Source: a virus
Taxonomy: Duplodnaviria; Caudoviricetes
Length of the DNA stretch: 64,000 bases
IMG/VR virus record: IMGVR_UViG_3300018430_000021
Location: 64,001-128,000 of that record
Reading direction: 5' to 3' (one strand)
How positions within the stretch are numbered: position 1 is the first letter of the stretch; each line of letters opens with the position of its first letter. Shown one piece after another: positions 1 through 64,000 of the stretch. The position numbers and the translations under genes were made by a program. Under the pieces are notes generated by a model. The model worked only from the letters and a program-made list of their open reading frames with translations. It was not told where the DNA came from and ran no database searches.

Positions 1-235
1 ACAGATGGAAGTTATATGCTTTAGCTCCGGGTGACGTTATCCAGCATAACGGGACGAGGATTACTATCCCCGACATTTCCAAGCTGTAGCGTGACGACCA
101 AAAGGAATTCGCTTGCAAGAAACTGACCAACGACCTGATGACCCTGGTAACTCTGGAGAAAAATCTTTCTTAAAAGTCCTTTACGAATTCTTCGCGAATA
201 ACTATATTTGAAATATCAACAAGAGGTTAATAACA

Positions 236-376
236 ATGTTTTTAAATTTCCTTTCAAAAGAAGCTCGCGAAGCACTGCGAGATGCTAACGGCCTTAAGCT
301 TCCTGAACCGGTTGTAACCGGGGTAACTCATCAGACTTTCATCCAGAACATGATTCGTAACGGGAGGAAGCGTTAA
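236..376 (+). CDS. small early hypothetical protein (46 aa, MFLNFLSKEARE...)
   Basis: Promoter at 180, GAGG RBS; stop overlaps the next ATG (TAATG). Confidence 0.75.
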   Translation: MFLNFLSKEAREALRDANGLKLPEPVVTGVTHQTFIQNMIRNGRKR

Positions 377-819
377 TGTTCCACATGGAGACCGTTACCA
401 AGCCGATGACGAAGAAAGAACTTCGTGAACTGAATTACGATGCGACAGAATGCTTGTATCTTTTGCTGTGGCGTCTTTTCGACGATCAGAAGGTACAAAC
501 TGAACTGGCCGACGAATATGCTCGTTTCGTGAAAGAAAACAACCGTATTTCCAGGCATCTGTCCGACATCATGCAGCGTGATACAAGACGCAGGGATAAG
601 TGGTTCTGGCCGGTAAGACAAAACCCGAATACGACCAAAGAAGAAAGAATGCTCGCCTTTACCAAGTGTATCAAGGCTTTTCATTACGAGATGAAACGTT
701 ATGAAGCCGTGCTCGCGAAGCATTTCGACAAGATTCTCAAATACTGCGAAGAAAACAAAATCGACTTGAACCAGTACAAGAACCCGCCTTACTGGCGTAA
801 CTGGAAGGAGAAAGACTAA
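376..819 (+). CDS. early hypothetical protein, paralogue of 819-1226
   Basis: Coupled ORF; TKPMTKKEL and DKWFWPV..TKEERMLAFTK motifs are shared with the next gene. Confidence 0.85.
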   Translation: MFHMETVTKPMTKKELRELNYDATECLYLLLWRLFDDQKVQTELADEYARFVKENNRISRHLSDIMQRDTRRRDKWFWPVRQNPNTTKEERMLAFTKCIKAFHYEMKRYEAVLAKHFDKILKYCEENKIDLNQYKNPPYWRNWKEKD

Positions 820-1226
820 TGTTTTCCGAACAGAACATAACTAAGGCGATGAGTCAGAAAGAACTTATGGCCTTCGTAAGAGACATGTTTGAACATGACC
901 TTCTACTTGACCTCCTGTGTGTCATCAAGAACGAAGACATCAAAACCAAATTTCCTGAAGAACACAAACGCCTCGAATCCGAATGGGAAAAAATCCATCA
1001 CGTGGAGATGTATATCAGCGAGGTGTGTGCACGTGTCATGGAAAAATGGTTCTGGCCTGTATATTGGAACAGTTCCAAGACCAAAGAGGACAAGCTTCTG
1101 GCATATACCAAGATGATTATGTTCAGAAAGAACCGGATGAATCGTTTGAACAAGGTTCTTTACCACCGTTATAAGAATATAGTCGATTATGGCAGGGCAA
1201 CTGGCCTGTTTGCCTCCAGGTGTTAA
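819..1226 (+). CDS. early hypothetical protein, paralogue of 376-819
   Basis: TAATG coupling; TKAMSQKEL and EKWFWPV..TKEDKLLAYTK motifs. Confidence 0.85.
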   Translation: MFSEQNITKAMSQKELMAFVRDMFEHDLLLDLLCVIKNEDIKTKFPEEHKRLESEWEKIHHVEMYISEVCARVMEKWFWPVYWNSSKTKEDKLLAYTKMIMFRKNRMNRLNKVLYHRYKNIVDYGRATGLFASRC

Positions 1227-1353
1227 CCTCATGAGGGGACCAGAGGCGGGCTCGGTTAGTTCCGTCTCTGGTCGCTTGAATTTAAAATTCTTATCTTTTA
1301 CCGTTTACAATATCTTTAGAATTTTCTATATTGATAATATCAAGAGGTTAACA

Positions 1354-1488
1354 ATGAAAACAAAAAGATTTTCCACATTCGATGTCATCTTAATCACTGC
1401 ATTCCTGTTCTTCCTGTACATTACCGGTCTTTGGAAGATTGTCGCCTTAATCGTGTTCATTCTTTTTGTCTGCTGGATGATGTCGTAA
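1354..1488 (+). CDS. small membrane protein (44 aa)
   Basis: Promoter 1304 plus RBS; two hydrophobic stretches. Confidence 0.75.
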   Translation: MKTKRFSTFDVILITAFLFFLYITGLWKIVALIVFILFVCWMMS

Positions 1489-1874
1489 TGATTACAGTAC
1501 AGATTAAAGTCAAGTGGTATGATTATTGGACCAAGAAATATGGTCCGAAACAGCAACACTATTCTTCCATCGTGGGCGAAAACACAAAGCTTGATACAGA
1601 TGAATATGAATCCGATGGCGTATTTTGTTTGAAGGTATCTGCAGACTGGAAGGTCCAGCCAAAGGAATGGTTTAAAAACTCCGGCGGTAATAATGGCATC
1701 TATAGCGGTGCTAACTGCAGACAGTATCTTCAGTTCTGGGATGGAAAAAAGCTGTTGAAGGAATTCGAATGGAAAGAAAGGCCCGGCAAGGAAGGCTTAC
1801 TGGCCCAGAAGGTTCATATCGAGAACTGGATTAAGCAGTGCATCGAGCTCAGTAAGGTGGACATATTGAAATAA
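1488..1874 (+). CDS. early hypothetical protein (start MITVQ)
   Basis: TAATG coupling to the upstream gene. Confidence 0.75.
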   Translation: MITVQIKVKWYDYWTKKYGPKQQHYSSIVGENTKLDTDEYESDGVFCLKVSADWKVQPKEWFKNSGGNNGIYSGANCRQYLQFWDGKKLLKEFEWKERPGKEGLLAQKVHIENWIKQCIELSKVDILK

Positions 1875-1881
1875 AATTTAT

Positions 1882-2422
1882 TTCTTTTCCACTTTACAAC
1901 TTCCAAATAATTTCCTATATTATAAGCATCAACAAGAGAGGTTATTATGGCAAAGATTGATTTGACAAAGTATGAACGACAGATTGACCAGCTGGTTGAT
2001 GAAGCTATTGACTGCGTAACGACGAATGCTCTCGGAATTAAGGGTGATATAGAAGATTCTCAAATTAAAGACTACAACGAGGTTTATCAACAGATTCAAG
2101 ACTATCTGGCCGAGAAGTGGCACAAGGCTAAGGTCGAACGTGAAATGAAGATTAAGCTGGCCAAGGTCGAGCAGGATGTGAAAGAAAATCTCAAGACCCG
2201 TGCAGAAGATGGTATCGTTTCGTTCCGTTCGACTGAAGAAGCTCTTAAGGCTGAAAAGCTTTTGAAAGATAAAGGCTATGAAACCAAGATGTATTGGGAC
2301 CGTGGCTGGGAAAATGTCGAATACTGGATTAACTGGAAGACAGGAAAGTTGAACAAATAAAATTCTTCTTTTCCACTTTACAACTTCCAAATAATTTCCT
2401 ATATTATAAGCATCAACAAGAG
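1882..2422 (+). repeat. 57-bp identical direct repeat (1882-1938 and 2366-2422) flanking gene 1947-2360
   Basis: ttcttttccactttacaacttccaaataatttcctatattataagcatcaacaagag occurs twice. Confidence 0.95.
1947..2360 (+). CDS. early hypothetical protein
   Basis: Own promoter and RBS, 137 aa. Confidence 0.85.
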   Translation: MAKIDLTKYERQIDQLVDEAIDCVTTNALGIKGDIEDSQIKDYNEVYQQIQDYLAEKWHKAKVEREMKIKLAKVEQDVKENLKTRAEDGIVSFRSTEEALKAEKLLKDKGYETKMYWDRGWENVEYWINWKTGKLNK

Positions 2423-2431
2423 GTTAACAAC

Positions 2432-2848
2432 ATGAAAACTTTCAACATCATCGCCAAAATCAAGAATATCTTCGCAAAGAAAGACTATACCGCTCTTCAG
2501 GTCGAAAACTTCGAAGAACACGGGTATGACCTGAAACTCTTGCGAGAAGGAAAGACTGTCTGGAAGGGCCAGCTCTGCAATACACGAGTCTGTTACGATT
2601 GTCATCTGGCTAAAAAGGCCATTGGGTTCTCTGACCGTCGCCAACCGAACATCAATACGAACTTTACCATGTTCTGGTGTGGAACCCCGGGTGCCGCGAC
2701 CGATACGATTGTTATCGGTAACTGGAGTCTTAACCTCGGAAGCTATCCGAAGGATAAGGTCGTGGAAATTCTTCGCAAGCACATCCCGGCGGACAACTTC
2801 TTCTCCGAACACGACAACGATTCTATCGAACGAGCTTTCAAAGTATAA
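2432..2848 (+). CDS. early hypothetical protein
   Basis: Own promoter and RBS, 138 aa. Confidence 0.85.
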   Translation: MKTFNIIAKIKNIFAKKDYTALQVENFEEHGYDLKLLREGKTVWKGQLCNTRVCYDCHLAKKAIGFSDRRQPNINTNFTMFWCGTPGAATDTIVIGNWSLNLGSYPKDKVVEILRKHIPADNFFSEHDNDSIERAFKV

Positions 2849-2861
2849 CGTTAACCTCGAG

Positions 2862-2898
2862 ACCTTCGGGTTGGTCTAGGCTGGCCCGAAGGTTTTTT
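2862..2898 (+). terminator. intrinsic terminator
   Basis: accttcgggt...gcccgaaggt stem plus T run. Confidence 0.8.
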
Positions 2899-2966
2899 CT
2901 CTTCTTTTTATGTTGACATCTTCTGGATATTTTTCTATATTATGAATATCATCAAGAGGTTAACAT

Positions 2967-3458
2967 ATGAAAAACAATCAAATCAACATTTTCGAACTCA
3001 TCTCCAGAATCAACGACGATTACGGTAATATCGTTTATATCGCTCGTAGTTTCCCTTCTGTCGACGTGAAGATCGTTGACGACAAGGACAACACCAAGGT
3101 CGTTATCAGGTCTTATGACTCTAACAACAGTGAATCTCCGGTTGGTAACTTGACTATTACATGGAACGACAAAGAATCTCGTCCTAAATATCATCTGGTC
3201 GGTTACACGGAACAGACTTCGGACGGTGAAACAACCAAGTACGACGATTTGGACTGGAAAGACGTTGACTTGTACACTGTTATCGGTCAGGTCATATCTG
3301 TTCTTTCTCCGGGTGACGAACCGAATGGTGACGATGATCCGGAAAACTGGGAATCTGGTATGAACCCGGATGAATACCTCCAGGATTGTGTAAACAATCG
3401 TACCGGAATCTACAAGGGAATCAACTCCAAGACTGTTCTCTCGACCCCGTGGAACTAA
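2967..3458 (+). CDS. early acidic hypothetical protein
   Basis: Own promoter and RBS, 163 aa. Confidence 0.85.
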   Translation: MKNNQINIFELISRINDDYGNIVYIARSFPSVDVKIVDDKDNTKVVIRSYDSNNSESPVGNLTITWNDKESRPKYHLVGYTEQTSDGETTKYDDLDWKDVDLYTVIGQVISVLSPGDEPNGDDDPENWESGMNPDEYLQDCVNNRTGIYKGINSKTVLSTPWN

Positions 3459-3465
3459 AGAAAAG

Positions 3466-3490
3466 AACCGGGGAAACCCGGTTTATTTTT
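3466..3490 (+). terminator. intrinsic terminator
   Basis: AACCGGG-GAAA-CCCGGTT plus T-rich tail. Confidence 0.85.
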
Positions 3491-3558
3491 CTCTTCTTTT
3501 TATGTTTACATCTTCTGGATATTTTTCTATATTATGAATATCAACAAGAGGTTAACAT

Positions 3559-3909
3559 ATGAACGAAATTAAACTTGACTGTCATTCCATGGAAAACCAG
3601 ATTCTTTCGCTTCAGGAAGAGATGAATCGTTTAAAACACAAGGGCGAGGTGGTTATCGCCATTCCCGAAATCAACGAGATGAATCCGCTTGTATTCCTGG
3701 ACATGGCCGACATCGAGAAGCGGGGTAGACATTGGTCGGTAACTTTACAGTTCGATAAGTGCTATGCACGAATCGTCGACAACTGCCGAATCCTGTTCGT
3801 ACACTTCGATGATTACTACATGGGCGGACGTAGAGAAGAACTCGTACCGTACCACAGCGACGAAGAACTTGTCGAAGAGTTCAAGAAGCATGTCGAATTC
3901 CTCAAGTAA
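3559..3909 (+). CDS. early hypothetical protein
   Basis: Own promoter and RBS. Confidence 0.85.
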   Translation: MNEIKLDCHSMENQILSLQEEMNRLKHKGEVVIAIPEINEMNPLVFLDMADIEKRGRHWSVTLQFDKCYARIVDNCRILFVHFDDYYMGGRREELVPYHSDEELVEEFKKHVEFLK

Positions 3910-4035
3910 GGGGGTTTACAGATTGGGCACATTTTTCTATATTTGTGCCCGTCTGAAATAAAATTCCTAAATAATCTTCTTTACAAGATTTGCGGAATTT
4001 TCTATATTATGAACATAACAAAAAGGAATTAACAA

Positions 4036-4395
4036 ATGAAAAAAATCATCATCTTCGCTCTTCTCATCGTTTCTATCGCTTTCGCTTCTGAAACCGACAA
4101 GGGAATCGTAAACGTTACCAAGAACAAGTACGGGACTGAAATGTCCTTCTGGCCGAATACGAGCCTCGAAGGTATCGGCCATGTCTATTCCATCGTGTTG
4201 AACGATTGCGAAGGTTTCAAGTCGGTGGAAATCAAGTTCATGGACGGAACCGTCCAGTATTACTCTTTCGACGAGGAAAAGATGCCTTCTGTTACAACCA
4301 AGTCCGAAGACAGGGTTCTTTCCTGGGAATCTCTTACCTTGCCGAAGTTTATGAAGGAATGGAATCGTTACCTGTCATTCTTCAAGAACGTGTAA
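4036..4395 (+). CDS. exported protein with signal peptide
   Basis: MKKIIIFALLIVSIAFA|SE Sec-type signal; own promoter. Confidence 0.8.
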   Translation: MKKIIIFALLIVSIAFASETDKGIVNVTKNKYGTEMSFWPNTSLEGIGHVYSIVLNDCEGFKSVEIKFMDGTVQYYSFDEEKMPSVTTKSEDRVLSWESLTLPKFMKEWNRYLSFFKNV

Positions 4396-4418
4396 GTTTA
4401 GCTTAACCTCGATGATGG

Positions 4419-4450
4419 ACCGCTGGGCATGGGCGCCTGGCGGTCTTTTT
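4419..4450 (+). terminator. intrinsic terminator
   Basis: gaccgctgggc...gcctggcggtc plus T run. Confidence 0.75.
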
Positions 4451-4664
4451 CATTTTATACTCATATATTTTCTATCTTATATTCACTCCATATTTGAGTT
4501 GTGGAGAGAGTTTTATAATAGAGTAAGATGTTTATACTCGTTATAAAAAGAGTCTTTAAAATGATTTTCTTTCGTGAGTCCATACAAGAAAAATTCTTAT
4601 ATTTTCTAGTTGACAAAAACCAAATCTTTTTCTATATTATAAGTATCAACAAGAGAGGTTAACA

Positions 4665-4961
4665 ATGTCAAGAGCACGTCATGCAGTCAAACGTTTCACG
4701 CCGGACTTCTGCTGTGAAGCACATATCATCGCATACAGCGGTTTGTTCGGAAAAGAAATCCATCAGACATTGACAGTCTACGGTGACTATGCCGACAACG
4801 AACGGGCGAAGAAGATGCTCAAGCTGAAGATGGAACGGAAGATAAAGAAAGAATATCCGGGCTTCCGCAGTTACGTTTCCTGCAAGTTCTACAAGCATAT
4901 CAAGGGAATGTTCGGTTTCTGCTTCGGCGATAAAGAAGGCGTCGATTACGAGGAGATTTAA
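4665..4961 (+). CDS. early hypothetical protein
   Basis: Promoter 4610 plus RBS. Confidence 0.8.
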   Translation: MSRARHAVKRFTPDFCCEAHIIAYSGLFGKEIHQTLTVYGDYADNERAKKMLKLKMERKIKKEYPGFRSYVSCKFYKHIKGMFGFCFGDKEGVDYEEI

Positions 4962-5350
4962 TGATACCAGAATATATGATGACACGCGAAGAACGTTACC
5001 ATTATCAAATGGAAATGGAAGAAAGAGAAAATTCTGAACGCATCAAAGATCTTTCTGTCGATTATTCATCTATCAAGGAAGAAATCAAGAAACTTAACGA
5101 TGAATTTGACACACTCAAGACATATATCAGCGATGTTGTTTATTACCCCGCGGTAAACGTTCGCGATCCAAAGATCGAAATTAAACGCGAAGCACGTCAA
5201 TGGGCTGCAGTTTTTACATTCGGTAATCGTAGAGCTTATATCTACACAACTGGCGTAGTCAAGTTTATCAACTCAAAAGGTAATGAAAAACGTGTTAAAT
5301 TCAAAACCCGTGGTGAATTAAAGGATGCATTCATCAGAGAGTATAAATGA
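4961..5350 (+). CDS. early hypothetical protein
   Basis: GAGGAG RBS, TAATG coupling. Confidence 0.8.
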   Translation: MIPEYMMTREERYHYQMEMEERENSERIKDLSVDYSSIKEEIKKLNDEFDTLKTYISDVVYYPAVNVRDPKIEIKREARQWAAVFTFGNRRAYIYTTGVVKFINSKGNEKRVKFKTRGELKDAFIREYK

Positions 5351-5643
5351 GTAAGTTCATCATCGTGAATCCCAAGACCGGGAAACCGGTCCAGATTAAC
5401 GGCTATGTGAACAAGATCCGTAAGCTCGGGGAAGTAACCACCGACAAGAATGGCCAGCCCTGTCTGAACTTTATCCGCGTCTGTGACTGTTACGGCCCGA
5501 AAGGTTACATTTCCGGTGCTTATACTGTATTGGTCGAGGGCCAGACTAAAGGAATCAAGCCTGATACAGTAGAGAAGCTTAACCAGGTTCGCGAGCAGAT
5601 CTGGAAAAAACTTATAGAAAAGAACGGCTTACAATCCCTGTAG
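5347..5643 (+). CDS. early hypothetical protein
   Basis: ATGA overlap. Confidence 0.8.
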   Translation: MSKFIIVNPKTGKPVQINGYVNKIRKLGEVTTDKNGQPCLNFIRVCDCYGPKGYISGAYTVLVEGQTKGIKPDTVEKLNQVREQIWKKLIEKNGLQSL

Positions 5644-5675
5644 GTTTTTCTATATTTTAATCAAGAGGTTAAAAC

Positions 5676-5903
5676 ATGAGCAGACAACGCAGTAATCAAT
5701 CCGAATGGAAACGTGACTGTAACCGTTCCCAGCGCCGTTCCAACAAGCAAACGCTTACTTCTATGGACAAAGAGAACGATGACCCGAAAGTAATCAACCA
5801 TTACAAGGAAACGAGACGGGGAGACATCTGGTGCTCGCCTAACGACGGATGGAACTGGCGCCGTGGCCGTGGACACGATAAGAAAAAGCCCTGGAGAGAC
5901 TAA
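5676..5903 (+). CDS. small Arg-rich protein
   Basis: Promoter 5628 plus GAGGTTAA RBS. Confidence 0.75.
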   Translation: MSRQRSNQSEWKRDCNRSQRRSNKQTLTSMDKENDDPKVINHYKETRRGDIWCSPNDGWNWRRGRGHDKKKPWRD

Positions 5904-6232
5904 TGAACAAGTTCGAAGCAAGAAACGTAGCAAGCGAAAACGGCTGGAATGAATGGGGAACCAATCCCAAGTTCTGTGTAAAAGTTCCAGAAGGTAATCT
6001 TCGCGTACATATTCAAATCGGGTATGAACTGAGCTTTGATAATTCGTCAGATGATGAAGTCAGTCTGGTGATGGAAATTCATAAGCCGAGCTCCGCCCAT
6101 CCGCCTGTAGCCAGCCGCAGATGCTGTCTCCGGTACATGGATGAATCCTACTTCAAGAACTGGCTAGAATCCGAATCCAGAGAACTCCTCGAAATCGGCC
6201 AGAACCAGAGCAGAAAGGGAGAACTCCCGTAA
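5903..6232 (+). CDS. early hypothetical protein
   Basis: TAATG coupling, GGAG RBS. Confidence 0.8.
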   Translation: MNKFEARNVASENGWNEWGTNPKFCVKVPEGNLRVHIQIGYELSFDNSSDDEVSLVMEIHKPSSAHPPVASRRCCLRYMDESYFKNWLESESRELLEIGQNQSRKGELP

Positions 6233-6307
6233 GGTTTATTTCTAACCTTTCTTGTTTACGTTTACTGTATGGATTGCTATATTATAAACATAACAAGAGA
6301 GGTTAGC

Positions 6308-6415
6308 ATGGACTTAAATATTCTTTCTATCGCACTGATGTTCGCAGCTGTCGTCTACGGTGTTCGTGTCGCGAACCAGGAATTTGACGAGGCCGAAAAG
6401 AACAGGACAAAATAG
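6308..6415 (+). CDS. small membrane peptide (35 aa, MDLNILSIALMFAAVVYGV...)
   Basis: Promoter 6255 plus GAGAGG RBS; one hydrophobic segment; absent from the ORF track. Confidence 0.7.
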   Translation: MDLNILSIALMFAAVVYGVRVANQEFDEAEKNRTK

Positions 6416-6461
6416 CGAAAAGCCTCCGTTGATTCTTATATATAAGGCAATGGAGGTTCAT

Positions 6462-6617
6462 ATGGATTATGAAGAAGCTTATAACCGCCTGTTAGAGAAC
6501 GAGATCGCGACGTCCGAAGAAATAGAACTCGTTACAGAAATCAACGGAAAGAACATCGGTACGTTAACTGATATTCTCTTCGCGAGAACTGGCTCAAAGG
6601 ACTTTAACGAAATCTAG
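6462..6617 (+). CDS. small hypothetical protein (51 aa, MDYEEAY...)
   Basis: GGAGG RBS at 6452-6456. Confidence 0.7.
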   Translation: MDYEEAYNRLLENEIATSEEIELVTEINGKNIGTLTDILFARTGSKDFNEI

Positions 6618-6688
6618 TTCTTTTTCAGGCACGAGAGGCGAGGAGTAAAATCCTCGTCCTTTTCGTACCCAGAAGCTATAAATAACGC

Positions 6689-7159
6689 ATGAAGAATCCA
6701 ATCATTGTCAATCCCGACGCCAACCCAGAACTGGCCAGCTATCTGGCCGATATAGTAAAAGACTTTACCAGTTCTTTCCCCTGCACAAGAGATAACTGTG
6801 CACATATCAATCGCGAGCTTATGACCCAGCTCATAATGGAAGGAGAAACCCCCAAGCTGATTTATGGCCTGTACCGGGTAGATTCCTACCTCGGCTGGCT
6901 GGATGAGGACGATTTCACTGACGAGGAACTGGCCCAGATAGAAAAAGAATACGGTGGTAATAACCGCCACAGTCTGGAGGCATTCGTCCGCTCGCTACCA
7001 GAAAACGAACAGGAACAGTACCTGTATATTCCGCACTGGTTCTTACTCCTGGACGGTTTAATTCTGGACGCAGCTTCTGATATGTTCCAGCTTAAGGATA
7101 ATATCAAAAACAGTCCGGACCGTTACTATAGCGAGACTATGGAGCCGATACTGGACTAG
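6689..7159 (+). CDS. hypothetical protein under a late promoter
   Basis: TATAAATA at 6677-6684, 4 nt before the ATG. Confidence 0.8.
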   Translation: MKNPIIVNPDANPELASYLADIVKDFTSSFPCTRDNCAHINRELMTQLIMEGETPKLIYGLYRVDSYLGWLDEDDFTDEELAQIEKEYGGNNRHSLEAFVRSLPENEQEQYLYIPHWFLLLDGLILDAASDMFQLKDNIKNSPDRYYSETMEPILD

Positions 7160-7788
7160 TTATAGTCATAGTAGTATTTTTTACCGATTTCTTTACTGAG
7201 CCCGTAATCGACAATTACGGGCTTATAATCTATCATCCCGTACTGTTCAGAGCCGAACTCACAAAGGTCGTCACAGTCGAGGTCCGTAGCTAACAGCCGG
7301 TGAAGATTCTGGCCGAAGTCAGTAGCTAGAAACCGGCTATAGGCTGTTTCTATCAGATTCGGTGGCTTATTCCCGTCTGAAGCAAATAACCGGCCGATAC
7401 TGTCACCGATTTGTGTAGGTGATAGCTTAATCTGGTCCGATAGCTGGAGCCAGAACCTGTCATCAAATCTTTTCGCCCGCCGGGACCTAATCCAGCATCC
7501 GTCGCTGGCACAGTCCAGAACCTGGTTCAGGACCGGATTCTGCTGTTCGCTGTAAAAGCTGTCCTCGAACAGGTTCTGTTCCTGGCCCGGTCTGTTCCTG
7601 GCCAGTTTTAGCACCGACTCGTCGTCTACAGCCAGAACTATCCGGCCAGAACCTCGACCGATAAGTTTCAGCCGGTACTTACTGGACAGTTCCTTAACGA
7701 ACTGGTTCAGGTGATTGCTCGTCCTGTGCGGGTGCTGGAAGATTCTGTTCCGCGAATAGAACTGTTCTATTTCTTTCTCTATTTCCAT
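7156..7788 (-). CDS. protein kinase-like protein
   Basis: Gly-rich loop IGRGSGRIV, VLKLA (catalytic Lys), QN..E, and C-terminal PVIVDYGL (DFG equivalent). Confidence 0.7.
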   Translation of the reverse strand: MEIEKEIEQFYSRNRIFQHPHRTSNHLNQFVKELSSKYRLKLIGRGSGRIVLAVDDESVLKLARNRPGQEQNLFEDSFYSEQQNPVLNQVLDCASDGCWIRSRRAKRFDDRFWLQLSDQIKLSPTQIGDSIGRLFASDGNKPPNLIETAYSRFLATDFGQNLHRLLATDLDCDDLCEFGSEQYGMIDYKPVIVDYGLSKEIGKKYYYDYN

Positions 7789-7967
7789 CGCTGGTGATTC
7801 TTATAATCGTGCTCCGCTAACAGTTCATCGAATTCGGCGAGAAGCTTTGGCAACTGGTACTGGCGATAGTTACTGTCCTTTTCCTGGTCCCGTTGCCTGT
7901 TGTACCAGCGTTTGACAGCGAATATAACCACCAGGCCGATAATGACGACTGTTATGAATCCTAACAT
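7779..7967 (-). CDS. small membrane protein
   Basis: N-terminal hydrophobic helix; promoter at 8020. Confidence 0.75.
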   Translation of the reverse strand: MLGFITVVIIGLVVIFAVKRWYNRQRDQEKDSNYRQYQLPKLLAEFDELLAEHDYKNHQRWK

Positions 7968-8068
7968 TTATTACCTCTCGATACTGGCTATAATATAGCA
8001 ACAGTTCTCGCTTTCGTAAATAGGAAAAGGCCAGGATTTTACTCCCGGCCTTCCCGTATCGAGGTTAA

Positions 8069-8317
8069 CTAAACGCTTCCTTCCATCGATTTCATCCGGA
8101 CGTTATCCTCGGTCTCCGAAGCGAAACCCATGACGTAGTTTAACGCTTCGCCGTTTTCCGACTCGAAATGAATCGCATTCCCACGTTTTTCGTACCGTAC
8201 GAGGTCTATGTCCCCGTTATGTTCCGGATGTAGATTCCGATTGCGAAAGTCGTCGAGACCGGCCAGTTCATCGTAGGCTGCGTCTTCCGACGTATAGACG
8301 ATAAATCCCTTGAGCAT
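8069..8317 (-). CDS. early hypothetical protein
   Basis: GGAGG RBS, coupled to the upstream gene. Confidence 0.75.
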   Translation of the reverse strand: MLKGFIVYTSEDAAYDELAGLDDFRNRNLHPEHNGDIDLVRYEKRGNAIHFESENGEALNYVMGFASETEDNVRMKSMEGSV

Positions 8318-8574
8318 TACTTGCCTCCCTGGTAGAGCGAATTCAACTGGATAACTTCCTGGTAGTTGACGACGTTATGGAATACACGCCCATCGTCACA
8401 AATCAGGTTTAGAGCATAACCAATCTCGCTGTGGACGATATGCCCGACGCATTCCACGACATTTGGAATGATATACGTCTTCGGTTGTTTCAGGTCATTG
8501 TTGTCACAACCTGTCGAAACCAACGCGATTCCAGTGAGTACCAAAGCCATACCGGCGATTATAATCTTTTTCAT
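8317..8574 (-). CDS. putative lipoprotein
   Basis: MKKIIIAGMALVLTGIALVSTG|C lipobox-like signal; own promoter. Confidence 0.7.
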   Translation of the reverse strand: MKKIIIAGMALVLTGIALVSTGCDNNDLKQPKTYIIPNVVECVGHIVHSEIGYALNLICDDGRVFHNVVNYQEVIQLNSLYQGGK

Positions 8575-8648
8575 GTTTAACCTCTTTCGTTATATTCATA
8601 ATATAGAAATATTCGAACGTAACGTAAATGAAAATCTTAGAGAAGTTT

Positions 8649-8891
8649 TTAACAGCTGTGCACCGTCCAGAGCATGCAGGCCGTTGACTCGACCCATATC
8701 CTGTCAGACTTGAACTCTTCACGACGGGCGAATCTATCGTGCAATAGAGTGGCCGTTCCCAGCCAATTCTTCTGCTGGAGAATCTCCTCGACCTCTTCAG
8801 CCGATAAATGCTCCGCCCGGCCATCGTCTCCAGGGAATAGGCCAGCGAGCAGTTCCTTTCTTACTTCTGCGGTGAATTCTTCTTCGTTCAT
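8649..8891 (-). CDS. early hypothetical protein, probably leaderless (start MNEEE)
   Basis: TTGACG-N17-TATATT, 6 nt before the ATG, no SD. Confidence 0.7.
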   Translation of the reverse strand: MNEEEFTAEVRKELLAGLFPGDDGRAEHLSAEEVEEILQQKNWLGTATLLHDRFARREEFKSDRIWVESTACMLWTVHSC

Positions 8892-8941
8892 GACCATAAT
8901 ATAGAAATAACCGTCAGTTCCGTCAATAGGTAATTATCGGG

Positions 8942-9307
8942 TTATTTTCCCGGCAACGCATCGATAGCCAGCTCATTCTCCAGCCCGAGCAGACGCTGTA
9001 GCCAACCGTCACCGAATTTGACGATTTCCTGCAGGCGTAAATCTATCCGGCCGGCGTTAATATCGTTGAACGGTATCTGATAAACTCGGGTATCGAACCA
9101 GTCCTTCGCCGGCCCGGTATAGAGGATAAGCACAGCCTTCTGGTCCTGATCCCAGGACGGGCGATAATAACCTGTCCAGTCAACGTCCAGATTATAGACA
9201 ACGCCGGAAAGCTGGAGTCGTTTATTGATCTCGTCCAGCTTCTCGGCTATGTGCGACATAGGATAACCGGCCATAGACTTATCCCAACAGGCTACCGATT
9301 CCGCCAA
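8942..9307 (-). CDS. early hypothetical protein (start uncertain)
   Basis: 121-aa ORF downstream of 9279-9473. Confidence 0.65.
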   Translation of the reverse strand: MAESVACWDKSMAGYPMSHIAEKLDEINKRLQLSGVVYNLDVDWTGYYRPSWDQDQKAVLILYTGPAKDWFDTRVYQIPFNDINAGRIDLRLQEIVKFGDGWLQRLLGLENELAIDALPGK

Positions 9308-9473
9308 CTACCCAAGTCGCACCGTGAGCTACGTTAGATACGATTCCCGTAGCCAGAGCCACGATGGAGTTGACCGACCCGCAGAAGGAACCTGTCACGT
9401 TACTGTTGGTGGTCATGGCTCCGATACCGAACAGGACCAGAAGGACGATGATGAGAACTTTGAACTTTGTCAT
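9279..9473 (-). CDS. small membrane protein (start MTKFK)
   Basis: Promoter 9528 plus GAGAGG RBS; hydrophobic and Gly-rich. Confidence 0.75.
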   Translation of the reverse strand: MTKFKVLIIVLLVLFGIGAMTTNSNVTGSFCGSVNSIVALATGIVSNVAHGATWVVGGIGSLLG

Positions 9474-9557
9474 GTGATTAACCTCTCTTTGATATTCATA
9501 ATATAGAAAAAGAACCGGCATCCGTAAACCGATTCTTTTCCAATTTTTCTTACGGGA

Positions 9558-9917
9558 TTACATCGAACGCTTTTTCATCGTGTCAAATCCTTCGAACCAT
9601 TCATCGATCCACGTCTTATTGCTCTTCATCTGGTCATACATTTCCTTTATCCACTGATGCTTGTCAAGGATTTCGGGTTCGACCTCTTCCGATTCTTGCG
9701 CGATAGTCAACCAATGTTTCGCGTCCTTCACGCTAAAGTCGTCTATCTCGCGGTCGAAATCGTAAAAATCTTGATTTTCGTCCGAATCGTCGGAATAATC
9801 AATCGTAAGCGTCTCGTCGTATTCTTCCAACCGCTTCAAGTATTCGTCACGTTGTTCGCTAGAGATGAGCGCTTCGATGCCCGTTTTAGATTGCGGAATA
9901 TGTACCAAATAGTTCAT
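9558..9917 (-). CDS. early acidic hypothetical protein
   Basis: Own promoter and RBS. Confidence 0.8.
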   Translation of the reverse strand: MNYLVHIPQSKTGIEALISSEQRDEYLKRLEEYDETLTIDYSDDSDENQDFYDFDREIDDFSVKDAKHWLTIAQESEEVEPEILDKHQWIKEMYDQMKSNKTWIDEWFEGFDTMKKRSM

Positions 9918-10110
9918 TTTAACCTCTCTTGATGATGATATTCATAATATAGAAAATCGAATCCAATCCGTAAGCCATTATTATATTCTTTTTTCTTACG
10001 GGATCGCACAAAGGAGACTATGCCGTATGCGATCCCGTGATTTATTTCTTTTCTTTTTTCGTTTACATTTACTTCCAAACTTTCTATATTATAAGCATCA
10101 AGAGGTTAAC

Positions 10111-10515
10111 ATGATTACGAATTTCAAGACTACCAGCATTTCCGAAGAACTTGCCATCATGAACATGGCCGATGTCGATTTCACGATGTGGGGCGAACCG
10201 GCCGAACTTGCGAAGGACGAATATTACCTCGAGACGTTTAACCACCGCCGTGAGATGGAAGCGAAGGGTTATGTGCTCAATCCTCATTTCGACGAGAATA
10301 TGTCATGGTGGAAGGACAAGCACAGCGATCGCCCGTATGACAAGTTCCTCGATTTCGACTGCAACGAATTCGTCACTCCGGAAGAACTCCAATTGTACGA
10401 AGACAAATGTAAGGCGGTCTCTTTCGGATATACGCTGTACCAACGTCTTCTTACCGAAGAAGAACAAGAAGAAGACTACAAGATCTACTGCGAAGAATTC
10501 CATAAGGCGGCATAG
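10111..10515 (+). CDS. early hypothetical protein (start MITNF)
   Basis: Promoter 10062 plus GAGGTTAAC RBS. Confidence 0.85.
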   Translation: MITNFKTTSISEELAIMNMADVDFTMWGEPAELAKDEYYLETFNHRREMEAKGYVLNPHFDENMSWWKDKHSDRPYDKFLDFDCNEFVTPEELQLYEDKCKAVSFGYTLYQRLLTEEEQEEDYKIYCEEFHKAA

Positions 10516-10602
10516 CGAGCCCGCGCCTTTATTTCTAACTTTTCATGTTGACAACTTCCGGATATTTTACTATATTATAAGTATCAACGACAAGAGGTTA
10601 AC

Positions 10603-10911
10603 ATGAATAACGAAGAATTGAATACATACGCAAACCGAATCGAAACCGCCGGCCTGAAGCGCGACGCGAAAGTAACCGACCTTCATCATTATGCCGTGGC
10701 CGTGGAAGTTACGCCGAAGACATACGGCGAAATAGTCGAAAGCATGCCCGACGCGTTCGAATACTGCTTCGACTACTTCGACCAGAAGGCCGACAAAGAA
10801 GAATCCGTCTTCATGTTCTACCTCGAAGACTGCAACGGCGAGGACGTCGACGCGATAGAAAACTGGCTGAAGACGCATACCGGCTGGCGGTCTTACGAAT
10901 ACAATGGCTAG
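10603..10911 (+). CDS. early hypothetical protein
   Basis: Own promoter and RBS. Confidence 0.85.
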   Translation: MNNEELNTYANRIETAGLKRDAKVTDLHHYAVAVEVTPKTYGEIVESMPDAFEYCFDYFDQKADKEESVFMFYLEDCNGEDVDAIENWLKTHTGWRSYEYNG

Positions 10912-11013
10912 TCCGAAAGAAAACAATACAAGAAAAAGGTTTACAACTTCGTCCGGTTTTTCTATATTAATAACGTAAGCAATGTCGCTTACGTAAAACC
11001 GAACGAGGTTAAC

Positions 11014-11295
11014 ATGATTAAAAGCTTCAGCTATACCAACGCCAAGGGTCATACTACCGTAAGGATCTGTAACGTGGTACATGAAAACGAAACCGAGATT
11101 CGCGGGTTCGATTACAACAAGATGACCCGAGCGGAACAGGAAATCGTAAACAAGGTCTATCCCAACGACCACAAGCCGACTCCGTGTCCTACCGAATTCC
11201 ACAAGACGAGCGAGGTGGACTACGATTCACTCGGTATTCCGAAAGAACTGTTCTCGAAGGCCTACAGGGTTTTCAAGAAGAGCAAGTGTTTCTAA
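11014..11295 (+). CDS. early hypothetical protein
   Basis: Own promoter and RBS; 5' stem-loop in the leader. Confidence 0.8.
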   Translation: MIKSFSYTNAKGHTTVRICNVVHENETEIRGFDYNKMTRAEQEIVNKVYPNDHKPTPCPTEFHKTSEVDYDSLGIPKELFSKAYRVFKKSKCF

Positions 11296-11413
11296 CCTCA
11301 GTTGATAAGAATCTCCAGAATGTCGTGAGATATACTGAAGATTTTTTACTTGATTTTTTGGTTTACAACCTCTTCCAAATTTACTATATTATAAGTATCA
11401 ACAAGAGGTTAAC

Positions 11414-11788
11414 ATGAAAAAAGAAAATATCATCATCCATGAATGCACGAGCCGTAACGAAATCGAAAACCTTGGTTCTGCAGCAACCATCGAAGGACTC
11501 ACACTCGATTCGATTCCGAAGTATGTGGAACTCATCGAGAAGCTTGGTGGCAAGTTCAAGCAGAAGAGTGACGAGAAACTTACCGTATATGTAACCAGTG
11601 GTTTACAGATGAATAAGTCTTTCCGTCTGAAGGGAAGCAATGCATATCCTGATGACACGCACATCGTGTCCATCAAGCTTGAAGACTTCGACTACGAGAT
11701 GGACTTCTGCATCAACAGACTTCGCTTCGGTATCAGGTGGATGGATGACATTCTCGACAACAACCGCTGGCACAATCGAGGCAAATAG
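11414..11788 (+). CDS. early hypothetical protein
   Basis: Own promoter and RBS. Confidence 0.85.
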   Translation: MKKENIIIHECTSRNEIENLGSAATIEGLTLDSIPKYVELIEKLGGKFKQKSDEKLTVYVTSGLQMNKSFRLKGSNAYPDDTHIVSIKLEDFDYEMDFCINRLRFGIRWMDDILDNNRWHNRGK

Positions 11789-11789
11789 T

Positions 11790-12285
11790 CTCTCGTAGCT
11801 CGACCTCTGGCTCGACGAAGAGGCCTTCCGGGCTACAGTTTCGGTGACGTATACTGTGACGTTTTTACCCCAAAATGTCAGGTATATCGTCGCCTTTTTC
11901 GTCATTATATAGGGCCAGATCTGGTGCCCCCCGGGGGGCCTACGGTGACGCCCCTGGGCGGGAAAACTCGCTGTGTTCAAAAAAAGTATTAAGCTTCCTA
12001 TAGGGCTAGGTACCGGGCCTATCCGGAAAATGTGCCCCTATTGGCCAAAATGTGTGCGTCTCGAGGCGATCCCCTAAAAATTTTTTCCGGAATTTTTTCC
12101 AGGCGGTCCAGACCGTATAGGCTAGTTCCAAAAAATTTTTTCCGGAAATTTTTCCTATAGTCGGGAAACGGCGGGCGAAGTTGCCGTTAAGGTCAAAATC
12201 TATGGTTTTCCCTAAAAAATTCGAATACGTGCCTGTCCAAAAAAATTTTCCGGAAATTTTTTCCTCCCCGGGAAAAATTAAGGGC
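11790..12285. repeat. non-coding junction with palindromes and A/T-tract repeats; candidate genome terminus or packaging site
   Basis: GCCCCCCGGGGGGC palindrome at 11926-11939; three AAAAATTTT(TT)CCGGAA(A)TTTTT(T)CC copies at 12076-12100, 12130-12155, 12239-12264. Confidence 0.6.
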
Positions 12286-12321
12286 TTTACGTATCTAGTG
12301 TATATTGCTATATTGTATTAT

Positions 12322-12714
12322 ATGTCGGATTATTATGATAATTACGAGAATTGTGAGAAATATCTGTTAGAACACGGATATACACGGTATAAGTGTAACG
12401 TGTTGGTTATAGATGCGTTGTTCAGCGTGATGTACCTTAAGGATTCCGACCATATGAAAATAAACCTGCTTTACGGGAAGAGCGGCGAACGGTGTAACAT
12501 GACTTGTTCTGTCAATTACAGCGGGAAGATGGGACCGCAGTTCTGGGAAAGGATCGCGTCTACATATGAGTCTCATGCCCGGGAGCATTTCAGGTTCCGT
12601 GTGGACAACGAGGATTTTCTTAGGCTGGTTGGCGATAACGACTATAATACAGTCGAGATGGCGTTCCGGAGGCACGAGATGGAGAAGTCGTTGGAGGTTC
12701 TGGATGGTGTATAA
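12322..12714 (+). CDS. tandem paralogue family member 1 (start MSDYY)
   Basis: Promoter 12286/12309, ATG 7 nt after the -10; ends EKSLEVLDGV. Confidence 0.85.
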   Translation: MSDYYDNYENCEKYLLEHGYTRYKCNVLVIDALFSVMYLKDSDHMKINLLYGKSGERCNMTCSVNYSGKMGPQFWERIASTYESHAREHFRFRVDNEDFLRLVGDNDYNTVEMAFRRHEMEKSLEVLDGV

Positions 12715-13075
12715 CTGCGTTACGTGCCTGGACATGCTTATAAAGGCCGGATATAACATGGTAGATACGTACCATGTCGGCGAAGACAGTACCAAGCTGC
12801 AGTTCGAGAAGGATAACAGCATTGTGGCCGCGTATACCTATAACGGGAGTTCTAACGGTTCCGTGTGTATTATAATGTATTGTTCGATTTACGGGGAAGG
12901 TTCGTATACGAACGTGGCCTCTACGTACTGTACGGGCGACAGCGCGATATACGAGAACGTAGATACTGGGAAATTTCTGGAAATAGTGTGCAAATATCCT
13001 GCAATAGAATGGATGGAGAGGTTCCACGCTTACGACTTGGAAAGGAAACTGGAGGTTCTGGATGGAGGGATATAG
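12704..13075 (+). CDS. tandem paralogue family member 2 (start MVYNC)
   Basis: GGAGG-N6-ATG lies inside the upstream gene end; ends ERKLEVLDGGI. Confidence 0.85.
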   Translation: MVYNCVTCLDMLIKAGYNMVDTYHVGEDSTKLQFEKDNSIVAAYTYNGSSNGSVCIIMYCSIYGEGSYTNVASTYCTGDSAIYENVDTGKFLEIVCKYPAIEWMERFHAYDLERKLEVLDGGI

Positions 13076-13451
13076 GTCGCCGGATATTATAAAGGGCGAG
13101 TGTTTTCGGAAGCTTGAAACTAACGGTTTCGTAGACACTTACACTTACAGCAAGAGTACTCATCTTACGGGCTGGACGTTCACGAACGAGACATATCCGG
13201 AAAGGGGCTATATCATAGTCTATACCGGGAAGGAAGCCGGGATGAACGGCATAGCGATGGTTTGCGAGATTGGTTCCGGTGAGGACAAGGTGAACGTGGC
13301 GGCCACATACGAAAATCCTTTCAGCATGTACAAGCGGGTTCCGATAGACATATTCCTGGAAACGGTGTGTAAATATCCGACGAACGAATGGATAGAGCGG
13401 TTCCACGCGTACGACGTAAAGAGGACTCTGGAGGTACTGGATGGCGCTTAG
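13062..13451 (+). CDS. tandem paralogue family member 3
   Basis: VAATY; CKYP.EW.ERFHAYD; LEVLDGA. Confidence 0.85.
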   Translation: MEGYRSPDIIKGECFRKLETNGFVDTYTYSKSTHLTGWTFTNETYPERGYIIVYTGKEAGMNGIAMVCEIGSGEDKVNVAATYENPFSMYKRVPIDIFLETVCKYPTNEWIERFHAYDVKRTLEVLDGA

Positions 13452-13797
13452 TTACGAAATGGCGGAAAACATGCTATTAGGTAGCGGTTTCAAGGTTACG
13501 ACCGAGGCGCTCTGTACCAACGGCTGCGAGCTTATCATGTTCGGTAAAGAAAATACGGAAATTGAATGCTATAAGGGCGGTCAGCTCAATAAGGAGCTTC
13601 TGTTGATGTGTTCAATCTGGGACAAAAAGTCTTTGGCAAAGACACACGTGGCGGCGACGTTTACCAGCAGGTCGTGCATGTTCGTGCGTGTTTGCGAGGA
13701 AACATTCATGGATATAGTGTGTAGACATCCTGAGACGGAATGGATGACGCTGTTTAACGAGTATGACGTAAAGAAGACACTGGAGGTTCTTTCCTGA
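13441..13797 (+). CDS. tandem paralogue family member 4
   Basis: VAATF; EYDVKKTLEVLS. Confidence 0.85.
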   Translation: MALSYEMAENMLLGSGFKVTTEALCTNGCELIMFGKENTEIECYKGGQLNKELLLMCSIWDKKSLAKTHVAATFTSRSCMFVRVCEETFMDIVCRHPETEWMTLFNEYDVKKTLEVLS

Positions 13798-14165
13798 TGG
13801 AACGTACTTTCGATTTTTGCAGCGAGATGCTGACATCCGGCGGTTTCGCGAGGCGGACTGACGGGGAATACGACCTGAGCGTTAGCATGAGGCTTATACA
13901 GTTCGAAAAGAAGGATATTATCATAAACTGTTACAAAGGCCCTCGAGATATATGCGACATGGGATGTTTCATTCGTACTCCCGGTACGGACGACTGGGAA
14001 CTTCTGGCGGCCACTTATTGTCCTGATGTTCAGAAGTTTACGTACGGCGGTGTCGACACTGACGATTTCCTGTCGATCATATGCGAAAACAGGGTTGACG
14101 AACTGCGGCAAAAATTCTATAATTACGATATTGAGAAAAAGCTTGAGGTCTTGAATGGAATTTAG
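13797..14165 (+). CDS. tandem paralogue family member 5
   Basis: LAATY; YDIEKKLEVLNGI. Confidence 0.85.
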   Translation: MERTFDFCSEMLTSGGFARRTDGEYDLSVSMRLIQFEKKDIIINCYKGPRDICDMGCFIRTPGTDDWELLAATYCPDVQKFTYGGVDTDDFLSIICENRVDELRQKFYNYDIEKKLEVLNGI

Positions 14166-14535
14166 GCGCTGTAAGGAGATGATTATTGATGCCGGGTTTG
14201 AACCCAACTGGATTGGTTCCCTGAACGAGGAAACGACTATCCATGCGTTCTATAACGACTTTTTCTATCTCCAGGTATATTCGGACCGCCGCGAGACCGT
14301 AGTCCAGGGCATAGACTTGCATAAGTTCGATATTCCGGGTAACAGGAGATCGAAGACTTCCGCGGTCTGTACTACCTACAAGAATTTCGAGGGCGATATT
14401 CTGTTCAAGGGATTACACCAGAACATTGCCGGTGTCGTCAGGATTATATGCAACAACGCTGACCATCCCGAACGTATCAACTTGAAATTACAGGAATTTG
14501 TGGCGGACATGGTTTTGAGGCCGTTGGAAGGTTAA
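14155..14535 (+). CDS. tandem paralogue family member 6
   Basis: C.EMIIDAGF; CTTY; IIC; LRPLEG. Confidence 0.8.
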   Translation: MEFRRCKEMIIDAGFEPNWIGSLNEETTIHAFYNDFFYLQVYSDRRETVVQGIDLHKFDIPGNRRSKTSAVCTTYKNFEGDILFKGLHQNIAGVVRIICNNADHPERINLKLQEFVADMVLRPLEG

Positions 14536-14536
14536 T

Positions 14537-14941
14537 ATGAATATAGACGATCTTATCGAGAAGTTTGAACATTCGCTTACTCCGGAAGACGGAGAGAAGT
14601 ATACGGCTCGGCAGATTATCGCCAAACTGGGCGAGCATGGCTGGAAGAACGATATTAATGAATGTACGAACAACAAGCACGTGTTTTTAAAAGACAAGTA
14701 TCATTTTTTAATTACGCACACGAATATTAAGGAATACGATGACGGTTATCCGCTTATCAAGCTGTATAGTAACGACGTCCTTCTTACATCTTCCGGAACT
14801 GACATATTCGAGGAATTTAAAGGCGTATTTCCTGAAATTAACCCGACAGCGCTTACGAAATTGATTGAGAAAGATACGGATATTTACAACGAACTGAACG
14901 AGTACTTCGTAAATAAGGCTTTGAAAAATTTGGAAGGATAG
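14537..14941 (+). CDS. tandem paralogue family member 7
   Basis: LGEHGW; EYFVNKALKNLEG. Confidence 0.8.
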   Translation: MNIDDLIEKFEHSLTPEDGEKYTARQIIAKLGEHGWKNDINECTNNKHVFLKDKYHFLITHTNIKEYDDGYPLIKLYSNDVLLTSSGTDIFEEFKGVFPEINPTALTKLIEKDTDIYNELNEYFVNKALKNLEG

Positions 14942-14942
14942 G

Positions 14943-15320
14943 ATGAGCTATACTGCTTTACAGATGTTTGATAAGCTTGAAAAGGCCGGGTATCATTGTT
15001 GTCACTGGTCCAATATCAAGCACGGTTATAGGAAAGGTGATTACTTGGTTGTCGTCATGCATGCCAGTTTATGGGGTGATAATCCAGGCGATGACAAATT
15101 TCCGCATGTCGAGATATATCGTAACGATACGCTTATCTGTGCATCGTATATTATCAAGAACCATAATTGGAGTAAGGCCATGATTCCTGTCGTACTTACG
15201 CCGGATGAGCTTTTGAATATAGCGGTAAATTTCAGCGATAACATATTTAATATCATTATGGAAAGGTATGTTGACATGACTTTGGAGAAACTCGATGAAA
15301 AACCGCAAGTTAAGTCATAA
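14943..15320 (+). CDS. tandem paralogue family member 8
   Basis: LEKAGY; HGYRKG; TLEKLD. Confidence 0.8.
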   Translation: MSYTALQMFDKLEKAGYHCCHWSNIKHGYRKGDYLVVVMHASLWGDNPGDDKFPHVEIYRNDTLICASYIIKNHNWSKAMIPVVLTPDELLNIAVNFSDNIFNIIMERYVDMTLEKLDEKPQVKS

Positions 15321-15666
15321 TTATGTTATTGAACGTATGCGTGGTACCGGTTATCGTATGACTTCGGATGAAACCGATGACGGTCTGGCAATGAAGTTCA
15401 CTACGTTTAAACGTAACAATCTTGAGCTTATTATACATTATGATTATTACAGCAGTATCGTAAAATCCATAAATGTCGACAAGCCGCCTAATACCAGTTC
15501 GCATTACCTGATAGCGACGACAACTCATGGGATATACGAATACGAGAATTGTGTCGAGATGAGTATTGACGAACTTTTCGATTATATTATAAGCTGTAAG
15601 ACGACTGAAGAACTGGAAATGAGAATTGAAATGCATGGTATGAAACAGGCACTGGAGTTGTTGTAA
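15295..15666 (+). CDS. tandem paralogue family member 9
   Basis: GTGY; IATT; QALELL. Confidence 0.8.
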   Translation: MKNRKLSHNYVIERMRGTGYRMTSDETDDGLAMKFTTFKRNNLELIIHYDYYSSIVKSINVDKPPNTSSHYLIATTTHGIYEYENCVEMSIDELFDYIISCKTTEELEMRIEMHGMKQALELL

Positions 15667-16073
15667 TGGCTAATGGTCCAATATATCCGGAAAAGATGAA
15701 GTATTACATGAATAAACTCGAAAAAGCGGGTTATGAATATCGTCATGACCGTGATATTACAAGTGATGATGGACTTGTGATAACCGTTACTTATACAAGA
15801 AGTGATACCAACGACTTCTCTGAAATTATAATACATGTATATTATACTCGTAAAGTTAATAGATGTTATCTGACATGTAGTTTGCGTAATCCGCAAACCA
15901 ATATATGGCATTCCGCCTGTTCATTCGATGATGACCGAAATGCTTATCGTTTTAACGGTTTACATACAAGTACGCTTACCCGTATTCTATGTAACGGTAA
16001 AAATAATGACCAGATATTGATGGAATTGAATAAGGTTGAACTGAAGAGCGCCTTGGAGAAACTCGATGGATAA
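15666..16073 (+). CDS. tandem paralogue family member 10
   Basis: LEKAGY; ILC; ALEKLDG. Confidence 0.8.
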   Translation: MANGPIYPEKMKYYMNKLEKAGYEYRHDRDITSDDGLVITVTYTRSDTNDFSEIIIHVYYTRKVNRCYLTCSLRNPQTNIWHSACSFDDDRNAYRFNGLHTSTLTRILCNGKNNDQILMELNKVELKSALEKLDG

Positions 16074-16434
16074 GAAAAAACAAAGATCCGTTAATTATTA
16101 TATGGTCCATCTTACAAATGCTGGTTTTGAAGAAGACTCAAACGATTACGGTACGGCGGCTTTTAGTTTCCGTAAGTTTTATAAACCTGGATATGAAGTA
16201 TGGGTATTGAAAGATTATACAAACCAGCATCTTAATATATGTTGTGTAAAATGCGAGCGTGGTAAAGTACCAGAAATAAATATTGCTTGTACATATAAAA
16301 ATTCTACATTTATGGTAGAAAAAGCGGATTTGAATTCTTTATTTAAAATTATTTGTAAGCATGAACCGGAAACTTGGATAAAGATTTTTGCAGAATATAA
16401 TACAAACCGTATTTTAGGAGTTCTTGATGGATAA
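16066..16434 (+). CDS. tandem paralogue family member 11
   Basis: LTNAGF; IACTY; IICKH; ILGVLDG. Confidence 0.8.
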   Translation: MDKKKQRSVNYYMVHLTNAGFEEDSNDYGTAAFSFRKFYKPGYEVWVLKDYTNQHLNICCVKCERGKVPEINIACTYKNSTFMVEKADLNSLFKIICKHEPETWIKIFAEYNTNRILGVLDG

Positions 16435-16791
16435 GCTTTTTCCGGAATGTAACCATTTGCTTATTGAAGCTGGATATGCTTATAATGGTTTGATGTGTGC
16501 TTGGGGTGATGTTAAGATACATGGATATAAAAAGGAAATCTTTATGTATCTATCAGTTTATTTGGCGAAGATATAAAGGATCTTGATATTACTTGTCATA
16601 TTGGTACAACAATGGTTGCTACGTCTTATACTAAAGATTCATTGTGTAACAACGATGCATTATTTTATTCAAATTTTTTAGAAATATTTGATATGGTTCT
16701 TCATCATGATGAAACCGATATTGTAAAGGCTTTTAGTGAGAAAGAATTAAATAAGACCTTGGAGGTTTTAGATGGCAATGATAACGCTTAA
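16427..16791 (+). pseudogene. tandem paralogue family member 12, frameshifted at the A5 run 16529-16533
   Basis: MDKLFPECNHLLIEAGY..HGYK, then the -1 frame continues KGNLYVSI..VATSY..ELNKTLEVLDGNDNA*. Confidence 0.85.
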
Positions 16792-17131
16792 ACATTGTTA
16801 TAAGAAATTGCTTCATTACGGATTTAAATGTATAGAACATACTAAAGGTGCACACGAATGGGCTAAATTCGCAAAAGATGATATGACTATACACGTCTAT
16901 AATGATTATACAGAACAAACTAAAGTTTTCAGTATGTTATGTTTAATAAACGGTGAAAAGATTGCGCATACTCTTGGAAACGGTAATCATGCATCTTATG
17001 ACACAAGATATATGTTCAGTGGTTTTGAACATGAACAATTTTTAAATATAGTCTGCATCGGAAAAAGTAACGAAGTTTTAGAAACATTCCGAAAAATCGA
17101 TGTTGAACGAACGCTTAAGTTGTTACCTTAA
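16772..17131 (+). CDS. tandem paralogue family member 13
   Basis: CYKKLLHYGF; FLNIVC; DVERTLKLLP. Confidence 0.8.
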   Translation: MAMITLKHCYKKLLHYGFKCIEHTKGAHEWAKFAKDDMTIHVYNDYTEQTKVFSMLCLINGEKIAHTLGNGNHASYDTRYMFSGFEHEQFLNIVCIGKSNEVLETFRKIDVERTLKLLP

Positions 17132-17169
17132 GGGTTTACAGTTTTATATTTTTTAATTATATTGTGATT

Positions 17170-17517
17170 ATGAAATACAAGAAATGCCGACAGATGTTAC
17201 TTGATGCTGGTTATTATGAGGTTAACTGGGCTGATCTTTATGTATGTCGTTTTCGAAAAGACCGTTATAAGGTAGTTGTATCACAAAATGAATCCGGTAA
17301 CGTAACACGTATTATTTGTTTTGATGAAAAAAATAAACTTGGTAAAGAAGGAAGACTTATTGACACAAAAACCGAAAAAGAACATAAAGACGGTATTTTC
17401 TTTCTAATTCACGGCATTTCAATGCAAGATACTTTGGATATGGTGTGCGGGGATCTTAATCGTCTTGAAGCAAAAATGAATAATTATCTTACATTGGAAG
17501 CCATAGAGAAACTATAA
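17170..17517 (+). CDS. tandem paralogue family member 14 (start MKYKK)
   Basis: Internal promoter 17135/17158, ATG 6 nt after the -10; CRQMLLDAGY; AIEKL. Confidence 0.8.
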   Translation: MKYKKCRQMLLDAGYYEVNWADLYVCRFRKDRYKVVVSQNESGNVTRIICFDEKNKLGKEGRLIDTKTEKEHKDGIFFLIHGISMQDTLDMVCGDLNRLEAKMNNYLTLEAIEKL

Positions 17518-17858
17518 TGCGACTCGAATATGTAAAAAACGTACTTGACAATAACGGTTATCATATCGACGATAAGTCGGGTTGGACTGTCGATGCTTCT
17601 CGAGGTAACATTAAAATCTATGCTACCTGTCCTTATGATAATATTGGAAATGTACAGCTTATAACCATTTATATTGATGATACGCGAGCTATTTCCAGTG
17701 TAAGCACGTATTATACAGATATTCCTAAAATGTTTAAGTATAATAATTTTGAACTTAACGAAATTATTGCCCTTATTGAAAACAGTAGAAATTCAGGCGA
17801 TTTACTTAAATATGCCGGTGAATGGACTACGGAGAAAATCTTAAATGTATTACAGTGA
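17517..17858 (+). CDS. tandem paralogue family member 15
   Basis: VLDNNGY; EWTTEKILNVLQ. Confidence 0.8.
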   Translation: MRLEYVKNVLDNNGYHIDDKSGWTVDASRGNIKIYATCPYDNIGNVQLITIYIDDTRAISSVSTYYTDIPKMFKYNNFELNEIIALIENSRNSGDLLKYAGEWTTEKILNVLQ

Positions 17859-18228
17859 AGATGACTATGGTTTAGGATGCGAAGCAAATGATGTATTAAA
17901 CCGGCTTATACGGGCCGGTTATCGATTTAATTTTTCCGATGTAAATTCCAGAGACGTTAGGCACATGTATAAAGATGATATAAACGTGTATATATCATTT
18001 CATACTAATAAAGGAAAAAGTTATGTCGATAGTATGCAATGCGTAAAAAATGAAGTAGGAATAGCTACTACATATAAAAAAGCATATGTTAATAGTTTGC
18101 CTATACAATATATGTTTTGCGAAGTTGACCCTATTACATTTATGACAATAGTATGCAATAAGACAAATAAGCTGGTTCAAGAATTCGCTGAATGGAACGC
18201 AGACAAGATATTGTCAAAACTTAAATAG
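17845..18228 (+). CDS. tandem paralogue family member 16
   Basis: LIRAGY; IATTY; FMTIVC; EWNADKILSKLK. Confidence 0.8.
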   Translation: MYYSEDDYGLGCEANDVLNRLIRAGYRFNFSDVNSRDVRHMYKDDINVYISFHTNKGKSYVDSMQCVKNEVGIATTYKKAYVNSLPIQYMFCEVDPITFMTIVCNKTNKLVQEFAEWNADKILSKLK

Positions 18229-18229
18229 C

Positions 18230-18991
18230 TTAATGTTCAATTCCTATTGCTTTGATAAGTTCCTGTGGTACCACCGCAAGGAACTGTTCTTTTTCTACAT
18301 CGGTAAGATTCTTGAAGTCTGTACGGGCGAATCCCTTGAACACAATATCAGCCATGAGATTCTTGGTAATAATATCGAGCTCGCCTGGAGAAACTTTTAA
18401 TGTTTCGACTTCGTTTCTTCCCTTAACAACAGATTCCATTTCATGGAACTTGTAAAGCGTGACCAACTGCATGAGCCAGCAAGGATCATATTCTGCAAAG
18501 AAATCCCAGACAAAGCCCGGAAGAATTTCCGGCCACGGTGATTCACAAAGAAGTTCCACCTGTTCACGCATCATGTTCGGATGAAGAAGACTGTGACTGA
18601 GTTTAATATCCTTCAAATCTTCCTTGGAAAGTTTCTTCTTGAAATTCTTGGTATTGTATTCCATACCCTGAGCGTGACGAACCTTAAACGCTTTCTTTCT
18701 CAAACGGGAGATTGATTTCTGTTTTGCCTTACGCTTGATAGCGGCTTTCTTCTGGCCTTTCTTACGGTTGATTCTTTCTTTGTTTGTAATGAATACTTCT
18801 TTAGGCTGTCCAGACTTTCTGTCAATCTGAACACGGTATTTACCCTTACGAGTAGTAACCCACTTAACGACACGCTTGCCGTTTCGAATAACGAATTTCT
18901 TTTTAAGAGCTTCGTCAAGAACCTGAAGATTTTCTTCGGTTGGTTCTTCCAAGTATTGTGCGTTATTCTGTGTGTATTCTAAGAAGTTCAT
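18230..18991 (-). CDS. basic prohead-core-like (gp68-like) protein
   Basis: Acidic N-terminus ending in LDE, then a K/R-rich block (VIRNGK..NRKKGQKKAAIKRKAK); paralogous to 18994-19326. Confidence 0.5.
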   Translation of the reverse strand: MNFLEYTQNNAQYLEEPTEENLQVLDEALKKKFVIRNGKRVVKWVTTRKGKYRVQIDRKSGQPKEVFITNKERINRKKGQKKAAIKRKAKQKSISRLRKKAFKVRHAQGMEYNTKNFKKKLSKEDLKDIKLSHSLLHPNMMREQVELLCESPWPEILPGFVWDFFAEYDPCWLMQLVTLYKFHEMESVVKGRNEVETLKVSPGELDIITKNLMADIVFKGFARTDFKNLTDVEKEQFLAVVPQELIKAIGIEH

Positions 18992-18993
18992 AA

Positions 18994-19326
18994 TTATTCC
19001 TCTGGTCGACCGATTTCGAGACCTAATCTTTCAGCCTTGTCCTTACCTTTTTCAATATGTTTCTTTATCTGACCCATTTTGGCGTTGCGTTTCATCTGAC
19101 CGACTTTTTGACCGCGCTTTCTATTGGCTATTTCTTTACCGGACATTTTAACTTCTACACCGTCCTTCATCTTATAGCCTTCCTTGTCGGAAACATATTT
19201 GGTTTCTTTCTTGCCGTTACGAACCCTAATATCCTTATGTTTTTCGTTTAACACCTTTTCATCATCCAAGGTGAACGGTTCCAAATGGTCTTCTACATAT
19301 TGTATAAAATCGGAAAGTTTACTCAT
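18994..19326 (-). CDS. basic prohead-core-like protein
   Basis: LNE, then RVRNGK..NRKRGQK..KRNAK; TATAAATA-N4-ATG. Confidence 0.5.
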   Translation of the reverse strand: MSKLSDFIQYVEDHLEPFTLDDEKVLNEKHKDIRVRNGKKETKYVSDKEGYKMKDGVEVKMSGKEIANRKRGQKVGQMKRNAKMGQIKKHIEKGKDKAERLGLEIGRPEE

Positions 19327-19366
19327 ATCATATTTATAATCTTAAAGGATTTACTATATTTACTTC

Positions 19367-20575
19367 ATGGACTTAGTATCAATAGAAGAAGGCACAAAAG
19401 ATTATCAAATGTTACAGAACAGAAACTTAATTTCTGGTGTTACCGAATTCTTTTCTAAAATTAAAAAGGAAGATTCCGATGATTTTAAACCGGATCCTAA
19501 TGCGGATGAATATGAATTATTCGCTGAACTTTTAGATAAGAATAAACCGAATAGTAGCGAGCTCGCATGGATGGAATCATATACGAAGAAAATCGTAGAT
19601 GAGAAAGCCACGGAATACGGCGTAAATCTTACCGAAGCCGAACATGCACTTAATCAGCTTGTCGAACAACTTACTGAAGTGAGAGCAAAAGAATTTCTTG
19701 CCCTTGACGGTTATGAACGAAATCGTTTCTTATTGCTGGTTGTCGCAGGTATCTATATTCAGATGAAGTCTGGTCTTGGTTTCACATTTACATACGACGG
19801 CAGCGAAGATTATTTCTTGCAGTTCTTTACACCGCGACAGGACTACGTTTTTGCACTTCGTTTCAAGAGAAAGTTTAAATTCTCTTGGAAAGAAATTGAA
19901 TATACACTTTATGCAAAATCCTTCATAGATAATTATACCAAGGATTTCACGGATCCGACCAGTTATGACTGGTTGGAACTTGGAAAGTATTTATCTGATT
20001 TATTCCTTGAAATGTGTAAGGAAATTGTTGGAATTATTACAAGTCATTTGAATAAAGTACAGCATACATGTAAAGATTTAAACGATTTGGACAATTTGAT
20101 TAATACTTCTGACCCTTATTTGAAAAAGAAATTCGATGAAAATTTGGAAGCTAATCACCATCGTTTTACGAAAAAGAATTTTTCGCAGGCTGATGACCTT
20201 TTAACGAAAATAAATTTTTACAAACAGGGTCTTGGCGAGCTTTCTTATTATATCATGCAAGATGAAAATATTACAAAGTATATTCCTGGCATGAGCGATG
20301 AAGTTAAGCTTTCAACTATCGGTTACGGTGTAGAATATACTGTTATCGGTGGAATTTATAACAGCTTAAGGAATATCGCTTTTGTATTGTTCGGTAATAT
20401 GTTTGCAATATGTTATTCCGGATTAACACTTCGTACAAACGCATTGATGGGTCTTGAAACCTTATGGAAAATGGATATTGGCAAACTGGTACAGGATTTT
20501 GAACCATTTTATCAGAAGTATAAAATGAATCAGGAAAAAATCAACCAGTTAATGGATATAGAATTTTTCATGTAA
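19367..20575 (+). CDS. hypothetical protein (402 aa)
   Basis: Long ORF; TATATT 6 nt before the ATG. Confidence 0.85.
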   Translation: MDLVSIEEGTKDYQMLQNRNLISGVTEFFSKIKKEDSDDFKPDPNADEYELFAELLDKNKPNSSELAWMESYTKKIVDEKATEYGVNLTEAEHALNQLVEQLTEVRAKEFLALDGYERNRFLLLVVAGIYIQMKSGLGFTFTYDGSEDYFLQFFTPRQDYVFALRFKRKFKFSWKEIEYTLYAKSFIDNYTKDFTDPTSYDWLELGKYLSDLFLEMCKEIVGIITSHLNKVQHTCKDLNDLDNLINTSDPYLKKKFDENLEANHHRFTKKNFSQADDLLTKINFYKQGLGELSYYIMQDENITKYIPGMSDEVKLSTIGYGVEYTVIGGIYNSLRNIAFVLFGNMFAICYSGLTLRTNALMGLETLWKMDIGKLVQDFEPFYQKYKMNQEKINQLMDIEFFM

Positions 20576-20625
20576 AAAGGGTTTACGAAAAGTAATATAT
20601 ATTGTATATTATTGTGAGGTGACCC

Positions 20626-21006
20626 ATGAAAGTTGAATATTTGACACAGGAACAGATAGAATCCCGAACAAAGGGGTTGCAGGATTATTTCCTGATTTTT
20701 GATAATAAACCGTCTGTTAAAGGATGTGTCATGTGTACATTGCCGTTAAACGATAAATCTTTAACTCATGACCTTGATAGGTATATGATGGATTTTTGGC
20801 GTGGAACACACCAGGTTCTTTACTCTACTTTCTGTGTAGCATGTAAGGAACCTTCTTTGATTGTCCACGATAACGGCCATGGAAATCGAGTTTACGAGAA
20901 GAATAATCAGTTTTGGATTGAAGATGTAAATATCGGTGAATATTACGATACGATTCGACAAAAAGTTGATAATTTGAAACTTGTTGAAATTATAGACGAG
21001 CTATGA
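20626..21006 (+). CDS. hypothetical protein
   Basis: TTTACG-N17-TATATT promoter at 20582, GAGGTG RBS. Confidence 0.8.
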   Translation: MKVEYLTQEQIESRTKGLQDYFLIFDNKPSVKGCVMCTLPLNDKSLTHDLDRYMMDFWRGTHQVLYSTFCVACKEPSLIVHDNGHGNRVYEKNNQFWIEDVNIGEYYDTIRQKVDNLKLVEIIDEL

Positions 21007-21290
21007 TATACAATTATTGGACAGATCGGCTTAATGAAGCGGCTTCTAATTTTAATGTCAAGTTTGATGTTTATACAAGTAGGTTTCTTCCAAATACGAT
21101 TATTCTAAGAACACAATCCGATCAATGTCCATTACCAGGAGGATATTTTTATTGTTATGACCAACAGTTTACAAACCGTGAAAAGTTGTTGGACATATTA
21201 AATAAACTTATATCAGATGATAAATTCCGATATAACTGGTGTAAAAAATTTTTTGACGAATATCACGATTATATTTTAACAGGCCTATGA
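21003..21290 (+). CDS. hypothetical protein
   Basis: ATGA coupling. Confidence 0.75.
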   Translation: MIYNYWTDRLNEAASNFNVKFDVYTSRFLPNTIILRTQSDQCPLPGGYFYCYDQQFTNREKLLDILNKLISDDKFRYNWCKKFFDEYHDYILTGL

Positions 21291-21586
21291 CTTCTTCAAA
21301 AATGTATAAACTGGTAAATCAGTTTAATGAAAAAGAACCGAAAGAATTAGAACTTATATACCGTCCTTGGGAAAAACCTGAAGACAGGATTTTTATTGAA
21401 CCTGCTGATTTTGCTGCCAATAAATTTATGGTAGGAAATAAAGGTATATATTGTAGAACGGTTTATGCTCCTGGTTTTACCGATGAACAAGTTCTTGAAG
21501 CTCTTGTAGAAGGCAAGTTTGAATTCTATAAAAAATTTTGTGATATGTATACAGAATGTATTATCGATACCGACGGTGAAGGTTAA
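21287..21586 (+). CDS. hypothetical protein
   Basis: ATGA coupling. Confidence 0.75.
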   Translation: MTSSKMYKLVNQFNEKEPKELELIYRPWEKPEDRIFIEPADFAANKFMVGNKGIYCRTVYAPGFTDEQVLEALVEGKFEFYKKFCDMYTECIIDTDGEG

Positions 21587-21589
21587 TCT

Positions 21590-22009
21590 ATGTTTGTTAC
21601 AGAAAATAGAGGAATAGATACATTTAGATATATTTTAAATGAAGCAAAAGCTGTAGGTTTTAAAGGTTCAATCAATCTTGCTCCGCAGAAAGGACTTTGT
21701 TTAAATACATTGGTATATGACGTTCCAAATGGACAGCTTACATTGAAATATTTTTTAACACAGACAAGTGAAGACGAACCTATTGTTGGAAACATGTGGT
21801 TGAATTTTTCATCTATGGTACCAATGTATGATAGACAGTTGATTTCACTTTGCGGCGGTTATGCTGATAATAATGTAGGCCCGAAAGTTTTTGTTGATTT
21901 ATTGAAGCATATCGATACCATAAAAGACCATTTAAAAATCGGCGAAGATGATGAAGAAATAGCCATACAAAAATGGATAAATGATTCATGTTTTGAGGCG
22001 TTGGATTAG
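21590..22009 (+). CDS. hypothetical protein
   Basis: In operon, 139 aa. Confidence 0.75.
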   Translation: MFVTENRGIDTFRYILNEAKAVGFKGSINLAPQKGLCLNTLVYDVPNGQLTLKYFLTQTSEDEPIVGNMWLNFSSMVPMYDRQLISLCGGYADNNVGPKVFVDLLKHIDTIKDHLKIGEDDEEIAIQKWINDSCFEALD

Positions 22010-22039
22010 CACAATTTTTGCTATATTTAAGGAGAGATT

Positions 22040-22525
22040 ATGAACCACATTGAACTAGACAATCAAGCAGTAGAAATCGTTTTCGAAAATTGTGAAACGA
22101 TTAATATCGATATGTGGGCCATAAAGTCTCTTACTTTCGATACCGTTTGTGATAGATATATCTGGGATGAACATCATAAGAATTTTATAACATCGACCAT
22201 CATTACTGATATAAAAATGGTTTTCGATATTCGTGACTGGAAAGATTTTCATCATACTGCGAGATTAATCGACACAAAAACATTAAAAGAAGACGGTGAA
22301 AAATGTATTGACCGTCTTAGATTTAGTGACGATATTACACATATTGTCATTAACGGTAAATCGTTTACTATTCCGTGGAAACGTACTGAAGCTGGAAAAG
22401 ATTCATTAGGTATTCCTTGGTATAAGAATGTATTGCAGAAAAATACAGAGTCAACTAATACACATGACGGGCATCAACTGTTAACTATTGAAGTGAAAGG
22501 CGTACCAAAAGAATGTATGGAATAG
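22040..22525 (+). CDS. hypothetical protein
   Basis: AAGGAG RBS, 161 aa. Confidence 0.8.
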   Translation: MNHIELDNQAVEIVFENCETINIDMWAIKSLTFDTVCDRYIWDEHHKNFITSTIITDIKMVFDIRDWKDFHHTARLIDTKTLKEDGEKCIDRLRFSDDITHIVINGKSFTIPWKRTEAGKDSLGIPWYKNVLQKNTESTNTHDGHQLLTIEVKGVPKECME

Positions 22526-22896
22526 CTATTGCCAATAAAGATTTTAAAAATCCATTGGATCAAATAAAAGAAAAATTTGAAAGTTATAAAGGCACTAATA
22601 GAATACAATTCTTTGCTAATATTAGTGCTGATTATATAGTTTTTTGCAATGCAGTTATTACCTACGATTTTGCGAATATCCGTATTTATTTAAGAGCGGC
22701 ATTACGATTAAATGAAGAATTTTATGTAACTGTAGTTAATGGCGGTAATAGACTTTATGAAAGAATTTGTAAACTGGACGAATTGTATGAAGTTATGGAT
22801 GAGTTTGTTTACACGATTAAATCCATAGCATTTAAAATTGGTGTTATTGAATTTATGGAATATTGGAAAAATTTAAGCGCGGTAGATAACTTATGA
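22513..22896 (+). CDS. hypothetical protein
   Basis: Overlapping ORF in operon. Confidence 0.7.
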   Translation: MYGIAIANKDFKNPLDQIKEKFESYKGTNRIQFFANISADYIVFCNAVITYDFANIRIYLRAALRLNEEFYVTVVNGGNRLYERICKLDELYEVMDEFVYTIKSIAFKIGVIEFMEYWKNLSAVDNL

Positions 22897-23270
22897 TAAT
22901 TGATAATATAGATTATTCTGTAACTGAAATACGAGAAATGATTAGACGTTTTCTCGTTGAAAAAGGATATGACCCTAACGGCGACTGGTATTTTTTAAAG
23001 CCGAGGGGAGTTATTGATATACGTATAAATCCCGTTTGTACATATTCATATAATACTACACCTGGTATTCCTAACGAACGTGTAGACGTATATTTTAACG
23101 GCGTTATAAACGGAAAAGGCGATTTTATTTGTTATAAAATATATACACCCGAAGACTTTAAAGAGGTCTTAGGTTTTATTGAACGTATAGGCGAAGCTGC
23201 AGCTTCTGAAGAACGCCTTAAGGCGATTTATTCAAATTTGGAAGATGTAATTAAGGTTGGGCAGTTATAG
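22893..23270 (+). CDS. hypothetical protein
   Basis: ATGA coupling. Confidence 0.75.
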   Translation: MIIDNIDYSVTEIREMIRRFLVEKGYDPNGDWYFLKPRGVIDIRINPVCTYSYNTTPGIPNERVDVYFNGVINGKGDFICYKIYTPEDFKEVLGFIERIGEAAASEERLKAIYSNLEDVIKVGQL

Positions 23271-23595
23271 TTTTCGGTTCTCTATAATCACCTGTAAAGA
23301 ATTCATAGAATACGTTTCCATAATAGGTTTCATATTCTACAGCATAACCGTTAATATCCGATGTCGGATAGATATTATGGATCTGCAATTTTGTAGGTCC
23401 ATTTATGCTATGGTGTCCGTTCTTGCACTCAGGATGCCAGATAAGTCTATGATGTGTAGGGCAAAATGAAAGAACAACTTGGGAATTCAAACGGTTTCCA
23501 AGTTCTTTAGGTATAATGTGATGATATTCAATTTCATTACGATTATGTGTATGATAAGTACATCCAGGCCAATGGCATTTATAAACAATTTCCAT
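23251..23595 (-). CDS. HNH endonuclease (start MEIVYKC)
   Basis: CxxxxC..EYHHIIP..N..LSFCPTHHRLIWH zinc/HNH pattern. Confidence 0.75.
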   Translation of the reverse strand: MEIVYKCHWPGCTYHTHNRNEIEYHHIIPKELGNRLNSQVVLSFCPTHHRLIWHPECKNGHHSINGPTKLQIHNIYPTSDINGYAVEYETYYGNVFYEFFTGDYREPKTITAQP

Positions 23596-23608
23596 ATTGT
23601 ATATATTA

Positions 23609-23637
23609 AAAAACCGACTATAAAATAGTCGGTTTTC
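23609..23637. terminator. intrinsic terminator (bidirectional-type)
   Basis: aaaaaccgacta-taaaa-tagtcggtttt. Confidence 0.75.
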
Positions 23638-23659
23638 TAAATTTTGTTTTATCGAATTA

Positions 23660-24721
23660 TTAGACAGCTTCGATAGAGCAGCCGAGACCTTCGATGGTTT
23701 CAACAGCCTTAGCAATCCACTTCGGAGTACCGGTGATAGCAACGGTGTTGGAATCAGCATCGATTTCGTAGGTGACTTCGGAAAGGTCGGTAAGAGCAAC
23801 TTCAGCAATGTCAGTATCTTCAACAGTGAAGGTCTTAGTTTCACGCTGAGAGCGGTTAACCGGTTCCTTAGCGGCAACGTCAACAACGAGGTCAGCAGTC
23901 TTCGGATGAGCTGCGAGAGCTTCAGAAGCCTTAGCAATAGCGTTGGAGGTACCAACGATGCTGATGGAAGAACCATCTTCTGCGATAGTAGCATTAACAC
24001 CGGCCTTAGCAAGGATAGCCTTGACGAGGTTCGGGTTGCCTTCGTAAGCAGAAAGGTCGATAGTTGCAGCACCCTGGTTACGACGACGCGGAGCGACATC
24101 ACCAGCAGCCATAGAATCAATCTTCATTTCGCACTGAGCAATCTTACCAGCAATCTTGGCAGCGTCAGCACCCTTCATGCCGCGGACCATTTCGAGACGG
24201 TTGCGAAGAGCTTCGATACCGGCTTCAGAAGTAGAACCAGAACGGCAGGAGTTAAGAAGACAGTCTACGCAACGTTCAACGTTACCGGCTTCATAAGCCT
24301 GGGCGAAGTTACCACCCTTATCGGCACGAGCACCGTTACCCTTATTCTTCTTCTGGATGAGGGAAATGTCGTCATTTTCAGCAGCTTCGAGATAACCATC
24401 TTCTTCGAAAGCCTTGAGAATGTCCAAGTCATCACCGTCAATCGAGTCTTCCTTGGCCTTCAAAGCGTTATAAGCGTTGATATAGGCCTGAGCGTTAGCC
24501 ATGCTTCCGCTTGCACCCGGACGAGACTTCTTAGAGTCCATTGACTTCTTAGCGCGGAGAAGTGCCTTACCTTCTTCGGTCTTCGGGGCGGTCATAGCCA
24601 TTTCAGTGAGAAGGTCATTCTTAGCGCTTTCGAGAATAGCGGCAACTTCATCGAGAACTGTCGGCTTCTTCACAGTATAGCCGATAGACTGTAGCATTGT
24701 TTTTGCTTCAAATAAGTTCAT
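23660..24721 (-). CDS. late, probably virion-internal protein
   Basis: TATAAATA promoters upstream, AAGGAG RBS, strong codon bias, LLTE|MA protease-like site. Confidence 0.7.
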   Translation of the reverse strand: MNLFEAKTMLQSIGYTVKKPTVLDEVAAILESAKNDLLTEMAMTAPKTEEGKALLRAKKSMDSKKSRPGASGSMANAQAYINAYNALKAKEDSIDGDDLDILKAFEEDGYLEAAENDDISLIQKKNKGNGARADKGGNFAQAYEAGNVERCVDCLLNSCRSGSTSEAGIEALRNRLEMVRGMKGADAAKIAGKIAQCEMKIDSMAAGDVAPRRRNQGAATIDLSAYEGNPNLVKAILAKAGVNATIAEDGSSISIVGTSNAIAKASEALAAHPKTADLVVDVAAKEPVNRSQRETKTFTVEDTDIAEVALTDLSEVTYEIDADSNTVAITGTPKWIAKAVETIEGLGCSIEAV

Positions 24722-24825
24722 GTTAATCTCCTTATAATAATTATTATAACTTATATCTTATTTATAGAACTTTTAGAATTATTCCTGTAATATTTATAAA
24801 TAATAAAAAGAATTTAGGAGTGACT

Positions 24826-25830
24826 ATGATACTATTTGAAAATAAGGAAGAAACTTTCGGATTGGCTGATATTGACTCCGATTACGAAATGCTCATGGCC
24901 GAAGATCTGGAAGTTAGCGCACCTGTTGCCAAGCTTCACTTCAACTCTGACCGTCAGTTTGACTCAATTTTGCCTATCGAAATCAAAGTTGATTGTAAAT
25001 TGCCAGAAGTTGAGCAAAAATTCGTAACAGTTCAATATAATCCGGTCAACGTCGACAAGAATTTTGATATTAACATGCTTGATGACAAGGATTACGAAGC
25101 TGATGAAACTTCTGACGGTTTTATTGTTTCTGTAAGCAATTTGTTCAAGCTTTCCAAGAAACTTAAGGCTACTTTTAACCGTTCTGTTATCTATCCATTC
25201 GATAATACGAGTAAAAATGATAAGGTTAATAAGTATTTGGAAAATCCTCGAAAGGACCTTTTCGACAAGATTAGAGAATACGTAAAGGAACTTGTTTATT
25301 CTGTAGACGAATATAAGGCAATCTTCAACCGTCAGTCTGCACGTAACCAGGCTACTCGTGAAGAAAAGAAACAGGCAGCAATCGATAAATGGCGTGCCGG
25401 TCGTACAAATCTGGAAATTCTTCGTGATGAAATCAAGAAAAATCCGGATGTCGAAAGCGCAACTATTACCGACCGTGCTCAGAAGGGATTGTTCACCAAG
25501 CTTCTTCGTGTTATCTTCAAGGGACGTAAGATTTTCGATATTAAGAGTAATGACGCTGGTACTAACTTTATGGTTCAGAAGCTTGGCGACATGTTCAACG
25601 TGTTCAAGACTTATGACTATCGTAAGATTGAAGACTGGATGGTTAAGAGCTATGAAAAGACAATGGAAGCTGAATTGCTCAAGGGTATGACCAACCGTCA
25701 ACGTGCTGAATATCATGCTAAACATCGTATGAAGGATGAACCTAAGGACGATGATGATGATTGGGGAGATGACAATTTCGATACTTCTTGGCTTGACGCC
25801 GAAGACGAAAAACTCCAAGCATCCCGCTAA
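24826..25830 (+). CDS. late hypothetical protein
   Basis: TATAAATA at 24795-24802, AGGAG RBS. Confidence 0.8.
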   Translation: MILFENKEETFGLADIDSDYEMLMAEDLEVSAPVAKLHFNSDRQFDSILPIEIKVDCKLPEVEQKFVTVQYNPVNVDKNFDINMLDDKDYEADETSDGFIVSVSNLFKLSKKLKATFNRSVIYPFDNTSKNDKVNKYLENPRKDLFDKIREYVKELVYSVDEYKAIFNRQSARNQATREEKKQAAIDKWRAGRTNLEILRDEIKKNPDVESATITDRAQKGLFTKLLRVIFKGRKIFDIKSNDAGTNFMVQKLGDMFNVFKTYDYRKIEDWMVKSYEKTMEAELLKGMTNRQRAEYHAKHRMKDEPKDDDDDWGDDNFDTSWLDAEDEKLQASR

Positions 25831-25846
25831 TTAAAAATTAAATAAT

Positions 25847-25876
25847 AAAAAACTCAGGTATTGCTACCTGAGTTTT
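25847..25876. terminator. bidirectional terminator between convergent genes
   Basis: aaaaactcaggta-ttgc-tacctgagttttt. Confidence 0.8.
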
Positions 25877-25899
25877 TCTTTTCCTCACTCACTAACAAA

Positions 25900-27528
25900 T
25901 TACATCATCGGCATTCCGTCGATTGTCGGAGCAGCTGCATGGCAGGAACAGGATTCCTTTTCCGGCTTCTCACAGATAACACATTCGGTAGTGATAACCA
26001 TGGAAGCAACAGAAGCAGCATTCTTGAGAGCCGTAATCGTAACGATTGCCGGGTCAATAACACCGGAATCAACGAGGTTTTCATAAACGTCAGTCTTGGC
26101 GTTATAACCTTCGTTACCGGAGAGTTCCTTGACCTTGTTAACGATAACGTCAGCAGACTTACCAGCATTTTGGGCAATCTGACGGAGCGGTTCTTCAACT
26201 GCACGACGGATAATATTTACACCGGTCTTCTGGTCAGCTGTTTCAACCTTGAGGTTGTCAAGAACAGACTGAGCACGGATGAGAGCGACACCACCACCAG
26301 GAACAATACCGCCAAGAGCAGCAGCCTTAGTAGCATGGAGAGCGTCATCAACGCGGTCCTTCTTTTCCTTCATTTCAACTTCAGTAGCAGCACCGACCTT
26401 AATAACTGCGACACCGCCAGAAAGGCGTGCTACACGTTCTGCAATCTTGCTACGTTCGTAGTCAGATTCAGTTTCAAGACCGAGATTCTTAAGGCTTGCA
26501 ACATGAGACTTAATTGCTTCAGTATCGCCAGCACCTTCGATAATAGTGGTAGAATCCTTGGTAATCTTGACGGTCTTTGCAGAACCGAGATAAGAAGGAT
26601 CGATTTCTTCGAGCTTAACACCGATTTCATCACTAACCAAGGTACCGCCAGTAAGAACTGCAATATCCTTGAGGTTGTTAATACGAGAATCACCATAACC
26701 AGGAGCCTTAACAGCAGCAACCTTGATAGTTCCACGCATTTTATTGATAACAAGGGCTGCAAGAGCTTCGCCATCAACATCTTCAGCGATAATGAGAAGC
26801 GGCTTATTGTTCTGGGCACAGAATTCGAGAGTCGGTACGAGTTCCTTCATTGTAGAAATCTTGTGACCGTACATAAGGATGACCGGATTTTCAAGAACGC
26901 AGGACATATTTTCTTCGGTAGAGAAATACGGAGAAAGATAGCCGTTGCCAAACTGCATACCTTCAACAACGTCGAGAACAGTATCAGCGGTACGAGATTC
27001 TTCAATAGTGATAACACCGTCGTTTCCGACCTTTTCCATAGCGTCGGCAAGGAGATTACCAATTTCTTCATCACCATTAGCAGAAATAGTACCAACCTGA
27101 GCAATAGCCTTTTTGTCAGTAACCTTGATAGCATTCTTTTCTACTTCGTTAATAATCGCGTCTACGGCTGCGTCCATGCCCTTTTTAAGTTCAATTGGGT
27201 TTGCACCAGCGGTAACGTTTTTAAGGCCTTCACGAGCGATTGCGAGCGAAAGAATGCTAGACGTGGTAGTACCATCACCTGCAATTTCATTGGTCTTGGA
27301 TGCAACGTCCTTAACGAGCTGTGCACCCTGATTTTCGAACGGATCCGGTAAATCAATGGAACGAGCTACAGACACACCGTCCTTCGTTACAACCGGACGT
27401 GAGCCAGTTGCAATCATAACATTTCGACCTGCAGGACCGAGCGTTGTCGCAACAGCCTTGGTCAACTTACTAATACCATTGAGAAGCTTTTCACGTGCTT
27501 CTGTATCGAATTTCATTTCCTTTGACAT
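25900..27528 (-). CDS. groEL: chaperonin GroEL (Cpn60)
   Basis: [66 protein letters not shown]. Confidence 0.98.
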
Positions 27529-27544
27529 TTATTTTCCTCTATAA

Positions 27545-28006
27545 TTACTGCTTTTCAACAAGAGTTGTATCAAACTGAACCGTAATCTTCTTACCAGTTT
27601 CCGGGTCGATAGCCTTATACTTCAAGAGAGAACTAAGATTAGTATCGAGGTCCTTATCGAGTTCCTTTACGAACGAAAGGATATATTCGGTAGACCAAGT
27701 TCCATCCTTAGCTTCCTTACGAGTAGTATCGATTTGGTCAAGACGAGCATCGAAAACATATTGGTCGAAAGTCATTTCATACTTCATGCGATAATCAGAA
27801 AGCGGAATGGCGCTCTTAATCCAAACGTCCTGAGTAGCATTGGAAGCAAAAAGACTCATCAAATCAATCTGACCGCGGAATTGCTGCGGGAAAGTACGGA
27901 TTGATGTATCTTCAACAACCTTCAATTTGAAAGAAACGATAACAGCGTCTTTCTTGATAATCGGCTGGAACTTCGTCATTACTGCTTTAAACTTAATGTC
28001 ACTCAT
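27545..28006 (-). CDS. hypothetical protein
   Basis: AGGAG RBS, coupled. Confidence 0.8.
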   Translation of the reverse strand: MSDIKFKAVMTKFQPIIKKDAVIVSFKLKVVEDTSIRTFPQQFRGQIDLMSLFASNATQDVWIKSAIPLSDYRMKYEMTFDQYVFDARLDQIDTTRKEAKDGTWSTEYILSFVKELDKDLDTNLSSLLKYKAIDPETGKKITVQFDTTLVEKQ

Positions 28007-28386
28007 TAGTTAGTCTCCTTGTTAGTTTCTTCAGTTTTTGTATTATCTTGAACCCACTTGTTCAATGCGAAAACATCCATTTCATGACTTTCAGGTTCGG
28101 TAATTACACCAGCCTTAAGCATATTCGTAATTGCATTGTAATAGGCAATTTCACGACCTGTCTTCTTACTGAAAGTGTCCTTATAAGAACAATAGGCATA
28201 GCCCTTATAAACAGTGGACATATCTGCATGGTCAATAACTTCACCGATTGCAACAACCGTATTATGTTCCTGCCAAGTAACAGAAATTGTACGTCCATAC
28301 TGGTCCTTCGAGAACTTTGCCTTATCTTCTGTACGATAACGAACCTTAATGATAAATGTTCGTCCATTTGATAATGTTAATCTCAT
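28006..28386 (-). CDS. phage hypothetical protein
   Basis: AYCSYKDTFSKKTGREIA motif, of a type common in phage proteins. Confidence 0.75.
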   Translation of the reverse strand: MRLTLSNGRTFIIKVRYRTEDKAKFSKDQYGRTISVTWQEHNTVVAIGEVIDHADMSTVYKGYAYCSYKDTFSKKTGREIAYYNAITNMLKAGVITEPESHEMDVFALNKWVQDNTKTEETNKETN

Positions 28387-28471
28387 AGTTTCTTCCTTAT
28401 TAAATTTTGCAAATAAATATAGCTAATGTTAAAAAACATTAGCCATATAGTAATAGATTTTTTCTGGATTT

Positions 28472-29674
28472 TTAAATAATATTCGGAGACTTTGTATCGA
28501 AAATGCAAAGCATCTCGTTTATGTGACCGTCTGATTCCAACCAGCATTCACTGTTATTGATGAAATCATACTGCCAATTCAAAACCTCGTTATACTTATC
28601 TTTTTTGCAGAGTTTCCAGAACATTGTATCTATTTCGTCGATAGAAGATGTATCGAAGAACTTACATTCTGGATGAATTTCTCGATACGGACTATCATCG
28701 TTTGCCTTGAAAACGTCGCCGATAAATACACAACCGCAAGCACAAGCTTCTGTAAATCTTAAAGAAGACTTACATCTGTTGAACGGGTTATCGACGATGG
28801 AAGCAATACTGAAATCGGCATGCAATTCCATAAACTTTCTCGGGAAGGTATGCGAGTCAGACCATGGAACGTATGTAATCTTGTTCTTGATAGGTTCAAA
28901 GAAGAACGGCAATGAACCTACAACAACGAAATCAATCTTGTCTTCTTTAACATTTTTAATAACCCAATCACAAAGCGCCGTATTCCAGTCACCTTTGTCA
29001 CCAGGCTGTCCAGGATGTCCATTCGGGAAATTCGGATTCTGACCAGGCTTAAGTGTAGGAATCGGTGTACGGAAATGTGTTGGACTTCCGGAATAAATTA
29101 CAACCGGTTTCTTAAGGTCTTCTTCTACTGGTTTCTTACGTTCAAAATTCCAAAGATAACGCGGAACAACGTTCTTTACAACCTTGACGTTATTGTGACC
29201 GAAAACTTTTTCGACCATCTTCTTAAGATACGGAGTAGAACAGATAACCTGGTCAACCATCGGAAGTACGGCTTTCATTACATCCATAATCTGGCCGATA
29301 TTGGACATAAATCCGTCATGACCAGGATTATAAGACGGAACTGCGTCATCTTTTCCTTCACCAGTAAGGAATACAAGATCATCGAATTCGGCGACAATCT
29401 TGTAATTGAATCGCGGCTGTAATTCCTTGTAACGTGTAATAATCTGAATGTCCATCGGATTGATTGGACGCTGGAAAATCAATGCCTTTGTTCTTGCAAG
29501 ATAACCTGGATCGAATGTCGGAAACGGCAAAACAATCGGATAAACACCCATGTTATGTCCGTTAATATATTCACTATTGTATCGAAGTCTTACATGACTG
29601 CAACCAGAATTATCCTTACAGAAAATTAGTGCAAGATTTTTTCCATCTGAATTTTCAGTATGTGCATTTAACAT
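28472..29674 (-). CDS. glycosyltransferase (GT-B-like)
   Basis: SGC..VRL, IFQR, EFDDL, CSTPYL..N, YSGS..H, DFSIA.I.DNPFNRCKS.L+..E. Confidence 0.8.
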   Translation of the reverse strand: MLNAHTENSDGKNLALIFCKDNSGCSHVRLRYNSEYINGHNMGVYPIVLPFPTFDPGYLARTKALIFQRPINPMDIQIITRYKELQPRFNYKIVAEFDDLVFLTGEGKDDAVPSYNPGHDGFMSNIGQIMDVMKAVLPMVDQVICSTPYLKKMVEKVFGHNNVKVVKNVVPRYLWNFERKKPVEEDLKKPVVIYSGSPTHFRTPIPTLKPGQNPNFPNGHPGQPGDKGDWNTALCDWVIKNVKEDKIDFVVVGSLPFFFEPIKNKITYVPWSDSHTFPRKFMELHADFSIASIVDNPFNRCKSSLRFTEACACGCVFIGDVFKANDDSPYREIHPECKFFDTSSIDEIDTMFWKLCKKDKYNEVLNWQYDFINNSECWLESDGHINEMLCIFDTKSPNII

Positions 29675-30354
29675 TAGTCTTCTTCACCTCTAAAATCATC
29701 GACCGTGTTAAGATTTTCATAAAAATCAAGACCCGGGATTTCTTTTTCTTTTCTTTCATTAAGCTGATTAATATAGAGAATAATAGCATTACTGATTAGC
29801 TGTGTAACAAATGCGAAAGCACTCGTATCTCTATCTTCATCATATCTATTTATATAGGTGAAAAGAGTCATTAAGCATTCTTGACGTATATCTTCAATAT
29901 CTTCGCGGTCCTTGCTTGTAACAAGCTTAAACGAAATAATACGACCGTTAATAACCTTCATGAATGCTTCACAAATTTCTTTCTTAATCAAGTCAAGTTC
30001 ATAGTTATAATGACGACGTTCTTCAGGACTTAACTTCATGTACATTTCACGTAATTCTGGAATATACTTTTCTTTCTTTGTAATAAAGTTCAGACTCGCC
30101 TGATACTGTTCATCTGTCATTAATTTGCTAAGCTTCTTCTTAAGTTCTTTTTCTTCTTTTTCGGGGAGATTTCCTTCTTGAAGCTTCGCCAAGATAATCG
30201 GTCGTTCTTCTTTCGCCTTAGCATACTTATTGTTAAGCTTACTACGATATGGACCGCACCAATTGCCTGTATCGTCTATGTTCTTTCTATTGTATTTGAT
30301 AATCAAATCTCGCAAATACTCATTTGATATGTAACCTTCCTGTTGTTCTTTCAT
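29674..30354 (-). CDS. gp55: T4 gp55-like late sigma factor
   Basis: YISN..L N-terminus; DIRQEC..YINRYD..SAFAFVTQ..NA..YI; agrees with the many TATAAATA promoters. Confidence 0.85.
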   Translation of the reverse strand: MKEQQEGYISNEYLRDLIIKYNRKNIDDTGNWCGPYRSKLNNKYAKAKEERPIILAKLQEGNLPEKEEKELKKKLSKLMTDEQYQASLNFITKKEKYIPELREMYMKLSPEERRHYNYELDLIKKEICEAFMKVINGRIISFKLVTSKDREDIEDIRQECLMTLFTYINRYDEDRDTSAFAFVTQLISNAIILYINQLNERKEKEIPGLDFYENLNTVDDFRGEED

Positions 30355-30466
30355 ATTTCCTCTGCAAAATAAAATTAAAATACAATGTAAACATTGTATT
30401 TTAATATTTAAAATATAGTATTAATTGTAAAAAAATTTTTACAATTGGAATTTTTATTCTGAATTT

Positions 30467-31375
30467 TTAATGTGGAAGGAAGTTTTGTGGTGCCATACCA
30501 TTGTTTGTCATGGTATGATTATTCTTATTCAGCTCGGCTTCTTCTTCCTTGTAAATCTTATTGATTACCTGTTCCATGACTTCAACTTCTGGCCATGCCC
30601 AGTCATTTGTAATCTGAAGATGTGCATACTTACAGATACGGGCAATACGTTCCAGAACATTTGGAAGCGGGAAGAAAGTGAATAGATTATCGTCACTGAG
30701 GTCAATACTTATCGGCATTGTACCACCGCAATGAGGACAATGAATTAAGAATTCCTTATCAAAACCGCAGAAATTATTTTCTATAGTATTAAACAATTTC
30801 GCAGAATCAAGACCTGACATATTTTCTACGAGATTGCATTTTTGTTTAAACGGAATATCCAAATCAATCCATAATGCCATCTCTTCGATATATGTTTTCG
30901 GTTTATAAAGCGAATCTGAAAACTTAGGAATAGTTAAAGGCATTTCAACGTTATAATCTTCAAGATATATCTTTTTAATGAATTCTTTATCGAGATATTT
31001 AATCTTAAAATCAGAAAGTCTTACTTCAGCCTTATAAGCGGCTTTACATTCCGGGCATTCTTTAACGTCAAAAACATAGCTACTACCATTAGTAAAACTA
31101 TTGTTTCTAATCCAGAAAATTAGATAGATACGGTCAGGAAGATAAAGATCCTCCAGCTTTATATTCTCAAGATAAGAACATTTAAACAGAAGTTCGTTAC
31201 ATACTTCAGTTGCCAATTCCGGTCGATATGTAGCAAGAAACTTCACATCCAAAACAGACATGCTTCGCATTTTAATCTTAGCGTCTTTAGGATAGAACAT
31301 TCCTCGTGTTGGTAATTCGTTTAAAGGTATGTTCCAATAATTGTACTTATCATAAGAATATTGAGACGGATGCAT
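30467..31375 (-). CDS. baseplate hub subunit (gp26-like)
   Basis: LPTRGMFY..MRSMSV.D.K.L, D..YLIFWIR, CPEC and CPHCG. Confidence 0.7.
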   Translation of the reverse strand: MHPSQYSYDKYNYWNIPLNELPTRGMFYPKDAKIKMRSMSVLDVKFLATYRPELATEVCNELLFKCSYLENIKLEDLYLPDRIYLIFWIRNNSFTNGSSYVFDVKECPECKAAYKAEVRLSDFKIKYLDKEFIKKIYLEDYNVEMPLTIPKFSDSLYKPKTYIEEMALWIDLDIPFKQKCNLVENMSGLDSAKLFNTIENNFCGFDKEFLIHCPHCGGTMPISIDLSDDNLFTFFPLPNVLERIARICKYAHLQITNDWAWPEVEVMEQVINKIYKEEEAELNKNNHTMTNNGMAPQNFLPH

Positions 31376-32427
31376 TACTTAAATTCACTCCACAACCAAT
31401 TATCATTTTCATCATTTGATAACTCTTCAACCATCATGTCGAGAGTCTTATCACCATTATCTACAAGCTGAACTGTCTTACAACTGTCAAGGTCGATTTC
31501 CGGCTGTAATGTTGCATAAACACCCCAATAAAGACCGGAAACAAGGTCATCATGAGTTCCCTTAGCACCCTTGAAAACGTTAGGCGAAACTTCTTCGAAA
31601 CGGGAAAGCTGAGCAATCGTATTGGCGTCATAAATTTTAAGGATTCTTGCGTCAATAAGTCTCTTTGTTTCCATACATGCATCAAGTTTTGATTTCTTAT
31701 CAGCACGAGTTCCAAGACCATGCTTATCTGTGTTAATCAAATTCGTATTTTCAAGAACATACCAAAGTTCTTCAGAAACCTGACGACCGACGTCATTATT
31801 TTCAAGAATATAATAAGCATTATTATACATCTTGGAAGTCTGGTCAATAATACGAGCGAATTTTCCAGGAGTTACGGTATTCGACATGTAAGTACAAACC
31901 TGTTCCATGTCGTTTCTTCCGTTGATTTTAATAACCTGAATTGCCGCATAGTCACCACCGACACCAGTCGCACAGTCAACACCCATGACATAGAGTGCAC
32001 CAGGAATTGGTTTTTCGTAAATGCACATATCCAAATCATAGAGATAATCGATAGGTTCTTTCTGCATCAAATCACTAAGAACATTAGGGTCGATAAGCGT
32101 CTGAGAAGAACCGATGAAGCTACAGTTATGATTTATCAAACCGTTAGGAGTTGAATATTCTTTTCCGTCAACTTCAACCGGTGTAATAACTGTCTGAGCT
32201 TCATTAAGTAAAGTTATATTCTTTACTGTACTTTTTCCAAATTCAGTATTTTCAACTTCTTGACCAACATATAAAGAATTTGCTTCTACAAATCCTTTTT
32301 CTGTTTTTAACTTATGGTCGATTGAGCATTTTAATGTTGTATTATCAAATTCGATAAGTACAGTTTTTGCGAGCTTCTTCATGAAGCCCTTAAAAGTTTT
32401 AAATTCATTACCGCATAATATTTTCAT
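31375..32427 (-). CDS. terL: terminase large subunit C-terminal half (nuclease domain) fused to a split-intein C-fragment
   Basis: Residues 1-101 are IntC (CSIDH block B, ..NGLINHN). The extein begins CSFIGSSQTLID and has YVMGVDCATGVGGDYA, ILENNDVG and HDDLV gp17 nuclease motifs; no ATPase motifs. Confidence 0.92.
   Translation of the reverse strand: MKILCGNEFKTFKGFMKKLAKTVLIEFDNTTLKCSIDHKLKTEKGFVEANSLYVGQEVENTEFGKSTVKNITLLNEAQTVITPVEVDGKEYSTPNGLINHNCSFIGSSQTLIDPNVLSDLMQKEPIDYLYDLDMCIYEKPIPGALYVMGVDCATGVGGDYAAIQVIKINGRNDMEQVCTYMSNTVTPGKFARIIDQTSKMYNNAYYILENNDVGRQVSEELWYVLENTNLINTDKHGLGTRADKKSKLDACMETKRLIDARILKIYDANTIAQLSRFEEVSPNVFKGAKGTHDDLVSGLYWGVYATLQPEIDLDSCKTVQLVDNGDKTLDMMVEELSNDENDNWLWSEFK
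32125..32427 (-). mobile_element. atypically split intein, C-terminal fragment (101 aa)
   Basis: Ends in His-Asn followed by Cys+1; lacks block A; layout resembles AceL/GOS-TerL IntC. Confidence 0.88.
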
Positions 32428-32460
32428 AGTTTACCTTTTACAGTTGCTTCTATATTTATA

Positions 32461-32486
32461 AACCCGGTCTTTTGAACCGGGTTTTT
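32461..32486 (-). terminator. terminator separating regA from terL-C
   Basis: aacccggt-cttttga-accgggtt. Confidence 0.65.
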
Positions 32487-32488
32487 GA

Positions 32489-32902
32489 TTAATCGAATGA
32501 ATTTATTAAGTTGCTTGTATGGAATTTTTTAACTTTCATAAATTTATCAGCATCAGCATGTTTTACTATTTCTACTTTCATATTGTGCGGCTCGATTTCT
32601 TCTGGATTTACGATTTTTATCATGTTCCATTGTGCGAGCAAGAACGCTATTCGGTTTCTACGCTCGATGTCTTCCAATGAAACATTACCAAATCCATGAT
32701 AGCCGCTTTTATCTGTACTGATAGTAAATAACTGCTTAAAGTGTGCCAGATAATATGTTCCAAACTGTTCAAACAAGTGGCATGACTGATAGATTATTTT
32801 CTTTTTGTAGTCGACTATTCCAATACGTGAAAGTGTCTCTTCAATAACCCACTTATCCACCAGCAACTTGACTTCCAATAATTTGTTTGTTGGTCTTGTC
32901 AT
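32489..32902 (-). CDS. regA: RegA translational repressor
   Basis: ETLSRIGI..K.IYQSCHL..YYLAHFKQLF..DIERRNRIA.LL.QW. Confidence 0.92.
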   Translation of the reverse strand: MTRPTNKLLEVKLLVDKWVIEETLSRIGIVDYKKKIIYQSCHLFEQFGTYYLAHFKQLFTISTDKSGYHGFGNVSLEDIERRNRIAFLLAQWNMIKIVNPEEIEPHNMKVEIVKHADADKFMKVKKFHTSNLINSFD

Positions 32903-33327
32903 TAGTATTCCTCTGGTTTCCAGTCAAAGTCCTTGAGTTCCTTATCAAAAAATTTACCAGCCAAATAATCGGTGTCAAGTTCATCGCTCACTTCACTTAA
33001 GAAAGAATCCATAAGGATATTCTTTACTTTCGTATATCTTACAAGGTCTCTTTCCGTAAGCTTAGCAAAGCCGTAATCACTATAACCGTGTTCTCTATAA
33101 ACATCTGCGATTTTCTGCTTCAGTTCTGAGATATTGATAAATTTCTTGTTGTAAATCAAATACTTGACATTGTTAATTTCACGTGCTGTCCATGTTTCAG
33201 GATTGCACTTCGCAACAGTATCTTCAATAGTATCTTCGGCCTGAACAGGCTTAATAACAGTACGTTTAACCAATTCATCCGTGCTCTTATTTACCTGTCC
33301 ATTAACATATTCCGAAAAACTGCTCAT
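32902..33327 (-). CDS. late hypothetical protein
   Basis: TATAAATA-N4-ATG; MSSFSEYV start. Confidence 0.8.
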   Translation of the reverse strand: MSSFSEYVNGQVNKSTDELVKRTVIKPVQAEDTIEDTVAKCNPETWTAREINNVKYLIYNKKFINISELKQKIADVYREHGYSDYGFAKLTERDLVRYTKVKNILMDSFLSEVSDELDTDYLAGKFFDKELKDFDWKPEEY

Positions 33328-33334
33328 ATCTTAT

Positions 33335-34129
33335 TTATACCGATTTTGGCAAGAAGAACTGCGGAACGAATGCAATCGGGAGCGTAACTTCTTCTTCGCA
33401 AATAGGACACTTGAAAATAGCATACGGATAAGCATTGAAGATATATGGATCCAAATCATTAGTAAGCTTACTGAAATCAACAGCGTCAAGATTCAAGATA
33501 TAGCGATATGCCTGAATCAAAGTCAACGACTTACCATTGAGTTCCTTGAAATATGCTGCCATATCAAGAACATCCGGAAGCAAGTCTTCAACAATTTGCT
33601 CGTTGGTCTTGAGTTTGTTAATTTCTGTTTCTGTAGAAATAGTCGGGAATTCAATCTTTACCTTATCCTTGCCTACTTCGAAATATTCTGGAAGTTCCTT
33701 GTCAAGATACTGTACTTTCAAGTTCTTAAGCTGATAGTCAAATGTAGCGATGGTTTCGCAACTGTTACATTTTCCACGAAGCTTAAACGGAGCGTCGTTA
33801 TAAGTAAATGCACGAAGATAGAAAATAAGCCAAAGCTTATCGCCTACAAGAATCTTATTTGGGTCAATATTGAACAAACAAGACTTAAGAACATTATTGA
33901 TAACTGACATAATATTCTTTTCGTCAATACTTGCAAGATTTCTTACATTAAGAGTCGAAAGTTTCTTAATATAAATATCTTCCGTATAATAACGGCCGCG
34001 AGAAGGCATTAAAGTCTTGTCCAGCAATACTGCATTACTCGGAATTGCGTTCTGTAACTGTGCCAAAACTTCACCGAGATTTCCATTGTTTATGTTTGAT
34101 AAATCTATTGGTTCTGATTTAGAAGCCAT
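33335..34129 (-). CDS. baseplate hub subunit (second gp26-like)
   Basis: MPSRGRYY, GDKLWLIFYLR, CNSC, CPIC..P..PQFFLP. Confidence 0.7.
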   Translation of the reverse strand: MASKSEPIDLSNINNGNLGEVLAQLQNAIPSNAVLLDKTLMPSRGRYYTEDIYIKKLSTLNVRNLASIDEKNIMSVINNVLKSCLFNIDPNKILVGDKLWLIFYLRAFTYNDAPFKLRGKCNSCETIATFDYQLKNLKVQYLDKELPEYFEVGKDKVKIEFPTISTETEINKLKTNEQIVEDLLPDVLDMAAYFKELNGKSLTLIQAYRYILNLDAVDFSKLTNDLDPYIFNAYPYAIFKCPICEEEVTLPIAFVPQFFLPKSV

Positions 34130-34166
34130 TTTTCACCTCATAATTAAATTAACACTATATTTATAT

Positions 34167-35642
34167 TTATGCTTGCTTTCTTAAACGATAAATCTTATAT
34201 TTACCGCCCTTACTTGAACCGTTGATAATGTAATTACCGCTACGTACATATTCGCCCTGTACTTGATTTTTAGAATCTCCAGTAGATTCTGCGGTTTTAA
34301 CAACAGTCTTAGTAGAAAGACTAGAAACATCCTGGTCAATAAACAAGATATGGTCTCTGCTCTGGTCCTTACCAGAACCACCAGTAGTAGTTGCACGTAA
34401 TGCAATATCGCCACGTTTTAATTCCATACCTTCTTCAACTTCGACTTCTTCGTATAATTCAGGGTGTTCAATCATATATTTCTGAATTTCACGTGTATTA
34501 AGACGCTTCTTGTCGGTTGCATAATTCATAATGCTCTTGTCAACAGCCGCAAGAATAGGAGTAGCAAATCCGGAACAGTCAATACCTTTAGTTTTGTCTC
34601 CGTTCCAAGAACGATCCTTGAATTCCATGCTTGTCGTATCAACATAGTCCTGATGACCATATACAAGACCTTCAGATTTACTAATCGACTTCATTTCTTC
34701 AATCTTAGAAACGAGAAGACCAGTATCGCCATTAGAAGAAGATGCACCCGTTACATTCAAAGTATTTACACTAGCAAGCTGTCTATCAATTTCTAGGATT
34801 TCATCGACGCTTCCATTATTCTTTATCAATTCACTACGCTTCTTAAACAAATCTAACTGTTTTTCAATAGAAGCATATTCTTCATTATTCGAATTTAAAC
34901 CAAGAGATTGAGCTTGGCTTAAACGTTCAGAAAGATTCATCTGAATAGCATTTAATTCGGATTGTGTTAACGGACGTTGAGTAGTCAATGCGTTTGCTTT
35001 ATTCTGATGAATTGTAGCAGCATTTTTATTATATTCTTCCTGAGTTCTCGAATTAAGTATATCGTCTTTAAATGTTTCAGGATCAGGAAGTGAAGAATGT
35101 ACTTCTCCGATTTCTTCTGCAATAGAATTTAATTTATAACGAACTACAAATTCTGCTTCTACTTCAATAGGATTACCGAAGTTTAAGTTTGAAAAATTCG
35201 GAGAGCTAAGTCTCTTTAAATGACAAGCATAGATATTGGAAACAACCGTATTTCTCATAGATTGGTCTAATTCGTCAATCTTTATTTTAATAATTTTTGG
35301 AGCACAGTTATTCCATAAATTTGCTTCCATATCTGCATTTTCTATATTGTTAAATAGAAAACCGTTGAGAAAATAAGTAACACTCATCTTATCGGTTTCC
35401 ATAAAAACAATCTTCAATGTAGACTGACCGAAATCGAAAATAGGAATTACATATTGTGTATTACCGAATCTCTGTCTATTTTCCGTATTCATATTCCAAA
35501 TCGGAAGTTCTACAGATTTAACGTAATATGTCAAGGATTCGATTTCTTCTGCACCTTTATTGTAGAAGAAAGTAACTTTAAAACGATATGCGATATGCGG
35601 TTTAATCGTTTTATTAAAGCTATATACATTCAATAATCCCAT
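34167..35642 (-). CDS. tail-tube-like domain fused to an NlpC/P60 hydrolase
   Basis: N-terminal YRFKVTF..VKSVELP gp19/gp54-like pattern; C-terminal YG..GIDCSGF..GDI..DHI. Confidence 0.7.
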   Translation of the reverse strand: MGLLNVYSFNKTIKPHIAYRFKVTFFYNKGAEEIESLTYYVKSVELPIWNMNTENRQRFGNTQYVIPIFDFGQSTLKIVFMETDKMSVTYFLNGFLFNNIENADMEANLWNNCAPKIIKIKIDELDQSMRNTVVSNIYACHLKRLSSPNFSNLNFGNPIEVEAEFVVRYKLNSIAEEIGEVHSSLPDPETFKDDILNSRTQEEYNKNAATIHQNKANALTTQRPLTQSELNAIQMNLSERLSQAQSLGLNSNNEEYASIEKQLDLFKKRSELIKNNGSVDEILEIDRQLASVNTLNVTGASSSNGDTGLLVSKIEEMKSISKSEGLVYGHQDYVDTTSMEFKDRSWNGDKTKGIDCSGFATPILAAVDKSIMNYATDKKRLNTREIQKYMIEHPELYEEVEVEEGMELKRGDIALRATTTGGSGKDQSRDHILFIDQDVSSLSTKTVVKTAESTGDSKNQVQGEYVRSGNYIINGSSKGGKYKIYRLRKQA

Positions 35643-35660
35643 GCTATATTTATAAATGAA

Positions 35661-35687
35661 AAAAGGAACACCAAACGGTGTTCCCTT
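35661..35687 (-). terminator. intrinsic terminator
   Basis: ggaacacc-aaac-ggtgttcc with an A run on the + strand. Confidence 0.75.
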
Positions 35688-35705
35688 TAAATTTTCGGAA
35701 TTAAC

Positions 35706-36191
35706 CTATTCTTTTATGAGTTCATATCCGTTTCTTTCAAGGATAGCCTTGGCTTCCATGAATTTGTTTCCATGTGAACGTTCTTTGTCTTGTTTCTTTG
35801 CACATGCTGGACATATGCATTCTTTTTTGTTGGTAAAATCACAGTCGTCATCACCCTTGATAACCTGACCGCATTTCTTACACTTTCTGAATTTTCCTTT
35901 TCCATTAAATGATTCAGCCTGTAAGTCTGCTTCATAGTCGAATTCATCATTTTTAAGAGTATCTTCAACTGTAGGTTCCTTACGTGTGAAGATGTGCATC
36001 ATGTCGATAATAAGTGCACCGAATTCATCTTCGATTTCATCATATGTACTGTAAACATTATCGGCAATGTACTGGATGCATTCGCTGGTAGTACAAGGAG
36101 CGTCAAACTTCTTACAGTGTTCGATATATTCCTTGACCTGACGGATAACCTCAGGTTCAAGATCTGCTGCAGATTCAATAATTCTTTTCAT
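35706..36191 (-). CDS. late protein with zinc ribbon
   Basis: CKKCG..CPAC; TATAAATA promoter, GAGG RBS. Confidence 0.75.
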   Translation of the reverse strand: MKRIIESAADLEPEVIRQVKEYIEHCKKFDAPCTTSECIQYIADNVYSTYDEIEDEFGALIIDMMHIFTRKEPTVEDTLKNDEFDYEADLQAESFNGKGKFRKCKKCGQVIKGDDDCDFTNKKECICPACAKKQDKERSHGNKFMEAKAILERNGYELIKE

Positions 36192-36246
36192 TTTTAACCT
36201 CTTTCTTATTTATATAAATATTCAGTTAAGCAAATTGTGAGGTGAT

Positions 36247-36936
36247 ATGAAAATAGCCGGATTAGACTTGTCTGTGACAAGTAGTGGAATTATTATTGAA
36301 GAACTGGACGATAAATTTGATATTGTGAACCTTGAACGTCACGGGTTTACAACAGTTCAAAAAAATGCTATATTAGAAGGTATCGAGCTTTATCGATATG
36401 AAGATTACCGTAATACATACCAACGTTACACAGCTCTTCAGAATAAGATTCTTGACTGGTGTAAGGATTGCGAGTATATCGGAGTAGAAGCATACGCTAT
36501 TTCTCGAGGACAAAATGGTAAGGTTTTCGACCTTGCCGAATATGAAGGTTATATTAAACAGGAGTTATTCAGACAGGGCAAAAAATTACGATTCTATCCG
36601 CCAAACCAGAATAAGAAGATATTCACCGGTTATGGTAAAGCCGATAAAATCAGAATGAAAAACGAAGTAGTCGACAGAAACGAAAAGAAGAGTTATGGCA
36701 ATATTCTTTTGAATATTTCAGATCTTCCGCCGGTTAAAAACGGTAAGAAAGGTACACCTCCTACTTCTGATATTATTGATGCATTTTCATTGGCCGAAAG
36801 TTTAAGACTTGAATTAAAGCTTAAATTCGGTGTAGAAAAGATAGATGACCAGCCAGATTATATTAAAGAAGTATTTGTAAAGTCAACAGAAGAACATCCT
36901 CTCGGATTATTGAATACTGATTTTATCTATAAATAA
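36247..36936 (+). CDS. RuvC-like Holliday junction resolvase
   Basis: IAGLDLS..SG, VEAYA, TGYGKADK, DIIDAF catalytic acidic pattern. Confidence 0.8.
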   Translation: MKIAGLDLSVTSSGIIIEELDDKFDIVNLERHGFTTVQKNAILEGIELYRYEDYRNTYQRYTALQNKILDWCKDCEYIGVEAYAISRGQNGKVFDLAEYEGYIKQELFRQGKKLRFYPPNQNKKIFTGYGKADKIRMKNEVVDRNEKKSYGNILLNISDLPPVKNGKKGTPPTSDIIDAFSLAESLRLELKLKFGVEKIDDQPDYIKEVFVKSTEEHPLGLLNTDFIYK

Positions 36937-36950
36937 TACAGAGGTTTGTT

Positions 36951-37436
36951 ATGGCAGAATATTTAAAAGAAGCACTTGAAATTCTCAAGGAAAACGGTTA
37001 TATTGTTGAAACTTTCAATACTATCGGCGATTCCGACAATGATATAGACGGTGACCGTTATGACGGAAGACCACTTAAAGTTACTGTCGGCGGCGAATAT
37101 ACTGGAACAGACTACGAAGATTGGATTGGTACAGTACGTGATGCTGTTTGGGATTGCTGCTGCGGCTACGATATTCCAGTTGAACAGTTCGACCAGTTCA
37201 TGGAAGAACATACCGGTGACATCGAAGACGCTTGGATTGTCAAGAAATGGCCTAAGGAATTCGGTAGATCCCTATTCAGCAAGTATTTCGACGAATTTGA
37301 TATTGCTGGTGAAGAACAAGAAAATTTTCAGCCGATTGAAGATGTAAAACCTGATAAGTTCCAACGTAACAAGAATAAATTTAACCGTAATTCTGGAAAG
37401 CGTTCACATCATAGCTTTGATGAATTTGATGATTAA
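36951..37436 (+). CDS. late acidic protein, probably virion-internal
   Basis: TATAAATA promoter; EALEILKENGY motif. Confidence 0.75.
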   Translation: MAEYLKEALEILKENGYIVETFNTIGDSDNDIDGDRYDGRPLKVTVGGEYTGTDYEDWIGTVRDAVWDCCCGYDIPVEQFDQFMEEHTGDIEDAWIVKKWPKEFGRSLFSKYFDEFDIAGEEQENFQPIEDVKPDKFQRNKNKFNRNSGKRSHHSFDEFDD

Positions 37437-37450
37437 TAAGGAAAAATAAA

Positions 37451-37918
37451 ATGGTAAGTAAAATATTTTTGGATGTCGATGGCGTTCTTGCCGACTTCAG
37501 AGGCCAGTGCGAACGATACAACTGTATCGAAGGTACTAAAGTCGATTGGAATGTCATTCATAGTGCAGGCCCTAAGTTCTGGGAAGAAATCGATTGGACC
37601 GCAGAAGGAAAACAGGTCCTTGATTATCTGAAAAAGCTTACTACCGAGTTGGAAATCGAATTGTATATCCTTACAGCAGTTCGTGCTCAGGATGGCAAGG
37701 TTGGTCGAATGAACTGGCTCAGGAAGAATGTCGGTCTTGACAAGCATCACTTGTTGATTGTCAACGGCGGTAAGGAAAAAACTTACTATGCAGAACCTGA
37801 CGCTTTGTTAATCGACGACTACGAAAAGAACTGTGCACTATTTAATGAAGCTGGTGGTCAGGTAATTCAGTTCAAGTCATTTGACCAAATGAAAAATAAA
37901 CTTGAAGACATGATTTAA
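37451..37918 (+). CDS. HAD-family 5'(3')-deoxyribonucleotidase
   Basis: FLDVDGVLADF, ILTA, K..W, LLIDDY..N. Confidence 0.85.
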   Translation: MVSKIFLDVDGVLADFRGQCERYNCIEGTKVDWNVIHSAGPKFWEEIDWTAEGKQVLDYLKKLTTELEIELYILTAVRAQDGKVGRMNWLRKNVGLDKHHLLIVNGGKEKTYYAEPDALLIDDYEKNCALFNEAGGQVIQFKSFDQMKNKLEDMI

Positions 37919-37953
37919 AAAATAAAGGAGATTTTAAAATCTCCTTTTTAATT

Positions 37954-38316
37954 TTATAATTTCTTAATTAACAATACTTCGTCTATCAGTTTTCGATACC
38001 CGTAATAATCGATTACCGTTTCAATAACGTCATCGTCGACATATTTGATAAGCGCCGGAAGAACATCCTCGGTAAGGAAAACATCCTTCGTAATAAAACG
38101 AATAAGACGGTCTTTCGTATTATCGTCGTCGTCAAGTTCGGTCGGTAAATCGTTTACAAGACAATAGTCGACATAAAAATCTTCTGCGAGCTGGTCGGAA
38201 AGTAAACCAACAATCTGTAATGCAATCTTCTTGCCATATTCAGGCTTAGCAAGTACGAACTTCTGAAGTCTTTCCTTCCACGGCATAGTTGATTCAATTA
38301 AATATTTTCTAGTCAT
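37954..38316 (-). CDS. late hypothetical protein
   Basis: TATAAATA plus GAGG RBS. Confidence 0.75.
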   Translation of the reverse strand: MTRKYLIESTMPWKERLQKFVLAKPEYGKKIALQIVGLLSDQLAEDFYVDYCLVNDLPTELDDDDNTKDRLIRFITKDVFLTEDVLPALIKYVDDDVIETVIDYYGYRKLIDEVLLIKKL

Positions 38317-38348
38317 TTTAAACCTCTACTTATATTTATAAATATGTT

Positions 38349-39215
38349 ATGGCAACAGATTACGCTTCAGAATTCACAAAATTATTTAAAAGTGGTAGTT
38401 GTTCAGTTAGAAATAAGGACTGGAACGCCCCGAAATATTTTGATAGCCAGAATAACGACTGTTATGCTGCTGAAGCCGCTCTAATGTCATCTTTAACTTC
38501 CGAGGCTTTCGGTAATTTCGGTTTCCAGGTACAATATTATATCAAGGATATTTCGACCAAGCAGGATAGACTTTACGGTGAAGATCCTATCGAGAACGTC
38601 AAGAGAAGATTCACTCTCAAGATGTATGCCGAACAGTTACCGGCATATCAGAAGACTTATACTCTACAAGGTATGACATACGAAGAAGTCATAACTTGTA
38701 TGTGTACTATCCAGCATTTTATGGAAGCTTCGAGATACGAATACGGCACAAACCAGATAAAGTACAATTCGGAAGTTCCTAAAATAGGCGATATTATTTA
38801 CCTTGAATATTCTAACCTTTTCTATGAAGTAATCAACGTCAAAACGTTCGCTGAAGGAACATCGTTCTTATCCAGCCCGATTACGTATACGTTCACATTG
38901 AGAATCTGGAGAAACAACCACCAGAATATTGACGAGAACAACGAGAACTCGGACAATATGGACACATTACGTGCATTTACGGAACTTGACGAAATTTTCG
39001 ATATTGACGAAAAGACTTCAGAAGGTCATGCAACTTCTGAAGTAGGTTCTAAGAGTGATATTCTTGAAATCAATACTGACTTACCGAAAGATAAGACAGA
39101 TGAAGATAAGCCTAAGGATAGTGTTTATAGTCATATCGCATACGAATATGAAGATCCGCAAGCAGAATATACGGATGATAAGTCCAAATATTATGACCCG
39201 TTTGCTGGTTGGTAA
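38349..39215 (+). CDS. gp14: neck protein gp14-like (copy 1)
   Basis: FG..V.YY..D.LYGEDP, P.IGDIIYL..LFYEV..V, DPF.GW C-terminus. Confidence 0.75.
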   Translation: MATDYASEFTKLFKSGSCSVRNKDWNAPKYFDSQNNDCYAAEAALMSSLTSEAFGNFGFQVQYYIKDISTKQDRLYGEDPIENVKRRFTLKMYAEQLPAYQKTYTLQGMTYEEVITCMCTIQHFMEASRYEYGTNQIKYNSEVPKIGDIIYLEYSNLFYEVINVKTFAEGTSFLSSPITYTFTLRIWRNNHQNIDENNENSDNMDTLRAFTELDEIFDIDEKTSEGHATSEVGSKSDILEINTDLPKDKTDEDKPKDSVYSHIAYEYEDPQAEYTDDKSKYYDPFAGW

Positions 39216-39929
39216 TTAGAAATCTGTCGGTATTTTAGACAGAGCGTAAGCGCCGTTATCGAACGACTTTTTCTGCGGGACAATCTTAAGATTTCCGTTA
39301 GGTTCACGCTTGTTAATATGATATGTCCAGATGTCTGAGTGGAATGTAAGTTTACATTTCACTACCTCTTCGCTATTATAATCCAAATCGGATTCAAAGT
39401 CAAGGTTCTTAAGGACACAGTTTTCAAAATGGAATTCGCCGTTGAAATTACTGTTCTGGTTGGACTCGCCAGTTTTATCCTTCATCATTACTATGATTTT
39501 ATCGATAGTAACATAATCCTTTGTACCTACACGAGACGAATAGATTTCATGTTCCGGGTGAACTGGATAAATCGTAGACTTATTGTAACTTACACCGTCT
39601 GAAGCCATCAAGTCCTTAAGACAACGGGCATTAATCTGGGCGATATTATATAACTGGTTATTATCGCTCGGTTCTGCACGAACGGTAAATCTGAAACTAA
39701 TGTCTGTTCCATAGTTTCTTACAATCGGGAAAGTCTTTTCAGAACCGAAATACTTTTTTGTAACGGTGACAGTTTCAAACTTCGGTAATGTAGCGGTTTC
39801 AGCTATAAGGTGGTCGTCGTCAATCTTTGACGTACCGGTTGTCTTATAGAAAAATACATGGAATAACCAGCCTGGTTGCGGATCAGACATGTTAAAAAAG
39901 TTTTCGTTAATAAAAATACTGTTTGGCAT
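39216..39929 (-). CDS. tail tube-like protein (gp19 family)
   Basis: LFHVFF..ETATLP..YFG..P; F.NC..LDY..TF.SD.W. Confidence 0.6.
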   Translation of the reverse strand: MPNSIFINENFFNMSDPQPGWLFHVFFYKTTGTSKIDDDHLIAETATLPKFETVTVTKKYFGSEKTFPIVRNYGTDISFRFTVRAEPSDNNQLYNIAQINARCLKDLMASDGVSYNKSTIYPVHPEHEIYSSRVGTKDYVTIDKIIVMMKDKTGESNQNSNFNGEFHFENCVLKNLDFESDLDYNSEEVVKCKLTFHSDIWTYHINKREPNGNLKIVPQKKSFDNGAYALSKIPTDF

Positions 39930-39938
39930 AAGTTATTC

Positions 39939-40694
39939 CTAAAATGTTCTATCATTATACTTCGTATTGAAATCCATCCAGTTATACGTAAATATCGCAT
40001 CACGTTGAATAGTATCATCGCTTTCATAACTATATGAAATACTTGGAATAGATACTAGTTTACATTCGTAGAACTTGTATTGCTTGAAATAATCTCCCTT
40101 GTCACCGTCGTTAAGTCCCATAGAATTTGTAGACGGATCTCTATACTGGTTGAATATCTTGACTGAGATTATTCCTGGTTTCGTGTTTATATTCGAAATA
40201 TTTGAACTACCGTTTGCCTGAGGAGTAAGTGTATCTCCTTTTACTCGTGTATCTGTACCGTAAGAATATGCAGCTGCATTGTTAGGTATCGAATTCGAAG
40301 TATAGTAGAACTTGTTTAACGCTTGTATATGATAAATCTTTTCAAGAATGGTAGTTACTCTATATAAACTGTCTTCATTGAATTTAAACGTGATTGTACC
40401 TGAATTTTCTGCACGTGTTGGAATCTTGAAATTTAAACCACCATAATATAAGTCTGCCGTATTTATCTTTCTATCGGGTATACTTACTGAAACTACTGCT
40501 TTATTCAATAGTTCCATATCGTTTTCTGTTATTAATGAGTTATTATCACTCTTGAAATTCATAAAATCATTGAAGACTGCTTTAAAAGTCCAGCCTAAAG
40601 CAGGTGGTTGATTATAAAAATCATTATCCCAGATAGATCTTAGATTTCCACGAGTTGGTCTACCCATTTTTGTAGTTAAATCGTATACACCCAT
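39939..40694 (-). CDS. tail tube-like protein (gp19 family)
   Basis: VSVSIP..L.YGG..IP..G.ITF.F.ED; YKFY.C..SY..FTYNW. Confidence 0.65.
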   Translation of the reverse strand: MGVYDLTTKMGRPTRGNLRSIWDNDFYNQPPALGWTFKAVFNDFMNFKSDNNSLITENDMELLNKAVVSVSIPDRKINTADLYYGGLNFKIPTRAENSGTITFKFNEDSLYRVTTILEKIYHIQALNKFYYTSNSIPNNAAAYSYGTDTRVKGDTLTPQANGSSNISNINTKPGIISVKIFNQYRDPSTNSMGLNDGDKGDYFKQYKFYECKLVSIPSISYSYESDDTIQRDAIFTYNWMDFNTKYNDRTF

Positions 40695-40706
40695 ATCTAT
40701 ATTTAT

Positions 40707-41136
40707 AAAACATCAGTTAACGGGCGCAAGCGCCCACAGCTGGCAAGCCAGCGTTTTATTGGCGCTATGCGCCACATCAGGCGTTGCCTGGATGTTTTAT
40801 TTTTTAAATCTTTTAAATTTTTTATACAGTAAGCCTTAGCGAGGTTTCTGTACTTCTTACAGTAAGAGGATTTACGTATTGACATATCGGGCTGGTCATC
40901 CTGTACTCCGAGCTACATTCAATACAACCGATGGCGGCTATATGTATTTAGTGCTATAAATACTTCAGTGGTGGAACGTTATCGGTTACGGCCATTAGCT
41001 TCTAACTGGTCATGACTTCTGCCCGATCATAGTGTAGGATATACACCTTATAATCCTAAACGGCCAAAGACATTGCCGATACACTCATTGGATTGACGTT
41101 CGTTACTGTGACTTTGGTCTTCTATGTAAAAATTTT
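40707..41136 (-). ncRNA. candidate structured non-coding RNA or structured DNA element
   Basis: Minus-strand TTTACG-N17-TATATT promoter (41171-41143) with no credible ORF; nested long-range stems and four tandem GC hairpins. Confidence 0.55.
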
Positions 41137-41213
41137 TATTCAAATATAAGTAAAATTTTTTATTGCGTAAATTAAAAATAACGTTTATATTTGAATTTTT
41201 TATAAAAAAGAAT

Positions 41214-41240
41214 AAAACCTGGAAGTTTTTCCAGGTTTTT
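41214..41240 (-). terminator. terminator after gp13
   Basis: aaaacctggaa-gttt-ttccaggtttt. Confidence 0.75.
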
Positions 41241-41265
41241 TCTATATTTGGATATATATTCAGAA

Positions 41266-42243
41266 TTACGAGATCCAGAATTCTCCGTTCGGGGATTCGA
41301 GACGGATATTTTCGAGGCAGTAATCGTATTCTTCCTTATAGCTGGCATAGAGCGAATCACCGTTCAACTGACCACCGCCGGCGATAGTCAAAGTATATTT
41401 TCGGAGTGCATTTGCCCAGACCATGCCTGCACGAGCGACAACCATCTTACGGAACATAATATCGTTGAAAATCTTTACAGACTTCTGTTTTTTATAGACT
41501 TCCATAATTCCCTTACAAGGGTGACGCGGAGTAGGCCAAACTGAAAGTTCCTTTTCTTTCTCGTTGTATCGTACCTGATAAGATTCACCGAAATCCATCT
41601 TGGCCTGTTCGAGCCACTGAAGTGCAGCATTCCAGCTTCCGAGAACATCGCCGAAACCAGCACTGTTACCGTAACAGGAACCGCGGAAAATAGATGAAGC
41701 ATTCATACTCATTACAGAATCGTAAAGTGCATTGTGCGGGAGCGTGAAAAGTTCGTTAATGTCGCCGAGCCAGTTGGCCGTAGCGAAGTCAACGACGGAT
41801 TCCAATTCCTGACAAATCTTATAATGTGTACATCCAGGAATAAGGTCAAGAACCAAGTAATCACGATAGTTACCCTGACGGAAATAATATCTTTGGATGT
41901 AACGGATGCAGTCACCGATGATATAGTTTAACTGTTCATCTGAAATTTCAACGCAAATAACCGGACTACCGAGCATGAGCTTGATGTAGTTTCGAAGCAT
42001 TGCGATATTCTGAATAGTAGTAGCTTCCAAAACTGGGTCATTCTGACATGGACCAGGATAAGGAGGCATAGGCACCGAACCGGTATGTGCGTTCGGTGGC
42101 GGAACCGGTCTTCCAGAAGGAGGCATCGGTGGAGGTGGAGGAGGCATTGGACCAGGACCCGGTTTCGGAGACCAAGGGAAATTTGGAGGTGGAACCTGGA
42201 TAGGATCGCCAATAAAGCCTTCAGTATTCATTTCTTCATTCAT
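41266..42243 (-). CDS. gp13: neck protein gp13-like, with Pro-rich N-terminal extension (start MNEEM)
   Basis: LRNYIKLMLGSPVICVEISDEQL; W..AL.KY..L.GG..LNG..Y..E; TATAAATA-N4-ATG. Confidence 0.9.
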   Translation of the reverse strand: MNEEMNTEGFIGDPIQVPPPNFPWSPKPGPGPMPPPPPPMPPSGRPVPPPNAHTGSVPMPPYPGPCQNDPVLEATTIQNIAMLRNYIKLMLGSPVICVEISDEQLNYIIGDCIRYIQRYYFRQGNYRDYLVLDLIPGCTHYKICQELESVVDFATANWLGDINELFTLPHNALYDSVMSMNASSIFRGSCYGNSAGFGDVLGSWNAALQWLEQAKMDFGESYQVRYNEKEKELSVWPTPRHPCKGIMEVYKKQKSVKIFNDIMFRKMVVARAGMVWANALRKYTLTIAGGGQLNGDSLYASYKEEYDYCLENIRLESPNGEFWIS

Positions 42244-42288
42244 ACTATATTTATAGAAACTGACCCTAAAGGCTGTTATAAATATAGC

Positions 42289-44835
42289 ATGGCTGAAGAA
42301 AAACAAATGAATAGCATCGAATATTACGTTCGAGAACATAAAAGATTAAATCCTGAACCGTATAAAACCAGCACATTTCCTGGTTTTTATGATGAGTCAG
42401 TTCTTAAAACTAAGGAAAAGACAAGTTCACCGTTAAATATTCCGGATGACGCATTACAGGATGAAAATGACGCGACCACTGAAAAAGGATGGATTGCGCC
42501 TTATGATTTTTATAAGAATAACAGCCATACAGTAAATGATGATATTGACCCGAATAACGGTTTTATTCAGGCTAAAGATACAACGACTGATAACGTTTTT
42601 AAATATAAGGATTTATATTGGTGGTGTGAAGATTTACATAACTGGTGTGTTTATAAGTCTGACTGTGTAAACTATCAGTATCTTAATTCTTTTTATCTTC
42701 ATGTCTGGAATGGTTTGGATAACTGGGTTCCGGCAACTTATTCTTTCAGAGTATTCCCAAATCAAAAGTTTGCACCGTTACAGAATAAAATTATAAATGC
42801 TAAACTTGACCGTGGTGAATATATTGTAATGCACCGTGGTGCATTGAAAAATACTCCGAATAACTGGCTTTTTAGTAATGGTCCATTGACTATTAACCAT
42901 GCTTTTGTACTTAAAAAGGCCGATAGATATAGTGTAAATTCAGAAAATAATTTCCAGGCAATACGATGGTCATCGCCTAAACATATTGTTAATACTACAG
43001 AATATAGCCAGGCAGATGATTTGATGAAAATATCTGTTGCGGGTAATACTTTCTATGTTGATTTTTATATTCGTGACGAATTCGCTAGAACTGACTCTAT
43101 GTGGGTCATGTTCACTACTGATGCGAATAATAAGGAAATTCCAGCTCATTCTCCATTCTATTCTAACCATCAGTTAAATTGTTGTCATAGAAAATCTTCA
43201 GGAAGCTGTACTTTTAGTTATCCTGTTTGCGAAAATGCTGGCGTAGGTAATGGCGCAGTAGCATACAAGAAAGAAAGTCAGTGTAATAGTTATAATAAGT
43301 ATAGTTCTTCACCGAGAACAATTTATTGGGATAATACAAACAGCGGCAGTTTTGAAAATAAGTTAATAACTGATAGAACAGCATTTGAAAATAAATATGG
43401 TTCTGAAAAATTAAAGACGCCGTTGAATTATCGATTCTGTAAATATAACCATGTGCTTATGTCATCATTGGCTATGGAAAAGATATTTGCAGTTCAGATT
43501 TATACAAGAGACAGTAATGGAAATCTTTCATTAGTACCAAATATCTGGATAAATCAAAATGCGCCGACAGGCGATAGAAGAAGTCTTGGTAATGTTACAA
43601 ATAATCCACCATTGTATATGAGTTATGTCGATATTGCTGAGCTTTTCTTTAAAGGAACAATGGATGGTCCTGTATTATGGTCAATGCCAGCAAATATTGA
43701 TAGTGACAATTCTACAGAAGATTATGACCGTGATATTATTTGGAAACCGAAGAATTATTTATTGATGACTACGTTGTTAAGTATGCTCCAAGAAGCATAC
43801 AATGATGAACATCCAAATAAGTTCTTTGATATGGATATTGAAAAGACAAAGAAATGGTATACGAATACGGTAGATACCATTTCGACAGAATCCATGTATT
43901 TTACGGTTTTATACCAACCAGATTCTAATAAAAATGTAGTAGTAAGACAGGAATTTTATAAACCGATTGTAGAAGAAAAAAATTTCGGTCATGATCCAAC
44001 TACTACTTATACGTGGGACACTGCTGGTTGGGTATATGCTATTCCAGGTGCAAATATTGGTGCAGCATTAGGTGACCTTATTTCTTGGGGAATGTCGTCT
44101 AGTGATAAGAAAAAATATATCAAACCACAGCCAGCAAATTCGGCAGTAATGTACTTCAGTCATGAAGATAATAAGTATACCTTGACAAGTGTAAAGGATT
44201 ATACTACTGTAGTTGGTGATGCCAATGAGAATAATACGAATATACAAGGTTATAGGGCAATGGGTTCTATTGTCGAGAACATGTTGAACAATTTGGCATC
44301 TGGACAAAGAATTGAAAATATTGACTCGATGATAATATACCCTGGCTATAAAGATTTTACTATTACAGTTAAGGAATTATTTAAGCCATCGACTTCTAAT
44401 CTTCGTGAAGGTACTAGTATTTCGAATCCGGCTATATACAGATTACCTACTGGCGATATTGCCTTGTGTTCTCAGTTGCATTGGGGCGGTGAACAACGTA
44501 TAATTGGTGGTCCTGGCAATTTGAATCTTCCTAATCCGGTTCAGGATAGTGTTGACAATGCTGATAAGTTTATCAATAAGCAATGCCAGCTTTATTTTGG
44601 AAACGGTAATAAGAAGACTATTAATGAACATTGGCTTAAGGAATATAATACGGAACTTGATTATTCAAGTAAAGATTTCGGTATTGTTGAAAATCAGGCA
44701 CTTCAGTCAGGCTTCGTTTTTGAACAAATAAATAATAATAATACTGATAAGTTTAAATTGACATTATCTACATATAGACCAGTTGTTATTACGAGCGTAT
44801 CTGGCGAAAATGTGGATGTCGCAAAGAAGTGGTAA
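42289..44835 (+). CDS. large virion structural protein (start MAEEK)
   Basis: TATAAATA-N4-ATG; 848-aa N/Y/W-rich ORF in the structural cluster. Confidence 0.7.
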   Translation: MAEEKQMNSIEYYVREHKRLNPEPYKTSTFPGFYDESVLKTKEKTSSPLNIPDDALQDENDATTEKGWIAPYDFYKNNSHTVNDDIDPNNGFIQAKDTTTDNVFKYKDLYWWCEDLHNWCVYKSDCVNYQYLNSFYLHVWNGLDNWVPATYSFRVFPNQKFAPLQNKIINAKLDRGEYIVMHRGALKNTPNNWLFSNGPLTINHAFVLKKADRYSVNSENNFQAIRWSSPKHIVNTTEYSQADDLMKISVAGNTFYVDFYIRDEFARTDSMWVMFTTDANNKEIPAHSPFYSNHQLNCCHRKSSGSCTFSYPVCENAGVGNGAVAYKKESQCNSYNKYSSSPRTIYWDNTNSGSFENKLITDRTAFENKYGSEKLKTPLNYRFCKYNHVLMSSLAMEKIFAVQIYTRDSNGNLSLVPNIWINQNAPTGDRRSLGNVTNNPPLYMSYVDIAELFFKGTMDGPVLWSMPANIDSDNSTEDYDRDIIWKPKNYLLMTTLLSMLQEAYNDEHPNKFFDMDIEKTKKWYTNTVDTISTESMYFTVLYQPDSNKNVVVRQEFYKPIVEEKNFGHDPTTTYTWDTAGWVYAIPGANIGAALGDLISWGMSSSDKKKYIKPQPANSAVMYFSHEDNKYTLTSVKDYTTVVGDANENNTNIQGYRAMGSIVENMLNNLASGQRIENIDSMIIYPGYKDFTITVKELFKPSTSNLREGTSISNPAIYRLPTGDIALCSQLHWGGEQRIIGGPGNLNLPNPVQDSVDNADKFINKQCQLYFGNGNKKTINEHWLKEYNTELDYSSKDFGIVENQALQSGFVFEQINNNNTDKFKLTLSTYRPVVITSVSGENVDVAKKW

Positions 44836-44836
44836 T

Positions 44837-47800
44837 ATGCAATCTTTCATTTTCAATAATTATAAGAAGAAGCTTTTAAGCGGTAGACTTTCACAAGATG
44901 ACGTATGGTCATTCTATCTCGTTAATAAGCAGTTTGGTGAAGACTTGGAAGAAGTCTTGCCGAGTATTACCGATATAGACGCTTTACAGGCTTTTATTTA
45001 TTCTACTGATGCGACTATTGCTAAGAAGGGTTCAGCGCTTGATAAGTATACTCAGCCGTATACTCCGGTTCGTTATACTTATAAGGTTGCCGATAAGACT
45101 GTTAATTCTGAAAGACCAAGTTATGTTGACCTTGATAACTGGGAAGAATTTAATAAGAAATACCCTAAACAGGTACATTTGTATCACTTCTTTTTTGTTC
45201 CCGGCGGTGCATTATATCGTGAATATGAAAGCGATGAACTTGACTATGCTGGAAATAAGGTAATGAAACCACGTGGTTTCTATTATGTAGAGACTACTGA
45301 AGAACTTAAATGGTGCGCTGAAAAGGTTAACGGTATTGTAAACGGTAATAAGTCTGAAGTTTACAATAATAAAATCAATATTGTTTTAGGTGACAATATC
45401 GGTTACGGAAAAGCTCTTGAAAATGAATACAAGGAAATAGATTTTTCAATCGGTTCTGATATTGATAGACCGTTTGAAGGTATCTTCTACGGTAATGGTT
45501 ATATAATTCAGAATATTGAATTGGTATGTAAAGGAAATAGCACCGGTTTAATTGGCTATCTCGGTACAAGCGGTTTAATCCATACTATTCGTGTAGCCGG
45601 TCATAATTTGATTCGTTGTGGTAAAAAACTAAATATTACCCACATGATGCAGGATGCCAGCGATATAAATGCTGGTTTCCTTTGCGGTAAGAATAATGGT
45701 ACTATTTCAGATGTAACCTTTACAGGTAAGGTTACTTTTGCTGATTTTGTTCCAGGAGTTTATACTGTAAGTAATAAAACTGACGAAGATGGAAATGCTT
45801 TCGATAATCCTGATGTAAATACATATTATCCAGATTATCTTTGTATAAATTCTATTGCAAATATTGTTCCATATATCGGTTATTTCAATGAAGGTGTTTT
45901 CGGTACTTGGGCATATAGTGCAGGCCCGTCACTTTATCCGACAAACCAGTTCAGTGCATCCAATAAAGGTTTTTGGAAGTCTAATGCAGTTTATGCCGGT
46001 GATATATCTGTTGGAACAATCAGTAATTACTATCCTTATGATAATCGTGGTTGTGGTGAATGGGCATATCCGAAAGCTGTAGATAATGCGAATGACATTT
46101 ATGAATCTGTAACGGGTCATACATTGTTCTATTCTATCAATACAATGTTTGATACCAATATGTTGGTCGCTGGAAAACAGACTGACTGGAGTACATATCT
46201 TTCGTTATTGAAATATACATATTCTGCAAATCCTACTACAAGGCATTCGATTTGGAATTGGGAAATTCAGTCTACACAGTATCTTGATAAGCCTTTAAAG
46301 ATGCACCAGTTTAACCGTGTTGCTTATAATACTGGTTTGCTTATCGGTTGTAATGAAGGTTCTGTTTATAATATTGCAATGAATGCGACAGCATATACTT
46401 CTGGTACTTATGTTGGTTTCTTAGGAGGTATCGCGGGTAAGCAAGCAGTTAATGGTAATTATGGTTTCAATAACGTTTGTGTTAACTTGACCGCTGCTGA
46501 CGTTGTAGACGACAAACGCGATTATTATATTTCTGACGACGGTGATACTGTTCGTGTTGAAGATACTAACCCAGAAAATATTGTAGAATTCGTAACTGAT
46601 TTGTTGGCTTCCGAACCGAATTATTCAGTTTTGAATAACCCGTTGTATGGAACAAAAAGCTTATATAACAGCGACGAATATCGTAAAAAATTAAATATCG
46701 GTGGTACTAATTCTGATGGTACTTTTGACTGGGGTGATACTTCGTTAATTCGATTGAATATTAACGGTTATTCCGGTATGACCTCTGGAACTCTTAATCA
46801 TGAGTTTGATATTGCACAATCCGCATTTGATGGTATTTGCTATCATTATAATGGATTTGGTTATGAAATGCCAGCTCCGCCATATATCGAACCGCATCAG
46901 AAGTTTGCAAATGCTTGGATTTTAAGGAATACCATTTTAGCCAACAGTGCATATTCTGGCAGTCTTACCGCTATTAATACGGTTGAACCTTATTCTGGTA
47001 TGCATGTTGAAGATTCTGCTGAAATTGCATTATCAAACTATGAAATTTTTGATAAGCGTACAGGCGGAACTTATGGATTTAATCATTCCAAGTCTTTGGG
47101 TATAATTTATAATTACGGTCGTTACGGACATGAAGGATCTTTAACTAATGATATTAAAGACCCATACAGTAAAGATACTGACGGAAATGCTCTTTCCAAC
47201 GATGACAAGATTCAGGTTAGAGAAGCTAATTTGGTAGCAGGTCCTGAAGGCTATGCATTTACAACCTATACTGATTTTGCTACTTATAGTATTGATAAGT
47301 GGTATAATAGTTGGGGTATTAGAGATTCTGTAAAACTTGCATTTGACCATTTTGGTTCTAATGGATTTGCAAAAGATGAATTCTATATTTACAACTGTGC
47401 TATTGGAAATTTGGTTCTTAAAAAGCGTGATACAGAGTTAAGACTACCTAATACATTTGAACGTACAATGTATAATGTAGCCGGAATTTATGGCACAAAC
47501 AGCTATACTTATGATACCTATGATATTGTTGGTGCTACTAATGTAGTATTGTCGATTTACATTAAAAATGTAGTAGCTAAAACTGTTAGCTATTATACTT
47601 TGACTATTCCAGAAATCTTGAATAGTGACCAGAGCATTGGCGGTACGAAGTTTACGAATAAGGCTTCTAAAGAATTCTTCATTGCAAACTATGAAAATCC
47701 GAATGCTAATAAGCCAGTAGTATCGTTCTTGAAGGAACGTTATGTAATTGACGGTTGTAAGAACTATAAGATTGAATTGAAGTCCATTAAGAATATTGGT

Positions 47801-49831
47801 GCTTTGTTTGGTTCATTGGTTCTTGGTACTAATAGCACGATGACTAATGTTTCTGCTTACTTGAATAATCAGCATACAACTTGTTTTGAAAGTTTTGCTA
47901 ACCATAAGTGTATTGAAGGCGGTTTGATTTCTGATTTGGGAACTGTTGTCAATATTAGTGCTTTCGATGTAAGTGCTGCAAGTGCTTCTAACAATTTCTT
48001 TAATGATGAAAATCTTAAGAAAATCTGTACGGGACGTAATGGATATTTCATGACGTCTTCGAATCCTGGTCAGCCTGAAGTTTATGTCAAGTATAAGACA
48101 CTTAGCGGTATAAATTATGGTTATTGGAGTGACGTAGACGGGTTTAAACTTTCCGGTGGTATGACTGTTGGTCTTTTTGGCAACAGCCTTATGTATGCAT
48201 TCTCTCCGTTTGCACATCCAGAATTACATGACTATTCATTTGATAACCGCTTTGCGCCATTCGCAGCAGTTTGTGAATATAATTCTTCGAATATTAGCGA
48301 TAAGTATATTAAGAGTACAGCAGCGGTTCAACATTATATTGCTATGAACAATATCAACTGTGTATATACTGAATCTAATAATTATTCAGATATACAGGCA
48401 GGTCCTTATAGACATTATGGTCCGATGATTCTTGCAAATAACGATTGGCAGTTCTCTCGTGATAAGGCATTCAACGCATATATGAATACCATTATTCCGA
48501 CTTATGCTTTCGGTATCGCATTACCGTTTATCGCAGAAATTAAGCCAACATATATGGCAATTCCGTCGATTAACCAGTCGCCGTTGTCGAATATTGATAC
48601 TTACGGTGATTATACACCGTCTGCAGCATATAAGCGCTTAGGTATGTTTACGATGGACCAGATTGTTGCTGCTCCGACAAATGACCCTAACTATTGGTCT
48701 ATTAACCTTAACGTTGACCTTCCCGGCTTTGCAGGTATCATTGATAGAACCGAAAATAAGAATACTCAAGTAATGAAGGCATTTGGTTTTGAGATTAATA
48801 ATGAGGATTCTTCGTTTGAACGCGGTAAGACTACTGGTAATTTGCTTGACCACTTGTTTAACATGGATCAGGTAAAAATCAATAAGCTCTATTACGGTTA
48901 TATTAGTCCGGAAACCAATGAAATTGTTCCAGGCGAAGGTTATGGCCGAATGCTTCATAATTATGCAGAAGTTGCTGATACCATGAGACTCGGAATGGAC
49001 CCGCAGTCTGCAAATGATATTGACCCTGATATTTCTGTGTATACTCAGAATAAGGTTCTTGCACCGGATATGTATTTCGGTAGTGACCTTATATTGTATA
49101 AGGATGTTCCGTATGCAAGCGGTTATTATGGTGATCCTGGCGCAATGACTATTATCGGTAATAATTATAATCCGTTTAGCATCGGTGAATATCATCAGTA
49201 TTTCTCTCCGGTAACTACGAGCGCCGTAACAAATAACGTTTTGGCAACTGAACCGTTCAAGTACAACAAGACCGTCAATATAATCAATAGTATTAAGGAC
49301 CTTGTAAAGGATAAGGACTATGGTTGGTTGTGGTCTGGTATCAAGGGAAATATTATCAAGGCCAATGCTGCAGATGCTTATACCGGTACAGACAAGTTCA
49401 AGTATAATTTCGTTAAGGAAGTTCTTACTTCTGCTCGTAAATTTACGCTTCCGGTAAAGCTTGAAGAAAACGCCAATAAGTATGGCTTCTGGTTCAGCGA
49501 TAGCGTAAGTGCATTGTCTTATGATAAGAAGAACTGTAAATATTATAACGGCGATAATGATGAAATTCGTTATGATGGTTCATTATTGCACTTAGGCGCT
49601 ACATTCTCGGAAAAGTCTATCTTGGATAGCCTTAAGACAGAACGTATTATTTCTGCTGCAAGCGGCATTATTTGTGAAGACTTTGATGGTTTGCTTGTTG
49701 TCGATAAGCATAAAAATAACGTGATGTATATAGATGTAGGTCTCGGTGAATGCGACGGTACTCAGTCTTGGTCTATGACTTGTAGTGCTGAGGGTGTTAA
49801 CGGTAAGGGATTAATCATGGAGATTGAATAA
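44837..49831 (+). CDS. very large virion protein with GLUG-like beta-solenoid motifs (tail fibre/adhesin candidate; start MQSFI)
   Basis: PFEGIFYGNGYIIQNI..GLIGYL, AGFLCGKNNGTI, GLLIGCN.G.V.NI, LGGIAG motifs. Confidence 0.65.
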   Translation: MQSFIFNNYKKKLLSGRLSQDDVWSFYLVNKQFGEDLEEVLPSITDIDALQAFIYSTDATIAKKGSALDKYTQPYTPVRYTYKVADKTVNSERPSYVDLDNWEEFNKKYPKQVHLYHFFFVPGGALYREYESDELDYAGNKVMKPRGFYYVETTEELKWCAEKVNGIVNGNKSEVYNNKINIVLGDNIGYGKALENEYKEIDFSIGSDIDRPFEGIFYGNGYIIQNIELVCKGNSTGLIGYLGTSGLIHTIRVAGHNLIRCGKKLNITHMMQDASDINAGFLCGKNNGTISDVTFTGKVTFADFVPGVYTVSNKTDEDGNAFDNPDVNTYYPDYLCINSIANIVPYIGYFNEGVFGTWAYSAGPSLYPTNQFSASNKGFWKSNAVYAGDISVGTISNYYPYDNRGCGEWAYPKAVDNANDIYESVTGHTLFYSINTMFDTNMLVAGKQTDWSTYLSLLKYTYSANPTTRHSIWNWEIQSTQYLDKPLKMHQFNRVAYNTGLLIGCNEGSVYNIAMNATAYTSGTYVGFLGGIAGKQAVNGNYGFNNVCVNLTAADVVDDKRDYYISDDGDTVRVEDTNPENIVEFVTDLLASEPNYSVLNNPLYGTKSLYNSDEYRKKLNIGGTNSDGTFDWGDTSLIRLNINGYSGMTSGTLNHEFDIAQSAFDGICYHYNGFGYEMPAPPYIEPHQKFANAWILRNTILANSAYSGSLTAINTVEPYSGMHVEDSAEIALSNYEIFDKRTGGTYGFNHSKSLGIIYNYGRYGHEGSLTNDIKDPYSKDTDGNALSNDDKIQVREANLVAGPEGYAFTTYTDFATYSIDKWYNSWGIRDSVKLAFDHFGSNGFAKDEFYIYNCAIGNLVLKKRDTELRLPNTFERTMYNVAGIYGTNSYTYDTYDIVGATNVVLSIYIKNVVAKTVSYYTLTIPEILNSDQSIGGTKFTNKASKEFFIANYENPNANKPVVSFLKERYVIDGCKNYKIELKSIKNIGALFGSLVLGTNSTMTNVSAYLNNQHTTCFESFANHKCIEGGLISDLGTVVNISAFDVSAASASNNFFNDENLKKICTGRNGYFMTSSNPGQPEVYVKYKTLSGINYGYWSDVDGFKLSGGMTVGLFGNSLMYAFSPFAHPELHDYSFDNRFAPFAAVCEYNSSNISDKYIKSTAAVQHYIAMNNINCVYTESNNYSDIQAGPYRHYGPMILANNDWQFSRDKAFNAYMNTIIPTYAFGIALPFIAEIKPTYMAIPSINQSPLSNIDTYGDYTPSAAYKRLGMFTMDQIVAAPTNDPNYWSINLNVDLPGFAGIIDRTENKNTQVMKAFGFEINNEDSSFERGKTTGNLLDHLFNMDQVKINKLYYGYISPETNEIVPGEGYGRMLHNYAEVADTMRLGMDPQSANDIDPDISVYTQNKVLAPDMYFGSDLILYKDVPYASGYYGDPGAMTIIGNNYNPFSIGEYHQYFSPVTTSAVTNNVLATEPFKYNKTVNIINSIKDLVKDKDYGWLWSGIKGNIIKANAADAYTGTDKFKYNFVKEVLTSARKFTLPVKLEENANKYGFWFSDSVSALSYDKKNCKYYNGDNDEIRYDGSLLHLGATFSEKSILDSLKTERIISAASGIICEDFDGLLVVDKHKNNVMYIDVGLGECDGTQSWSMTCSAEGVNGKGLIMEIE

Positions 49832-50643
49832 TGTCTGTTGAGTTAGAGTCAGTCAAATATAGTAAAGTTGATAATATCAATAGCAAGGAAATAAAGGTAA
49901 GTCCTGCTAAAAGCGTGGTATTCAGACGCTATATTGATTATTTAACTATGAATGATACTCAAAAGCGAATCCGTGATTTTAATCCTGGACGTTACCATAT
50001 CTATACATTTCCGATAGTTCCTGGAATATCTAATTCTGTAAAATGGAAGTGGGATAAAGAATCGGATAAAGACATTTATTATCTCAGTCAGTATAAAGGA
50101 ACAGATATTGGCTGTTTAAAAACAGTAACTTTTTTGACGGTCGATAAGGACACACTTACACCGTCGAATAAAAGTTATGAAAAATTATTTGATATTCCTG
50201 TATCTGCATGGCTATTTTCTACTAGGAAGAATTTTGATTCTTATATAAAAGATGACTATAATTATACTGCGTATAACTATAATCCTGTAGCTAATAGACT
50301 TAATAGAAAGAACTATGAAGAGACAATATTAAAACCTAATAATTTCAATTTTAATTATTGGGGTCAGACATATGATTTCGGAAGCGGTTATAACAATGAA
50401 GATTATTTGCTTTATGGAATAACTGAAACTACTTTTGAAGATAGCCAGACTGAAATGACTTCGCTGCCATGCGATTATGAAATCAAGAAAATGACTACGA
50501 AGAGCGCAGCCATTGTAATCGCATATCATGCGGATGATATTATAATTCCGGTAACGTATGCGGAATTGCATAATTCTTTCTATACGCCGGATGGAATAAT
50601 TAGAATTGAATGGTCACAAAACGGTATTATAACTATAGTGTAA
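49831..50643 (+). CDS. putative structural protein
   Basis: TAATG coupling in the structural operon. Confidence 0.7.
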   Translation: MSVELESVKYSKVDNINSKEIKVSPAKSVVFRRYIDYLTMNDTQKRIRDFNPGRYHIYTFPIVPGISNSVKWKWDKESDKDIYYLSQYKGTDIGCLKTVTFLTVDKDTLTPSNKSYEKLFDIPVSAWLFSTRKNFDSYIKDDYNYTAYNYNPVANRLNRKNYEETILKPNNFNFNYWGQTYDFGSGYNNEDYLLYGITETTFEDSQTEMTSLPCDYEIKKMTTKSAAIVIAYHADDIIIPVTYAELHNSFYTPDGIIRIEWSQNGIITIV

Positions 50644-50644
50644 T

Positions 50645-51241
50645 ATGCACAGAGGATTCGGAACAGTATTGAGACCACATTTATGGGGTTGTAATAAGCC
50701 AGAGCTTTCGAGAGTGGCTATTTCTACTGCTATACAAGAATATTTTACTGAAGCATTTAACACACATACGGCTTTACCGTGTTTTATGGTACAAGGCGCT
50801 ATTACAACTCCTGCAGGAGTTACAACACCGGCTATTGGACCAATAGGAACTATAAGTACATTTATTCCCGGTATAATTAACCCGTTGACATTTACACAAA
50901 AGATAAAGAAAGAACCGTTTTATGTTCAGCTTGTATCTATTATAACGGATTTCTTAAGAACTTGTACTGTAACCGTTGATATTAAAAATATCGGTGCTGT
51001 TGTACCTATGATGGTACCGTTTCAAGGCTTGTTGAATTTGACACCGTTCGGTCAACAACTTGAAACAAGCATGAAGACTATAAAAGCCCCAAATGCAGAA
51101 GCTTGGTATGCAGGACTTGATTTGTATTTTGAAAGTATTTGGACTTATATTTTAGGAACACAAGTTTTCTATTCTTCTCCATGTGCGGGCGGTGTCTTCA
51201 ACGGGACTATTACATTTACCGGCCTTTCTTTGGCTGTATAA
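50645..51241 (+). CDS. putative structural protein
   Basis: Operon position, 198 aa. Confidence 0.7.
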   Translation: MHRGFGTVLRPHLWGCNKPELSRVAISTAIQEYFTEAFNTHTALPCFMVQGAITTPAGVTTPAIGPIGTISTFIPGIINPLTFTQKIKKEPFYVQLVSIITDFLRTCTVTVDIKNIGAVVPMMVPFQGLLNLTPFGQQLETSMKTIKAPNAEAWYAGLDLYFESIWTYILGTQVFYSSPCAGGVFNGTITFTGLSLAV

Positions 51242-51248
51242 ATAAGGT

Positions 51249-52058
51249 ATGGCAAATACTGATATTTCCGCATATTCATGGTTATGTAATACGATGAAGA
51301 GTATTACTGCCCCTTTGAGTGAGGGCGGTAATATCGTCTGTGATAATGAAAAAGATACTGTTGATTCCGCAATAAATGACGCGTATGACCTTTTTGGCTT
51401 GAAGTGTGTCTACTACCGAGTAACAGAAGATTTGAAGCGTGACAAGCTCTATGGTGAAGACCAGCTGCGTTATATACTACGTAGCTGGTACTTCAACGGC
51501 TATATCCAATCTCTTCCTCCTAATGTCAGAATCTATCAGCTTCAGGGCATCTGGGGCGATGATACTGTAAAGATGTTTGCAAGTATTGACGCTTTCAATT
51601 ATTTCTCTACATACGGCGGAGTGGATAAGAATACACCGGAAGTATATGCGCCACAGTCTCCTTCTATTGGCGATATAATTTATATCCCGGCGAATAATTA
51701 TTTCTATGAAATTCGCGATGTCAAATACTATGAAGAAGCTTTCGGTTTGAAACCGCATACATATACCTTCACTTTGAAGATGTATAAGGACAACAAGTAT
51801 ACGATTTCAGCAGATTCGCCAACATTGTCTAATAGAAATGACCCCATATACCGGGTCGCGCCTTCGGCGCTTAGTGCACAGTTTAATTACGAAGATCCAT
51901 TGGCAATTAATGATAACAATTTGGCTTCGGCATGGGCAGGAAAAGACCCATATAATACGGATATGCATTACGAATATCCTGACCCGTTAGTTGAATATGA
52001 CGACGATAGGCCAGCGGAAAATAATAAGAAATATTATGACCCTTTCCAGGGGTGGTAA
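51249..52058 (+). CDS. gp14: neck protein gp14-like (copy 2)
   Basis: FG..C.YY..D.LYGED, PSIGDIIYIP..FYEI..V, KYYDPFQGW. Confidence 0.75.
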   Translation: MANTDISAYSWLCNTMKSITAPLSEGGNIVCDNEKDTVDSAINDAYDLFGLKCVYYRVTEDLKRDKLYGEDQLRYILRSWYFNGYIQSLPPNVRIYQLQGIWGDDTVKMFASIDAFNYFSTYGGVDKNTPEVYAPQSPSIGDIIYIPANNYFYEIRDVKYYEEAFGLKPHTYTFTLKMYKDNKYTISADSPTLSNRNDPIYRVAPSALSAQFNYEDPLAINDNNLASAWAGKDPYNTDMHYEYPDPLVEYDDDRPAENNKKYYDPFQGW

Positions 52059-52085
52059 AATTAGCCTTATATATAAACATAGAAT

Positions 52086-52619
52086 ATGTCAATTTTTTGT
52101 AAAAAATACCGACAGGGTATTTTCTACCCTAAAAATCCTAGCAAATGTTTGAACGTTAACGGTGAGATTTCTGCTAGACCTCCTGAATATCGTTCAAGCT
52201 GGGAATACAAGCTCATGGAGTGGTGCGACACTCGTGAGCGTGTTATCAAATGGGGTAGTGAAATTCATAAGATTGAATATTATTCTGAAGTGGACGGTAA
52301 GATTCATAGGTATTTTATCGATTTTTACTATGAAATAAATACAATACACAACGGAATTAAAAAGTATGCTATCGAGGTAAAGCCTAGCTGTCAGATAGCA
52401 AGACTCGACGAGAACGGGATGGTCATCTACCCGGATCCGCCTAAAAAGAAAACTCAAAAATCGTTGCTGCAATGGCAAGAACGTTGCAATGTTATAAGAA
52501 TTAATAACTGTAAGTGGCAGGCCGCACGAAAATGGTGTCAAGAAAACGGATATATCTTTGATGTATTATCCGAAGAAGACGTAGGTTCCTGGGCCAGTCA
52601 AAGGAATGTTAATAAATGA
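52086..52619 (+). CDS. gp4: head completion nuclease gp4
   Basis: G.F.PKNP.K, YRSSWE..M.WCD..WGSE..Y..DGK.HRYF.DF, IEVKP, KW.AA..WC. Confidence 0.9.
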   Translation: MSIFCKKYRQGIFYPKNPSKCLNVNGEISARPPEYRSSWEYKLMEWCDTRERVIKWGSEIHKIEYYSEVDGKIHRYFIDFYYEINTIHNGIKKYAIEVKPSCQIARLDENGMVIYPDPPKKKTQKSLLQWQERCNVIRINNCKWQAARKWCQENGYIFDVLSEEDVGSWASQRNVNK

Positions 52620-53188
52620 GTGAAATGAACGTCGATGTATTCGATAAATTAGATGAAAAATTTGATATAAAAGAAGAAATACAAAAAACTGAGGAAAAAA
52701 CCAAGAAGGCTATTGTTGAAGTAAAGAATGGTATCGCTCAGCAGAAATATAATCTTGAAGACAAGGAATATCTTAAGACCGAACTTCAGGATTTGATTTC
52801 AACTAACAGGATGGTTCTTGAGACACTTGCCGGACAGATTAAGTTCGGATGTGACCTTGGGCTTATCGCGAGCTTTGCCAATATTTCTAAGACTATTACC
52901 GAAAACCTTTCAGAGCTTATCAAGCTTGAGAAACAGGTTACGGATTACCAAATCACAGAGTCTAATGAGAATATTAAGTTGGCAGCAATGGAACAGAAGG
53001 AACGAATTGCAAATAATCGTATGTCTTCTAAGGCCGGTAAGTTGCCAAATTTGACGCAGACAAACAATATATTCTGTTCTAATTCTCGTGACGCTTTAGA
53101 CATGATATTAAACAACAAACAAAAGCCCGAACTCGTTGAATCCGAGATGCCTAATTTTAAGTTTGAAGACGAAGGAGCAGAGGGATAA
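52616..53188 (+). CDS. probable terminase small subunit (gp16-like)
   Basis: Helical core plus C-terminal TQTNNIF.S..D.L motif typical of T4-like TerS; follows gp4. Confidence 0.5.
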   Translation: MSEMNVDVFDKLDEKFDIKEEIQKTEEKTKKAIVEVKNGIAQQKYNLEDKEYLKTELQDLISTNRMVLETLAGQIKFGCDLGLIASFANISKTITENLSELIKLEKQVTDYQITESNENIKLAAMEQKERIANNRMSSKAGKLPNLTQTNNIFCSNSRDALDMILNNKQKPELVESEMPNFKFEDEGAEG

Positions 53189-53190
53189 GG

Positions 53191-53493
53191 ATGGTTTTTT
53201 CAGTGCATTACAAAATTTCACATAGAAACGAATTTTTAGAGAAGTATTTCTGTAAGACTTTTAAGAACTGCGTCGATGAAGACGTAGAAATTTCCAAAGA
53301 TAGACTTACAGACCTCATGGAATTGATGGTTAATCTTATTTTAACCGAAAATAAGGCCGGTTTATATGACCTTTTGACGAAGAAAAACACTAAAACAGCT
53401 AGGATTTTCTTCAACTATTTGACATGCTCCAATATCCGTTCTATAAATAAAGAGATAATCAAGGAACGAATTGAAGCAATTTATAAGTTCTAG
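53191..53493 (+). CDS. hypothetical protein
   Basis: Operon position. Confidence 0.7.
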   Translation: MVFSVHYKISHRNEFLEKYFCKTFKNCVDEDVEISKDRLTDLMELMVNLILTENKAGLYDLLTKKNTKTARIFFNYLTCSNIRSINKEIIKERIEAIYKF

Positions 53494-53503
53494 GAAGGAA
53501 AAT

Positions 53504-54265
53504 ATGAGAGATTTAAAAGAAATTTTAGAAGAAACGGTTAGTCCGATTAATCTTTCATTCAGTACAGAATATAAGAAGTTTTTGACTGAAGCGGATGATT
53601 TCGGAGGAGACGATGCCGGCGGTGACGACGCTGGAGACCCGTTTGCAGATGTTGGCGGTGATGATGCTGCCGCTGATGATGTCGGTGGTGGTGACGCTGG
53701 TGATCCGTTTGCTGCAGATGCAGGTGGCGGAGCTGCTGGTGGCGCAGGTGGAGCTGGCGGAGCCGGTGGCGATGCTAACGCTCAAGGTGCCGATGGTGCT
53801 GAAGATCCAGACAAGAAACTTTCCCCAGTTGATGACGGTTCTCATGAAGATGACCCGGATTTCACACAGGGACAGGCAGATTCTGACGACGTAACGTTGT
53901 CTAAGAATCCTGCAGGTAAGATGATGTATGATACTGAAAAGGTCATGCAGACAGTCATGGCTGTTATTCAGTCTCTTAAGGACGACCAGCTCGTTGAAAT
54001 CGAAAAGGTTAAGACTGCAATCGAATTGGTATTCAATGGTAAGAAACTCAATGATGAAGATCTTGAATTTACAAACTTGAAGAATGCTATTTTCTTGATT
54101 AAGAAAGTCGGAGCCAAGCTTGATACCAAGCATAGACTCTATCTCTATCGTAAGATTAAGGAACCTCTCATTCAGAAGCGTGACCAGATTAAGCAAGACA
54201 TTGCTGTTAAGAAGGGACAGCTTCAGAATGCTCGAGAAGTTCTTACAGCGATGGACGTCAAGTAA
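53504..54265 (+). CDS. Gly/Asp/Ala-rich head-associated hypothetical protein (start MRDLK)
   Basis: LTE|A site followed by (GGDDAGDPFA)-type low-complexity repeats. Confidence 0.75.
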   Translation: MRDLKEILEETVSPINLSFSTEYKKFLTEADDFGGDDAGGDDAGDPFADVGGDDAAADDVGGGDAGDPFAADAGGGAAGGAGGAGGAGGDANAQGADGAEDPDKKLSPVDDGSHEDDPDFTQGQADSDDVTLSKNPAGKMMYDTEKVMQTVMAVIQSLKDDQLVEIEKVKTAIELVFNGKKLNDEDLEFTNLKNAIFLIKKVGAKLDTKHRLYLYRKIKEPLIQKRDQIKQDIAVKKGQLQNAREVLTAMDVK

Positions 54266-54288
54266 GAGTATTATTATAGGAGAAAATA

Positions 54289-54318
54289 AAAAGAGGATTG
54301 TTTTCAATCCTCTTTTTT
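54289..54318. terminator. bidirectional terminator
   Basis: aaaagaggattg-tttt-caatcctctttt between convergent genes. Confidence 0.8.
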
Positions 54319-54336
54319 AATTATTGTTAAAAATTA

Positions 54337-54810
54337 TTAAGCGAGTGAATTATAGAAAGTTACGATTGCCGAAGCAAGTTCGAGTGTACTATAATCACGG
54401 GATGTATAATTCTTAATATACTTGTTGAAAGCCATCGGGCTGCACTTGGAAGAATCGTTAACGATTGATTCTTCACGGTCGATGCTACCATCCTTGGATT
54501 CGACAGTATTGATAATCTGTTCGCAAGCACCATGAATCTGCTTTTCCCAAGATTGAATCTGGTCGATAGCGTCCTTCATACGCTTTGTCTGGCTGATAGT
54601 ATCATTAAAACTAGTACCGATAGAATCGATAACGGATGTAGCAATATCAACCTGAGGCTTAATAGCGTCACGGATAATTGTACGAATATCCTTACCTTTT
54701 TCTTCTGCGGCCTTTTCAACATTCAAGTCGTTATCTTCGACAATAATCTTATAATCCTGTGTGGCATTATAAAGATGGTCGATAAGTTTTTCAAAATCTT
54801 CTGTTATCAT
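54337..54810 (-). CDS. hypothetical protein
   Basis: ATGA coupling. Confidence 0.75.
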   Translation of the reverse strand: MITEDFEKLIDHLYNATQDYKIIVEDNDLNVEKAAEEKGKDIRTIIRDAIKPQVDIATSVIDSIGTSFNDTISQTKRMKDAIDQIQSWEKQIHGACEQIINTVESKDGSIDREESIVNDSSKCSPMAFNKYIKNYTSRDYSTLELASAIVTFYNSLA

Positions 54811-57800
54811 TTAGAACCTCTGATATATTTATAGATTTCATTAATCAATGAGTCTGGAGATACTCCCGGGAATTGATATGAATCTTCGATATTATTAGAT
54901 TCACGATTCAAACCTTCACGTGCTTTAGTATCTGCCTTTTGTTCTTGCTTATTAAATACTTCCTTACTATGTTTCAAAATTGCCCATGCTGTAGCATAAT
55001 ATGCATAAAGGTCAGAATGGTCACGATTCTTATCAGTTCCTTCATTGAACATTACACAGATTTTCTTACAGTTGGACTTATTGAGATGGTCACGCATCAT
55101 TTCGCCAGCATCATTGTCCTGGCTTACGATATTACGTGCAATAGGAACAATGCCGTTACCATTTGTACCATGAACAATATCCAAACCTTTCTTCGCGTTA
55201 TTTGCAAAGCTTCTCATATACTGGTTGAACTGTTCGACGTTTTCAACCTGATATACCTTGTTGTTTTTATCAGGTGGCAAGATATTACGGAAGTCAACAG
55301 AACTAAGACGTTCTTCCAAAGTTGGGATGTTGTGTTTTACGACTTCAAACGGATTTTCTTCGTTATCATCCTGCTGTTCTGGTTCTTGGTCATTAGGTTC
55401 ATCGTTTTCATAAAGACTACGATAAACACTACCTGGTTTCTTTTTAGGCTTAAGCGGTTCAATTTCTATATTTTCTACGCTTTCTTCAATTTCATCGCCG
55501 CTTTGGTTTTCAAGCTGAGAAGCAATACAAGAGCCAATAGCTATGAGCTTATAAAGCTTAGGCAAGTAGTTGAGGTTGTCGAGTTCTTCAACAGCATCAT
55601 AATACCAGTTATTGATTTTGCCAGCACCATACACCTTTTCAAGTTCAGTAGTAAGAATGTTCTTTAACTCATTCAACTTTTCGTTCTTTGCATTGTATTC
55701 ATTAAACCAAGAGTCATTACTACAACTACGAGCAAAATTATTAAGACCTTCGACCTCTTTCATGATAGCATCTGTAAATGTTGCTTTAATAGATGCAGCA
55801 AGCTTTGTAGCATTTTCTTCAGAAGAAACTTTCTTCTTGAAAGTTCCTACGTGTTCCATTGCCGGGAATGTCTTAATGTCTTCAGAAATATGAATAGCCT
55901 GATTTTCGATTACTGGAATTTCTTTAACTTCATTCAAAGCACTTAAACCGTCGACGAACTGCTTAATGCTTTCGCTATTGACGTCAAACTTTAAGTCATC
56001 CTTAATCATGATGTCATAAAGGTTGATAATATCTTTAAGACTATTAATACCGACATTGTTGTTTTCGATGTTTCCGTCTTCAATGAAAGATTTAAGAACT
56101 TTTTGGATTTCCTTTAAACGTGGAATATCTACATTTTCTTCAAAAATATCCTTTATTGCGGACATTTGTTCTAATGATGCATTCAACTGGTCTTCTTGTG
56201 TTTCACCTGTATCAGATTCATCATCTGCTTCACTATCGGAAGAAGACTCATCGTCTTCATCAGCCTCATTTAAGAATTGAGTAAACGGACGATATTTCGG
56301 CTTTGCGCTTTCTTCTTCCATTTCCTCTTCTTCAGAGTTTTCCTTTTTCTTTTCCTTTGTATCAGAAACAACAGTATCAGTAGCTTCCTTGTTTATCTTG
56401 ACATCCTTGTTTTCAGAATACTTGTCATAAACATCAGAATATTTACTTAACTGACCGATAAGATTCTGAACGGCAACTTCAAGAGAAGATTGAGAATTAC
56501 TGTTAGCGGTAGAGAAAGTATTGTTGTCGAAATCAACAGTTCCGATAGGACCATTTTCCATGAGTGTGAGAAGTTGAGAACAGTCAGCAGTAACAACAAC
56601 AGACTGTGCAGCAACAGCTTCGCCATAGTTACCATCTTCTACAGCTTTTTGTACTTGTGCTTCGTAATCCTTTGTAGAACCATTGGACTTGAACGCACTC
56701 TTGATTTCCTTGAAACCTTCTGCAAAATTGTCTTTAATAGTCTGAAGAAGTTTGCCGCCTTCAGATAAACCCTTACAAAGTCCAAGAACCATACGTGGAC
56801 CCATATTGAAAATTGTAAGATTTCCGCTATTGATTGCGTCGGCTGCAGATTTTGCAGCTGGGAATTTAGCATAGACATCATCAAGGAATGCCTGCGGACC
56901 ACCTGTACCCCAACCTTTACGAATATTGATTTTCTTATGGGTAAATGGATCTTCTACATATTTTTCATCGCCGGCGCCGCCTTTACGAACTTTATCCTGC
57001 GCTTCCTTAACACCGTTATCGAATGCTGCCTTATATTTTTCATACCAGGACTTAAACTGACGAGGCCAAGTAGCTTCAACCGCATCAGCCTGTTTTGCGG
57101 CTATACGTGCATTATTGCTGAACTGAGATACCTTTCGTGGAACCTTTTCGGATTCGTAAAGTAGGTTGGTTGTTTTTAATTCATTAGAAATACTTGCATA
57201 ATAGGAATCTGTAATACTTTCATCATCGTCATTATGACTAATTTCTTCTGACTTATCTGCGCCAAATCTATTCAAAGCATCATTATTTTTTGCTTCTTGC
57301 TGAACAGTTTTCTTTGCGGCGTCAATACGCATTTTTGCTTCAATATCTGCAATACCGTAAAGGAAATTTTCTTCTTCTTCATCGTTGAAAGCATCAATCA
57401 TTAACTGCTTAAATTTGGATTCGCTGATTTTTGTAGTAGTATCTGCGAGCTTGCTTACGAATTCAGAAGTTCTATAAACTAAAGCCTGACCGATTTTTGT
57501 ATATGTTGATTTATCGCCGATAGTATCTTCATTGTCTTTTCTATCGGTAGCTTTTTTAATAGCAAGTTTTGGATTTTCAAAATACGAAGCGAGTTTAGAG
57601 TCGATAAAAACCTTATCGGCTTCTGCCATTTTACGGTTTGGAATACCTTTTTCGTAACGCTTTTGTGCAGCATGCTTAAGTTCTTCTTTTAACTTGTCGC
57701 CGTACTTATCTATAAGCTTACGAGAAAGTTCAGTAAACTTCGGGTCATTATATTCAATAAATTCACTACCAACATAGAAACCAGTGTTTGTTGCACCTGT

Positions 57801-57938
57801 ATTATGCTTGGTTTTATGGATATTGCATACCAAGCTATATAGATTCTTACTTTCTATATCCTTTAACGCATTCTTATATGAATATTCGATGTTTACATCG
57901 CTTTCTTTTTTGGCTTCGTATAAATCTAAAAATTTCAT
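54807..57938 (-). CDS. large acidic late protein (1043 aa), probably processed head-internal protein
   Basis: TATAAATA promoter; repeated LYE/LNE sites followed by acidic tracts. Confidence 0.75.
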   Translation of the reverse strand: MKFLDLYEAKKESDVNIEYSYKNALKDIESKNLYSLVCNIHKTKHNTGATNTGFYVGSEFIEYNDPKFTELSRKLIDKYGDKLKEELKHAAQKRYEKGIPNRKMAEADKVFIDSKLASYFENPKLAIKKATDRKDNEDTIGDKSTYTKIGQALVYRTSEFVSKLADTTTKISESKFKQLMIDAFNDEEEENFLYGIADIEAKMRIDAAKKTVQQEAKNNDALNRFGADKSEEISHNDDDESITDSYYASISNELKTTNLLYESEKVPRKVSQFSNNARIAAKQADAVEATWPRQFKSWYEKYKAAFDNGVKEAQDKVRKGGAGDEKYVEDPFTHKKINIRKGWGTGGPQAFLDDVYAKFPAAKSAADAINSGNLTIFNMGPRMVLGLCKGLSEGGKLLQTIKDNFAEGFKEIKSAFKSNGSTKDYEAQVQKAVEDGNYGEAVAAQSVVVTADCSQLLTLMENGPIGTVDFDNNTFSTANSNSQSSLEVAVQNLIGQLSKYSDVYDKYSENKDVKINKEATDTVVSDTKEKKKENSEEEEMEEESAKPKYRPFTQFLNEADEDDESSSDSEADDESDTGETQEDQLNASLEQMSAIKDIFEENVDIPRLKEIQKVLKSFIEDGNIENNNVGINSLKDIINLYDIMIKDDLKFDVNSESIKQFVDGLSALNEVKEIPVIENQAIHISEDIKTFPAMEHVGTFKKKVSSEENATKLAASIKATFTDAIMKEVEGLNNFARSCSNDSWFNEYNAKNEKLNELKNILTTELEKVYGAGKINNWYYDAVEELDNLNYLPKLYKLIAIGSCIASQLENQSGDEIEESVENIEIEPLKPKKKPGSVYRSLYENDEPNDQEPEQQDDNEENPFEVVKHNIPTLEERLSSVDFRNILPPDKNNKVYQVENVEQFNQYMRSFANNAKKGLDIVHGTNGNGIVPIARNIVSQDNDAGEMMRDHLNKSNCKKICVMFNEGTDKNRDHSDLYAYYATAWAILKHSKEVFNKQEQKADTKAREGLNRESNNIEDSYQFPGVSPDSLINEIYKYIRGSK

Positions 57939-58025
57939 AAAATCCTACAGCTTATTTTAATATATTTATAAAAAAGACCATAGCCCATGGTTGAGCTATG
58001 GTTATAAATTCAGAAAATTGGCTTA

Positions 58026-58493
58026 TTAAGCTTCTTCTTCGTCTTCTTCTGTTTCAGCCGGAGTTTCGTCTGACTTGGTTTCGTCTTCGTCGGCAACATC
58101 ATCGATACTTACGAATGTGTCATTAACATCATAAGAAGTAGTTGTCGGTTCGAGAGTCGGATCCATAGACTGAATATCATCGTCTGTAATAGCTTCTTCA
58201 GCCGGAGTTTCTTCGGTAGTGTCAATGATGTTCAAGCGAGCACCACAGCATGGACAAACCGGATTGGCAACATCGACATCGTATGTCTTTGTTTCTTCTT
58301 CGGTAGCTGTTTCTTCAGCCGGAGTTTCTTCGACAGGAGCTTCTTCCGGAGCAACATCGGAATCTACAGTAGGAACGCCAGCCGGTGTTTCTTCAGTAGA
58401 AATTGTGAAGGTTGGATTTTCTTCATCAGGATCACCAAAGCTTTCGCAAAGGAGCGATGAAGCACGTAACATAGCATTATTAAACTGGGTCAT
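58026..58493 (-). CDS. acidic protein with EETPAEE repeats and CPCC motif
   Basis: Late promoter, GAGG RBS. Confidence 0.75.
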   Translation of the reverse strand: MTQFNNAMLRASSLLCESFGDPDEENPTFTISTEETPAGVPTVDSDVAPEEAPVEETPAEETATEEETKTYDVDVANPVCPCCGARLNIIDTTEETPAEEAITDDDIQSMDPTLEPTTTSYDVNDTFVSIDDVADEDETKSDETPAETEEDEEEA

Positions 58494-58515
58494 TTTAAAT
58501 TCCTCTTTTTTTTTA

Positions 58516-59022
58516 TTATTTATAAGCGTATGACTTCAATGCTGAGAATAATTCGTTCTCAATATAGAAAGGTGACACTTCAATTCCGTTTTGTTTAACC
58601 ATGTTGGCTATTGCGTTAGCCTTGGTTTTGACGATTTTCTTCAAACTGTCACTCATATAGAGGAAGCGTTCATTGTAATCGTCAGTTATATTTCCCATGG
58701 AATCTGTTGTTGGCTCTTCAACCTCAAGTTCGTCCTTGTAGATATTCTGAGCAGCGTCTTCGATGATTTCAAGTAAGTAGTCGGCAATTTTATTTTCGTT
58801 TATATTTTGCTTTGTACTTTCAGCGACATTAACGAGGTCATCGTCTTCGAATTCCTGTTTTGTACTGTCAACGAGACGTAATTTAGCACGACAACATGGA
58901 CATACAAGGTTATCGGTAGTAACTGTATAAGCTTCTACTTTACCTAGCTTATCCAAACCGTTATCGCCTTCAACGCCATATCCGGTGAGTAACTGAGATG
59001 CCAATTTCTGTAAATCGTTCAT
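58516..59022 (-). CDS. late protein with CPCC motif
   Basis: TATAAATA-N4-ATG; VCPCCRAKLRLVD. Confidence 0.75.
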   Translation of the reverse strand: MNDLQKLASQLLTGYGVEGDNGLDKLGKVEAYTVTTDNLVCPCCRAKLRLVDSTKQEFEDDDLVNVAESTKQNINENKIADYLLEIIEDAAQNIYKDELEVEEPTTDSMGNITDDYNERFLYMSDSLKKIVKTKANAIANMVKQNGIEVSPFYIENELFSALKSYAYK

Positions 59023-59035
59023 ATATTATTTATAA

Positions 59036-59425
59036 TTAACCGAAGAGAGTCTCGTCGGAAGCTACAGTTTCTTCAACAGTAGGAGTTGTTTCTTCAACAA
59101 CAGGAGCGGTTTCTTCTACAGTAACCTTGCTCTTGCGTTTCTTTGGCTTTTCTGTCGGAACTGCAACAACAGCGTCAACAATCGGAGCTTCATCGGTTGG
59201 AACCGGTGCTTCTTCAACTACTGCAGCCTGTTCAGCTTCTTTCTTTTCCTTGAGGCCGTTAATGAATGCCTGATATTCCTTTTCAAAGGCATCAGTATTT
59301 CCAACGGACCTGAACGAATATGAGCGAGTCGGATATGAACGGATAGTATTACCCATTGCGGCACGAGCCTTGTCATATTCACTGTATGTTTGTTCTTCTT
59401 CGTAACGTTTTGCAAATCTATTCAT
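59036..59425 (-). CDS. hypothetical protein
   Basis: FEKEYQAFI motif; E/T/P-rich tail. Confidence 0.75.
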   Translation of the reverse strand: MNRFAKRYEEEQTYSEYDKARAAMGNTIRSYPTRSYSFRSVGNTDAFEKEYQAFINGLKEKKEAEQAAVVEEAPVPTDEAPIVDAVVAVPTEKPKKRKSKVTVEETAPVVEETTPTVEETVASDETLFG

Positions 59426-59963
59426 CGTTATTTTTCCTTTTTGTTTGTTTTAAACTGTTTATAAAATCAGCATATTCTTCATCGAAAGATTTTGCTTCTT
59501 TAATAACATTATTTCCTTCGAGATTAGATATATCTAATTCTTTTGTTTCTTCTTCAGGTTCTTCAACATGTTCTTCAGGTTTATTTTCAACTGGAGTTTC
59601 AATACCAAAAAGCTCATTGATATATTCTCGACAATATGCTTTAAGTTCTTCTTTTAATTCTTTCTTTTCTTTTTCTTTTTTAAGATTTTCGATAAAAGCC
59701 TGATATTCACGTTCAAAATCATCTAACGTATTAGACTGTTCTTGTGGCTTATATTCCTTAAATTCAATTTTGGGAACTTCAATCGGTTCAAATTTTTTTA
59801 CTTCTGGTGTTTTAAATTTCGGAATTTTTAAAGGCGCTGTTTCCTGCGTTGGAATAGCAATATCGACATTTTTTATGCTGTCGATATAGTTGCTAAGCAA
59901 CTTTTTCCTTTTCGCGTCTAAAACACGATGTACCGCTAAATTTGATTGTATTGGTCTTGACAT
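59418..59963 (-). CDS. hypothetical protein
   Basis: Two copies of the F.E.Y..FI..LK motif. Confidence 0.75.
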   Translation of the reverse strand: MSRPIQSNLAVHRVLDAKRKKLLSNYIDSIKNVDIAIPTQETAPLKIPKFKTPEVKKFEPIEVPKIEFKEYKPQEQSNTLDDFEREYQAFIENLKKEKEKKELKEELKAYCREYINELFGIETPVENKPEEHVEEPEEETKELDISNLEGNNVIKEAKSFDEEYADFINSLKQTKRKNNDE

Positions 59964-59966
59964 TGA

Positions 59967-60344
59967 TTATCTCTTTATATGTTGAAGTAATGTTTCCGGA
60001 ATATTATGAATAATCATACCAGGAGGATTATCCTTATTGCCTTTTAAAATTTGAAGGTTGTAAAGTCTAATTCCGCCAACCGGATCCAGAATATTTATTA
60101 TCTTATAAAGACAAATATCATTCTGTACATTACTAATTACTTCTTCATTCACAACGAACGGTCGCACAGTTTCATCAACTTCATAAGAGCTGCTGTGTGA
60201 CGTTGCTTCACCTTTGTTATATTCTTTTGCTGCTTTTACGGCTGCGGTAAGTCTGGAAGCAACCCATTCAGGGCAATGATTCGACCTTACGATGTCCTTA
60301 ATCGCATTTAAAAGAATATTTAACTGTTCTGCTTTAACTTCCAT
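59967..60344 (-). CDS. hypothetical protein
   Basis: Operon position. Confidence 0.7.
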   Translation of the reverse strand: MEVKAEQLNILLNAIKDIVRSNHCPEWVASRLTAAVKAAKEYNKGEATSHSSSYEVDETVRPFVVNEEVISNVQNDICLYKIINILDPVGGIRLYNLQILKGNKDNPPGMIIHNIPETLLQHIKR

Positions 60345-60345
60345 A

Positions 60346-60774
60346 TTAGTCTAATAGATAAGAACGAGATTCTCCATCTTCGTCAACAACAGTAACAGTA
60401 CCGTCTGTGTTTTCACGGATGTACATACCGTCATCGAATTCATAAACTTTTTCGTTATTTTCGTCAATATATTGACCGATAACGGAGAAACTTTCCTTGA
60501 GCTTTCTCTTTTTCTTTTTCTTTTTCTTCTTAGGAATCTGGTTTAACCAGTATTGCGGGTGATGTGCACTCGGAACACCTGCGAAGAATGGGTTTACTGA
60601 AAATGGTGAACGATGGAAAAGAAGACCCATACGCTGTGGACAACAACCCTTACCGTCACCGCCATGCGGAATGCCTTGGTCTAAACCGCAAGGAGAACCG
60701 ACGCCGATACCGAAATCTTCGTCGAGAGTCACTCCGTTTTCTTTTAAAATTTCTAATGCTTCTTCAACTGTCAT
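60346..60774 (-). CDS. hypothetical protein with EALEILKENG motif and poly-Lys tract
   Basis: Seen in the translation. Confidence 0.7.
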   Translation of the reverse strand: MTVEEALEILKENGVTLDEDFGIGVGSPCGLDQGIPHGGDGKGCCPQRMGLLFHRSPFSVNPFFAGVPSAHHPQYWLNQIPKKKKKKKKRKLKESFSVIGQYIDENNEKVYEFDDGMYIRENTDGTVTVVDEDGESRSYLLD

Positions 60775-60776
60775 AA

Positions 60777-61238
60777 TTATGCCTTATTGATTTTTATACC
60801 GTATAACTTATTTATATTGTCGGCTTTTACTGCCCATTCCCCGGAATGTGCATATTTATCGTTATATAACAGTTTATTGAACTTATCAATGTCGCCTTCT
60901 TGATAATACCAAGCAGCTTGGTCGATTTGTTCTTTTGGAATTCCAGAAACCACTTCATAATGAAGCATTTCATGAATCATAGTCGAAATAAATGCCTTTC
61001 TGGTTCTTTTTCGGCTTTTAGAAATCTGAATCTTGTAATTTGATATAGTCTTTTTGTCTAAGTCTACATCATATTTCAAGTCACCGTTTAAGGTATTACT
61101 TTCTATGATTTCTATCGGTATTTCTGGGATTTTATTGTTAAAGAATAATCGGTTACACTCCAGAAATAGACTTGATGCTATCTCGTCGTTTATTTCAAAT
61201 TCCTGGACACTGAGACGTTTCTTGTTTGTATATTGCAT
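60777..61238 (-). CDS. SprT-like zinc metallopeptidase
   Basis: N..FF..IP; TMIHEMLH; H..EW. Confidence 0.75.
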   Translation of the reverse strand: MQYTNKKRLSVQEFEINDEIASSLFLECNRLFFNNKIPEIPIEIIESNTLNGDLKYDVDLDKKTISNYKIQISKSRKRTRKAFISTMIHEMLHYEVVSGIPKEQIDQAAWYYQEGDIDKFNKLLYNDKYAHSGEWAVKADNINKLYGIKINKA

Positions 61239-61242
61239 AAGA

Positions 61243-61485
61243 TTAATAGGAATCGATGTCTCGCCAGCTCGATTCCATGAAATCTTTGCGGGACTTTACA
61301 TATGTTTTCCCTTCATATTCCAAGGTTACATTCGAGGCGGTATGATCGATTAATTTCACTTTAATGGCACAGCATTGTTTCACTTCTGGAATCTTGGTCC
61401 AATAAATCGCACCATTCATTAACGTAAAACCATACTTGAAGTAGTCATTCTGTTGTTTCTTTGGGCAATTAGGACATGGAGTCAT
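61243..61485 (-). CDS. small Cys-containing hypothetical protein
   Basis: AAGGA RBS, operon position. Confidence 0.6.
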   Translation of the reverse strand: MTPCPNCPKKQQNDYFKYGFTLMNGAIYWTKIPEVKQCCAIKVKLIDHTASNVTLEYEGKTYVKSRKDFMESSWRDIDSY

Positions 61486-61486
61486 T

Positions 61487-62029
61487 TTAATGTTTCCTTA
61501 ATAAATCGTCTAGCTGTGAATTTATTTGACGGACGACGTATTGACGAGCTAGCATACTGGTGTTTGCAAGCTGGTTCTGAATACGCTGGTTGTTATAAAC
61601 GTTCTGAAGCCAAGTAATAGAAGAAAGATATGGAAGTTTTGGTTTTAACCATTCACGAAGCTTGAACATGAGAAGGTCAAGATTCGAGATACTGTCGTTT
61701 TCTTCTTTGGTAACTGGCTCACGAATAAGTGCACCGTTGCGGTCGATGAGGCCGAGCTTGTATGCTTTTGTCTTTCTAGGAATTGTAGTTATCGACTTGA
61801 GAAATACGAAAACCAGGATGTTATCGATATTCCTGTCATGCATTGATAAATTGATTTTCTTGCCACTGTTTTTAAGATTTCTCAGTGACATTGCAGCTTC
61901 GTTAAGTATTCCGTTAGCTTCGAAACCGCTCGCCAGCATATTCGCATTATTGACGAGACGACGTAAACCCTTCTGACCAGAAGGATCATCCAATGATTCG
62001 AAGAATCTTTCCCAGATTATTTTTTCCAT
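61487..62029 (-). CDS. conserved T4-like phage hypothetical protein
   Basis: AYKLGLID..G motif; late promoter. Confidence 0.7.
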   Translation of the reverse strand: MEKIIWERFFESLDDPSGQKGLRRLVNNANMLASGFEANGILNEAAMSLRNLKNSGKKINLSMHDRNIDNILVFVFLKSITTIPRKTKAYKLGLIDRNGALIREPVTKEENDSISNLDLLMFKLREWLKPKLPYLSSITWLQNVYNNQRIQNQLANTSMLARQYVVRQINSQLDDLLRKH

Positions 62030-62053
62030 ACTACTATATTTATAACTCGAATT

Positions 62054-62947
62054 TTAGCACCATTCATTACACGAGAAGCCTTGGTCGTCGTCAATATCGT
62101 AATAATTGTTATATTTTCGACGTTTTTGAGAATTCATAGTGCAACTTTCTATTCTTGGTGCGAATTCTGTCTGAGTTCCTACCCATCCAGGATTAGAAAC
62201 ACATGTAATTTCTGTCTTTACTGTTATAGGTTTATCCGGTTTATCCGGGTTATCAAAAACTTCTTCTTTAGTAATAGTCTTGACATCCATTTTATCCTGA
62301 CGAACATCGCTGTAAGTAGCCATCTTGTCGCCACCGGAAATAAACTTTTGATATTTTTCTTTAATGCCGTTTATAATCTTTTGGAAAATTCCAGCTTCCT
62401 TTTTCTTTTCTTGTCGTTTTGAATATTCGCTATCTTCATTTCGCTTGGTTGCTTCTGCAGAACATTCAGAACTACAATATTTAAAATATCCAACATTGAT
62501 ACTTTTGAATTCTGTTGGCTTTCCGCATATCGGACAGATACCTTCGTTTTCCTTTTTGAGGTATTTATCGTAATATTCTTTGATGCTTGTTATAGCATGG
62601 TGGTCTCTTAAGTGCTTTCTGAGCCTATTTGATGCTGCACCTTCATCTATACCTGTAATTTCTTCACCACAAATGGCACAAGTTAGATGAAACTCCTCGG
62701 TTTTTGGAGCCATGTTTCGGAGTTTTCTAGCACAACTTACTGAACATGTCTCATAATAACCCTTTGAGACACTAATAAAGCCAGTCTCTTTTCCACAAAC
62801 AGCACACTTTCCTTCGTTTTCTTTCTTGAAATACTTGTCATAGTATTCCCTGATACTGCCAAAACCATGGTCGTTCTTGACATGAAGGCCATATTTCGTA
62901 TGATGTTCAAAGCTTTTTCCACAAATTTTACAAACATATCTCAGCAT
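62054..62947 (-). CDS. tandem zinc-finger protein (duplicated module)
   Basis: Two copies of CxxC..H..H..EYYDKY.KKENEG.CxxCGK.T.F.S..GY..CS..C. Confidence 0.8.
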   Translation of the reverse strand: MLRYVCKICGKSFEHHTKYGLHVKNDHGFGSIREYYDKYFKKENEGKCAVCGKETGFISVSKGYYETCSVSCARKLRNMAPKTEEFHLTCAICGEEITGIDEGAASNRLRKHLRDHHAITSIKEYYDKYLKKENEGICPICGKPTEFKSINVGYFKYCSSECSAEATKRNEDSEYSKRQEKKKEAGIFQKIINGIKEKYQKFISGGDKMATYSDVRQDKMDVKTITKEEVFDNPDKPDKPITVKTEITCVSNPGWVGTQTEFAPRIESCTMNSQKRRKYNNYYDIDDDQGFSCNEWC

Positions 62948-62991
62948 GAATTATTTATAAATAGATTAAGAGATAATATAAGGGTTTATAC

Positions 62992-64000
62992 ATGGCCGAT
63001 ACAACATATAAAAGTAGTTTTGTTTTTACAAAAGAGGGTAGAACTCTTCTTGTAAGCCAGACTGGAGGCATTAAATTCGCCATTTTAGGCTATTTACTTG
63101 TCGGTGGTTTGGTAAGATCAATGAACGGCGACGATAATACGCCACAAGATGATATTTCTGCAAATTATAACCCAGATACTTCTGCACCAAATTATATTTC
63201 AGATGATTCTAAGCCAGATACCACGTTACGTAATTTATGGCATGATATTGAATCCCGTGCAGCTGCTGCTGGTGTTAGCCCTATTGAATATCTTTCAGAA
63301 GATCCGAAAATTACGTTATTCATGAAAGGCGTTAATTACGAGATTAATGGTAATGATATATTGCCATCTTCTAAAGATGATTATGCAGAAGCAGTCAAGA
63401 ATTATAAAGAGCACTTGTTTGGTTCATTCTATATTCCTTCTACAGAATTGATGACCGACCCTAACGGAAACCGTTACGGAACTTATGCTTTTAATTTTGA
63501 TAAGACCTATCTTAATTGTGATATTAAGAAGGATGTAAGTATTCGCCACGTAATACTTATTGGTAAGCAATATGCAGAAAATCGTGAAGCTACTTTCAAT
63601 GTTAGTCAGCGACAGGATGCAAGTATTGTAGGTATTGCTGAAATTGTTCAGGATGATACAACATCTGAAAGTGTTCCTCCTGGTATTGAACTTCTTAAGG
63701 ATCAGAATGAATTTGTTACATTCCAGTGCCAGTTAAGATTTACTGTTACAGAATGCCCGAATGAATTTATCGATATTGAAAACGGTGATAAAGTTGTAAT
63801 TGATGATAATGAAGGTTCAACTTCTGCAGCTTATGAACCCGTTTCTGATATTGCAAGTAAGCTTGCATTGGTCAATAATGGCCTTAAGACACTTTCTGGT
63901 GGTATTACAATCGGTCAGACGGAAGAAATCCTTGATGAACTTCAGCTTGGTCCAGAAGGTTCTATCTGTATGACAAAGACATTGATGGTTGCGGACTGTA
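62992..64000 (+). CDS. partial late structural protein (tail fibre/baseplate candidate), runs off the window
   Basis: TATAAATA at 62956-62963; MADTTYKSSFVFTKEGRTLL.. start; frame appears open to the window end. Confidence 0.6.
   Translation, partial: MADTTYKSSFVFTKEGRTLLVSQTGGIKFAILGYLLVGGLVRSMNGDDNTPQDDISANYNPDTSAPNYISDDSKPDTTLRNLWHDIESRAAAAGVSPIEYLSEDPKITLFMKGVNYEINGNDILPSSKDDYAEAVKNYKEHLFGSFYIPSTELMTDPNGNRYGTYAFNFDKTYLNCDIKKDVSIRHVILIGKQYAENREATFNVSQRQDASIVGIAEIVQDDTTSESVPPGIELLKDQNEFVTFQCQLRFTVTECPNEFIDIENGDKVVIDDNEGSTSAAYEPVSDIASKLALVNNGLKTLSGGITIGQTEEILDELQLGPEGSICMTKTLMVADC

What the first reader, a model, noticed from the sequence alone, without database searches (positions are those of the whole stretch)
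1221..11413. Anti-leader sequences upstream of early promoters co-vary with the downstream RBS (RBS-occlusion or attC-like cassette system)
Seen: right after several stop codons there is a reverse complement of the NEXT gene's leader. 1221-1234 tgttaacctcatga vs 1340-1353 tcaagaggttaaca (13/14). 2850 gttaacctc vs gaggttaac at 2955-2963. 4403 ttaacctc vs the leader of 4665. 6242-6256 ctaacctttcttgtt vs 6292-6306 aacaagagaggttag (15/15 with one G-U). 6421-6431 agcctccgttg vs 6448-6458 caatggaggtt (11/11 with two G-U). On the minus strand, acctcgatac after gene 8069 vs the variant leader gtatcgagaggt of 7967. 11293 taacctcagttgata vs tatcaacaagaggtta. Where the leader deviates (ggttag, gtatcga, tggagg), the anti-leader changes with it, and mismatches are often G-U, which favours RNA pairing. 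Inference A: read-through transcripts fold to hide the RBS, so each gene is translated only from its own promoter. T4 does this for e, soc and I-TevI, but here it is applied across an early cassette array. Inference B: TAAC at the stop and GTT before the next start is attC-like geometry, so the intergenic units may be ssDNA hairpin recombination sites for cassette shuffling.
Basis: partly seen in the sequence, partly recalled or inferred. Interest (0 to 1): 0.82.

Follow-up and report, generated by a model that had tools for sequence, protein, structure and literature searches.

The report
Anti-ribosome-site box before early terminators
A giant T4-like phage from ruminant guts ends about ten of its early transcription units with a conserved 8-base box, placed between the stop codon and the terminator, that is the exact mirror of the ribosome-binding leader shared by its early genes; this probably masks those leaders at the RNA level, but it is neither array-wide nor strictly matched to the next gene.

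Summary
The complementarities are real. TTAACCTC, the reverse complement of the early leader core GAGGTTAA, lies 0-8 nt after the stop codon and just 5' of a terminator hairpin at about ten sites. Six are in the finding and the rest lie upstream. The box is strongly over-represented and is kept at orthologous sites in six related metagenomic phages, while the terminator stems change by compensatory substitutions.

The system is not array-wide: only 9 of 61 promoter units beat shuffles at z<-2. Co-variation with the next RBS is weak. The box is retained in front of leaderless genes and of a changed leader (GAGGTAAA). It always lies inside the upstream transcript, and predicted folds leave it mostly unpaired there.

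My reading is a generic anti-Shine-Dalgarno box of early 3' ends. It can pair with any consensus early leader on the same RNA: upstream RBSs, or the next RBS after read-through, which folds predict for most sites. It may also pair in trans.

The attC idea fails: the core motifs do not fit and no recombinase was found. RB49 PeSL terminators lack such a box.

I rate this a new variant of known RBS occlusion. AI notes from this scan report other anti-leader RNAs in other large phages. No expression or activity data exist.

The parts
1223..1230 (+). Anti-leader box TTAACCTC. Its TAA (1224-1226) is the stop codon of ORF 819-1226.
   Evidence: kept in L002:9242 and L005:9276
1238..1273 (+). GC-rich hairpin after the box (gaccagaggcgg/ccgtctctggtc). 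It has no clean U-tract, so it is terminator-like only.
1304..1353 (+). Promoter TTTACA-17-TATATT and leader tcaagaggttaaca of the gene starting at 1354.
   Evidence: predicted to pair with the box in read-through RNA, P=0.98
2730..2737 (+). A further TTAACCTC inside the coding sequence of ORF 2432-2848.
   Evidence: kept in all relatives
2851..2858 (+). Anti-leader box, 2 nt after stop codon 2846-2848.
   Evidence: invariant in 7 genomes
2862..2899 (+). Intrinsic terminator (-21 kcal/mol) with T-tract. The stem changes accttcggg/cccgaaggt to actcacggg/cccgtgagt in relatives.
2913..2966 (+). Promoter TTGACA-17-TATATT and leader ..atcatcaagaggttaacat of the gene starting at 2967.
4403..4410 (+). 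Anti-leader box with extension (TTAACCTCGATGATG), 7 nt after stop codon 4393-4395.
4417..4451 (+). Intrinsic terminator (-22 kcal/mol) with T-tract.
4488..4563 (+). Conserved non-coding element (CCATATTTGAG...GAGTCTTTAAAATG) between the terminator and the next promoter.
   Evidence: also at two upstream box sites
4610..4664 (+). Promoter and leader (gaggttaac 4655-4663) of the gene starting at 4665, 262 nt from the box.
6242..6256 (+). Anti-leader ctaacctttcttgtt overlapping the -35 box. No terminator here.
   Evidence: z=-4.85; P=1.0; only partly kept in relatives
6292..6306 (+). Variant leader aacaagagaggttag of the gene starting at 6308.
6421..6458 (+). Local hairpin sequestering the GGAGG SD of the gene starting at 6462. 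The loop holds TATATATA.
   Evidence: -17.2 kcal/mol, invariant in L005, L006, L009 and L013
8061..8068 (-). Anti-leader box on the minus strand (TTAACCTCgatac, to 8056), abutting stop codon TAG 8069-8071.
8027..8052 (-). Intrinsic terminator hairpin of the minus-strand unit.
7971..8020 (-). Minus-strand promoter (TTTACG 8020-8015, TATATT 7997-7992) and variant leader gtatcgagaggtaa (7984-7971) of the gene starting at 7967.
   Evidence: (rank 1 of 61)
11292..11307 (+). Box variant CTAACCTCagttgata. Its TAA (11293-11295) is the stop codon of ORF 11014-11295.
11311..11348 (+). Weak terminator hairpin with T-tract.
11362..11413 (+). Promoter and leader tatcaacaagaggttaac of the gene starting at 11414.

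Best explanation
TTAACCTC is a generic anti-Shine-Dalgarno ('anti-leader') box. Together with the stop codon and an intrinsic terminator it forms the 3' boundary module of early transcription blocks: stop, 0-8 nt, box, 2-8 nt, hairpin, U-tract.

The box is transcribed as the last single-stranded stretch of the upstream mRNA. There it can pair with the conserved early leader core GAGGUUAA, which contains the SD. This would mask a ribosome-binding site on whatever RNA carries both: upstream RBSs of the same terminated mRNA, or the next gene's RBS when the terminator is read through. It may also pair with other early mRNAs in trans. The expected result is damping, shut-off or insulation of early-gene translation.

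Shown: the motif, its position, its enrichment, its conservation and the predicted pairing. Inferred: that pairing happens in vivo, which partner matters, and the effect on translation or decay.
For: - Exact 8-nt complement of the leader core, sense-oriented on both strands, at about ten sites in genome 55-76 kb.
- Often extended to 10-15 nt: TGTTAACCTC, GTTGTTGACCTC, CCTC-GATGAT against ATCATC-AA-GAGG.
- Of about 10 stand-alone early terminators on the + strand, 5 carry the exact box and 1 a variant. Only 1 of 5 PeSL-type hairpins carries it.
- Orthologous modules in L002, L005, L006, L009, L013 and L015 keep the core: mean pairwise identity 0.97 against 0.81 for neighbouring columns, invariant in 5 of 7 groups. 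Terminator stems change with compensation.
- The box is retained whatever lies downstream.
- In predicted folds of terminated RNA it is mostly unpaired, 0.5-0.8.
- Its best genome-wide targets are early RBS leaders.
- In read-through folds it pairs with the next leader at P = 0.46-1.0 in 9 of 10 sites.
- aSD-like 4-mers are depleted in early coding sequences relative to synonymous shuffles: CCTC z=-2.7, CTCC z=-3.2.
- aSD-like 8-mers act on an RBS hundreds of nucleotides away in B. subtilis (PMC12697547).
- A 3'UTR anti-SD controls icaR (PMC3868564).
Against: - No RNA or expression data; everything rests on sequence and thermodynamic prediction.
- At groups F (w4403) and A (relatives) the nearest upstream promoter's leader does not match the box (E = -2.7 to -5.8). 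There an own-mRNA partner would have to be further upstream, downstream or in trans.
- w6242 has no terminator and can only act in read-through RNA.
- The modules are partly paralogous (TAAGTTTAG-TTAACCTCGA shared by three sites), so the sites are not independent.
- SD-like GAGG and GGAG are also depleted in coding sequences, so the aSD depletion is not specific.
- Relatives are only about 20% diverged in these spacers.
Confidence: 0.5

Rival explanations
1. Each box exists to hide the next gene's RBS in read-through transcripts, so each gene is translated only from its own promoter, and box and next leader co-evolve.
For: - A promoter lies between the arms at every site.
- The helix is predicted in read-through RNA.
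- The downstream leader binds better than the own-unit leader in 9 of 10 G000 sites.
- Some sites have extra site-specific complementarity: w6242-6256, w8056-8068 (rank 1 of 61), w11292-11307, L005:7800-7817 with a G-U, and L009:1345 (rank 1 of 33).
- T4 e, soc, 49 and I-TevI are a precedent (PMC3014915).
Against: - The box is kept before leaderless genes: G000 60319, the kinase gene in L005, L006 and L013, and L006:9050 / L009:9053.
- It is kept before a changed leader, GAGGTAAAAAT, in L006, L009 and L015 without any compensating change.
- Ranks of cognate leaders are mostly unremarkable.
- The box is tied to terminators, which minimise read-through, and is always 5' of the hairpin.
- It is absent from terminator-less junctions.
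Confidence: 0.25
2. No RNA-pairing function. The stop-box-terminator unit is a paralogous cassette end spread by PeSL-like homologous recombination. The box is an inverted leader fragment that hitchhikes, or that serves at the DNA level as an inverted repeat for rearrangement or as a protein-binding site.
For: - Modules share flanks beyond the box (TAAGTTTAG..TTAACCTCGA, GATGATGAG).
- The array is PeSL-like and shows gene gain and loss between relatives at these units.
- The core GTTAAC is palindromic in 6 of 10 boxes.
- A block of genes (w6614-9917) is inverted.
Against: - The core is more conserved than its surroundings, while the adjacent terminator stems drift with compensation.
- The box has a fixed orientation and a fixed place inside the transcript.
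- No recombinase was found.
- No inverted -10 box accompanies it.
Confidence: 0.15
3. One reading: the intergenic units are attC-like single-stranded DNA hairpin recombination sites for cassette shuffling.
For: - Inverted repeats about 100-260 bp apart bracket each unit.
- The cassette-like array shows indels between relatives.
Against: - RYYYAAC fits 1 of 9 boxes and GTTRRRY fits 5 of 80 leaders.
- The interior does not form an attC-type imperfect hairpin.
- No PF00589 or PF00239 recombinase occurs in the record, which is about 70% complete.
- Homologous recombination at PeSLs already explains shuffling in T4-type phages (PMC2839356).
Confidence: 0.02

Closest known systems
Promoter-dependent RBS sequestration in T4 genes e, soc, 49 and I-TevI (reviewed in PMC3014915)
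   Same: An upstream segment complementary to the SD is present only in longer transcripts. A promoter between the two arms gives transcripts that lack the 5' arm. The w6421-6458 and w6242-6306 elements are compact examples of this design.
   Different: - T4 uses single compact hairpins with a late promoter inside. Here the main box is a repeated 8-mer 100-260 nt from the leader, with a terminator and an early promoter between them.
- The box is tied to terminators.
- It persists where the next gene has no SD.
PeSL (promoter-early stem-loop) cassettes of T4-type phages (PMC2839356, PMC4122927)
   Same: Arrays of small ORFan genes each carry a strong sigma70-like promoter, an SD and a stem-loop terminator. 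Many hairpins here enclose the -35 box, exactly as described for PeSLs. Gene content differs between relatives at these units.
   Different: - The PeSL papers describe no element complementary to the SD or leader.
- None of 14 sense-strand terminator hairpins in the first 50 kb of RB49 has an aSD-like motif upstream.
icaR 3'UTR anti-SD / 5'UTR pairing in Staphylococcus aureus (PMC3868564) and the hbs 5'/3'UTR interaction (PMC5737220)
   Same: An anti-SD motif in the 3'UTR, just before the terminator, is able to pair with an SD on the same mRNA.
   Different: - Those are single genes. Here a family of about ten copies faces a shared leader of dozens of genes.
- At some sites the own-mRNA leader does not match.
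Long-range aSD-like repression of RBSs in bacterial mRNAs (PMC12697547)
   Same: Pyrimidine-rich 8-mers resembling the anti-SD act on the RBS from hundreds of nucleotides away. They are depleted from coding sequence, as CCTC and CTCC are in these early genes.
   Different: That work describes avoidance of such sequences. Here they are positively kept at defined 3' positions.
3'UTR-derived, terminator-sharing small RNAs of bacteria
   Same: The architecture is a single-stranded seed followed by a Rho-independent terminator hairpin and a U-tail. The box is predicted to be accessible.
   Different: There is no evidence for processing or accumulation of a 3' fragment. The host and any RNA chaperone are unknown.
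Integron attC sites
   Same: Short inverted repeats bracket an intergenic unit between cassettes.
   Different: The consensus cores, the folded structure and an integrase are all lacking.

Membership tests
T4-type promoter-dependent RBS sequestration | SD/AUG paired with an upstream complementary segment in the longer transcript | tested here: met
   Prediction only. P(box:leader) is 0.46-1.0 at 9 of 10 sites, and unpaired SD falls from 0.37 to 0.12.
T4-type promoter-dependent RBS sequestration | A promoter between the arms gives transcripts lacking the 5' arm | tested here: met
   TTTACA/TTGACA-17-TATATT lies between box and leader at every site.
T4-type promoter-dependent RBS sequestration | The complementary arm tracks its own RBS | tested here: inconclusive
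   It tracks at w6242, w8056-8068, w11292 and L005:7810. It does not track in group E (L006, L009, L015), and the box is kept before leaderless genes.
T4-type promoter-dependent RBS sequestration | Translation is reduced on long transcripts | not testable with these tools
   Only contigs of metatranscriptome runs were available.
PeSL cassettes | Composite sigma70-like early promoter plus stem-loop terminator between small ORFan genes | tested here: met
   61 units lie in genome 26-76 kb. Hairpins enclosing the -35 box occur at, for example, genome 53833, 56305 and 62149.
PeSL cassettes | Insertions, deletions and replacements between relatives at the units | tested here: met
   Gene content differs at unit borders between G000, L002, L005, L006 and L009. 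Examples are the extra gene at G000 60319 and the extra gene at L006:18514.
PeSL cassettes | Mini-circles formed by recombination between units | not testable with these tools
   This needs inverse PCR or raw reads.
Integron attC | R'' RYYYAAC and R' GTTRRRY core sites | tested here: not met
   1 of 9 boxes and 5 of 80 leaders fit.
Integron attC | Whole site folds as an imperfect hairpin with extrahelical bases | tested here: not met
   The interior is a terminator hairpin plus an unpaired AT-rich promoter.
Integron attC | Cognate tyrosine recombinase | tested here: not met
   PF00589 and PF00239 are absent from the 291-kb record. The record is about 70% complete, so absence is not proven.
icaR-type 3'UTR-5'UTR pairing | Anti-SD motif in the 3'UTR upstream of the terminator | tested here: met
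   The box lies 0-8 nt after the stop codon and 2-8 nt before the hairpin.
icaR-type 3'UTR-5'UTR pairing | Complementary to the SD of the same mRNA | tested here: inconclusive
   Upstream leaders match at most sites (-11 to -19 kcal/mol). They do not match at w4403 (-2.7) or at group A in relatives (-5.8).
3'UTR-derived terminator-sharing sRNA | Accessible seed directly 5' of a terminator hairpin with U-tail | tested here: met
   The box is 0.5-0.8 unpaired in most predicted terminated RNAs, with T-tracts of 4-6.
3'UTR-derived terminator-sharing sRNA | A stable processed 3' fragment accumulates | not testable with these tools
   No raw RNA reads were available. There was no Rfam match.

The most novel reading that the evidence does not exclude
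The boxes are a phage-encoded, multi-copy timer for early gene expression. Every early transcription block ends in an accessible anti-leader seed fused to a terminator. As early mRNAs are completed and decay, their 3' ends, whether attached or as stable fragments, titrate the shared early leader in cis and in trans. This switches off early translation as a class, while late genes with different RBSs and leaderless genes escape.
Probability: 0.2. Interest if true: 0.8.

Novelty: new variant of a known kind. Interest (0 to 1): 0.5.

Why it matters
No trans-acting or class-wide RNA regulator of translation had been functionally characterised for T4 as of the 2010 review PMC3014915. PeSL cassettes have been viewed as promoter and terminator units only.

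A conserved anti-SD box built into early terminator modules would add a translational layer to these cassettes. That layer could act as insulation, as feedback or as a shut-off timer.

It would also be a natural case in which aSD-like sequences are deliberately kept at a defined position, although bacteria otherwise purge them from genes (PMC12697547). The box and leader pair is short and could be tested in reporter constructs. AI notes from this scan report other anti-leader RNAs in other large rumen and marine phages, so this may be one form of a wider strategy.

Tried and rejected
- **Array-wide occlusion:** rejected. Mean z was -0.38 over 61 units.
- **Close relatives in the phage collection and in viral contigs by pattern or early proteins:** none found. 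Relatives came from a protein search plus contig look-ups.
- **Metatranscriptome runs X15-X18:** these were held only as contigs of about 95%-identical relatives. Some RNA-library contigs stop near w4412-4425 and w8058-8076, and others bridge w1224-1354 and w11293-11414. Alignments clip where terminators differ, and DNA carry-over cannot be excluded, so nothing about transcript ends or read-through can be concluded.
- **Rfam:** no relevant family.
- **Opposite-strand genes:** the reverse complement of each box is not followed by a start codon, so the boxes are not RBSs of antisense genes (read).
- **Hammerhead-like CUGAUGA in CCTCCTGATGATGAG:** there is no GAAA or stem III, so rejected.
- **Box as anti-terminator pairing with GAGG in the 5' arm of the terminator:** present at only a few sites, so not general.
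- **CCTC versus GAGG counts in intergenic regions:** my stop-codon assignment truncated several spacers, so this was not used.
- **Zone 26-50 kb:** boxes of local flavour occur before terminators at 28792 (AATACCTCGTTG) and 45255 (TTATCCTCTAGTTGAT). Sites 33438 and 41473 have no RBS target.
- **G-U versus A-C asymmetry:** only two informative substitutions, so no test was possible.

Full report
**Context**

The window is bases 64001-128000 of a 291-kb IMG/VR virus record, about 70% complete. DNA holders are ruminant faecal and gut metagenomes. Notes by other readers describe T4-type late promoters and a gp17-like terminase; I did not test this.

Genome 26-76 kb (window to about 12 kb) is an array of small ORFan genes. 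I found 61 units with a sigma70-like promoter (TTTACA/TTGACA-17-TATATT) followed by a highly conserved leader..ATCAACAAGAGGTTAACA-ATG in the 50-76 kb part. Many promoters carry a hairpin that encloses the -35 box, with its T-tract abutting the -10 box. This is the published PeSL layout of T4-type phages (PMC2839356, PMC4122927).

**Observation**

All the quoted complementarities exist. The recurrent element is the 8-mer TTAACCTC, the exact reverse complement of the leader core GAGGTTAA. It is in the sense orientation of the local genes. It starts within 8 nt after the stop codon, and at four sites its own TAA is the stop. It lies 2-8 nt before a GC-rich hairpin.

| Site | Position |
|---|---|
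| In the finding | w1223, w2851, w4403, w8068 (minus strand), w11292 (CTAACCTC) |
| Upstream in the genome | 55048, 57498, 60238, 61485 (TTAACCTG), 63401 (TTAACTCC) |

(63401)

- w6242-6256 is a different, terminator-less 15-nt anti-leader that overlaps a -35 box.
- w6421-6458 is a compact SD-sequestering hairpin of -17.2 kcal/mol.
- TTAACCTC occurs 21 times in the window against 2.5 expected. The sense-oriented, non-leader copies are about 20 times more frequent than expected.

The phenomenon is not array-wide. The best duplex between the 116 nt upstream of each -35 box (the box included) and its leader beats dinucleotide shuffles at z<-2 in only 9 of 61 units, with mean z = -0.38.

The box goes with stand-alone terminators. 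Of about ten such terminators on the + strand in genome 50-76 kb, five carry the exact box and one a variant. Only one of five PeSL-type hairpins carries it.

**Relatives**

A protein search with the w2432 gene found homologues at 98-60% identity. Contig look-ups returned syntenic early arrays L002, L005, L006, L009, L013 and L015.

- The module (GTTTAnnG)TTAACCTC(G/C)(T)GATGAT.., then hairpin, then T-tract, is present at orthologous positions.
- Core identity is 0.97 against 0.81 for the other aligned columns, and the core is invariant in 5 of 7 groups.
- Terminator stems change with compensation. At w2862-2893, accttcggg/cccgaaggt becomes actcacggg/cccgtgagt. This confirms that the terminators are real RNA structures and that the box is constrained separately.

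**Which partner?**

*For read-through occlusion of the next RBS.*
- Folds of read-through RNA pair box and next leader with P = 1.0, 0.90, 0.87, 0.51, 0.98, 0.07, 0.46, 1.0, 0.72 and 0.60.
- The downstream leader binds better than the nearest upstream leader at 9 of 10 sites.
- Several sites carry extra, site-specific complementarity:
  - w8056-8068 CTCGATAC against GTATCGAG, rank 1 of 61.
  - w11300-11307 GTTGATA against TATCAAC.
  - L005:7800-7817 GTTGTTGACCTC against GAGGTTAACAAC, with one G-U.

*Against read-through occlusion as the dedicated function.*
- In L006, L009 and L015 the w2851 orthologue keeps TTAACCTC although the next leader has become GAGGTAAAAAT (-9.5 kcal/mol, ranks 23 of 28, 24 of 33 and 14 of 18).
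- In L005, L006 and L013 the w8068 orthologue (CTAACCTCGATGATGATGG) is invariant although the next gene, the kinase, starts 7 nt after its -10 box and so appears leaderless.
- The same holds for G000 60238 (leaderless gene at 60319) and for L006:8970 / L009:8973.
- Cognate-leader ranks are otherwise unremarkable.
- The box always lies 5' of the hairpin, inside the terminated transcript. It is absent from the many terminator-less junctions where read-through is normal.

*An own-mRNA partner also fails at some sites.* At w4403 the upstream leader gives -2.7 kcal/mol, and group A in relatives gives -5.8.

The reading that fits every site is a generic box aimed at the consensus early leader.
- Its best targets genome-wide are early RBSs.
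- It is predicted to be mostly unpaired in terminated RNA.

**Plausibility from the literature**

- T4 sequesters the RBS of e, soc, 49 and I-TevI in longer transcripts (PMC3014915).
- A 3'UTR anti-SD pairs with the icaR SD (PMC3868564).
- aSD-like 8-mers hundreds of nucleotides from an RBS pair with it, block translation and promote decay in B. subtilis, and are depleted from genes (PMC12697547).
- In the early coding sequences here, CCTC (z=-2.7) and CTCC (z=-3.2) are depleted relative to synonymous shuffles. GAGG and GGAG are also depleted.

**attC idea**

The consensus cores fail: 1 of 9 boxes and 5 of 80 leaders fit. The interior does not fold like an attC site. No tyrosine or serine recombinase was detected. 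PeSL-type homologous recombination is the better-founded explanation for cassette turnover.

**Novelty**

- The PeSL papers mention no complementarity to the SD.
- None of 14 sense terminators in the first 50 kb of RB49 has an aSD-like motif upstream.
- No Rfam family matches.
- AI notes from this scan describe anti-leader loops or small RNAs in other large rumen and marine phages. These are leads, not evidence. They suggest the theme recurs in other forms.

**Verdict**

The mechanism most likely involves RNA-level masking of early RBSs by a 3'-terminal anti-leader box. Read-through occlusion is one possible mode rather than the demonstrated purpose. The attC reading is rejected. No expression data exist.

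Noticed in passing
genome 41558, 42276, 43128, 45341, 45779, 48664, 49560, 53019, 60319 (all before the window); window 8891 (minus strand); L005:14470(-), L006:16270(-), L006:9050: Many early genes look leaderless: TTTACA-17-TATATT is followed after 6-7 nt by the ATG of an ORF of 80 aa or more (95-210 aa among those listed here). Several sit directly behind a box-plus-terminator module.
   Followed up: partly
window 4488-4563; genome 57540-57700 and 63450-63600; L005:3370-3520, L006:1150-1300: A conserved non-coding element of about 150 nt (CCATATTTGAG ... GAGTA ... GAGTCTTTAAA(A)TG) lies between box-plus-terminator and the next promoter at three sites. It is kept in relatives. No Rfam match within the window (only 1-12500, the w4488-4563 copy, was searched).
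   Followed up: partly
window 2730-2737: TTAACCTC inside the coding sequence of ORF 2432-2848 (codons ..T AAC CTC) is kept in all relatives, although the preceding codon changes (CTT/TTT).
   Followed up: no
window 6421-6458: An RBS-sequestering hairpin is invariant in four relatives. Its loop holds TATATATA, one mismatch from the T4-type late promoter TATAAATA, so it may be a true T4 e/soc-style switch.
   Followed up: partly
window 9996-10040: A 45-nt GC-rich hairpin (-23.5 kcal/mol) lies between the divergent promoters of the minus-strand unit at 9917 and the plus-strand unit at 10111.
   Followed up: no
genome 26-64 kb, upstream flanks of -35 boxes (e.g. genome 62149, 56305, 53833): A recurrent ..yCGAAAGAAAAA.. 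/ ..CTGAAATAAAA.. stretch lies just after stop codons and about 25 nt before the -35 box. It may be a UP-element-like A-tract or a shared gene end.
   Followed up: no
genome 47740-47790 (before the window): A tRNA-like T-arm (ggttcaagtccgag) lies directly before a terminator inside the early array.
   Followed up: no

Follow-up and report, generated by a model that had tools for sequence, protein, structure and literature searches.

Tandem arrays of diverged early paralogues whose number varies between strains are known from the multigene families (MGF) of African swine fever virus and the host-range families of poxviruses, both thought to diversify host interaction, and the early gene cluster of Bacillus phage SPO1 is a host-takeover module of a large lytic phage. 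Tandem amplification of phage anti-defence genes has been described for dmd-tifA of T4 (PMC9391042) and, driven by SegB, for T6 (PMC13096335), as have the genomic accordions of poxviruses (Elde et al. 2012, as cited in PMC13359090). In T4, microhomologies of 6-10 bp yield such amplifications, including that of an anti-defence gene (PMC9391042). Another related arrangement is that of coupled overlapping genes, with NTGA, -1 and -8 nt start/stop overlaps and a Shine-Dalgarno (SD) sequence inside the upstream gene; termination-reinitiation coupling works well over a limited range of overlaps (PMC12548453).

The locus described here belongs to an uncultured, giant, T4-related phage (IMG/VR record IMGVR_UViG_3300018430_000021, 291 kb) from samples of ruminant and other animal guts. 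The analysed window is a 64,000-nt stretch of this record (positions 64,001 to 128,000), to which the coordinates refer. ORF listing, translation and alignments bore out the claim of a first-pass annotation that an array of 16 paralogues (113-135 aa, one protein family) occupies 12322-18228 on the + strand. The description "16 consecutive genes" is correct for the number of units, but only 15 of them are intact, since in this strain a frameshift has made unit 12 a pseudogene. The array lies in the early region of the phage genome, comprises two operons (g1-g14 and g15-g17), contains all 16 family matches found genome-wide, and is followed by a convergent gene. Its components are as follows:

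11790-12285, + strand: non-coding leader upstream of the array (sequence and repeat finder)
12286-12314, + strand: early-type promoter P1 (TTTACG, 18 nt, TATATT); ATG of g1 7 nt past the -10
12322-12714, + strand: g1, 130 aa; ends SLEVLDGV; opens operon 1
12704-13075, + strand: g2, 123 aa; GGAGG-6 nt-start within the LEVLDG codons of g1
13062-13451, + strand: g3, 129 aa; fastest-evolving unit, N-terminal half mosaic
13441-13797, + strand: g4, 118 aa
13797-14165, + strand: g5, 122 aa
14155-14535, + strand: g6, 126 aa; ends LRPLEG; GAAGG is the SD for g7
14537-14941, + strand: g7, 134 aa; most divergent member, additional N-terminal helix
14943-15320, + strand: g8, 125 aa; paralogue of g7; 26-nt overlap with g9
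15295-15666, + strand: g9, 123 aa
15666-16073, + strand: g10, 135 aa; orthologue of r12
16066-16434, + strand: g11, 122 aa; ends ILGVLDG, with the Leu-Gly codons spelling the SD AGGAG
16427-16791, + strand: unit 12, one family gene split over two frames (three-frame translation)
16772-17131, + strand: g14, 119 aa; closes operon 1; ends TLKLLP, SD-like core absent
17135-17163, + strand: early-type promoter P2 (TTTACA, 18 nt, TATATT); ATG of g15 (17170) 6 nt past the -10
17170-17517, + strand: g15, 115 aa; opens operon 2; probably leaderless
17517-17858, + strand: g16, 113 aa; long branch; weakest upstream SD (GAGA)
17845-18228, + strand: g17, 127 aa; final unit; ends ILSKLK, SD absent

The start of g15 is most likely ATG 17170 rather than GTG 17164. 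A longer upstream ORF (from 12202) that would extend g1 is probably non-coding, since its frame would be shifted by a single nucleotide inserted at 12256 in run X12. Unit 12 lacks 1 nt in the run AAAAAGG (16529-16535), so that the gene is read in one frame from 16427 to 16576 and then in the -1 frame up to the stop at 16791. A relative from run X22 carries an additional G after 16533, and the intact form is represented by P0023 (120 aa). The unit 12 version of the window is also present in a contig of run X9, which is 100% identical across 14698-17702.

We consider it probable (roughly 60%) that the locus is a self-expressing array of early cassettes, which combines dual-coding junctions, turnover of units and a repertoire of binding proteins. 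Transcription of each operon would begin at a host-polymerase-type early promoter, on or beside the first ATG, leaving the first gene leaderless; ribosomes would then bind at the embedded sites, assisted by upstream ribosomes that open the mRNA, and all units would thus be expressed early. Recombination between junctions would add, remove and reorder units, as with the T4 microhomologies. The proteins themselves may be soluble, non-enzymatic binding modules that share an alpha/beta scaffold and differ in its strands and loops, each unit supplying an early host-takeover or anti-defence inhibitor of one target.

The relatedness of the units extends over the whole protein, beyond the last six codons. 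In leave-one-out HMM searches all 15 intact members scored 18-76 bits (shuffled sequences, 200 per member, reached at most 12 bits), and 13 members remained clearly above their own shuffles after the last 15 residues had been cut from every sequence, g7 (19.9 bits at full length) and g8 becoming marginal. Two alignments reproduced the motifs ascribed to the family, i.e. N-terminal L...G[YF], central C....A.T[YF], [FL]..I.C and C-terminal F........LE.L(DG). The copies within the array are 10-37% identical, and the invariant or near-invariant residues are limited to Met1, Gly16, Leu116 and Leu119. The family was rightly reported as unrecognised: searches of Pfam, PHROGs, NCBIfam, PDB sequences, BFVD, the ESM Atlas and cultured phages gave no match, and no similarity to characterised anti-defence, immunity or takeover proteins was found. 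Among 1.84 billion cluster representatives 44 matched, all of about 100-170 aa, and each of those traced sits on a phage-like metagenome contig.

AlphaFold2 models of g2 (m601b47e8908f; pLDDT 90.5, pTM 0.84) and g7 (m205a8d35c1c0; pLDDT 85.7) share one topology, a predicted alpha/beta scaffold of a helix, a five-stranded sheet and two helices, in which strands and loops are variable. The best structural neighbours of both include the toxin-immunity protein TriTu (Z 5.4 and 4.1), together with HicA-type toxins (Z 4.1-4.9) and a second immunity protein, against a polymorphic toxin (Z 3.5). The array might accordingly be viewed as an antitoxin- or immunity-like battery neutralising host abortive-infection toxins or the toxins of competitors, a narrower version of the anti-defence proposal, reminiscent of bacterial orphan immunity gene arrays. 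Small, soluble, early and diversified proteins would suit such a role, and TifA of T4 is a small early inhibitor of ToxN whose gene amplifies in tandem (PMC9391042). However, all Z-scores are below the noise level of 7-8 stated for the tool, the unrelated Mediator Med17C and coronavirus SUD-C reach equal or better values, and immunity or antitoxin families yielded zero sequence matches, so that we regard this version as unlikely. The broader version, which we infer less firmly than the architecture of the array, is a repertoire of early binders without enzymatic activity that would act in host takeover or anti-defence; its non-enzymatic and soluble character is suggested by the few invariant residues, the absence of a hydrophobic segment and pI values of 4.4-8.3.

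The C-terminal codons of the units also serve as SD and start for the gene that follows, as had been proposed. In each operon, the ATG of every gene but the first is embedded in the end of the preceding gene or lies at most 1 nt away, and the codons for the conserved helix end [T/K]-L-E-x-L-(D-G) read NTG GAG G.., which places GGAG(G) 4-10 nt before that ATG; one junction of 15-20 nt thus recurs at each unit boundary. The cited starts (12704, 13062, 13441 and 16772) all show GGAGG-6 nt-ATG inside the preceding LEVLDG codons, but this exact formula does not hold at every junction: spacers range from 4 to 10 nt and the core may be GGAGG, GGAG, GAGG, AGGAG or GAAGG (only GAGA between g15 and g16). 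A GGAG-type core is present in the L-E-x-L codons at 13 of the 14 coupled junctions, compared with 4.5 expected when synonymous codons are varied and amino acids held fixed (none of 2000 simulations reached 13). The same procedure applied to the diverged relative L009 gave 10/12 observed vs 4.6 expected (0/2000 simulations). The Glu position uses GAG in 17/19 cases (34% background, p = 1e-6), Leu codons end in G in 15/17 (41% background, p = 9e-5), and where Glu is replaced a purine core is still produced by Arg AGG, Gly GGA or Lys AAG followed by G. This choice among synonymous codons shows that selection acts on the SD site as a nucleotide sequence.

Three more lineages (L009/L011, L021 and L018) have the architecture as well. 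Overlaps of -1, -4 and -8 nt occur in the window, L009 and L021, while several others measure -11, -14, -20 and -26 nt; since these exceed the range of efficient reinitiation (PMC12548453), the "coupling" may be ordinary SD-led initiation. A limited literature search found no description of a repeated junction of this kind.

The opposite view, that L-E-x-L is purely a protein feature (a helix end common to the units, or a tag to which one shared partner binds) and the SD-like sequence its unselected by-product, would fit part of the data. The operon-terminal units g14, g17, r13 (the g14 orthologue of L009, ending TLNILKG) and the last L021 unit keep L-x-x-L in the absence of a downstream gene, so the two leucines are a protein-level feature, and the C-terminal helix is modelled confidently as an integral part of the fold. 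Moreover, roughly 15 other early proteins (genome 22-59 kb) end A-I-[ED]-x-L, mostly ahead of an intergenic promoter and not of an overlapping gene, the motif is unlinked to overlapping starts genome-wide (odds ratio 1.4, p = 0.30), and the Glu/Asp preference may therefore be partly protein-level. Yet a by-product would give the SD core at about one third of the junctions, GAG and G-ending Leu codons are heavily over-used at exactly this site, non-Glu residues also spell the core, and the terminal units lack both Glu and SD. As an account of the whole junction, the protein feature is quite unlikely.

The early-type promoters reported at 12286 and 17135 exist, and their consensus recurs in 71 copies genome-wide, 52 of them at 20-80 kb of the genome; in 12 of the 71 an ATG follows the -10 by 4-7 nt. 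Because P1 and P2 end 6-7 nt before the ATG, g1 and g15 are probably leaderless. P1 is nearly identical, with equal spacing, in L010, L015, L016 and L017, and L009 has the -10-to-ATG layout of P2 (TATATT, 7 nt, ATG) just before r14. The + strand of the array carries no T4-type late motif. In relatives, most of the array is spanned by contigs that come from the RNA libraries of two studies, although they could stem from carried-over DNA. The leader contains a repeat of ~37 nt in three copies (12064-12100, 12119-12155 and 12227-12263) with the core palindrome AAAATTTTCCGGAAATTTT; TTTCCGGAAA is confined to the leader within the 291-kb genome, and the matching upstream stretch of the close relatives L015 and L017 carries TTCCGGAA four times, three of them ~55 nt apart. 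An Rfam search of this region gave no match.

In relatives, whole units are absent exactly at the junction, with the flanking genes still linked. This is the case for g4 in L010 and L015 (the L015 junction reads CTGGAGGTTCTGGATGG and runs on as g5) and for g3 in the phage of run X12, where 13048 is joined to 13428 and the 379 nt skipped equal the g3 period. These precise absences at the junction motif support the earlier suggestion that units should still be expressed after gain or loss. The X12 phage also has other or additional sequence between g10 and g11, P0033 is an additional unit, a pseudogenised unit occurs in L011 as well, and the lineages differ in duplications and unit order. Orthologue groups (e.g. 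g6, r8, P0025 and P0027) are nonetheless recovered across lineages with 95-100% support, orthologues being 30-40% identical. All units compared are under purifying selection (dN/dS 0.04-0.69; 0.28-0.69 for g3), and at gene-wide resolution these values do not point to an arms race. Since most paralogues predate the split of these lineages, the sequences point to slow birth and death of an old repertoire and not to recent amplification. The label "accordion-like" is therefore apt in that copy number varies among close relatives, but not in its other implications, as the paralogues are old, selection is purifying and array size is stable near 15-16 in both lineages with enough sequence to count.

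Such stability, together with the single predicted fold and the fact that the products of overlapping co-directional gene pairs are often subunits of one complex (Huber et al. 2023, as cited in PMC12548453), might suggest that the paralogues form one hetero-oligomer, whose fixed proportions are ensured by tight linkage. This is very unlikely, because an obligate complex of fixed stoichiometry would not be expected to tolerate the absence of g3 or g4 in close relatives, a pseudogene here that is intact elsewhere, the differing duplications and unit orders, or the presence of only six units in the L021 contig. That the units are functionless selfish cassettes, persisting only through copying by a recombinogenic junction, would fit the unit-precise gain and loss and the pseudogenes, but is highly improbable given the dN/dS values, the orthologue groups kept between lineages and the conserved fold of the high-confidence models.

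The proposed self-expressing cassette array resembles several known systems in part. With HicA-type alpha-beta-beta-beta-alpha (dsRBD-like) proteins and TriTu its products share a helix-antiparallel sheet-helix core, which superposes weakly, at noise level (Z 4.1-5.4 over 56-77 residues); unlike HicA, they lack a Pfam match and the conserved catalytic histidine, and are twice as large, with five predicted strands and two C-terminal helices. With the SPO1 cluster the phage shares closely packed small early genes that many strong promoters of host type precede; the SPO1 genes are not mutual paralogues and have no junction motif. The eukaryotic-virus families likewise consist of tandem diverged paralogues varying in number between strains, but each MGF or host-range gene has its own promoter, no shared junction acts as a translation signal too, and the proteins are not related. 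As in the T4/T6 amplifications and poxvirus accordions, tandem copy number changes through short homology and differs between close relatives, here also in a T4-type phage; those events, however, involve recent, near-identical copies that arise under acute selection and later collapse, whereas the array copies share 10-37% identity, in most cases predate the lineage split and are each under purifying selection. Finally, as in coupled overlapping genes (PMC12548453), downstream starts lie in or beside the upstream stop, with the ribosome-binding site in the last upstream codons, and the -1, -4 and -8 nt overlaps are the classical ones, while many (-11 to -26 nt) are beyond the efficient reinitiation range. 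What distinguishes the array is that SD and start reside in a conserved peptide motif at every boundary of 16 members, which makes the junction a repeated recombination substrate as well, so that whole copies could come or go without disrupting expression.

Within a 291-kb virus record of IMG/VR, the window spans bases 64001-128000. The array occupies window positions 12322-18228 on the + strand and consists of 16 consecutive units of 113-135 codons each, 15 of which are intact. ORF listing and alignments thereby confirm the 16 related tandem units described in the first-pass annotation, one of them being broken. The phage itself has a terminase half with about 30% identity to T4-type terminases and encodes a GroEL-like chaperonin, and the sequencing runs that contain the array derive from animal faeces and from bovine and sheep metagenomes. 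Two features of the locus require a separate description:

11790-12285: leader region of about 500 nt just before the array, with no convincing gene and three repeats of ~37 nt round the palindrome AAAATTTTCCGGAAATTTT
16427-16791, + strand: unit 12, open in one frame up to 16576 and then in the -1 frame (three-frame translation)

In a relative from sequencing run X22 an additional G follows 16533 (AAAAAGGG, compared with AAAAAGG in the window), an intact version of the unit (120 aa) is represented by the database protein P0023, and the window's form recurs in a 100%-identical contig of run X9, a run not flagged as the source; the window strain therefore carries a genuine 1-nt deletion. A programmed -1 frameshift was considered, given the resemblance of TAT AAA AAG G to a Lys-codon slippery run, and was rejected in favour of a pseudogenising deletion, since the relative has the additional G and an intact gene exists. 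At this site (16526-16536) the intact frame would be regained if the Lys tRNA slipped by -1 on AAG, and ribosomal slippage might conceivably rescue the pseudogene at a low level. Third-position GC content falls steeply along the array, from ~0.55-0.63 in g1-g6 to 0.42-0.49 in g7-g9 and 0.21-0.31 in g10-g17, which may reflect a mosaic origin or a shift of codon usage from host-like to phage-tRNA-like.

At 14 of the 15 junctions between units the next ATG is placed between 26 nt inside and 1 nt past the end of the previous gene; the exceptional junction, g14 to g15, has a promoter of its own. In 13 of these 14 cases the codons for the terminal L-E-x-L contain one of the cores GGAGG, GGAG, GAGG, AGGAG and GAAGG, separated from the ATG by 4-10 nt, and the four sites named in the first-pass annotation all read GGAGG-N6-ATG. 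When the peptide was held fixed and its codons were resampled according to the array's own usage (2000 simulations), 4.5 +/- 1.4 Shine-Dalgarno (SD) cores were expected, compared with the 13 observed (0/2000 simulations), while in the diverged array of the relative L009 a core is present at 10 of 12 junctions against 4.6 expected (0/2000). The glutamate at the site is encoded by GAG in 17 of 19 cases (background 34%, p = 1e-6) and G is the last base of the preceding leucine codon in 15 of 17 (background 41%, p = 9e-5). The dual use of the C-terminal codons as SD and start of the next gene, proposed from the sequence of the array, is thus borne out by codon-level statistics and is repeated in L009. 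Four units have no gene to feed: g14, before the internal promoter; g17, at the array end; r13, the g14 orthologue of L009; and the last unit of the relative L021. In such units the leucines are kept, the glutamate is replaced by Lys, Ser or Asn, and there is no purine core.

About 15 other early proteins of the phage (whole-genome record G000:C1:22000-59000, and window 8942-9274 on the - strand) end in A-I-[ED]-x-L, most of them without an overlapping downstream gene, and genome-wide no association of endings of the [LI]-[ED]-x-L type with gene overlap was found (odds ratio 1.4, p = 0.30). In our reading, L-x-x-L is a protein-level helix end onto which the SD has been written through codon choice; the acidic residue is perhaps also a protein-level feature. 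The synonymous-codon test is a reusable way of separating protein-level from RNA-level constraint in overlapping genes. The array shares with translationally coupled operons both a start within or next to the upstream end and a selected SD inside the upstream coding sequence. Termination-reinitiation works well only over a limited range of overlaps (PMC12548453), and because some overlaps in the array (-11 to -26 nt) exceed the efficient range, SD-led initiation aided by upstream ribosomes, and not strict reinitiation, would be expected. The array of the distant lineage represented by L018 (5984-11762) alternates between family members and proteins missed by the family profile. The majority of the latter nonetheless terminate in L-E-x-L and contain an SD for the gene that follows. 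As a design, the junction may predate the family or extend beyond it.

The early-type promoters proposed at 12286 (P1, before g1) and 17135 (P2, before g15) both match the consensus GTTTAC-N18-TATATT, of which the window has 21 copies and the whole genome 71, 52 of the latter at genome 20-80 kb. The distance from the -10 element to the first ATG is bimodal: 4-7 nt at 12 promoters (exactly 6 nt at nine) and 19-28 nt, with an AAGAGGT-type site, at about 33. Both g1 (7 nt) and g15 (6 nt) fall in the short class and have no SD. The layout at g1 is near-identical, with equal spacing, in four close relatives, and the same short-spaced start is found at unit r14 of L009, at an extra unit of L011 and L012, and at the L018 array. 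Because of this short class and its conservation in relatives, there are good grounds for predicting that the first genes of the two operons (g1-g14 and g15-g17) are leaderless. Leaderless early genes appear to be a class of their own in this phage; in phiKZ, by contrast, no leaderless transcripts were found (PMC8244752).

A role of the units as virion or late proteins was rejected: neither in the array nor ahead of it does the + strand carry TATAAATA, the late motif of the T4 type, copies of which cluster at genome 80-180 kb. RNA-library contigs of relatives cover the array; these are assembled contigs only and are not counted as proof of transcription. No terminator-like sites were found on the + strand inside the array, and Rfam gave no match across 11500-18500. 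The best generic sigma-70 match in the region (14095-14123; TTGACG, 17 nt, TATAAT; 11/12) is located within the 3' end of g5, upstream of g6, and departs from the consensus of the phage itself; an internal promoter and a chance match are both conceivable. In the leader region, TTTCCGGAAA has no other occurrence in the 291-kb genome, and close relatives have four copies, three of them ~55 nt apart; 11790-12285 is a candidate regulator-binding region for P1.

The motifs by which the units had originally been grouped were recovered in both family alignments, A1 and A2 (43 members). Leave-one-out profiles scored 18-76 bits for every intact unit, compared with at most 12 bits for 200 self-shuffles, and when the last 15 residues were cut from all sequences 13 units were still clearly above the shuffles, g7 and g8 being marginal; the units are thus related as whole proteins, and not only in their last six codons. 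The family profile has 16 matches in the genome, all inside the array. Three further candidates (genome 273156-273467, 227339-227728 and 248635-249009, all -) gave HMM E-values of 1e-4 to 6e-3 with hhalign probabilities of at most 6%, and were left out of the family. The first of them (G000:C1:273156-273467, -) is a 103-aa singleton that ends in MLDKVL; its N-terminal half is family-like (HMM E = 1e-4 without the tail) and its hhalign probability is just 6%. The other early proteins with [LI]-[ED]-x-L endings are likewise unsupported as distant members (HMM E > 1, hhalign probability at most 5%).

The first-pass annotation had not recognised the family, and Pfam-A, PHROGs v4 and NCBIfam 20 contain no family common to even two of the 43 A2 members; searches with ten units singly and with all 43 members gave only isolated single-member matches (E 0.002 or weaker). 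A sequence profile search of the PDB yielded nothing (best E = 0.13), and the best ESM Atlas score, 0.83, is inside the stated chance range. Among 50,697 phage records, megablast of the array gave no match and tblastn of g2 a single unusable hit (E = 0.6), and IMG/VR scans with g10 and with a neighbouring 402-aa protein revealed no relatives outside their own record. When 1.84 billion cluster representatives were searched exhaustively with the family profile, 44 proteins matched, all of about 100-170 aa, and those that were traced are located in phage-like contigs of animal gut samples. The array units constitute a new protein family, confined to one lineage of giant phages from ruminant and animal guts, and the array as a whole is a new variation on two known phenomena, SD-bearing junctions of overlapping genes and the turnover of tandem gene families in large viruses.

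AlphaFold2 models of g2 (pLDDT 90.5, pTM 0.84) and g7 (pLDDT 85.7) share a topology in which a helix at the N-terminus is followed by an antiparallel sheet, five-stranded in g2, and by a pair of helices at the C-terminus; for g7 this carries the caveat that the model was built on the shared alignment. Foldseek searches of the PDB and BFVD returned nothing at E <= 0.001. In VIA-align comparisons with 48,161 chains the best Z-scores were 6.1 (g2) and 5.3 (g7), the stated noise level being 7-8, and the top match, Mediator Med17C, is below that level, as are HicA-type toxins and the TriTu immunity protein (Z 4-5.4). Against the HicA fold (alpha-beta-beta-beta-alpha) the Z-scores were 4.1-4.9 over 56-62 residues, which is within noise. 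The units lack the sequence marks of that family, with no Pfam match among 43 members and no invariant or near-invariant His in A2. Only Met1, Gly16, Leu116 and Leu119 are invariant or nearly so in A2, and no conserved residue of catalytic type was found there. Variability is highest in strand beta1 and in the beta1-beta2 and beta3-beta4 loops; the units have no hydrophobic segments and their pI values are 4.4-8.3. This pattern of conservation, loop variability and solubility would suit a soluble binding scaffold.

The array was also compared with those of related phages in copy number and dN/dS, as the first-pass annotation had suggested, and both losses and gains of units were found. Close relatives are 85-92% identical in nucleotide sequence across the array. 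The relatives L010 and L015 lack g4, the CTGGAGGTTCTGGATGG of g3 leading directly into g5, and a contig of run X12 joins 13048 to 13428, skipping 379 nt, the exact g3 period, with 8 letters shared at the joint. In run X12 the sequence that follows g10 is also dissimilar, and a g11-like 3' end stands right before g11 on a further X12 contig. L011 and L012 possess one additional unit, absent from L009 and served by a leaderless-type promoter of its own, and another of their units is split in two. Over their last ~90 nt, g2, g3 and g4 have 76-82% identity, far above that of the rest of these genes. In T4, experiments have shown microhomologies of 6-10 bp to be enough for the anti-toxin gene tifA to be amplified in tandem (PMC9391042). 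Relative to close relatives, dN/dS is 0.04-0.69 for the units and 0-0.35 for flanking genes; g3, whose N-terminal half is replaced in relatives, evolves fastest. In L017 (8526-9284) g1 and g2 are read as a single 252-aa ORF with two family domains, on a contig rich in indels; a genuine in-frame fusion and an assembly error are the two candidate explanations.

In the more distant L009 and L011 lineage the orthologues are 30-40% identical to the window's units and the unit order differs. A maximum-likelihood tree of 55 units contains orthologue groups (95-100% support) for g6, g7/8, g10, g11, unit 12, g14, g15 and g17, which indicates that the common ancestor already had about ten or more distinct units. 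Lineage-specific duplications produced g2/g3/g4 and g7/g8 in the window lineage and four g1-like units in the L009/L011 lineage. On a 165-kb ENA contig, about 15 units precede the same three flanking genes that follow the array in the window. The term accordion-like, applied to the array in the first-pass annotation, holds in that unit number differs among close relatives; the copies, however, are old (paralogues are 9-37% identical) and under purifying selection. Taken together, the gains and losses, the orthologue groups and the dN/dS values therefore describe an accordion that is real as unit turnover and acts on an old, individually constrained repertoire.

Early position, a small soluble non-enzymatic scaffold, diversification of strand and loops, unit turnover and restriction to one lineage all fit a repertoire of host-takeover or anti-defence binders, a reading to which we give close to an even chance; no similarity of the units to known counter-defence proteins was found. 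An antitoxin- or immunity-like battery would be a specific sub-case of such a repertoire. Formation of a hetero-oligomer by the units is disfavoured by the variation in copy number between relatives, and the view of the units as selfish junk by the purifying selection acting on them. The overall interpretation in the first-pass annotation is supported in part: for junction and promoters, and partially for the accordion.

A possible reading is that the repeated junction forms a built-in cassette system by which this lineage of giant gut phages can add, drop or reorder early effectors, putative counter-defence or takeover binders with an undescribed fold, while all are expressed; we place the probability of this complete reading at roughly 0.35. 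One junction sequence would provide the helix end, the SD and start codon, and 15-20 nt of homology for recombination. Exchange at junctions would add, drop or reorder units, each remaining unit staying expressed, and a gained or lost unit would leave a working operon because the junction serves all three purposes at once. It is this combination of three jobs in a single repeated sequence that is noteworthy, and a limited literature search yielded no description of it. A second, smaller paralogue cluster is present at G000:C1:259278-263795 (-), where five neighbouring genes are linked by BLASTP at E < 1e-5. The growth and turnover of small early gene repertoires in large phages are poorly understood, and the array offers one concrete route. 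Moreover, a family with a confident predicted fold, confined to gut giant phages, supplies tractable candidates for anti-defence and host-takeover screens.

Among known systems, the genomic accordions of poxvirus K3L and T4 tifA share with the array a tandem copy number that varies between close relatives; their copies, however, are recent and near-identical and arose under acute selection, and those of the array are neither recent nor near-identical. As a repertoire of cassettes, the array may be likened to the cassette array of an integron, one that would operate without an integrase.

What the first reader, a model, noticed from the sequence alone, without database searches (positions are those of the whole stretch)
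40860..41171. Promoter-driven, nested-stem non-coding element inside the structural cluster (candidate novel ncRNA)
Seen: after the gp13 terminator, a consensus early promoter on the minus strand (TTTACG 41171-41166, N17, TATATT 41148-41143) fires into a ~430-nt region without a credible ORF. Nested pairings: atcgggc 40886-92 with gcccgat 41021-27; gtcat 40895-99 with atgac 41012-16; aaccgat 40926-32 with atcggtt 40981-87; gtattta 40944-50 with taaatac 40957-63; taggat 41035-40 with atccta 41053-58. One stem extends by a U-G pair only on the minus strand. A + strand TATAAATA (40955-62) sits in a hairpin and could make a late antisense RNA. It does not match tRNA or tmRNA by eye. Inference: a structured regulatory RNA or an R-loop-type replication origin transcript.
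Basis: partly seen in the sequence, partly recalled or inferred. Interest (0 to 1): 0.7.

Follow-up and report, generated by a model that had tools for sequence, protein, structure and literature searches.

The report
Enlarged cow-rumen-2 RNA of giant phage
The gene-free gap between the neck and tail-tube genes of this giant T4-like phage holds a real gene for a folded non-coding RNA; its centre is the catalogued but unexplained 'cow-rumen-2' motif, which is only about a third of a larger knotted RNA that such phages carry in up to four copies.

Summary
The element is real, but its core is not new. Window 40863-40969 (minus strand) matches Rfam RF02947, cow-rumen-2, at 89.9 bits (cut-off 66).

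In 87 copies from rumen and gut phage contigs, about 170 nt upstream and 40-90 nt downstream of that motif are conserved too. The RNA is therefore about 310 nt long (41135 to 40825). With a lineage-specific four-hairpin module it may reach 430 nt.

On 54 sequences my model is 90% paired, against 73% in shuffles. 44 of its 67 pairs change on both sides, and one 3-bp pseudoknot is always paired. The three outer "nested" stems show no covariation; their strands belong to other, covarying helices.

A -10-like box sits at a near-constant distance in nearly all main-type copies. The -35 hexamer is present in about half. The plus-strand late-promoter octamer lies in a hairpin whose sequence varies between lineages.

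I found no support for an origin: GC-skew extremes lie elsewhere. Two complete phages of about 420 kb hold four copies each.

The function is unknown. My best guess is a free-standing, trans-acting folded RNA.

This scan has found the same enlarged RNA many times on other DNA.

The parts
41214..41239 (.). Two-way intrinsic terminator closing the upstream neck (head-tail adaptor) gene 41266-42339. It marks the RNA as a separate transcription unit.
   Evidence: 11-bp stem followed by a T-run on both strands; the gene matches the head-tail adaptor family. By my reading, many homologous loci also show a hairpin with a T-run just before the promoter box.
41166..41171 (-).
   Evidence: part of a 9-of-12 promoter-like match; a comparable hexamer at the right spacing occurs in only 26 of 54 homologues.
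It is the conserved part of the promoter.
   Evidence: a conserved block in the alignment upstream of the RNA; in the copies that match the promoter pattern, the -10 hexamer ends 45-47 nt before the first hairpin loop in most, and 52 nt before it in the window lineage.
40825..41135 (-). Estimated body of the RNA, about 310 nt. The 5' end is inferred from the promoter and the 3' end from the last conserved block. Neither end has been mapped.
   Evidence: conservation on both sides of the Rfam match; covariation across the whole body.
41064..41117 (-). 5' domain. An outer helix (41109-41117 with 41064-41072) encloses a small hairpin (41095-41099 with 41081-41086) whose 8-nt loop (41087-41094) is nearly invariant.
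   Evidence: helix 1 is 95% paired with 6 of 9 pairs changed on both sides; helix 2 is 98% paired. The window's version of the outer helix differs in sequence from most others yet still pairs.
40977..41062 (-). Three-way junction. The closing helix is 41059-41062 with 40977-40980. The other arm is 41023-41027 with 40981-40985 and carries a lineage-specific inserted hairpin, 41002-41009 with 40992-40998.
   Evidence: helices 3, 4 and 5, with 4 of 5, 7 of 8 and 5 of 5 pairs changed on both sides. MAFFT misplaces the window's row in the second arm, so I placed the window's pairs by reading.
40863..40969 (-). Match to Rfam RF02947 (cow-rumen-2).
   Evidence: 89.9 bits against a cut-off of 66, E 5e-17, model positions 1-106; helices 7, 9 and 10 have every pair changed on both sides and are 96-100% paired.
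40892..40968 (-). Pseudoknot 1. Positions 40966-40968, just 5' of the Rfam hairpin, pair with 40892-40894 inside the core.
   Evidence: helix 6: 100% of cells paired, with 4 and 3 pair types at the two variable pairs.
40842..40902 (-). Candidate pseudoknot 2. Core positions 40900-40902 pair with 40842-40844. In most homologues the partner is the loop of a 3' hairpin.
   Evidence: helix 11: the three central pairs are always paired (51 of 51 sequences each). The core side is invariant, so there is no covariation; the only changes keep G-U pairing.
40825..40866 (-). 3' domain. An exact 9-nt direct repeat (40858-40866 and 40825-40833) flanks a 5-nt segment (40848-40852) that is complementary to both copies. 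A nearly invariant 3' motif lies at 40831-40837.
   Evidence: the repeat, with 33-nt spacing. By my estimate the chance expectation in 61 nt is about 0.005. Repeats of other sequence sit at the same place in L010, L013 and L045.
40705..40800 (-). Lineage-specific module of four GC-rich hairpins (40722-40735, 40739-40752, 40760-40774, 40778-40790) closed by a 10-bp outer stem (40791-40800 with 40705-40714). It may be the 3' extension or the end of the transcript.
   Evidence: 4 of the 12 GC-rich perfect hairpins in the 64-kb window lie here; the consensus fold, with two compensatory changes in the second hairpin among close relatives.
40692..40707 (-). T4-type late-promoter octamer (40700-40707) and the start codon of the downstream tail-tube-like gene (40692-40694).
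   Evidence: Read; the ORF 39939-40694 matches a tail-tube family. Most homologous loci likewise show such an octamer between the RNA and the next gene.

Best explanation
The gap holds a free-standing gene for a compactly folded non-coding RNA of about 310 nt, or about 430 nt if the four-hairpin module belongs to it. The RNA is read on the minus strand from a conserved -10-type promoter that follows the neck gene's terminator.

It is a member of the cow-rumen-2 family, but the catalogued 106-nt motif is only its centre. The whole RNA has:
- a 5' domain, made of a helix with a conserved-loop hairpin and a three-way junction;
- the cow-rumen-2 core, tied to both flanks by two pseudoknots;
- a 3' domain with lineage-specific direct repeats that allow two mutually exclusive helices.

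Inferred, not shown: it acts in trans as a folded RNA whose invariant knotted core binds a partner (a protein, a small ligand or another nucleic acid), rather than working by simple antisense pairing or as a leader. Its biological role is unknown.
For: Identity: the Rfam match is full length and above threshold. All 39 other loci scanned with the Rfam library also score above threshold.

Larger RNA: both flanks are conserved in 87 copies.

Fold: 90.3% of cells are paired against 73.4% in shuffles. 44 of 67 pairs change on both sides. The covariation score is 0.466 against 0.159 (0 of 500 shuffles reach it), and slid controls give at most 0.085. Pseudoknot 1 is paired in every sequence, with 3-4 pair types at its two variable pairs.

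Strand: the covariance-model match is on the minus strand only, and one pair of the 5' domain is a U-G wobble in 39 of 51 sequences.

Separate gene:
- An upstream terminator and a conserved -10-like box precede it.
- The next gene lies on the opposite strand in 6 of 34 representative loci.
- By my reading, the RNA in the L016 group is followed by a hairpin and T-run.
- By my reading, the next gene usually has its own late-promoter octamer.
- The neighbouring genes differ between loci: tail tube, baseplate hub, helicase with DHH phosphoesterase, SbcC-like nuclease, RNA ligase.

Partner-binding core: about 55 invariant columns lie mostly in joiners and loops.

Distribution: complete phages of 415,750 and 424,163 bp hold four diverged copies each. 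In 185,579 species genomes the motif was found only on six stretches of MAG contigs.
Against: - There are no expression data, and neither end of the RNA has been mapped.
- No canonical terminator follows the RNA in the window, so read-through into the tail-tube gene is possible.
- The single-sequence fold is unremarkable (z -1.29), and the opposite strand folds better.
- No conserved neighbouring protein gene points to a partner.
- The 3' alternative helices and the same-strand downstream gene in 28 of 34 loci would also fit a cis-acting switch.
- Pseudoknot 2 and the long-range contacts of the invariant 3' motif rest on invariant bases only.
Confidence: 0.6

Rival explanations
1. The RNA is a cis-acting sensor or leader, riboswitch-like. 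The conserved knotted part is an aptamer. The variable 3' domain, with its mutually exclusive helices, is an expression platform that decides whether early transcripts continue into the downstream, mostly late, genes.
For: - The next gene is on the same strand in 28 of 34 representative loci.
- Lineage-specific direct repeats flank a segment complementary to both copies, which gives two exclusive helices.
- Each genome holds several diverged copies that share a core but differ in their peripheries and neighbours, as riboswitch classes do.
- No terminator follows the RNA in the window.
Against: - The downstream gene is on the opposite strand in 6 of 34 loci, and by my reading the L016-group RNA ends at a hairpin with a T-run.
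- In most loci a late-promoter octamer and 60-150 nt separate the RNA from the next start codon, so the late mRNA would lack the element.
- The downstream genes share no function.
Confidence: 0.17
2. The transcript is the primer of a T4-type R-loop replication origin. A host-type promoter fires inside a late-gene region, and the RNA stays hybridised to the DNA and primes the leading strand.
For: - The promoter-like element is not of the late type, yet it sits inside a late structural cluster.
- Each giant genome has several dispersed copies.
- From my own knowledge of phage T4, its origins E and F lie near the baseplate-hub gene and beside uvsY.
Against: - Strong selection on RNA-RNA pairing, two pseudoknots and about 55 invariant mostly unpaired bases are not needed for a primer.
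- Cumulative GC-skew extremes lie at 185 kb in the window's genome and at 161 and 343 kb in the complete 415-kb relative. The RNA copies lie at 104.9 kb, and at 51, 113, 273 and 359 kb. T4-type origins may leave no skew, so this is weak evidence.
Confidence: 0.06
3. There is no functional RNA here. The gap is a spacer whose complementarities arise by chance, or it encodes a small protein.
For: The promoter match alone is at chance level. The fold energy of the RNA strand is within the range of shuffles.
Against: - The covariance-model match has E 5e-17.
- There is massive covariation.
- No ORF exceeds 60 aa, and by my reading no ORF inside the RNA recurs across lineages.
Confidence: 0.01

Closest known systems
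cow-rumen-2 RNA motif (Rfam RF02947, typed 'Gene; sRNA'). It is listed in the Rfam 15 paper, PMC11701678. To my recollection it comes from the 224-motif survey of Weinberg et al. 2017, PMC5737381, whose supplement is not held here.
   Same: The match is full length and above threshold. It has the same hairpin, invariant joiner and long stem with an inner stem, and the same rumen habitat.
   Different: The catalogued model covers 106 nt. The conserved RNA is about three times longer and has a 5' domain, two pseudoknots reaching outside the model and a 3' domain with repeats. It is a phage gene present in up to four copies. The window's lineage has a shortened 3' domain, an extra hairpin in the junction and a four-hairpin tail.
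GOLLD and ROOL, large ornate RNAs of phages and prophages (ROOL is described in PMC5737381; cryo-EM cages in bioRxiv 10.1101/2024.12.08.627333)
   Same: These too are large RNAs of unknown function, heavily constrained in structure, free-standing and borne by phages. ROOL was also first found in cow rumen.
   Different: No Rfam model of either matches here. This RNA is about half their size or less. No tRNA gene lies in the roughly 5-14 kb held around 33 loci. Nothing here tests whether the RNA forms multimers.
T4 R-loop origins oriF (uvsY) and oriG (gene 34), cited from my own knowledge
   Same: A promoter that is not of the late type fires into non-coding or late-gene DNA, and each genome has several copies.
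   Different: As far as I know, T4 origin transcripts have no conserved fold. Here the RNA fold is what is conserved. There is no GC-skew signal at the copies.

Membership tests
cow-rumen-2 (Rfam RF02947) | Covariance-model score at or above the curated gathering score (66 bits) over the whole model | tested here: met
   89.9 bits, E 5e-17, model positions 1-106 of 106, minus strand; same result on the whole genome.
cow-rumen-2 (Rfam RF02947) | The model's helices are kept by compensatory changes | tested here: met
   helices 7, 9 and 10 have every pair changed on both sides and are 96-100% paired in 51 distinct sequences.
cow-rumen-2 (Rfam RF02947) | Found in rumen or gut metagenomes | tested here: met
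   homologues lie on IMG/VR viral contigs and on metagenome contigs; the MAG records that hold it are titled goat duodenum and goat ileum. The window's own record is a virus record of 291 kb.
RNase P RNA, tmRNA, group I intron and the other catalogued RNA families of Rfam | A match to the family's covariance model | tested here: not met
   a permissive scan of 361 nt (E up to 10) lists only cow-rumen-2 and two chance-level hits. ARAGORN finds no tRNA or tmRNA in the window. My early impression of RNase P-like end motifs was therefore dropped.
GOLLD/ROOL-type ornate phage RNAs | A match to their models; frequent tRNA neighbours (from my own knowledge) | tested here: not met
   no such hits; no tRNA in the DNA held around 33 loci.
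Riboswitch or cis-acting leader | Always upstream of the controlled gene on the same strand, with a terminator or a start-site-masking helix in the platform | tested here: not met
   the downstream gene is on the opposite strand in 6 of 34 loci; a late-promoter octamer usually lies between the RNA and the next gene. The alternative 3' helices keep the idea alive for some copies.
T4-type R-loop origin | A middle-mode promoter with its activator box, plus a downstream DNA-unwinding element; the origin is used in vivo | not tested
   I did not search for the activator box or an unwinding element, and origin use cannot be tested with these tools. The only related test was GC skew, which shows no association and is weak evidence.

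The most novel reading that the evidence does not exclude
The enlarged cow-rumen-2 RNA is a new class of large functional phage RNA: either a ligand- or protein-sensing switch or a ribozyme. Giant T4-like phages would keep four anciently diverged paralogues, each placed at a different gene block. The invariant doubly knotted core would do the chemistry or the sensing, and the lineage-specific repeated 3' segments would flip between two helices as the output.
Probability: 0.15. Interest if true: 0.8.

Novelty: new member of a known kind. Interest (0 to 1): 0.5.

Why it matters
Large RNAs with many invariant unpaired bases and pseudoknots have often turned out to be ribozymes, riboswitches or unusual assemblies. 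This one is confined to giant phages of the ruminant gut and is kept in four diverged copies per genome, yet no function is known for it.

For annotation, the result removes a "novel ncRNA" claim and replaces it with a named family. It also shows that the catalogued model covers only about a third of the molecule. Experiments on the 106-nt motif alone would therefore probably miss the native fold, because both pseudoknots reach outside it.

Tried and rejected
- RNase P RNA. The conserved 5' and 3' end motifs reminded me of the helix that closes the catalytic core of RNase P. A permissive Rfam scan shows no such hit, no helices lie upstream of the 5' motif, and most of the 3' motif forms the 3' strand of a local hairpin in most lineages.
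- tmRNA or tRNA-like RNA. ARAGORN finds none.
- Group I intron. There is no model hit and no exon context.
- Similarity to deposited phage genomes. blastn of 581 nt found nothing.
- A terminal helix joining the extreme 5' block to the 3' tail. It pairs in some lineages and not in others by eye, so I do not claim it.
They show no covariation.
- Origin test by GC skew. It shows no association.
- Neighbour test for a partner protein. The contexts differ.
- An automatic search for the second junction arm gave noise and was not used.
I therefore read the coordinates in this report by hand.
- The supplement of PMC5737381 is not held, so I could not check what its authors wrote about this motif.

Full report

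Every coordinate in the finding checks out against the sequence. That covers the two promoter hexamers on the minus strand, the five complementary pairs and the plus-strand late-promoter octamer at 40955-40962.

The stretch 40703-41265 has no ORF above 60 aa. It lies between a gene matching the head-tail adaptor (neck) family, 41266-42339, and two genes matching tail-tube families, 39939-40694 and 39216-39929, all on the minus strand. A strong two-way terminator at 41214-41239 closes the neck gene.

- The promoter match scores 9 of 12, and such matches are as frequent in shuffled sequence (10 found, 9.6 expected).
- The minimum-energy fold of the RNA strand is within the range of shuffles (z -1.29), and the other strand folds better (z -2.82).

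So neither the promoter nor thermodynamics establishes the element. Comparative data do.

WHAT IT IS

A scan against Rfam gives one strong hit: RF02947, cow-rumen-2, at 40863-40969 on the minus strand. It scores 89.9 bits against a curated cut-off of 66, with E 5e-17, and covers the whole 106-position model. It is the only significant copy in the 291-kb virus record that holds the window.

The family is catalogued as a small RNA of unknown function. The only papers in the held library that name it are the two versions of the Rfam 15 paper, where it appears in a table of families with improved structures. The supplement of the 2017 survey from which I believe it comes is not held.

HOMOLOGUES

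I searched with patterns built from the invariant core.
- The viral collection gave 27 loci.
- The metagenome collection gave 120 stretches.
- After I removed chance hits in GC-rich DNA, 87 copies remained. Of these, 84 had full flanks and 67 were distinct.
- All 39 loci that I scanned with the Rfam library score above the family cut-off.
- In one genome for each of 185,579 bacterial and archaeal species, the motif occurs on only six stretches. All lie on MAG contigs, and two contigs of 173 and 191 kb carry two copies each. I suspect these are phage contigs that were binned wrongly, but I did not check.

Two complete phage genomes with terminal repeats, of 415,750 and 424,163 bp, hold four copies each.

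THE RNA IS LARGER THAN THE CATALOGUED MOTIF

Seen in RNA sense, about 170 nt upstream and 40-90 nt downstream of the Rfam match are conserved between lineages that share only about 59% column identity. I reached this reading before I looked at earlier notes of this scan. Those notes say the same about other genomes.

On an alignment of 54 sequences with the commoner type of 5' domain, I wrote down a structure and counted its pairs.
- 90.3% of cells are paired, against 73.4% in shuffles.
- 44 of 67 pairs change on both sides.
- The covariation score is 0.466 against 0.159, reached by 0 of 500 shuffles.
- Sliding the partners by one to three columns drops pairing to 33-42% and the score to at most 0.085.

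In window coordinates the supported elements are as follows.
- A 5' helix, 41109-41117 with 41064-41072. Its sequence in the window differs from most relatives yet still pairs.
- Inside that helix, a small hairpin with a nearly invariant 8-nt loop (41087-41094).
- A three-way junction closed by 41059-41062 with 40977-40980.
  - The other arm is 41023-41027 with 40981-40985. In this lineage it carries an extra hairpin, 41002-41009 with 40992-40998.
- The invariant joiner, 40932-40939.
- The long stem, 40919-40925 with 40876-40882.
- An inner stem, 40908-40911 with 40887-40890.
- An invariant 13-nt core, 40894-40906.

There are two long-range contacts.
- Pseudoknot 1 joins 40966-40968, just upstream of the Rfam hairpin, to 40892-40894 in the core. 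It is paired in every sequence, with four and three pair types at its two variable positions (helix 6).
- Pseudoknot 2 is a candidate. It joins core positions 40900-40902 to 40842-40844, which in most relatives is the loop of a 3' hairpin. Its three central pairs are always paired, but the core side never varies, so covariation cannot support it.

A second type of 5' domain exists in other copies. One of the four copies in the complete 415-kb phage is of that type.

Two of its five stems are the conserved ones. The three outer stems are genuine complementarities in this sequence, and the single-sequence minimum-energy fold uses them, but the family does not support them.
- For 40886-92/41021-27 and 40926-32/40981-87, pairing on the alignment is 71.5% against 70.8% in shuffles, reached by 92 of 500 shuffles.
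- The same strands take part in helices that do covary: the junction arm, the inner stem and pseudoknot 1.
- The arm 41012-16 of the third stem lies in an insert that most relatives lack. By my reading, two of its five bases differ in L011 and one in L023, while its partner lies in the invariant core.

PROMOTER, ENDS AND STRAND

The conserved promoter element is the -10-like box at 41141-41148.
- In most copies that match the promoter pattern, the -10 hexamer ends 45-47 nt before the loop of the first hairpin. In the window's lineage the distance is 52 nt.
- The -35-like hexamer is found at the right spacing in only 26 of 54 copies.
- By my reading, in many of the rest a hairpin with a T-run, which I take to be the upstream gene's terminator, occupies that place. 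That also shows that a new transcription unit starts here.

The minus strand is indicated in three ways: the covariance-model hit is on that strand only, one pair of the 5' domain is a U-G wobble in 39 of 51 sequences, and the promoter faces that way.

The 3' end is not defined. No canonical terminator follows on the minus strand. The last block shared with relatives ends near 40825.

Then comes a module that only the window's close relatives share: four GC-rich hairpins closed by a 10-bp stem (40705-40800). It holds 4 of the 12 GC-rich perfect hairpins in the whole 64-kb window and shows two compensatory changes. It may be the tail or the end of the transcript.

A T4-type late-promoter octamer at 40700-40707 precedes the tail-tube gene, as similar octamers do in most other loci.

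AN UNEXPLAINED FEATURE

In the 3' domain an exact 9-nt direct repeat (40858-40866 and 40825-40833) flanks a 5-nt segment (40848-40852) that is complementary to both copies, so two helices exclude each other. By my estimate the chance expectation for such a repeat in 61 nt is about 0.005.

Repeats of quite different sequence sit at the same place in three of five other lineages tested. In L010 there are two repeats, and the order of their second copies is reversed. It could be a switch, a pair of binding sites or an aid to folding.

HOW IT MOST LIKELY WORKS

Shown:
- It is a conserved, multi-domain, pseudoknotted RNA.
- It has its own conserved promoter-like box.
- It occurs in varied gene neighbourhoods: tail tube here; elsewhere baseplate hub, helicase with DHH phosphoesterase, SbcC-like nuclease, lysozyme and RNA ligase.
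- The next gene is on the opposite strand in 6 of 34 representative loci.
- No tRNA gene lies in the DNA held around 33 loci.
- No protein neighbour recurs.
- Complete giant phages hold four diverged copies.

Inferred: it is a free-standing RNA that acts in trans through its invariant knotted core, by binding a protein, a ligand or another nucleic acid. I put the identity and the fold above 0.95, and the trans-acting mode at roughly 0.55.

Rivals:
- A riboswitch-like cis element: 0.17. The alternative 3' helices and the 28 of 34 loci with a same-strand downstream gene favour it. The loci with an opposite-strand downstream gene and the intervening late promoters count against it.
- A T4-type origin primer: 0.06. 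Cumulative GC-skew extremes lie at 185 kb in the window's genome, and at 161 and 343 kb in the complete 415-kb phage. The RNA copies lie at 104.9 kb, and at 51, 113, 273 and 359 kb. This is weak evidence, because T4-type origins may leave no skew.
- Not a functional RNA: about 0.01.

COMPARISON WITH WHAT IS KNOWN, AND VERDICT

By the family's own test this is a member of cow-rumen-2. What the catalogue lacks is two thirds of the molecule and both pseudoknots.

It resembles GOLLD and ROOL in style, as a large, ornate, phage-borne RNA of unknown function. It matches neither model, is smaller, and has no tRNA neighbours.

My early idea that it might be a reduced RNase P RNA failed the model scan and the anatomy.

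The same enlarged RNA has been reported many times by this scan on other genomes. This window therefore adds a lineage with a shortened 3' domain and a four-hairpin tail, not a new kind of RNA.

Noticed in passing
window 40705-40800: Four tandem GC-rich hairpins sit inside a 10-bp closing stem. This is a unique cluster: it holds 4 of the 12 GC-rich perfect hairpins in the 64-kb window. Among close relatives it shows two compensatory changes. On the plus strand two of the hairpins are followed by T-runs and score as terminators, but no plus-strand gene ends there. Another first-stage note (e1-5905257) covers it.
   Followed up: partly
window 40692-40707: The late-promoter octamer ends only five bases before the annotated start codon of the tail-tube-like ORF. 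Either the late mRNA is nearly leaderless or the true start is the second in-frame start codon, nine codons further on.
   Followed up: no
L092:5821-6175 (minus strand): ARAGORN predicts a tmRNA gene with a short tag peptide on a 148-kb metagenome contig that also carries a cow-rumen-2 RNA about 3 kb away. This may be a phage-borne tmRNA.
   Followed up: no
L150, L151, L153, L154 (contigs of 173 and 191 kb): Two MAGs labelled Methanobrevibacter hold long contigs with two cow-rumen-2 copies each. These are probably giant-phage contigs binned into archaeal genomes by their low GC content.
   Followed up: no
L169:10294-11460 (complete 415-kb phage, about 270.3-271.5 kb): A homologue of the T4 RNA ligase that doubles as tail-fibre attachment factor lies about 1.5 kb downstream of one RNA copy, after a lysozyme-like gene. 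This is one locus only and may be chance.
   Followed up: no
window 42085-42339: A 916-aa plus-strand ORF as listed overlaps the 5' end of the minus-strand neck gene by about 250 nt. Its true start is probably further downstream. The neck protein has a proline-rich N-terminal stretch.
   Followed up: no
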